Positions 1 through 32,000 of a DNA stretch of 32,000 bases are shown here, piece after piece (position 1 is the stretch's first letter; every line of letters begins with the position of its first letter). Both the position numbers and the translations under genes were made by a program. The notes under the pieces were generated by a model. It did not search any database. It worked only from the letters and a program-made list of their open reading frames with translations, and was not told where the DNA came from. The stretch covers positions 510,001 to 542,000 of the forward strand of contig CP085695.1 in assembly GCA_029715105.1 (NCBI GenBank). The letters are read 5' to 3'. The DNA is from Candidatus Saccharimonadota bacterium (GTDB taxonomy: Bacteria > Pseudomonadota > Alphaproteobacteria > Rickettsiales > Anaplasmataceae).

Positions 1-4979
<4,979 letters not shown>

Positions 4980-5034
4980 CTAAAACACCACATTAATATC
5001 GAAACTTAATACAATCAAAACTTATTATGAATTC

Positions 5035-5989
<955 letters not shown>

Positions 5990-6000
5990 AACACTAACTC

Positions 6001-6657
6001 CTAAATTATATCTTCTATTTTATTTACTACTTTATAAGCTTTCCCCATAGTTGAATTCAAAAAAACACTTTTAAAATAAACTCCCCTGAAAGAAGGAGGC
6101 TTGATATTTTTAATAGCCACAAGAAAAGCTCTTAAATTTTCCAGTAAATCATCAACACTAAACTTAACACTTCCTAATTTACTATGAATAATACCGTTTT
6201 TATCTGTTCTAAACTTTATTTGACCAGATTTAATAACTCTTATAGCTTCTGCAACCTCAAAAGTTACAGTACCAAATTTGGAATTTGGAATCAATCCTTT
6301 AGAACCCAATATTTTAGCAATAGGAGCAATTTTTGTCATAAAATCAGGAGTAGCAATACACCAATCAACATCTAATTTTCTACCATTCCTTATTTCCTCA
6401 ATAAGATCTTCTCCACCTAAAATATCAGCACCAACCTTCTTAGCTTCTAATAAATACCTATCTCCAGCAAAAACAGCTACTTTGATATTTTTCCCAATAC
6501 CCTTAGGCAAAATCACTGTACCACGCAACTGTTCTTCAGATTTACGTGAATCTACGCCTAAATTAACTACAATATCAACCGATTCATCAAATCGCGCCGA
6601 AGCAAATTTAATAACCTTTTCTAAACATTGCCTTAAATTATCGTGATACATATTCAT
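6001..6657 (-). CDS. rplA: 50S ribosomal protein L1
   Basis: 218-aa ORF with L1 motifs: [66 protein letters not shown]. Confidence 0.95.
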
Positions 6658-6680
6658 TGTACATCTAACCCTTTTATAAA

Positions 6681-7118
6681 CTATAAAACTTCTATACCCA
6701 TGGATCTTGCAGTACCTACAACCATTTTTACAGCAGAACTCTCATTATCAACTTTCATATCAATCATTTTACGTTTCGCTATTCTAATTATAGCAGACAT
6801 AGACAACTTCGCCACTAATTCCTTACCTGCACTACCAGAACCTTTATCTAACTTAGCTTCTTGCTTAAGCAAATAAGCAACTGGAGGACCACTAATAGTA
6901 AAATTATGGGAACGATCGTCTTTTATAAAAATTCGTACTGTCACCAAATCACCTACCTTATAATTAGCATTGGAAATGCTAGTCATTTTGTTAAAGGCCT
7001 CACAAAACCTAGGAATAGGTATACCACGTGGGCCAAGAACAGAAGCAATTTTAGGTCCAGGAGCCGCTTTTCCAGCTTCTATTAATAAGTTAATTTTAGC
7101 AACTATAGTATCACCCAT
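6681..7118 (-). CDS. rplK: 50S ribosomal protein L11
   Basis: 145-aa ORF with L11 motifs: [36 protein letters not shown]...[27 protein letters not shown]...GSGSAGKE. Confidence 0.96.
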
Positions 7119-7123
7119 AAAAT

Positions 7124-7960
7124 TTAATCCTCTACTTTTTCTACTTGAGCCAAATCTAACTCTATTATTGTTGGTTTACCCAAAATTAACACCTCTACAT
7201 TAACAACTTTTTTATCATCATCGATCATATCAACTTTACCAGTAAAATTCTGAAAAAGACCATCATTGATTTTTACCTTCTCTCCTTTTTCATAACCACA
7301 ACTCAATTTTTTTATCTCTTGAGCATTATAAAGTGCACTACACATCGATCGAATTTCACTATCTGAAATCTCCTTAGGAAGACTACCATCTTTTAAAAAT
7401 CCATAAACTTTAAGAGATTTTGGTATACCATTAATAAAATTTAATACTTCATCGCATAAATTCACATATAAAAACAGATAACCAGGAAAACACTTCCTTC
7501 GCGTAATAATTTTTTTAGATCTTAATCCTGATTCACTAGGTTCTTCGTAAGGAATAAAAACTTCTTTGAAATAGTTTCTAACTCCTAACCTAACAGAATT
7601 CTCTAACACATATTGACGTACCTTTTCCTCATAATTAGAAGCAACTCTTAAAATATACCACTTATATTTATCAAACTCTTTACGCTTCAGAAGCATTTCA
7701 TCATTTAAAACCACCTCAAAATCACCAGACTCATCGTTATAGAATCCAGGTATTTTATTTAAAATATCTCTACTCTCATTACATAAATGCATATATACAT
7801 ATACCTGACATAAATCTCCCATATTTACATCAGATTTCGAATTACTTATTGTCTGATAAGGAATGAATACTTCTTTAAAATAAATAGCACGATTTACTAA
7901 CTCACGCATATGCCACTCACATCCGTAACTAATTTTAATAATATACCATTTATATTCCAT
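7124..7960 (-). CDS. nusG: Transcription termination/antitermination factor NusG, unusually long, with two tandem NGN-like segments and one KOW domain
   Basis: The ORF track gives 7124..7966 (280 aa, TTG start). The first ATG is at 7960 (MEYKWYIIK). The second half is a standard NusG: KWYILRVASNYEEKV...FPGYLFLYV...GEKVKINDGLFQNFTGKVDMID. An alternative canonical-length start is Met91 (ATG 7696). The position between secE and rplK is the conserved one. Confidence 0.9.
   Translation of the reverse strand: MEYKWYIIKISYGCEWHMRELVNRAIYFKEVFIPYQTISNSKSDVNMGDLCQVYVYMHLCNESRDILNKIPGFYNDESGDFEVVLNDEMLLKRKEFDKYKWYILRVASNYEEKVRQYVLENSVRLGVRNYFKEVFIPYEEPSESGLRSKKIITRRKCFPGYLFLYVNLCDEVLNFINGIPKSLKVYGFLKDGSLPKEISDSEIRSMCSALYNAQEIKKLSCGYEKGEKVKINDGLFQNFTGKVDMIDDDKKVVNVEVLILGKPTIIELDLAQVEKVED
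7352..7957 (-). repeat. Internal tandem duplication of the NGN-domain coding segment inside nusG (copy 1 about 7670-7957, copy 2 about 7352-7669)
   Basis: Protein residues 5-99 align colinearly with residues 101-205: YKWYI, YFKEVFIPY, and LCNESRDILNKIPG against LCDEVLNFINGIPK. DNA anchors are aatataaatggtatatt vs aatataagtggtatatt, and aaagaagtattcattcctta vs aaagaagtttttattcctta. Confidence 0.6.
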
Positions 7961-8150
7961 AAACAATTCCGTATAAAGCCTTAATCACATAAAGAAGTAT
8001 AAAATCCACTAAATAAAAAAAAATCGAAAAGCATAACATAACAACCATCACAATAAATAAAGATGACAATATCTCTTGCTTCTTCAACCAAGCAACTCTA
8101 CGTATTTCTTGCTTAATATCATATAAAAACACACCAAAATTTTTTAACAT
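7950..8150 (-). CDS. secE: Preprotein translocase subunit SecE
   Basis: Small ORF (track 7950..8159, GTG start; first ATG at 8150 gives MLKNFGVFLYDIKQEIRRVAWLKKQEILSS followed by one hydrophobic helix). The pattern and the position directly upstream of nusG are typical of SecE. Confidence 0.85.
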   Translation of the reverse strand: MLKNFGVFLYDIKQEIRRVAWLKKQEILSSLFIVMVVMLCFSIFFYLVDFILLYVIKALYGIVYGI

Positions 8151-8172
8151 TGCTATCACTATAAATAACGCG

Positions 8173-8245
8173 CAGGAGCAATAGGAATTGAACCTACAAC
8201 CTCTGGTTTTGGAGACCAGTGCTCTACCGATTGAGCTACACTCCT
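8173..8245 (-). tRNA. trnW: tRNA-Trp (anticodon CCA)
   Basis: The minus strand reads AGGAGTGTAGCTCAATCGGTAGAGCACTGGTCTCCAAAACCAGAGGTTGTAGGTTCAATTCCTATTGCTCCTG. It folds as a cloverleaf: 7-bp acceptor stem (two G-U pairs), D arm GCTC/GAGC, anticodon stem CTGGT/ACCAG with loop CTCCAAA, T arm GTAGG-TTCAATT-CCTAT. No CCA end is encoded. Confidence 0.95.
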
Positions 8246-8660
8246 ATAAATCACCTATACACAAACTCACTCACTATTTTAATTTACCACTTTTACTGCT
8301 AAACAGCTATCTCAAATTCCGAATACAACATAAAATTAATTACTAGAATTAACTAAAATTAAACAGCCTACTAAGAAACATAATCTCCTGCTTATTCTCT
8401 TCTTGTTAACCCCCCACTTGTTCTCGGCACCCATAATTCCACCTTCGTTACACCAGCACTTCTTAATTAATTTTCCAGTTATAACAATCAACAAAAGAGA
8501 TGTTAATTCGCAAACTAATGCAGTCACTCTCTACAAAACCTTAATTTCTTTCCATATTATTTTCTTTATTTTTATTTATTAAACAACGCTTCCTTAGTAT
8601 AACCTTTACACAATAAAAACTCACTTTTCTACTACGTAATTCCATCCTTTTCCTAATAAT

Positions 8661-10718
8661 TTACCTTAACTCGTTAAACACATACTGAGGAACTTGTTCA
8701 TAACGAGAAAAACGCATATTATATTGAGCTCTTCCCTTAGATACAGAACGCAAAACATTTACATAACCAAACATACTAGCAAGAGGTATTAAAGCAGAAA
8801 TTATAGCACTATTATTACAACACGTTTCTATAGTTAGAATTTGTCCCCTTCTACCATTTATATCACCCACAATACCACCCATATACTCTTCAGGGGTAAC
8901 AATTTCAACTTTCATTATAGGTTCTAACATCTTCGGACCAGCCTTGTTTGCCATTTCTTTAAAAGCACCTTTTGCTGCTAATTCAAAAGCCAAAGGACTT
9001 GAGTCAACTTCATGAAAGGAACCATCAACAAGGGTAGCTCTAAAATCAACAACTGGAAAACCAGAAACTATCCCCCCTTCTCTTACTAACTCCAATCCAT
9101 TTTGCACACCCGGTATATATTCTTTTGGAATCGCACCACCTACAATCTTACTTTTAAACTGAAACCCAGAACCAGCTTCAAGAGGCTCAAACAAAATCTT
9201 TACTCTAGCAAATTGACCAGCACCACCAGACTGTTTTTTATGAGTATAATCAACTTCAACAGATTTGGTAATAGTTTCACGATATGCGACTTTAGGCATA
9301 CCAACATTAACATCAATATTAAACTCACGCTTCACTCTATCTGTAACAATTTCAAGATGTAATTCACCCATGCCTCTCAATATAGTCTGGCCATTCTCCG
9401 AATTTACCGATCTTTTTAAAGACGGATCTTCTGCAACCAATCTAGCCAAAGCAATACCTAATTTTTCCTGATCAGAAGAAATTTTAGGTTCTACAGCAAT
9501 TTCAATAACAGGTTCCGGAAACTCTATACGCTCTAATAATACAGGAAAATCCTGAGAACATAAAGTATCACCAGTAACCGTTTTTTTTAATCCAACTAAT
9601 GCAACTATATCTCCAACTTTAGCTTCATTTATATCTTCTCTATTATTTGCATGCATAAGTAGCATTCTACCAACTCCTTCAGTCTCATTTCTTACCGCAT
9701 TCAACAAAGTTGACCTAGATCTTAATCTACCTGAATAAACACGAATAAACGTCAAACTACCTACAAACTTATCTGTCATAACCTTAAATGCAAGAGCAAC
9801 AAATTTTTCTTGCTCAGAAGGTTTAATTATAATCTTTTTTTCCAAATCCCTAGGATCTGTTCCAACAATTTCACAAATATCAAGAGGAGAAGGCAAAAAA
9901 TCCACTATACCATCCAAAAGTAGCTGAATCCCTTTATTTTTAAAAGCGGATCCACATAATACAGGAACAAACATACTATTAATAACCCCCCTCCTAACAC
10001 ATTTTTTTAATATGTCTACAGGTAAATCGTTAGATTCAAAATAAACATCCATTGCTCTTTCATCAATTCCAGCAACAGTATCCAATAAAAGATTTCTATA
10101 TTTTTGAACTTTACCAAACAAACTAGAAGGAATATCTTCATAAAAAAATAAAGTTCCTAACGCCTCTTCTTTCCATATAACAGCCCTCATAAAAATAAGA
10201 TCAACTACCCCCTTAAAACCTCTTTCACTTCCTATTGGAAGCTGAATAACTAAAGGTTCTGCTCCCAACTTATTTTTAATCATATCAACACATCCATAAA
10301 AATCAGCTCCCACCCTATCCATTTTATTAATAAAACAAATACGAGGAATATTGTACTTATCAGCCTGATGCCAAACAGTTTCAGACTGAGGCTCAACCCC
10401 CGCAACTCCATCAAATACAGCTACAGCCCCATCCAAAACCCGTAATGATCTTTCAACTTCAACAGTAAAGTCAACATGCCCTGGTGTATCAATAATATTA
10501 ATTCTATGATCATTCCAAAAGCAAGTAGTAGCAGCAGACGTAATCGTGATACCACGCTCTTTCTCCTGATCCATCCAATCCATAAACGCCGAACCATCAT
10601 GCACTTCACCAATTCTATTCTGTTTGCCAGTATAGAATAAAATACGTTCAGTTGTGGTAGTCTTACCAGCATCTATATGAGCCATTATACCTATATTTCT
10701 ATACTGAGATACTTTCAT
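8661..10718 (-). CDS. fusA: Translation elongation factor G
   Basis: ORF 8661..10724 (GTG start; ATG at 10718 gives [31 protein letters not shown]). Motifs: [47 protein letters not shown]. Confidence 0.97.
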
Positions 10719-10729
10719 AAACACAAATA

Positions 10730-11212
10730 CTAAAAACGAAGATGAGAAAACGCTCTGTTAGCTTCGGCCATTTTGTATTTTTCTTCATACATCTTAAATG
10801 CACCACCCCGCCTATTATAGGCATCTATTATTTCAGATTGAAGACAATCAGAAGAAGTTTTAGCACTTTTCTTCCTCGAAATAGAAGCAGCTTTAACAAT
10901 CCACCTTAACGCTAAAGAAATTGCCCTATTTCTTCTAACCTCACAGGGCACTTGATAAGTTGCCCCACCAACACGGCGAGAACGCACTTCCACGGAAGGA
11001 GTAACATTTTCCACTGCTTTTTCAAAAACTGATACTCCACTTTCATTTATCATTTTCTTTTCAATTAAAGACAAGGCATAATACACAATCCTTTCAGCAA
11101 CAGACTTCTTACCGCACCTCATAACCACATTAATAAAACGCATCAATAGAACACTACCATAACGCGAATCAGGAACTACCTCTCTCCTTTTTGCTTTACT
11201 ACGACGAGCCAT
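10730..11212 (-). CDS. rpsG: 30S ribosomal protein S7
   Basis: 160-aa ORF: [20 protein letters not shown]...[20 protein letters not shown]...[12 protein letters not shown]. Confidence 0.97.
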
Positions 11213-11216
11213 TATG

Positions 11217-11591
11217 CTAACTAGACTTCTTTACACCATATTTTGAACGGGCCTTTCTACGATTTTGAACACCCTGCAAATCAAGAGCACCTCTTATCAT
11301 GTGATAGCGCACACCAGGTAAGTCCTTAACTCTACCGCCACGTATTAAAACAACAGAATGTTCTTGCAAATTATGACCCTCACCAGGTATATAAGCCGTT
11401 ACTTCGCCATATCCACTAATCCTCACCCTTGCTACCTTGCGCAACGCGGAATTAGGCTTCCTGGGAGTTGTGGTATACACCTTCGTACAGACACCCCTTC
11501 TTTGAGGATTTCTATCTCCAAGAGCAGGCACTTTTTTCTTATAGGGCAACCTTAACCTACCCATTCTCACTAACTGATTTATTGTAGGCAT
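11217..11591 (-). CDS. rpsL: 30S ribosomal protein S12
   Basis: ORF 11217..11597 (TTG start). ATG at 11591 gives [12 protein letters not shown]...[66 protein letters not shown]. Confidence 0.97.
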
Positions 11592-11627
11592 TAACAAAAC
11601 TTTAATAAATCAACTACCATATCTACG

Positions 11628-11656
11628 ATAATAAACAATAAAACCCTAATAGTCAA
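11628..11656 (-). promoter_or_regulatory. Candidate sigma-70 promoter of the rpsL-rpsG-fusA operon (TTGACT-N17-TATTAT)
   Basis: The minus strand reads tatatTTGACTattagggttttattgttTATTATcgtagat. The -35 is at 11651-11656 and the -10 at 11628-11633, about 35 nt upstream of the rpsL ATG. AT-rich DNA produces many -10-like hexamers, so this is tentative. Confidence 0.35.
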
Positions 11657-11877
11657 TATAAAATATCATAACTATAACCCATAAATTAGCGAAATACTAC
11701 CATTCCATTAAAGAACACCAATCAAAGTTTATGTAAAAAATTTATTCAATAAACAAAACGCCCGCCAAATAAAATATCCTACACACACGCAATACATTTG
11801 ATTATTAATCATGTCATTTGTAATAGTTCATTTGCAATAGTATATATAAAAAATTATAAAATCAAAAACTCCATCAT

Positions 11878-13029
11878 CTATACTAACTCTGTATGTAAAT
11901 CCCTAACTAAAATTTCAGCATATTCTCTGTGAACTATTACACTAATTTTAATTTCAGATGCTGTAATAGCAAATACTTCCACTTTTTTTTTGCTCAAAAC
12001 CGTAAATATACGACGCATTACCTCAACATCAGATATAATACCAATACCAATCACTGAAATTTTAGCTACATTATTATTTATAATATAACTTCCACTCAAT
12101 AAATTCTCTACCAAAACAATATCAAATTCGGAAATTATAATACTAGATCCGTGTATCATATCGATTTTAATATTTGCTCTTATAATATCTCTTAAAACAC
12201 GCAAATTATCCGAAATACTAGCAAAGGTTATAAGGGATTTATTAGCGCTACAAGTTATTCCAGTAATTATATATTTCTCTAATATATCTTTTTTACACAG
12301 CACCACGGTTCCTTCTGTCTCTCTAAAGGTAGATAACACTTGTATCTTAATATTGTGTCTCATTGCAAGCTGTACAGAACGACTATGTAATATTTTTGCA
12401 CCAGATGATGACATTTCTAACATTTCATCATAGGAAATAAATTTTAGCTTACGTGCCTTCGGAACAATTTTTGGATCAGCTGTATATATTCCATCAATAT
12501 CAGTAAAAATTTCACAAACTTTAACTTTAAAAGCTACCGCTAATGCAACTGCTGATATATCAGAGCCCCCTCTTCCGAAAGTAGTTATTCTACCATTAAA
12601 TACACCTTGAAAGCCTGCAACAATAGCTACAGTATACCCCTCTTCAAGAGACCTTTTTAATTTATCAACTTCTATCGTTTTTATTTTAGACTTTGAATAA
12701 AAATCATCAGTTATAATAGGTAATTGCCAAGCAAGCCAAGATTTGGCATTTACCCCAATAGACCGGAGTGTGATTGCCAACATACCACAAGAGATTTGTT
12801 CTCCAGCTGAAAGTATAACGTCGCATTCAGATAATTCTTGTTTACAACATAAATTTGAAATTTTTCTAACTTGAAAAGTCATTTGATTAGTAAAATCTGC
12901 AATTGCAGATACAACAACAATTACACTACAACCCTTCTCAACGTCTTTCTTTATTAAATTTGCAACTCGATTTAAATCGGTCAATGATGTTCCACCAAAT
13001 TTCTTTATGATTATATTAGTATTACTCAT
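11878..13029 (-). CDS. lysC: Aspartate kinase (monofunctional, with C-terminal ACT domains)
   Basis: 383-aa ORF: IIIKKFGGTSLTDLNRVANLI...VVVVSA...GFQG...ITTFGRGGSDISAVALA...IFTDIDGIYTADPKIVPKARKL..ISYDEMLEMSSSGAKILH. Confidence 0.93.
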   Translation of the reverse strand: MSNTNIIIKKFGGTSLTDLNRVANLIKKDVEKGCSVIVVVSAIADFTNQMTFQVRKISNLCCKQELSECDVILSAGEQISCGMLAITLRSIGVNAKSWLAWQLPIITDDFYSKSKIKTIEVDKLKRSLEEGYTVAIVAGFQGVFNGRITTFGRGGSDISAVALAVAFKVKVCEIFTDIDGIYTADPKIVPKARKLKFISYDEMLEMSSSGAKILHSRSVQLAMRHNIKIQVLSTFRETEGTVVLCKKDILEKYIITGITCSANKSLITFASISDNLRVLRDIIRANIKIDMIHGSSIIISEFDIVLVENLLSGSYIINNNVAKISVIGIGIISDVEVMRRIFTVLSKKKVEVFAITASEIKISVIVHREYAEILVRDLHTELV

Positions 13030-13780
13030 AGTTAAATTCTACTAATCAATATCAAAAATTTTTAAAAACTAATTTATCTTTATACACACAGAATCAAATT
13101 CGATACTACAATAACTTATCAAGTTATAATCATTTCAACAAATTTAATTAAAACTCAACAAAAGTAAAATTTTATACATAGTTCTCCTAAAATATTCGCA
13201 TATTTATGGCTTTCTTAAACTAAACTCTAAAAAATTTAACGGTTAAATCAAAATTCCAGTCTTTTATAAATCAAAGTCCGCTCTATAATCCTATTTTTTA
13301 TTAACGTTCCGAAACATTAAACGCTTAGATCTATATAAAGAAAAGAAATTACTACTAAAATACAATTAAAGTGTACAAAAATTACAATGGCAACACAAAT
13401 AAAATAAAGTTTTACAAATCCCCATAGATGTTATTTACAATTACTACAGTTTATATTTATTTTTATTTTTAAATTTTAGTTTTTTATATATAGACACAGT
13501 TCACATTATGAATATAATTCAGCATAAGGTTCTGTTCTACACGTTATAGTTAAGTGAACTTTTCCGAGTGATAATTTTTGATCAAGGGAATTACCTCTGT
13601 TAATTTTTTTGAATTAGTATGTAATGCCCACCTTAACTTCGAAGTCTCGTAGAAAATCTACTAGAACTAACGGTAGATACAGATCCTTTTTAATTTAGTT
13701 AACCTTCTTTACTACTGGCAAACTTATGACTTTTAATATTATGAGATGGGTATTATTATAGCAATATATTAGTAATATAT

Positions 13781-14281
13781 ATGATAACACTACATAGATA
13801 CAAAAAACAAAGCACATTATCCTGTCCACTTGATAAAATATTTCAAATTGTAATTGATATTGAAAAGTATCCTGATTTTCTCCCTTGGTGTAAAGCTGTC
13901 CATATAAAAAAAAAAGTTGATGATCAAATAATTGTAGATCTTGTAATAACTTTCTATAACTTTAAAAAAAAGTACACATCAAATATAACTTTTCTTCCTC
14001 CAAATAAAATAAATGAATGCTGGATAAAAGTTACATCGACAAACGGAATATTCAAATACTTATACAACGAATGGAAATTCATTCCTATGAATAAAAACAC
14101 TACTGTAGTAAAATTTTATATAGAATTTAAATTTAAATCTAATTCGCTTTCAACTATATTAAGCTTAGTATATAAATACGTACAAAATAGAATAATTGAT
14201 GCTTTTGAAAAAAGAATCAAGAAACTTGCTTCAAGTGATAAATGTAATGAAAGCAAGCTTGACATCATCAATATAGATTAG
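13781..14281 (+). CDS. SRPBCC/START-fold protein of the RatA/Coq10 (ubiquinone-binding, cyclase/dehydrase-like) family
   Basis: 166-aa ORF: ...CPLDKIFQIVIDIEKYPDFLPWCKAVHI...NEWKFIPMNKNTTVVKFYIEFKFKS...VQNRIIDAFEKR. The pattern is typical of the RatA/PasT/Coq10 polyketide_cyc2 family. Confidence 0.72.
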   Translation: MITLHRYKKQSTLSCPLDKIFQIVIDIEKYPDFLPWCKAVHIKKKVDDQIIVDLVITFYNFKKKYTSNITFLPPNKINECWIKVTSTNGIFKYLYNEWKFIPMNKNTTVVKFYIEFKFKSNSLSTILSLVYKYVQNRIIDAFEKRIKKLASSDKCNESKLDIINID

Positions 14282-14313
14282 TTACCCTAATAATTAATAA
14301 AAGTTCTTATAAA

Positions 14314-15042
14314 ATGTTTTTCAAGTTATCAATTTTACTTATCTCTATCTTTATAAGTGCTAATTCTTACACTGATATTAAGAAAGAGGATCTATCTAAA
14401 AAACAATGCACTCAAGAAGTTATTGAAGAAATAACAACAGAAAAATTACTATCACCATTACCTGACGATAAATTATTGGGAAATCTAGAAGCTCCAATCT
14501 TAATGATAGAATATGCTTCGCTCACCTGCTATCATTGTTCTCTATTCCATAGAGATGTCTTTCCTGCAATTAAAAAAAAATATATAGATACTGGTAAAAT
14601 ATTGTATATATATCGTCATTTTCCATTGGATTATAGGGGTTTAAAAGCTGCAATGTTGAGTTTTTGTTATAAAAATGAAGAGGATTATTTTAATTTTAAT
14701 AAAGCCGTTTTTAATTCGATAGACTTATGGAATTATTCTGACTTAAGCGATTTAACTGTACTACAAAAAATTGCTTCATTAAGTAACTTAAAGCATGACA
14801 TTTTTAACAGGTGTATTGATGAAGAAAAAAATAAAGAAGTATTTAATAAAATTATTAACGATAAATCTCTTGCGATAAATAAACTCGGCGTTACAGCTAC
14901 CCCAATGTTTTTTATAAAATTCAATAACAATTTGTATGCAGATACAAATATAGAACACGACAAAATAAAACACGAAGGATATAGAACATTAGAATACTTT
15001 ACCGATATAATCGATAGATTATATGAAAAAACCGTGAAATAA
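14314..15042 (+). CDS. dsbA: Periplasmic thiol:disulfide oxidoreductase, DsbA family (CYHC active site), with N-terminal signal peptide
   Basis: 242-aa ORF: MFFKLSILLISIFISANS signal peptide, then ILMIEYASLTCYHCSLFHRDVFPAIKKKYIDTGKILYIYRHFPLD and a cis-Pro region GVTATPMFFI. As I recall, CYHC is the active site described for Wolbachia alpha-DsbA1. Confidence 0.85.
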   Translation: MFFKLSILLISIFISANSYTDIKKEDLSKKQCTQEVIEEITTEKLLSPLPDDKLLGNLEAPILMIEYASLTCYHCSLFHRDVFPAIKKKYIDTGKILYIYRHFPLDYRGLKAAMLSFCYKNEEDYFNFNKAVFNSIDLWNYSDLSDLTVLQKIASLSNLKHDIFNRCIDEEKNKEVFNKIINDKSLAINKLGVTATPMFFIKFNNNLYADTNIEHDKIKHEGYRTLEYFTDIIDRLYEKTVK

Positions 15043-15378
15043 AGTATCTAACAAACCACCCTTCCTATATTTCTTCTATTTATTTTATATTTATAAAAAA
15101 CTTCTAGTGTTAATTATTATATTTATATATGTACCTTCTACTCTTAGAAACCTTTCTTGCCACATATAAAGCATATAGCAAATTACTTTTAAAATCTCTC
15201 CCAGTAGAGTTAGAGCAACTTTATAAGTTTCGAGCTTTATCAAGCTGAATTCCTATTTATAGTTTTTATTGTATAACACACAATACACAAAATTTTAATT
15301 CTTCTCGTTAAAATTCCTTATATTGAACTGAAATTAAATTCTTGCTAATAAAAAAAAAAGTATATATCCTAGCAAACT

Positions 15379-15470
15379 AGGGAGAGCGTGCGGGCAAAAA
15401 CTCTGTAATCTGGTCAGATCAGAAATGAAGCAGCCACATCAGAATACATTTTGGGTTGCATGTCTCTCTA
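15379..15470 (+). ncRNA. ffs: Signal recognition particle RNA (small bacterial SRP / 4.5S RNA); ends are approximate
   Basis: CTCTGTAATCTGGTCAGATCAGAAATGAAGCAGCCACATCAGAA matches the conserved domain IV of 4.5S RNA (E. coli CUCUGUUUACCAGGUCAGGUCCGGAAGGAAGCAGCCAAGGCAGA). The flanks GGGAGAGCGTGC and GCATGTCTCTC pair to close the hairpin. A position directly upstream of dnaX is common in bacteria. Confidence 0.88.
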
Positions 15471-15495
15471 CACTATATAATTACACAACATTATT

Positions 15496-16986
15496 GTGAA
15501 CTTAGCACTAAAATATCGCCCGGACAATTTCGAAGATTTAATAGGTCAAGATGTACTAGTCCGTATATTAAAAAACTCTTTCTCTCTTAACAAGATACCA
15601 CAATCCATACTGCTGTTTGGTAATAGCGGAGTTGGTAAAACTACTACAGCAAGAATAATAGCTCTGTGTTTAAATTGCTCCTTCGGACCAACTTCTAATC
15701 CCTGTGGATCATGTAAAAATTGTCTAGCAATAAAAAATTCGAATCACCCAGATGTAATAGAAATTGACGCAGCGAGTCATACTAGCATTGAGGATATCAA
15801 AATAATTTTAGAAAACATCTGCTATTCATCCATAAATTCTAAATTTAAAATTTACATTATAGATGAAGTGCATATGTTATCTAATAATGCATTTAATGCA
15901 TTACTTAAAACCTTAGAAGAACCACCACACAATGTAAAATTTATTTTAGCAACTACAGAAATAAAAAAAATACCAATAACCATTATTGCGCGTTGTCAAA
16001 AATTCAATTTACATAATATCCCTTCTATTAAAATAGTAAAACGGTTGAATGATATTGCTAAAAAAGAAAACTACCTCATCGAGAATGGTGTATCTGAATT
16101 AATTGCACGCCATTGTAACAGTTCATTACGTAACGCTCTATTCCTAATGGATCAAGTAGTTTTATATAGTAAAGGTAGTACAATATCTATCAAAAATGTA
16201 ATAGAGACACTTAACATAATAGACACAGATATTGTATTCAATTTATTAGAAATAATAGTAGACGGAGATCTACAAAATGCTCTACTAATATTCGACAAAA
16301 CAGTAAAATCAACGGATCCTCTTAATATTTTTGAAGGCCTATTACAAACAATTCAACTAGTGTGTCGTTATATAATAACAAAGGAAATTAACATTTCAAT
16401 TACAGATTATGAAAAAGATAAAATAAAGAATCTAAGCATAAAAAAATCTTTGATCTTTTATTCAAGGCTATGGAAAGTATTACTCAATGGAATTCATGAT
16501 ATAAAAATATCAACATGCAATGACGTTGCCGCTGAAATGATATTAATTAATCTATGCTATCTTTCTGACTTACCTTCTTTGGAGAAGGTAATTAAAAAAG
16601 TTTTTATACAAAATACACAACATATACAAAAAAACGTTTGTAATATAAAAAGCAACAAAGAGCAAAAAAATTATAATTTTGATAAAATTTTGCAATTATT
16701 ACAACAAGATAAGCAAATTTATCTTTACAAACAGTTATGCAATAATCTACAATTGGTGGACTGCAAGAACGGATATCTAAAATTAAAAGCAATGTCTCAA
16801 TTAAATAATGATTTTTGTAGTAAATTAAAAAATTACTTAAATCATGTAACTCAACTGAAATGGATTATTACAATCGATCAAGTCTGCACAAAAGAGATGG
16901 ATAGTTCAAATGCACCTATCATTAATGATATACTTAACACCTTTAAAGGTGCAAAAGTAATTAATGTTGAAGACAATGAAAATTGA
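15496..16986 (+). CDS. dnaX: DNA polymerase III subunit gamma/tau
   Basis: 496-aa ORF with GTG start: LALKYRPDNFEDLIGQD...LLFGNSGVGKTTTARIIA..LNC...CGSCKNC...HPDVIEIDAAS...IYIIDEVHMLS..AFNALLKTLEEPP..VKFILATTE..KIP.TIIARCQ. Confidence 0.93.
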   Translation: MNLALKYRPDNFEDLIGQDVLVRILKNSFSLNKIPQSILLFGNSGVGKTTTARIIALCLNCSFGPTSNPCGSCKNCLAIKNSNHPDVIEIDAASHTSIEDIKIILENICYSSINSKFKIYIIDEVHMLSNNAFNALLKTLEEPPHNVKFILATTEIKKIPITIIARCQKFNLHNIPSIKIVKRLNDIAKKENYLIENGVSELIARHCNSSLRNALFLMDQVVLYSKGSTISIKNVIETLNIIDTDIVFNLLEIIVDGDLQNALLIFDKTVKSTDPLNIFEGLLQTIQLVCRYIITKEINISITDYEKDKIKNLSIKKSLIFYSRLWKVLLNGIHDIKISTCNDVAAEMILINLCYLSDLPSLEKVIKKVFIQNTQHIQKNVCNIKSNKEQKNYNFDKILQLLQQDKQIYLYKQLCNNLQLVDCKNGYLKLKAMSQLNNDFCSKLKNYLNHVTQLKWIITIDQVCTKEMDSSNAPIINDILNTFKGAKVINVEDNEN

Positions 16987-17000
16987 GGAGTAATAATAAA

Positions 17001-17336
17001 GTGGTAGATTTCAATCAAATAATGAAACAAGCGCAAGAAATGCAAAGAAAGCTTACGGAAACTCAAGGAAAATACATTGGAAAAAAATTTCAAGGTATCT
17101 CCGGAGGTGGAAAAGTTTCTGTACTAGTAGAAGTTATAAAAATAGGTAGCTATAAAGCTAAAAAAGTAAACATAGATTCAGAACTTATAAAAAATGAAGA
17201 GAAAGATATAATAGAAGATTTAATAATAGCAGCATTTAATGATGCAACTAAAAAAGCAGAAGAAGATATGGCAAATGCAACTTCTGATCTAGCAAATATG
17301 ATTGGATTACCACCTGGATTTAAACTTCCTTTCTAA
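17001..17336 (+). CDS. ybaB: Nucleoid-associated protein YbaB/EbfC
   Basis: The track ORF 16983..17336 starts at a TTG. An AGGAG at 16986-16990 followed 10 nt later by an in-frame GTG at 17001 looks like the real start. NQIMKQAQEMQRKL...GGGKVSVLVE...IIEDLIIAAFNDA...MIGLPPGFKLPF matches E. coli YbaB (NLMKQAQQMQ...LPPGFKMPF). No recR follows. Confidence 0.88.
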   Translation: MVDFNQIMKQAQEMQRKLTETQGKYIGKKFQGISGGGKVSVLVEVIKIGSYKAKKVNIDSELIKNEEKDIIEDLIIAAFNDATKKAEEDMANATSDLANMIGLPPGFKLPF

Positions 17337-17548
17337 GAGAATTCCTGTAAATAAAATTTCTATGTTTGTTAGATAAATTGTATTCCAAAGCGGAAGAATA
17401 AATCCAAAGTTAATGAGAAATATCTAAAATGGAGACAATCAAAATTTGATATGACAATATATATAAATCTAGAGTAAGAGTAAAAGAGAAGGTCCAAATA
17501 TCAAACATTTAACATTTTATGTTATATATTATCGCCGTAAGTTAATAC

Positions 17549-17577
17549 TTGACTTAGCTTTGGTTTTTACTTAGATT
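17549..17577 (+). promoter_or_regulatory. Candidate sigma-70 promoter of wsp (TTGACT-N17-TAGATT)
   Basis: aatacTTGACTtagctttggtttttactTAGATTgctaaag, 33 nt upstream of the wsp ATG. A G-rich ribosome-binding site (acGGGGGcaattATG) lies downstream. Confidence 0.35.
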
Positions 17578-17609
17578 GCTAAAGTAAAATTTTATTAACG
17601 GGGGCAATT

Positions 17610-18311
17610 ATGCATTATAAAAAGTTTTTTTCATCAACAGCTTTAGTAGCATTGCTAAGCCTGTCAAACGCCGCTTTTTCAGATTCCATTGATTCAATAA
17701 TTGACGAGGAAGCAAATTATTATATTCGCATGCAATACAATAATGAATTTTTACCTTTTAAAACAGAAGTTCGTGGTGTTGAGCTCAAGAAAGAAGAAAG
17801 TCAAAGAGACTATTTAAAAGCCTCTTTTATAGCAGGAAGTACAGCATTTGGTTACAAGATGGACGACATCAGAGTCGATATTGAAGGACTCTATTCACAA
17901 CTATACAAAAGTGAAATTAATGATGATACAATGTCTGTTTCAAAGATTACAGATAATTTAACCGTATTTTCAGGGTTAATTAACGTTTATTATGATATAG
18001 AAATTGAGGATATCCCTGTTACTCCGTATGTTGGTGTTGGATTGGGTATAGCATATCTTAATAATCCTATGATGGATGGAGTTATCACAGATCAAAAATA
18101 CGGATTTGGTTTTGCCTACCAAGCAAAAGCTGGTGTCAGCTATGACACAACTCCAGAAGTTAAGCTTTTCGCTGGAGCTCGCTATTTTGGTTCTTATGGT
18201 GCTAAATTCGATAAAAGCGAAGATGAAAAAGGAATAAAAATTATTAAAGATGCATATAGAATTCTTTATAATACTGTCGGTGCAGAAACTGGAATAATAT
18301 TCAATTTCTAA
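17610..18311 (+). CDS. wsp: Outer-membrane surface protein of the WSP / Msp4 / OMP-1 family (Wolbachia surface protein-like beta-barrel)
   Basis: 233-aa ORF. The N-terminus MHYKKFFSSTALVALLSLSNAAFSD is nearly identical to the canonical WSP signal peptide as I recall it. It continues YYIRMQYNNEFLPF, has alternating beta-strand patterns (GFAYQAKAGVSYD, KLFAGARYFGSYGA) and ends with a C-terminal ...GIIFNF. Confidence 0.85.
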   Translation: MHYKKFFSSTALVALLSLSNAAFSDSIDSIIDEEANYYIRMQYNNEFLPFKTEVRGVELKKEESQRDYLKASFIAGSTAFGYKMDDIRVDIEGLYSQLYKSEINDDTMSVSKITDNLTVFSGLINVYYDIEIEDIPVTPYVGVGLGIAYLNNPMMDGVITDQKYGFGFAYQAKAGVSYDTTPEVKLFAGARYFGSYGAKFDKSEDEKGIKIIKDAYRILYNTVGAETGIIFNF

Positions 18312-18572
18312 ATAATAAATTATTTTGTATCTCTAAATTGGTACTAATATCGAATTATAGTATCCTCTTTCTGGCAATATTTTTAAAAAGCAAAAGTTTT
18401 TCTTGGTAATAAAAGGGGAAGGACTGGAAGCGTTGCTTAATTGTAGATCCTAGTATTATAAAACACTGGATAGCAACACTTCTTCCTCACCGGCCCCTTC
18501 TTTACTAAAAAGAAAGACTTGAATTTTTATAAAAATCTATATATTGTACTTACAAGTTTGTTTAGGTTTGCT

Positions 18573-19469
18573 ATGTTAGTTCCAACATCTGATTTGTGTA
18601 TCAATAGCTCTAGTCTGTCACAATACATTGTCGAAGTACAAAAGTTTCCTATTTTATCCCAAGAAGAAGAAATACAGCTAGCAAAAAATTGGCACCAACA
18701 CAAAGATATCTCTTCTGCTCATAAATTAATTACAAGTCACTTAAATTTAGTAATAAAAATTGCAATGAAATTCAAAAATTACGGATTATTACTAATGGAT
18801 TTAGTGATGGAAGGAAATATGGGTTTACTGCATGCAATAAAGAAGTTTAATCCTGATTTAGGGTTTCGCTTTTCAACTTATGCAATGTGGTGGATTGAGG
18901 CCTCAATAAAAGACTTTATATTAAAATCTTGGTCGTTTGTAAAAATAGGTACGACTCAAGCACAAAGAAAACTATTTTTTAGTTTACGTAAAATAAAAAA
19001 AAGAATTTTACGATATACAAATAGAGAGACATTAAATAATGAAGAAATAAAATCAATATCTAATGAACTTTCTGTATCTGAAGGGGATATTATACAAATG
19101 AGTTATCGCTTAGCTTATCAAGATCAATCGCTGAACAAATGTATAAAAATAGGCGATAGCTCTAAAAAAGAATTACAAGACATAATTCCATGCAATAATT
19201 CAACAATTAATCAAGAAATGACTTATCAAAAACATGAAGAAAAAGAGTTAAAAGAAATTATTTTAAATAGCGCACTAGCAAATCTCAATGAAAGATCAAG
19301 AGATATCTTTATCAGCAGATATCTATCTGAAAATTCTCAAACTTTAGATGAACTTAGCAAAAAATATTGCATCTCAAAAGAAAGAATAAGACAACTAGCC
19401 GAACAAGCGATGGGTAAAATAAAACGGCATATACACCTAAAAAGTTTAGAGCTTGGCTTATATGCTTAA
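18573..19469 (+). CDS. rpoH: RNA polymerase sigma-32 (heat-shock sigma factor RpoH)
   Basis: The track ORF 18519..19469 starts at a TTG. ATG 18573 gives MLVPTSDL... Motifs: FPILSQEEEIQLAK, SHLNLVIKIAMKFKNYGLLLMDLVMEGNMGLLHAIKKFNPDLGFRFSTYAMWWI, and the RpoH box QAQRKLFFSLRK. Confidence 0.92.
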   Translation: MLVPTSDLCINSSSLSQYIVEVQKFPILSQEEEIQLAKNWHQHKDISSAHKLITSHLNLVIKIAMKFKNYGLLLMDLVMEGNMGLLHAIKKFNPDLGFRFSTYAMWWIEASIKDFILKSWSFVKIGTTQAQRKLFFSLRKIKKRILRYTNRETLNNEEIKSISNELSVSEGDIIQMSYRLAYQDQSLNKCIKIGDSSKKELQDIIPCNNSTINQEMTYQKHEEKELKEIILNSALANLNERSRDIFISRYLSENSQTLDELSKKYCISKERIRQLAEQAMGKIKRHIHLKSLELGLYA

Positions 19470-19962
19470 ATTTTTCGCGCTCCTAGCGTTTTTTCTAATA
19501 TCTGCTTTCACATCAATTAGTGATATACATTTGAAAGATAAATATAAAGATTGGTTCGTGTATACTGCACTGGAGGATGGGGAAAGAGTATGCTACATTG
19601 TATCATACCCTAAAAAGAAAAGTAAACATTACAAAACTAATCGAAAACCATATATAATGGTCATCTATGTCGATAAAAAGGCTGATGAAGTCAGTGTTAC
19701 TTCCGGTTTTCGTTATTATAATGAACCTGTAATTCTTAATATTGATAAAAAAGTTAAATATACATTACCAATAATACAAGAGGATTTTGCATGGACAGAG
19801 TGTACAAAAACAGATCAAGAACTAATTATTGAAATGAAACAAGGGCTCTCAATGGAAGTTAATGGAAAAACAAATGAAGCAACAACTGTTGATGATACTT
19901 ATTCTCTGCTTGGTTTTAAAAAAGCATACCAAAAAATGCACAATCTATGTCATATAAAATAA
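19462..19962 (+). CDS. Small secreted protein of unknown function (signal peptide; possibly invasion-associated-locus-B/IalB-like)
   Basis: ATG 19462 overlaps the rpoH stop by 8 nt. MLKFFALLAFFLISAFTSIS is a signal peptide. The rest reads YKDWFVYTALEDGERVCYIVSYP...ELIIEMKQGLSMEVNGKT...DDTYSLLGFKKAYQKMHNLC. The W...C...P and D.YSL.GF...C pattern resembles IalB-family periplasmic proteins. The family assignment is from memory only. Confidence 0.5.
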   Translation: MLKFFALLAFFLISAFTSISDIHLKDKYKDWFVYTALEDGERVCYIVSYPKKKSKHYKTNRKPYIMVIYVDKKADEVSVTSGFRYYNEPVILNIDKKVKYTLPIIQEDFAWTECTKTDQELIIEMKQGLSMEVNGKTNEATTVDDTYSLLGFKKAYQKMHNLCHIK

Positions 19963-20409
19963 TAGTCATAATAAATAATTATTAAAAATGAGATAATATA
20001 AACCAAAAAGAAATATTAAAGTAGGAGCTTCTGATCTCGTCCCGTATTCTTAACAGAAGGTATAATAGATAAAAATTTCGTAGTTATTAAATTTTATAAA
20101 ATAGTTTTAGAGCTCAATTTAAAAATTTCAAAGCTTATTACATTTTAAATGTACATAATTGATTTATTGATTAAAAATTAGAACAAAATCACCAAACATT
20201 AAAATTAATGAGATAATAAATCTATTATAAATAATCAATATTTAAGGAATTAAATTATAAAATTTAAAAAAAAATATTTTATAAAAGAAAAGCTTTTAAA
20301 TGAATGATACCACTAAAATTTTCTAATTTAATATATAATTGTTATAAACTATATTTAACAATATAATAATTCTCTTATTTAATTAAGAATAGAACGCGCA
20401 TTATAGATT

Positions 20410-23061
20410 ATGTCGAATTCTGCACTAATTTTAACAGTTATCCTTATATTTTTCATTTTTATATTATTATTTTTTTTTATAAAAAGTACATCTATATCAA
20501 CAAATAAAAAAATATTAAAATCCTTTAAAAAAATTATTCAACAAATAAACTCTTTAGAATCCGAGATGCAAAATTTATCTGATGAAGAATTAGCTAATAA
20601 AACTAAAAAATTTAAACAAGAATTAAAAAACGGAAAAACATTAAATGATCTTCTAGTACCAGCATTTGCAATTGTACGAGAAGCATCTCGAAGATTTCTT
20701 GGTATGAGACATTTTGATGTTCAACTAATAGGTGGAATAGTACTTCACAGTGGTATGATATCGGAAATGAAAACAGGTGAGGGAAAAACACTAGTTGCAA
20801 CTCTAGCTGCATATCTAAATTCTTTAGAAGGAAAAGGAGTACACGTTGTAACTGTCAATGACTATCTCGTAAAACGAGATACAGAATGGATGAATAAATT
20901 ATATAGCTCTCTTGGAGTTTCTGTAGCATTTATCACAAATGATTTAACAGATCAAGAAAGAAAAAAGGCTTATAATGCAGATATTGTATACTCAACAAAT
21001 AATGAGCTTGCTTTTGATTATTTACGAGATAACATGAAATTTTCTCAGAAAGATATGGTACAAAGAGGATTTAATTATGCAATAATAGATGAAGTAGACT
21101 CTATATTAATTGACGAAGCACGGACTCCTCTCATTATTTCTGGTCCGGTAAAAGAAGATAATCAAATATACGAACATATAAATAAAATAGTAATTAAATT
21201 GCTCGATTCTGATTATGAAATTGATGAAAAAGGTAAAACTGTATTTCTTACTGAAAAAGGTATTTCACAAGTAGAAGAACTACTTAAATTATACAATCTT
21301 ATTCCTGAAAATTCTTCACTTTATGATACAGGTAATATGATAATGACTCATTATATAAATCAAGCATTACGTGCCCATAAATTATTCATTGCTAATAAGG
21401 ATTACATAGTAAAGGATGGTAAGGTAATAATTATTGATGAGTTCACTGGACGCATACTAAACGGCAGAAGATATTCCGATGGCCTTCATCAAGCACTTGA
21501 AGCGAAAGAGAATCTTAAAATTCAATATGAGAATCAAACTTTAGCATCAATCACATTTCAGAATTACTTTCGCATGTATAACAAACTCTCTGGTATGACT
21601 GGAACAGCAATAACAGAAGCAGAAGAATTTCGTGATATATATAAATTAAATGTAATAAAAATTCCAACTAATGTATCCATAAAAAGAGTAGACGTCGATG
21701 ATGAAATTTATGGTACAGAAAAAGAAAAATTTAATGCTGTATTGAAATTTATAAAAGAATGTCACAAACGACTTCAACCTGTTTTAGTTGGTACAGCTAG
21801 TATTGAAAATTCCGAAAAACTTTCTACACTTCTAAAAAAAAATTCTCTTAAACATTCAATATTAAACGCTCGTTATCATGAACAAGAGGCATACATAATA
21901 GCTCAAGCTGGAATACCTGGAAATATTACTATAGCAACTAATATGGCTGGACGTGGAACTGATATTCGACTTGGCGGTAACGCTGAAATGATAGCAAAAA
22001 TTGAACTAAATAAAATAAAAAATTCTTACGATAAAATAAAAAAATATCAAGAAATAGTTGAAAAAGTAAAAAAAGATAAAGAAATCGCTATAAAAGCCGG
22101 AGGCTTATGCGTAATTGGAACCGAAAGACATGAAAGTAGAAGAATAGATGATCAATTACGTGGTCGTTCAGGTCGCCAAGGCGATCCTGGACTTTCTAAA
22201 TTTTTTCTATCCCTTGAAGATGATTTAATGAGAATATTTGGTTCCGATAGAATAAAAAATTTTTTACAAAAAGTAGGGTTAAAAAACAACGAAGCTATTC
22301 ATCATCCATGGATTAGTAAAGCACTTGAAAAGGCTCAAAAGAAAGTCGAAGCTAGAAATTATGATGTACGAAAATCTTTACTTAAGTTTGACGATGTAAT
22401 CAATAACCAACGCAGAGTCATTTTTAAACAAAGAAATCACATTTTAAATAATGAAATCAATGATCTATATGAAATATATAGTGAAGTAAATGAAAATATA
22501 ATAGAAAATATAGTACAAAACGGTTATTGTGAAGATTATGTTGAAGATATAACTAAAGAATTCTGTATGAGATATGGAATAACTCTTAACAAAGAAAACT
22601 TAGCAAAGCTTTTTAAAAAGCAAGAAGTTTTAAGCTATATAAATAGTAAAACAAAAGAATTTTTTTTAAAAAAGAAAATATATTTTAATAGTCAAAAAAT
22701 TATAGATTTATGGAACACAATAGTGAAACAAGTAATGATCATGACACTCGACCATTTATGGAGAGAACATCTTTCTCTTTTAGAAAGTTTAAGACAAAGC
22801 TCAAATCTACGTGCTATGGGACAAAAAGACCCATTAAGTGAATTTAAACGTGAAGCTTTTTTTATGTTTGAATCGATGCTTGAAAAGTGGAAAGAACTTA
22901 CTATTTATCGTTTAGCACATTTCAAACTAACAGATAGTCAAGAAATAAAATTCCATCATCCTGTTAAAAAGAACAACTTCCAAAAAGTTTCGAGAAATGA
23001 TAAATGCCCTTGTAATTCTGGAAAAAAATATAAGCACTGCCATGGTACACAGTTACTTTAA
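20410..23061 (+). CDS. secA: Preprotein translocase ATPase SecA (with an atypical hydrophobic N-terminal extension)
   Basis: 883-aa ORF. Motifs: [112 protein letters not shown], and a C-terminal zinc motif [14 protein letters not shown]. Confidence 0.95.
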
Positions 23062-23826
23062 TAAATTATTTTTTTGTTTAATAATTAATTATTTTATAAT
23101 TTAAAATTATATTTCTTTCTAAATTAGAGAATATAACACCCTTCCTATAGAAAACCGTCCCAAAATTATAAAGAGTGCAATTTCATTTTATAATGGATCC
23201 AGATCATACTTATTTTTATCTTATTTTGTAAAATATAAAAATTACCTACTTGATATAATAAAATATTTTATAGCTAAATACACCATCCTCTCTGATATAA
23301 TTTATCTTCATAGAAAGAAATTTATCTTTATAATGAGAAAGAAAATAATATAAAGATTACCAAAATAATAATTTTAAACCTTAAAAAATTTTAAAGACGT
23401 GGATTATAACATATATGCTTCAATTTTTGAAACAGAATGTTTTATTTCAAACCTCATATTATATTATTTCCTGCCGTAATATAGGGATATTATTAAACAA
23501 TATAGAAAAAATTACAAGACCGACCTTTTATTATAGGGGTATAGGTCCCATAAAGTTTATTATATTAAATAAATTAAATTATTTTAATATCCTAATTCTA
23601 GCCTTTAGAGTCAATAAAAATATTTTGCTAAAAACTTCAAAAGATATTTTATATAAAACTATTTTTCTAGAAATTGTAAAATAAAATCAAATAATTTTAT
23701 AAATTAACAAATTAATAAATAAACACAAAACTAAAATAAAACATATAAAACTTTATTCTACATCTTTCCCCTTCAAAGTAAAAAGCTCTTATAAAGCTCT
23801 CTTTTAAAATATTAAATTAAACGTTT

Positions 23827-25233
23827 TCAACATATATTATTCCTGTAAGGGTTTTTATTTTTTTTAAAAAATAATCTAACTGGTACACCTTTAATAAAAA
23901 AGCTCTTTCTAAGATCATTAATTAAATACCGTTTATAACTTTCATTAATATATTCAGGTACATTACATATTAAAGAAAAAGCTGGAGGTTTAGTTCCAAC
24001 CTGAACAATATATTTTATTTTAACTATCCTACCACCATTAACAAGAGGATGAGAATGTTTGTCTAAAGTATTAGCTAACCAATTATTTAATTTTGCAGTA
24101 CTAATTTTTTTATTCAAAAATTCACCTATCTCAAGACATTTATCTATTACATTAGAACAACGAATATTTTTCAATGCAGAAATTGTCATAGCCGATACTT
24201 CTAAATGAATTATCTGTTGTTTCATAAAACATACAAAATTACTCCTGTCATTTTTACTCATTAGATCCCACTTGTTTAAAACAAAAATAATACCCTTTCC
24301 CTTTTCAATTGCAATTTTACTAATTGATAAATCATGATGTTTAATACCAACAACAGAATCCAACATTAGAATTACTACATGAGAGCGTTTTATTGATTCA
24401 ATACTCTTTTCAACAAATTTTGATTCTAAACTACCTATAATATTTGCCTTTCTACGAATTCCAGCTGTATCAATTAATGTAATTAACTTTCCATTATAAT
24501 AATATGTAATATCAATAGAATCACGTGTAGTACCTGGCTTCGAATCTGTTATCAGCCTATTTTCTGCAAGAAAGCTATTTAAAAAAGTAGATTTCCCAAC
24601 ATTTGGACGACCAATGATCGCAATCTTCATCTTAGCAAGTTTATTAGCTTGATCTGGTACTATTTTAGTATGTAACCCTGAAATTAATTCATTTTTTTTT
24701 TGATGTAAATAATCAACAACCCCAGAAATAATAGATGATGAAGAATCTATAGATCGGACAATACAGGTTAATGCATCATAAAGATCAACCATACCAAGAT
24801 TACATTCAGCTGAAATATATACCGGACCCATGAAATCAAAAAATTGTAAATAATCAAGATTTTCAGATTTATAGCTTTCACATTTATTTGCTACAAGCAC
24901 TACAGGTTTACTTGTTTTCTTTTTTAACCATTTTGCAAGTTCTTTATTTTGTTCATCTTGTATCCTTGCATCAACAAGAAAAAGAACCATATCTGCTCTT
25001 AATAAAGAAAATTCTACTTGCTTAATAATTTGTAGCGAGAAATCACTCTTGTTATTCCATCCTCCTGTATCAGTAATTTCGAATTCTAAATTACTGATCC
25101 TCCCAACTTTCTCATTTCTATCTCTTGTTACTCCCGAAACATTACTAACTACTGCTGTCTTTTTTCCTACTAATCTATTAAACAAGGTTGACTTGCCAAC
25201 ATTTGGTAAACCTACTATAGTGATTTTTAACAT
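23827..25233 (-). CDS. der: Ribosome-associated GTPase Der (EngA), with two tandem GTPase domains
   Basis: 468-aa ORF. GD1: ITIVGLPNVGKSTLFNRL...TRDR...DTGG. GD2: IAIIGRPNVGKSTFLNSF...GTTRDSID...DTAGIRRK...NKWD. It ends with a KH-like C-terminus. Confidence 0.95.
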   Translation of the reverse strand: MLKITIVGLPNVGKSTLFNRLVGKKTAVVSNVSGVTRDRNEKVGRISNLEFEITDTGGWNNKSDFSLQIIKQVEFSLLRADMVLFLVDARIQDEQNKELAKWLKKKTSKPVVLVANKCESYKSENLDYLQFFDFMGPVYISAECNLGMVDLYDALTCIVRSIDSSSSIISGVVDYLHQKKNELISGLHTKIVPDQANKLAKMKIAIIGRPNVGKSTFLNSFLAENRLITDSKPGTTRDSIDITYYYNGKLITLIDTAGIRRKANIIGSLESKFVEKSIESIKRSHVVILMLDSVVGIKHHDLSISKIAIEKGKGIIFVLNKWDLMSKNDRSNFVCFMKQQIIHLEVSAMTISALKNIRCSNVIDKCLEIGEFLNKKISTAKLNNWLANTLDKHSHPLVNGGRIVKIKYIVQVGTKPPAFSLICNVPEYINESYKRYLINDLRKSFFIKGVPVRLFFKKNKNPYRNNIC

Positions 25234-25785
25234 CCATATACCCTAAATTTTACTAAAACTAAAACTCTAGTTTTCTTTTTTATATATTTGTAAGCATAAC
25301 TTCCAATATTCTATTAATTTTTTAATTTCTAAAAGTTATATATTAAATAAATATTTGCAAACTTAGCATAACAAAATAAACATTTTAAAAGATCTTTTTT
25401 TAATTACACTGAAATAAAATCTCTACAGATCACCAATTATATCACTAAGAAGCTTCTTAGCCATAAAATATTAAAACGATAAATAATCCCCCCCCTTTTT
25501 TTTTAAAAAAAAAGACAAGCGTCAACAACTTTTAATTAACTCTTTATTAACAACTCTTTACTCTAAGAAAGTACGCTCTCTTTATCCATAAAGAAACTAA
25601 AAACATTTCAAAAGAAATTTCTGGTAACCCTCCCTATATAAAAAAATAACGTAGTTAAACAATTTCACTCACTCCTATACATCAATCCTCACTATAAGAC
25701 AAAAGCCTACAAAATCACATTACTAAATAACTCATATTATCTCTAGGAAACATATACTAATTTCTAATTATCTTTCTTTTAAATT

Positions 25786-26904
25786 TCAAGAAAAAGAACA
25801 TATCCAACCACCTCCTATAACTTGATTATCTATATACGCTACACAAGCCTGACCAGGACTAATAGCAAAATAATCGTTGTTCAACAAAATAACATAAGCT
25901 TTATTTTGTCTTTCAATCGGATACAGTTTTGCTAAACATCCTAAATGGGATGAACGTAGCTTTACAATAACTTTCATCCCTCTTTTTGGTTTTTCTAACC
26001 AATTTAAATTTTTTACTAACACCTTTCTCTGCATTAATGCATTAATTGGACCTACTACAATTTCATTGTTTTCTGCATTAATTCTTATAACATAAAGAGG
26101 TTCACTATGAGTAATACCAAGACCCTTTCTTTGCCCAATTGTAAAATTTATTATACCATCATGTTCACCAAGTATTTTTCCATATATATCTATAATTTTA
26201 CCTTTCTGTATAGATTGTGGAGCCAATTTAGCTATGGTTTCGCTATAATTTTTAGAAACAAAACATATGTCCTGGCTATCTGGTTTTTCAGAAATTAATA
26301 AATTAAAATACTTTGCTAATTTTCTTATATCGCTCTTATAAAAATTACCAAGTGGAAATCTCAAAATATCTAATTGATCCTTTGTTATAGTAAATAAAAA
26401 ATAACTTTGATCTTTATTTCTATCGATCCCTGCGTATAACTTTACTCCATCATTTTGTTCTAATCTTATCGCATAATGTCCTGTAACAAGAACATCTGCA
26501 CCTAAATTCTTTACAACTTGCAATAAATCACGAAACTTCACAATTTGATTGCACCTTATACAAGGTATAGGAGTCTCTCCACGCACATAAGTATTCACAA
26601 AATCTTCTATCACTTCTTTTTTAAATACTTCCTCGTAGTTCAAAACATAATGAGAAAAACCTGTATTTTCAGCTACACGCTTAGCATCGTAAATATCTTG
26701 CCTAGCGCAACACGAACCTTTTTTAACACTACTAGTATCGTCACTATATAATTGCAAAGTTATACCAATTACTTGATATCCAAGATGGTACAATAATACT
26801 GCTGCAACAGAACTATCAATACCACCAGACATTGCAACTACAACTTTAGTTTGACATGGAGGCTTACCTTTTAATAAAGGTTTAATCTCAAATTTGTTTA
26901 ACAC
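25786..26904 (-). CDS. mnmA: tRNA 2-thiouridine(34) synthase MnmA (TrmU)
   Basis: 372-aa ORF with GTG start. Motifs: VVVAMSGGIDSSVAAVLL PP-loop, CCARQDIYDAKRVA, ETPIPCIRCN..VKF, TGHYA, KDQSYFL. Confidence 0.95.
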   Translation of the reverse strand: MLNKFEIKPLLKGKPPCQTKVVVAMSGGIDSSVAAVLLYHLGYQVIGITLQLYSDDTSSVKKGSCCARQDIYDAKRVAENTGFSHYVLNYEEVFKKEVIEDFVNTYVRGETPIPCIRCNQIVKFRDLLQVVKNLGADVLVTGHYAIRLEQNDGVKLYAGIDRNKDQSYFLFTITKDQLDILRFPLGNFYKSDIRKLAKYFNLLISEKPDSQDICFVSKNYSETIAKLAPQSIQKGKIIDIYGKILGEHDGIINFTIGQRKGLGITHSEPLYVIRINAENNEIVVGPINALMQRKVLVKNLNWLEKPKRGMKVIVKLRSSHLGCLAKLYPIERQNKAYVILLNNDYFAISPGQACVAYIDNQVIGGGWICSFS

Positions 26905-27277
26905 AGCCCCTCACAGACCATCATCCATTTATAACATCACATAAATAACTTATACAACTAAAAACATCGTTAGCAAGTAAAATCATAAAATATAAATATA
27001 ATACAATTATAATTACAAATAAACATTTACTTATTAAAGTAAGACTTAACACAAATAAATTACATGTTAAAATTTATATACCTTATAAAACACCCATCTT
27101 TTTTATAATAAAGACTATTTAATTGAACTAACTACGAAATAGATCATCTTCACAATAAGACTAAATTTTAGAAAAACTTTACTAGATTAAGATTGATTAA
27201 CAAATAAATAAAGAAAATTTCAATTATAATTAGTTATAACATAGATATAACCTTAAAATATATGTGCATAATTTTAT

Positions 27278-27775
27278 TCACTTTGTAAAAGTTCCCTCTA
27301 CAACAACTGTATCAAACAATATATCATGATATGTCTGCTTCTTTTGAGAAAAACAAGCAACTAAATACCAACAAAAAGTAAGCAGCAGCACAATCACTCC
27401 CAATATACTAAAAATTCCAACTAATAAACTTTTTTCTTGAAAAAATTCAATAAGAATAGCTATTATATTATTTAATAAATGAAGAAAAAACTGAGAAATA
27501 CTCCTATCAAATGCTAAACCCAGATCTATTTTAGAGCCATCTATACTCGTAGTATATATACTCATTACCTGTTGACCTGGAGTTGCTTGTGTTTCCGAAG
27601 ATATAAAATATGTAAAATAGCTACAATTTATACACATATACACTAAATATAAAATCAACGGAAAATCTTTTAACAAAGATATGACCAATAAATTTGGAAT
27701 TAATAAAATTACAACATCTATTAAATATGCAAAAAAACGCCTCCTAAGGCTTGCAACTTCTGTAATAATATTCAT
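27278..27775 (-). CDS. RDD-family integral membrane protein
   Basis: 165-aa ORF. ASLRRRFFAYLIDVVILLIPNLLV is the RDD signature region. There are several hydrophobic helices and a C-terminal QTYHDILFDTVVV. The start ATG shares one base with the upstream HAD stop (TAATG). Confidence 0.72.
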   Translation of the reverse strand: MNIITEVASLRRRFFAYLIDVVILLIPNLLVISLLKDFPLILYLVYMCINCSYFTYFISSETQATPGQQVMSIYTTSIDGSKIDLGLAFDRSISQFFLHLLNNIIAILIEFFQEKSLLVGIFSILGVIVLLLTFCWYLVACFSQKKQTYHDILFDTVVVEGTFTK

Positions 27776-28413
27776 TATTTATTTTCCAAATACTTTATTA
27801 TAAAATCTGTGAGTTCATCAAAACGTTGAAAACACAATAAACCCCCATATTTATTTATCGATTGTCCATACACTATAGGCAAACAGTTTGCATTTTGCGC
27901 ACATAAAACATCCGTAATACTATTACCGATAAAAAACACATTCTCTTTACTTATTGGTAATATGCATCTCTCAAGTGCAAATAATAATGGAACTGGAGAC
28001 GGTTTGTTTTCGACTGTATCATACGAACCAACTATTCTTTCAAAATAAAAGTCTAGTCCAAAATAAGCCACCTCTTTACGTAAATTAGTATTTTTTTTAT
28101 TACTTACTATTGCTAAATATATACTATAACTTTTTAATTTCTGCAACATCTTCCTTACCCCTTGATTCAAAGTTATATTCTGTAATAAAGCATTATCCAA
28201 ATATTCTTGATATATTTGATTTGCTTTCTTCCATTGATTACCAAACAAATTAATCATATAACTCTCCCTTGACTCATAAAAACTTTTATCGAAAACTTCA
28301 TTCTCGTATCCCATTGAGTCTAAAGTATGCTTAATAGCATTAAAAATATTCTCTTGAGTATTAACCAAAGTATTATCCCAATCAAATACTACTGCTAACG
28401 GGCTATTTTTCAT
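27775..28413 (-). CDS. HAD-superfamily hydrolase, subfamily IA (phosphoglycolate-phosphatase-like)
   Basis: 212-aa ORF with HAD motifs: I VVFDWDNTLVNT (DxDxT), II LAIVSNK, III/IV K...FFIGNSITDVLCAQNA. Confidence 0.8.
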   Translation of the reverse strand: MKNSPLAVVFDWDNTLVNTQENIFNAIKHTLDSMGYENEVFDKSFYESRESYMINLFGNQWKKANQIYQEYLDNALLQNITLNQGVRKMLQKLKSYSIYLAIVSNKKNTNLRKEVAYFGLDFYFERIVGSYDTVENKPSPVPLLFALERCILPISKENVFFIGNSITDVLCAQNANCLPIVYGQSINKYGGLLCFQRFDELTDFIIKYLENK

Positions 28414-28991
28414 TGTTACGTATTTTATATTAACAAGTAAAATATTTTTTATTAAATAATAAAAAAACTTTAATAAATAACATATATTAATATATAATCA
28501 CTATTACCCTAATGATACTGACATGAATATACTATATAAAAAAGCTTTATAAAAATAATAACTCTCTCTAAAAACATGTATAAATTAAAATTATAAAGCA
28601 TATATTATTTTCCTCATGATAAAATTTTATAAAAGCCAAAATTAATCAAATTAAATGAAATAAAACTAAAAATTAAACAAAATTGAAATGTATATAAAAT
28701 GCACAATTTTCTATTTTCTAAAAAAGTTCTGATTAAACCAAATTTATATAAATAAAAACTTAAATATAAAAATACATTTCATCTCTCGTGTCCTCTTATA
28801 TATAAGATAAGATATAAAAATTTTCTTAGTAAATAAACATTAAAATTAATAATTTACATCACTTAAATGAAATCTTGAAATAAACCTCAACTTATTTCTA
28901 ATTCCACAATAGAGATAAAAACACACTAACAACAAGAGACTTTAAATAATAATTTAAACACACTATAAAGTTTTATTTAACTTTTATTAAC

Positions 28992-29023
28992 CTTGAAAGA
29001 TTGTAATACAAAAATTATATTGG
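28992..29023 (+). promoter_or_regulatory. Candidate htpG promoter that fits both sigma-32 (CTTGAAA-N-TTATATTGG) and sigma-70 (TTGAAA-N17-TATATT) patterns
   Basis: aacCTTGAAAgattgtaatacaaaaATTATATTGGtattaaatAAGGAGtttaaaATG. CTTG is at 28992-28995. After an 18-nt spacer, aTTATaTtgG matches YTATNTNNG of the alpha-proteobacterial RpoH consensus as I recall it (CTTG-N17-18-CYTATNTNNG). An AAGGAG Shine-Dalgarno at 29032-29037 lies 6 nt before ATG 29044. Confidence 0.35.
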
Positions 29024-29043
29024 TATTAAATAAGGAGTTTAAA

Positions 29044-30939
29044 ATGAATACACAAGAAATTGAAAATTTAAAATTCGATGCTGAAGTAGGGAAGGTATTA
29101 AATATAGTAATTCATTCTCTCTACACTAATAAGGATATTTTTTTACGTGAGTTAATATCAAATGCATCGGACGCATGTGATAAACTACGTTATGAATCAC
29201 AACTAGATTCCAGTTTTTTAAATTCAAATGATGAGTTAAAAATTACTATTAGTATTAATAAAAATAAAAATGAACTATATATAACCGATAATGGAATCGG
29301 AATGAATAAAAATGATCTAATAACTAATCTAGGCACAATTGCTAACTCTGGTACACAAAAATTCTTAGAAAGAATCAAAAACAATAAAGATTCAAGCCAA
29401 ACTATAGAATTAATTGGAAAATTTGGTGTAGGTTTTTATTCAAGTTTTATGGTTGCTTCGGAGGTAATAGTTGAATCTAAAAAAGCAAGAGAAGAAGAGT
29501 CTTGGGAATGGAGATCAAAAGGAGATGGAGAATATTCAGTCAGAAAATTAAGCAATCAAGTTCCTCGTGGCACTAAAATAACCTTAATCATGCGTCCCGA
29601 AGAAATCGAATTCCTAGATAAATTTCGCATTGAAAATATAGTCACTACTTATTCAGATCATATAAATTTTCCTGTTGAATTTATAGATGAAAATAAAAAA
29701 AGCGAAAAATTAAACAGTAAGGCTGCGATTTGGACTAAACCAAAAAAAAATATTACTCAAGAAGAGTATAGTAATTTTTTCAAAAGTGTTTCACATATTG
29801 GTGGAGAACCATGGATGATATTGCATAATAAAAATGAAGGTGCAATAGAATATATAAACCTACTTTACATTCCCTCTATTAAGCCTTTTGATTTATTTCA
29901 TCCGGATAGACGATGCTCTGTAAAATTACATGTAAACAAAGTGTTCATAACAGAAGATAATATACAGATTATACCACAGTATTTACGTTTTCTTAGAGGT
30001 ATAGTAGATTCACCAGATTTACCACTTAATATCAGTAGAGAAATGCTGCAAAACAACCGAGTTATTGAACAAATTAGAAAATCTCTTACTAAACGAGTAA
30101 TATCTGAACTTGGAAAAAAAGCAAAAGAAAATCTAGAAGAATATACAAAATTCTGGACAAATTTTGGTGCAGTTTTAAAAGAGGGTCTTTGCGAAGCTAT
30201 GCCAATCGATGAAAGAGAAACACTATTATCAGTTTGTAGGTTTTATAGCACGAACGATACTAAACTAGTCAGTATCGATGATTACATAAACAAAATGAAG
30301 CCAAAACAAGAATATATTTATTATCTCACAGGAAATAATTTGGATTCGGTAAAAAATAGCCCACAACTTGAGGGATTTATAAATAAAGGATTAGAAGTTC
30401 TTCTTTTTATTGATCCAGTAGATGACTTTTGGACTAGTGTAATTCATGATTACAAAAATAAAAAATTTAAATCTGTAACTCGCGCAGATGTTGACTTAGA
30501 AGGATTCAATTCGGAAAAAGAAAACAAAAAATCTGAGTTAATCGAAGAAAAAAATGAAGAAGATGTAAATTCTATATTAGAATATTTTACTAAAATTCTG
30601 GGCAATTCAGTAAAAAGCGTAAAAATCTCCAAAAAGCTAACCGATAGTCCTGTATGTCTAGTAGTTGATGAAGGCGCAATGGACCTTAGAATGGAGCGCT
30701 TCTTACGTGAACAAAAACAATTAAACTATCGTACTCCAAAAGTACTTGAAATCAATACTAAGCATCTCATAATAAAAAAAATAATGGAATCTTATAATAA
30801 AAATAAGGAAAACCCAATACTAGAAAATATGGTTCACCTATTGTTCTATCAAGCTTGCATTGTAGAAGGCGAAGAAATGGATAATGCAAATCTATTTGCT
30901 AAAAGGTTAAATAGTTTACTCAGCATAATTACCATCTAA
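29044..30939 (+). CDS. htpG: Molecular chaperone HtpG (Hsp90)
   Basis: The track ORF 28993..30939 starts at a TTG. An AAGGAG plus ATG 29044 gives [50 protein letters not shown]. Other motifs: [43 protein letters not shown]. Confidence 0.96.
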
Positions 30940-31344
30940 TATCATGGAGCTTTTTAAAGTTAATTCAAACTTAAATTTTTGTAATAAAAAGATTATCTCT
31001 TTTATAAAACTAACAATACTTTCTACATCAAAAACCATAAAAATCCACTAAGTACAAAATGCAAACTTCACACCCTTTAAAATCAAAAATTTAACTAAGC
31101 CTTTATCAATTGCTTTTTTAAAAACTGTTAAGCCATTACAAATTAAAATAATAAAAATAAATATTAATTCTTCTATAAATTTTTTATAGAAACACGATTA
31201 CACACTTAGCAAAGCATCTCGTGAAATTTTTATTTCAAAAATTATTAGCACCCCGTGGGTTTTAGCCCAAACCTTATTTAATATAAGATAAAACAATTTC
31301 ATTAAACGAATCACTCACAACCCCCTAATTGAACTAGATTTTTA

Positions 31345-31380
31345 TAGGGGTTTATAATACCCCCTAAACTTTTTTCTTTT
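31345..31380 (+). terminator. Possible intrinsic terminator (hairpin TAGGGG-N10-CCCCTA followed by a T-rich run) in the convergent htpG/tal spacer
   Basis: TAGGGGtttataatacCCCCTAaacTTTTTTcTTTT. The stem is only 6 bp and the element lies about 400 nt downstream of the htpG stop, so support is weak. Confidence 0.3.
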
Positions 31381-31414
31381 AGATTATTTTTATCTATAAA
31401 AGAAATTAAATTCA

Positions 31415-32000
31415 TCATTTTGCATTCCAATCTCGTTCAAATATTACAAAACCACGCTCAGTAAGAGGATGATCAAGTAATTGTCTAAGTACCTTTGCTG
31501 GTAAAGTAATCGAATCAACTCCAAGTTTAGCGGCTTCTATTACATGCGTTGAATCCCTCACTGATGCAACAAGAATTTTAGTATCAAAACCATAATTAGA
31601 ATATATAGTACGTATATCCCTCACCATAGATAAGCCGCTACAACCTATGTCGTCAAGACGGCCAACAAAAGGAGAAACAAAACAAGCACCGACCTTAGCG
31701 GCAAGCAGTGCTTGTCCAGGAGAAAAACACAGTGTGATGTTAACAGATACTCTATGTTCTGTCCACAATTTTTTACAAGAAATTAATCCCTCATACGTAA
31801 GAGGCAATTTGACTACAACATTACCAGCAATTTTAGTTAACTTAAGACTTTCCTCAATTATATCTCTATAATTATTTGCTACAACTTCAACACTAACAGG
31901 CCCATCTATAATAGAACATATTTCACCTATTAAAATTTCATACTTATCTCTATATCCAGATTTTGCTATCAAAGAAGGATTAGTCGTTATACCACAAATA
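31415..32000 (-). CDS. tal: Transaldolase / fructose-6-phosphate aldolase family (short type 3B Tal); 5' end lies outside the window
   Basis: The track ORF 31415..31972 begins at an internal TTG. The frame stays open to the window edge (..GITTNPSLIAKSG..). Motifs: VVVKLPLT.EG, NITLCFS..QALLAAKVGA.FVSPFVGRLDD, ILVASVR. Confidence 0.9.
   Translation of the reverse strand, partial: ICGITTNPSLIAKSGYRDKYEILIGEICSIIDGPVSVEVVANNYRDIIEESLKLTKIAGNVVVKLPLTYEGLISCKKLWTEHRVSVNITLCFSPGQALLAAKVGACFVSPFVGRLDDIGCSGLSMVRDIRTIYSNYGFDTKILVASVRDSTHVIEAAKLGVDSITLPAKVLRQLLDHPLTERGFVIFERDWNAK

Follow-up and report, generated by a model that had tools for sequence, protein, structure and literature searches.

The nusG locus and its operon context

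The window, by which we mean the whole stretch of 32,000 nucleotides that was analysed, carries the genes and features listed in Table 1. The nusG gene lies in the housekeeping context secE-nusG-rplK-rplA-rplJ-rplL-rpoB/C, in keeping with membership of the NusG/Spt5 family, and its product is 100% identical to a Wolbachia NusG (P0001) that is annotated by NCBI at 278 aa. The order nusG-rplK-rplA was also found at two loci of related lineages, L022 and L024, where rplK and rplA were recognised from their Pfam L11 and L1 matches. The overlap between the ATG of nusG and the stop codon of secE is as originally predicted, and the same 11-nt overlap occurs in the single-NGN relative L022 and at the divergent Wolbachia locus L025. 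We also scanned the gene for internal promoters and terminators: promoter-like matches within nusG were no commoner than in shuffled sequences (9 compared to an expected 10.2), and the scan of the nusG region gave no site resembling a terminator.

Table 1. Coordinates of the features in the nusG region of the window.
Feature	Position	Strand	Remarks
fused rpoBC	3..4979	(-)	Rpb2 domains 1-7 and Rpb1 domain 1 in one ORF
rplA	6001-6657		after rplK
rplK (L11)	6681..7118	(-)	directly downstream of nusG; conserved operon context
nusG ORF	7124..7966	(-)	280 aa from TTG 7966 or 278 aa from ATG 7960
nusG stop codon	7124-7126	(-)
single KOW domain	7127..7294	(-)	residues 223-278
NGN2-KOW linker	7295..7339	(-)	residues 208-222; model pLDDT down to 59 near 211-220
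NGN2, canonical NGN domain with invariant FPGY	7340..7669	(-)	residues 98-207
FPGY codons of NGN2	7478..7489	(-)	F158-P159-G160-Y161, hallmark NGN motif
NGN1, N-terminal, diverged, acidic NGN copy	7670..7960	(-)	residues 1-97 (278-aa numbering)
internal ATG, candidate alternative start	7694..7696	(-)	Met89 (278-aa numbering) or Met91 (280-aa)
DNA anchor D1, copy 1	7857..7882	(-)	YFKEVFIPY codons; pairs with copy 2 at 7548-7573 (88%)
DNA anchor D2, copy 1	7931..7956	(-)	YKWYI codons; pairs with copy 2 at 7643-7668 (81%)
secE	7950..8159	(-)	stop 7950-7952, 11 nt inside nusG counted from ATG 7960
tRNA-Trp(CCA)	8172..8245	(-)	upstream of secE; conserved operon context

The whole protein matched the Pfam NGN family PF02357 with 71 bits (gathering score 22.2, E 1.3e-19), with the best stretch at residues 102-208. 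For the KOW domain the match to PF00467 reached 20.7 bits (E 3.6e-4) and so fell 1.6 bits short of the gathering score of 22.3. Despite this sub-threshold score, both homology and the AF2 model support the single KOW that had been proposed to follow the two NGNs: the region is colinear with the KOW of Ehrlichia-group and other NusGs, G226, G234 and G241 are invariant, and residues 228-275 are modelled as a five-strand beta barrel. The fold matches of the full-length AF2 model cover the NGN and KOW of NusG. NGN2 and the KOW keep every hallmark of a canonical NusG, and we infer from the conservation of FPGY and of the whole domain that NGN2 would bind the beta' clamp helices and modulate elongation.

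Evidence for a second NGN domain

According to the original prediction the NGN domain is encoded twice in tandem, with a divergent first copy. A BLASTP comparison of residues 1-99 with residues 100-280 gave a colinear alignment with an E-value of 9e-11 and 32% identity. The Smith-Waterman self-score was 109, compared to 27.3 +/- 4.7 with a maximum of 48 in 2000 shuffles (z = 17.6). When the Wolbachia NGN1 and NGN2 profiles were aligned with hhalign we obtained a probability of 99.2% and an E-value of 1.9e-19 over 89 aligned columns. At the nucleotide level the identity that had been noticed at two anchors takes the form of two colinear direct repeats (D1 and D2 in Table 1), and at the protein level NGN1 and NGN2 have the motifs YKWY, YFKEVFIPY, LCDE, GF and SDDE in common.

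Significant matches of the extension to known NGN domains had been named as a check and were found as well, though the copy in the window on its own stays below the Pfam threshold: residues 1-99 alone match PF02357 with an E-value of 0.0048 and 17.8 bits (gathering score 22.2) across profile positions 2-71 of 93. PF02357 is matched by 32 of 33 orthologous extensions, with a best E-value of 2.4e-6. In a search of the NGN1 profile against the PDB the top matches were to the NGN of E. coli NusG (residues 3-107), covering the whole domain with an E-value of about 0.02. The AF2 model of the extension alone (pLDDT 81.4) has the NGN topology b-a-b-b-a-b-a with strands at residues 4-11, 28-32, 50-57 and 82-84 and helices at 15-24, 61-68 and 86-96. 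Foldseek searches with this model returned NusG/Spt5 structures at all of ranks 1-26, with probabilities of 0.96-1.00 and TM scores (query) of 0.54-0.68. Sequence comparison and predicted structure thus confirm residues 1-97 as a diverged tandem copy of the NGN at residues 98-207.

Reading frame, start site and selection

The extension was open in all 21 Wolbachia genome loci fetched; there was no stop or frameshift, either of which would have spoken against the original prediction, and all indels were in frame. By our own estimate the chance that a random frame of 97 codons is open at about 29% GC is roughly 3e-4 per genome. Among known proteins, the query is covered to 99-100% by about 40 clusters with lengths of 270-284 aa. 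The Met just ahead of EYKWY is conserved across the Wolbachia loci, and so is the start adjoining the secE stop. We obtained dN/dS values of 0.19-0.20 for NGN1, 0.095 for NGN2 and 0.08 for the KOW, with 0.11 for the canonical part as a whole. These values show that NGN1 is under purifying selection which, judged from the coding sequences, is about twice as relaxed as in the rest of the protein.

A start at the internal Met91 had been put forward as an alternative. The codon is indeed an ATG in the window, but it is not conserved: an ATG is found at this position in only 7 of the 22 genes, and in 7/22 residues 74-101 are entirely free of ATG, GTG and TTG, which rules out an internal start as a conserved feature. 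The conservation of frame and start supports translation of the extension from the start that overlaps the secE stop. A literature search on antitermination and the proteome of Wolbachia found no peptide-level evidence for the extension.

Origin and distribution

The NusGs of the other Anaplasmataceae that we compared have a single NGN, with lengths of 179 aa in Ehrlichia, 186 aa in Anaplasma and 185 aa in Neoehrlichia. The duplication is present in the very divergent Wolbachia protein P0053 and in the strain wTex (L019), which belongs to the early-branching supergroup L (PMC9084900). As Ehrlichia, Anaplasma and Neoehrlichia have only one NGN, the duplication dates to the Wolbachia stem, and the double NGN is a clean synapomorphy of Wolbachia with respect to these three genera.

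In the NGN-only tree NGN1 was monophyletic in 100% and NGN2 in 99.5% of the bootstraps, and both fell inside an Anaplasmataceae-type NGN clade with 98.5% support. A horizontal origin from a distant paralogue was rejected because of the support for this enclosing clade. NGN1 and NGN2 appeared as sisters in only 5% of the bootstraps, which we attribute to the short, fast-evolving domain; with this support for their mutual position we dropped the attempt to date the duplication from the NGN-only tree. The case for an origin within the lineage rests on the enclosing clade together with the shared DNA and protein motifs.

A search of the NGN1 profile against 1.84 billion representative proteins, whose design was not aimed at independent tandem-NGN proteins elsewhere, gave 7 matches at E <= 1e-3, all of them double-NGN proteins of Wolbachia or relatives with a single NGN. 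In a homology search with P0054 all matches were NusGs and none exceeded 38% identity. In a related lineage we came across an ankyrin-NusG fusion (P0055, locus L024, on a single metagenomic contig). Both P0054 and P0055 were placed by means of a NusG-only NJ tree.

The original prediction had drawn attention to the fused beta-beta' polymerase gene next to the double NGN. The neighbouring rpoBC is fused as described, but the link between the two is loose because the related lineage L022 pairs a fused rpoBC with a single-NGN NusG. This pairing rules out a strict coupling of the double NGN to the fusion.

Divergence of the N-terminal copy

One loss in NGN1 concerns FPGY, which the original prediction had reported as kept in copy 2 and diverged in copy 1. 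The alignments show that this loss is real. The P, G and Y of the motif are invariant in all canonical NGNs aligned, with P159, G160 and Y161 conserved across Wolbachia and the outgroups, whereas FPGY is deleted or replaced in all NGN1 copies; hhalign pairs the CFPGY of NGN2 with gap-gap-gap-C-Q of NGN1. The conserved motif sits on strand beta-3 (E. coli F65-Y68), and in E. coli NusG the substitutions F65L and Y68H lower the binding to the elongation complex (PMC5314768). Because of this loss we regard NGN1 as an NGN by descent and predicted fold and not as a canonical functional NGN.

Other elements have changed too. The NusG helix 18-34 contacts the beta protrusion (bioRxiv 10.1101/324400); in the AF2 model helix alpha-1 is shorter in NGN1, with 10 residues compared to 14 in NGN2, and the beta-hairpin of NGN1 is shortened. 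As a crude whole-domain measure, the median net charge is -6 for NGN1 (pI 4.85) and +4 for NGN2 (pI 8.9). By the same crude measure NGN1 does not offer the basic surface for contacts with the upstream and non-template DNA. Because FPGY is lost and the domain is acidic, NGN1 is unlikely to bind the clamp canonically, and we infer that canonical binding to DNA has been given up along with that to the clamp helices. The role of clamp-binding module, which the original prediction had stressed for the NGN, is therefore doubtful for copy 1.

The C-terminal helix of NGN1 continues directly into NGN2. In the AF2 model this junction consists of helix 86-97 followed by strand 100-106, with a pLDDT of around 90 throughout. 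As only about two residues lie between the last helix and the first strand of NGN2, NGN1 is probably held rigidly.

Proposed explanation and alternatives

We favour the following explanation, to which we assign a probability of about 0.7: an in-frame tandem duplication of the NGN occurred at the Wolbachia stem, and NGN1 now serves as an accessory domain on an otherwise canonical NGN2-KOW NusG. The gene is the single housekeeping nusG of a Wolbachia. A segment of roughly 100 codons would have been duplicated in frame and in tandem inside nusG of the stem lineage, once this had separated from Ehrlichia, Anaplasma and Neoehrlichia but earlier than the divergence of the known supergroups. Translation of the resulting NGN1-NGN2-KOW protein would begin at the ancestral start codon, in overlap with the stop of secE. 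Because FPGY is lost, the RNAP-contact elements are shortened and the domain is acidic, NGN1 is most likely a repurposed accessory domain and not a second clamp binder; these losses, read from alignments and models, are the only basis for this assignment. NGN1 may ride on the elongation complex beside NGN2, where it could stabilise or modulate the contact between NGN2 and the polymerase or offer an extra docking surface, a role comparable in logic to that of DII in Thermotoga NusG or of Spt4 on the Spt5 NGN.

A bolder version, which we put forward only tentatively and consider rather improbable, sees NGN1 as a neofunctionalised partner domain built into NusG, through which the control of elongation in Wolbachia was rewired. 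On the fused beta-beta' enzyme NGN1 might stabilise the contact between NGN2 and the polymerase in the manner of Spt4. Alternatively, its acidic surface might serve for docking or as a decoy, and so attract or keep away a specific factor, for instance Rho, the ribosomal protein S10 or a protein peculiar to Wolbachia or to the host. NusG is the one universally conserved transcription factor. If the bolder version were true, the ankyrin-NusG fusion would point to a wider pattern in which intracellular Rickettsiales customise the N-terminus of NusG.

The remaining explanations differ in how much function they leave to NGN1. The least is left if the extension is a relic without function, or an artefact of annotation, with the true start at Met91 or nearby and the 90 upstream codons open by chance or through coupling to secE. 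The in-frame ATG in the window, the roughly twofold faster evolution of NGN1 and its sub-threshold Pfam score would fit such a history, but we consider it extremely improbable: the frame is open in 21 of 21 diverged genomes with only in-frame indels, an open random frame of this length is rare, a dN/dS of about 0.2 is far below 1, start-like codons are patchy in the internal region and the extension is confidently predicted to fold. The most is left if NGN1 is a second fully functional polymerase binder, so that NusG would have two sites, hold two polymerases or alternate between its NGNs. Such a binder would explain why the predicted NGN fold and the core motifs are kept under purifying selection, and the fused polymerase of Wolbachia is itself unusual. 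However, the shared motifs are mostly buried fold elements, whereas the motif that is invariant in canonical NGNs is missing from every NGN1 copy. Helix alpha-1 and the hairpin are shortened, the domain is acidic next to a basic NGN2, and L022 copes with one NGN on a fused polymerase. We therefore regard a second binder as very unlikely.

Between these two lies a special case of the accessory-domain idea, in which NGN1 is an intramolecular regulator that masks NGN2 or the KOW until a signal arrives, as in RfaH, and makes NusG switchable. The acidic NGN1 adjoins a basic NGN2 across a very short junction, and Wolbachia has very few other transcription regulators. But the same connector of roughly two residues makes a fold-back onto the clamp-binding face of NGN2 geometrically uncertain, and NusG, of which there is one per Wolbachia genome (PMC7397232), is presumably needed constitutively as the sole copy. 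On balance such a switch appears unlikely, and an accessory NGN1 as described above remains our preferred explanation.

Like the original prediction, which knew of no earlier account, our literature search on NusG in Wolbachia and on tandem, two or second NGNs found no description of an NGN-NGN-KOW architecture. The Wolbachia NGN1 may be seen as a natural experiment on the capacities of an NGN fold that clamp binding no longer constrains. The transcription factors of Wolbachia are few, the bacterium is neither culturable nor readily manipulated genetically, and it is a drug target in filariasis as well as a tool for vector control. For these reasons a structured domain that is particular to this lineage and sits on an essential transcription factor is interesting mechanistically, and it could be of practical use as a selective target or diagnostic signature.

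Comparison with known NusG and Spt5 systems

Residues 98-278 resemble the canonical NusG of E. coli (PDB 2K06, 6C6U) in that an NGN with FPGY is joined by a flexible linker to one KOW; the gene occupies the same operon slot (tRNA-Trp, secE, nusG, rplKAJL, rpoB/C) and the best PDB fold matches of the Wolbachia protein are NusG chains. The differences are the about 97 extra N-terminal residues, which are predicted to form a second NGN-like domain, and a Leu in NGN2 at the position of E. coli W80, a Trp described as conserved in all NusGs (Delbeau et al.).

Additional domains on a housekeeping NusG are known. In Thermotoga maritima and Aquifex aeolicus the NusG carries the folded domain DII, which in T. 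maritima supports recruitment and stabilises the NusG:RNAP complex (PMC7819879). DII has an unrelated fold and is inserted within the NGN, whereas in Wolbachia the NGN itself was duplicated and the added copy precedes it, and the presumed selective setting differs between thermophiles and an intracellular symbiont. The extension of actinobacterial NusG is likewise N-terminal, of similar length and located on an essential NusG. In M. smegmatis it comprises 89 aa and is compatible with normal NGN function; it is described as disordered and of unknown function (bioRxiv 10.1101/2022.10.21.513233). In contrast, the Wolbachia extension is modelled as a folded NGN paralogue. The ankyrin-NusG P0055 comes from the same broad clade, is encoded in the same slot of the operon and likewise has a folded add-on before a canonical NGN-KOW, but this add-on consists of ankyrin repeats and is not a copy of the NGN.

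In archaea and eukaryotes the NGN of Spt5 works with a small folded partner attached, as NGN2 may do in Wolbachia. Spt4 is however a separate zinc-finger protein of a different fold, and an Spt4-like contact between NGN1 and NGN2 is putative. Domain duplication is known in the family from the multiple KOWs of Spt5 (PMC7819879), where the KOW and not the NGN was multiplied. Diverged NGN copies that arose by duplication and changed their function are found in RfaH, UpxY and LoaP (PMC7819879). These are separate genes that keep their own KOW and RNAP-binding determinants, whereas NGN1 is fused in cis, has no KOW of its own and has lost FPGY. Nor does the Wolbachia gene have the make-up of an autoinhibited paralogue of the RfaH type, in which the KOW of a separate paralogue refolds and masks the NGN, as it is the single nusG in the housekeeping slot and its extra element is an N-terminal NGN copy and no alternative KOW. 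Among the known departures from the canonical NusG, two lineages of thermophiles have a domain inserted and Actinobacteria have a disordered tail, while other departures are paralogues encoded by genes of their own. An NGN-NGN-KOW protein that is fixed genus-wide and has been under purifying selection since before the known supergroups diverged is a departure of a different kind.

Gene and genomic context

The nusG gene of the window lies in the standard bacterial order tRNA-Trp/secE/nusG/rplK/rplA, and its product is 100% identical to the NCBI NusG of the Wolbachia endosymbiont of Menacanthus (278 aa). Residues are numbered here from ATG 7960. We call residues 1-97 NGN1 (the extension) and residues 98-207 NGN2; KOW covers residues 223-278. 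Pfam assigned residues 102-208 to an NGN domain (E 1.3e-19) and residues 227-257 to KOW, the latter with 20.7 bits, slightly below the cut-off.

Features of the window around nusG
Feature	Position	Strand	Remarks
tRNA-Trp(CCA)	8172-8245	-	
secE	7950-8159	-	upstream neighbour of nusG
nusG ORF	7124-7966	-	280 aa from TTG 7966, or 278 aa from ATG 7960
rplK	6681-7118	-	adjoins nusG downstream
rplA	6001-6657		after rplK
rplL			between rplA and the fused rpoBC ORF
fused rpoB-rpoC	3-4979	-	at least 1659 aa; Rpb2 domains 1-7, then Rpb1 domain 1 (residues 1461-1641); runs off the window

There is no tuf between fusA (8661-10724) and tRNA-Trp/secE, where a 415-nt spacer (8246-8660) takes its place; the sole match of an EF-Tu tblastn search over the whole window was the GTPase domain of EF-G. 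Unlike in the window, tuf lies directly upstream of secE in L025, a divergent locus labelled Wolbachia (GCA_036711655.1).

Internal duplication and identity of the first copy

Residues 1-99 aligned colinearly with the remainder of NusG (BLASTP E 9e-11, 32% identity), as the original prediction had claimed. The Smith-Waterman score between the copies was 109, compared to a mean of 27.3 ± 4.7 and a maximum of 48 over 2000 shuffles. Comparing profiles built from the orthologue alignments of NGN1 and NGN2 gave a probability of 99.2% (E 1.9e-19, 89 columns), and this alignment covers the whole domain, with the YKWY strand at one end and the SDDE(I/V) helix at the other. Nucleotide identity also survives at both anchors quoted in the prediction, as colinear direct repeats at 7548-7573 / 7857-7882 (88%) and 7643-7668 / 7931-7956 (81%). 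At the level of sequence comparison the internal duplication is thus real.

The window copy of residues 1-99 taken alone stayed below the Pfam threshold (17.8 bits, E 0.0048), but PF02357 matched 32 of 33 orthologous extensions (best E 2.4e-6) and no other family did so consistently. Among PDB sequences, the top match of the extension profile was the E. coli NusG NGN, with NusG residues 3-107 covered. An AlphaFold2 model of the extension alone (33-sequence alignment, pLDDT 81.4) has the NGN order b-a-b-b-a-b-a, and Foldseek ranked NusG or Spt5 structures at positions 1-26 in the PDB (probability 0.96-1.00, query TM 0.54-0.68). In the full-length model (pLDDT 81.7) NGN1 again has this fold, and NGN2 and the KOW barrel come after it. 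By descent and predicted fold, copy 1 is an NGN domain.

Translation and selection

Among Wolbachia of arthropods and nematodes, approximately 40 protein clusters have 270-284 aa and 99-100% query coverage. The extension was open in 21 Wolbachia genome loci, free of stops and frameshifts; the loci differ in length only through in-frame indels in loops, and the conserved EYKWY is preceded by a Met at a distance of 1-3 residues. For a random 97-codon frame at ∼29% GC we estimated a probability of roughly 3e-4 of staying open. We obtained Nei-Gojobori dN/dS ratios of 0.19 for NGN1, 0.20 for the whole extension, 0.095 for NGN2 and 0.08 for KOW; the canonical part had 0.11. In Wolbachia of plant-parasitic nematodes the genome-wide mean is 0.08 (range 0.012-0.335), and 'transcription antitermination' is enriched among the faster genes (PMC9084900).

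The nusG start overlaps the secE stop by 11 nt, exactly as in the single-NGN relative L022 (GCA_031546805.1) and in L025. This puts copy 1 at the ancestral translation start, where an internal tandem duplication would leave it. All comparative evidence says that the extension is translated and maintained, in agreement with the prediction. Its alternative, a canonical-length NusG starting at Met91 (ATG 7696; 280-aa numbering), did not hold up: only 7 of 22 genes have an ATG at this codon, and residues 74-101 lack any ATG, GTG or TTG in 7/22, so that NGN2-KOW can be made there only within the long protein.

Distribution and age

The suggested length comparison across Anaplasmataceae separated the long Wolbachia form from single-NGN NusGs of ordinary size in Ehrlichia (179 aa), Anaplasma (186 aa) and Neoehrlichia (185 aa). 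Early-branching Wolbachia have the double-NGN form as well: wTex (L019), which belongs to supergroup L (PMC9084900), the Pentalonia strain (L016), the Folsomia strain (P0010) and 'Ca. Wolbachia massiliensis' (P0009). So does the very divergent partial NusG P0053 (L025:5001-5800), 36-42% identical to the window protein. In P0053 an insertion of ∼20 residues lengthens the NGN2 hairpin, and the gene is truncated where the contig stops.

Searched with the NGN1 profile, a set of 1.84 billion representative proteins yielded seven matches only: three single-NGN relatives, the others being double-NGN proteins of Wolbachia. In the neighbour-joining tree of NGN domains, NGN1 (100%) and NGN2 (99.5%) were each monophyletic, within a clade containing Neoehrlichia, the L022 NusG (P0054) and the L024 NusG (P0055) (98.5%); this tree gives no firm sister for NGN1. 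In the tree of the canonical part, Wolbachia (100%) joined Ehrlichia/Anaplasma/Neoehrlichia (85%), with P0054 and P0055 outside. These data are most simply read as the outcome of a single in-frame tandem duplication, placed on the Wolbachia stem.

Pieces of Wolbachia-type nusG and of its neighbouring genes are also filed as proteins of Callosobruchus chinensis, Ceratitis capitata and Dictyocaulus viviparus (P0043, P0044, P0048), probably through Wolbachia-to-host DNA transfer or contamination.

L022 (JAVBJW010000051.1) encodes the 181-aa P0054 (435-980) in the same operon as a fused rpoBC (listed at 3122-5980, 2769-aa product, Rpb2 and Rpb1 domains). Of the predicted pairing of a double-NGN NusG with a fused beta-beta' polymerase, the fusion was confirmed in the window, but L022 excludes an obligatory coupling. 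A functional link within Wolbachia is possible, though none of these comparisons supports one.

In the contig L024 (Logan SRR23946949), from a related lineage, the same secE-nusG-rplKAJL-rpoB slot holds a nusG (3180-4169) for the 329-aa P0055, in which N-terminal ankyrin repeats (Ank_2 28.1 bits, Ank_4 30.2 bits, both above Pfam cut-offs) precede a canonical NGN-KOW. P0055 and P0054 grouped together in 98% of NJ bootstraps. On this single contig, the repeats look like a second, independent N-terminal addition to NusG within this group.

Changes in NGN1 and possible roles

NGN1 and NGN2 share YKWY(I/V)I, YFKEVFIPY, LCDE, GF and SDDE(I/V), which are mainly buried fold elements. As predicted, copy 1 has diverged at a motif that copy 2 keeps: P, G and Y of FPGY are invariant across all aligned canonical NGNs, and the motif is deleted or replaced in NGN1. 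In E. coli, F65L and Y68H alter this patch and are cited in PMC5314768 as lowering binding to the elongation complex. The first helix, which in E. coli NusG touches the beta protrusion (Kang et al., bioRxiv 10.1101/324400), has 10 residues in modelled NGN1 versus 14 in NGN2, and the NGN1 beta-hairpin is shorter and of low confidence. Copy 1 is acidic, with a median net charge of -6 and a pI of 4.85, and NGN2 basic (+4, pI 8.9).

At NGN2 residue ∼174 (window ∼7430-7440, column ∼184 of our alignment A1) we observed Leu in Wolbachia and Met in Neoehrlichia; more distant aligned NusGs keep Trp. This column corresponds to Mtb W120, described as conserved in all NusGs and stacking on a flipped non-template base (Delbeau et al., bioRxiv 10.1101/2022.10.21.513233), which we equated with E. 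coli W80 by residue count.

Taken together, the comparisons and models show a conserved, selected N-terminal domain of predicted NGN fold fused to a complete NusG. According to PMC7397232, every Wolbachia has Rho, NusA, NusB and a single NusG. NGN2-KOW would carry the canonical functions, and NGN1, having lost the clamp-helix patch and the basic character, would no longer bind clamp or DNA. That NGN1 is a true second polymerase-binding NGN agrees with its fold but is improbable. An RfaH-like intramolecular mask seems little better placed, though marginally less improbable. A relic or a mis-annotated start is very unlikely given the open, selected frame.

We prefer, with a probability of roughly 0.7 for the statement as a whole, an NGN-fold domain on a complete NusG in which NGN1 has given up clamp and DNA binding and would serve as an accessory. 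The last helix of NGN1 (86-97) ends two residues before the first strand of NGN2 (100-106; junction pLDDT ∼90), in contrast to the NGN2-KOW linker, where pLDDT falls to 59. NGN1 probably works as an accessory domain held close to NGN2, next to which it would sit on the elongation complex. It might stabilise or tune the NGN2 contact, or offer an acidic docking surface; any such specific role is, taken by itself, a tentative and rather doubtful proposal.

Comparison with known systems

The tandem NGN is a genus-wide, unusual architecture of a universal factor, with a function that we infer. The long Wolbachia protein is routinely annotated as plain NusG, and in the literature searched, including Wolbachia NusG papers, we found no description of a tandem NGN; many papers in subscription journals, and the domain databases, lay outside this search. 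Provisionally, we regard it as undescribed. It differs from the known elaborations of the family. Thermotoga NusG has domain DII inserted into the NGN, with a similar insertion in Aquifex (PMC7819879), and the N-terminal extension of actinobacterial NusG is disordered (bioRxiv 10.1101/2022.10.21.513233). RfaH and UpxY are NusG paralogues encoded as separate genes, and in eukaryotes KOW is the domain that was multiplied (PMC7819879).
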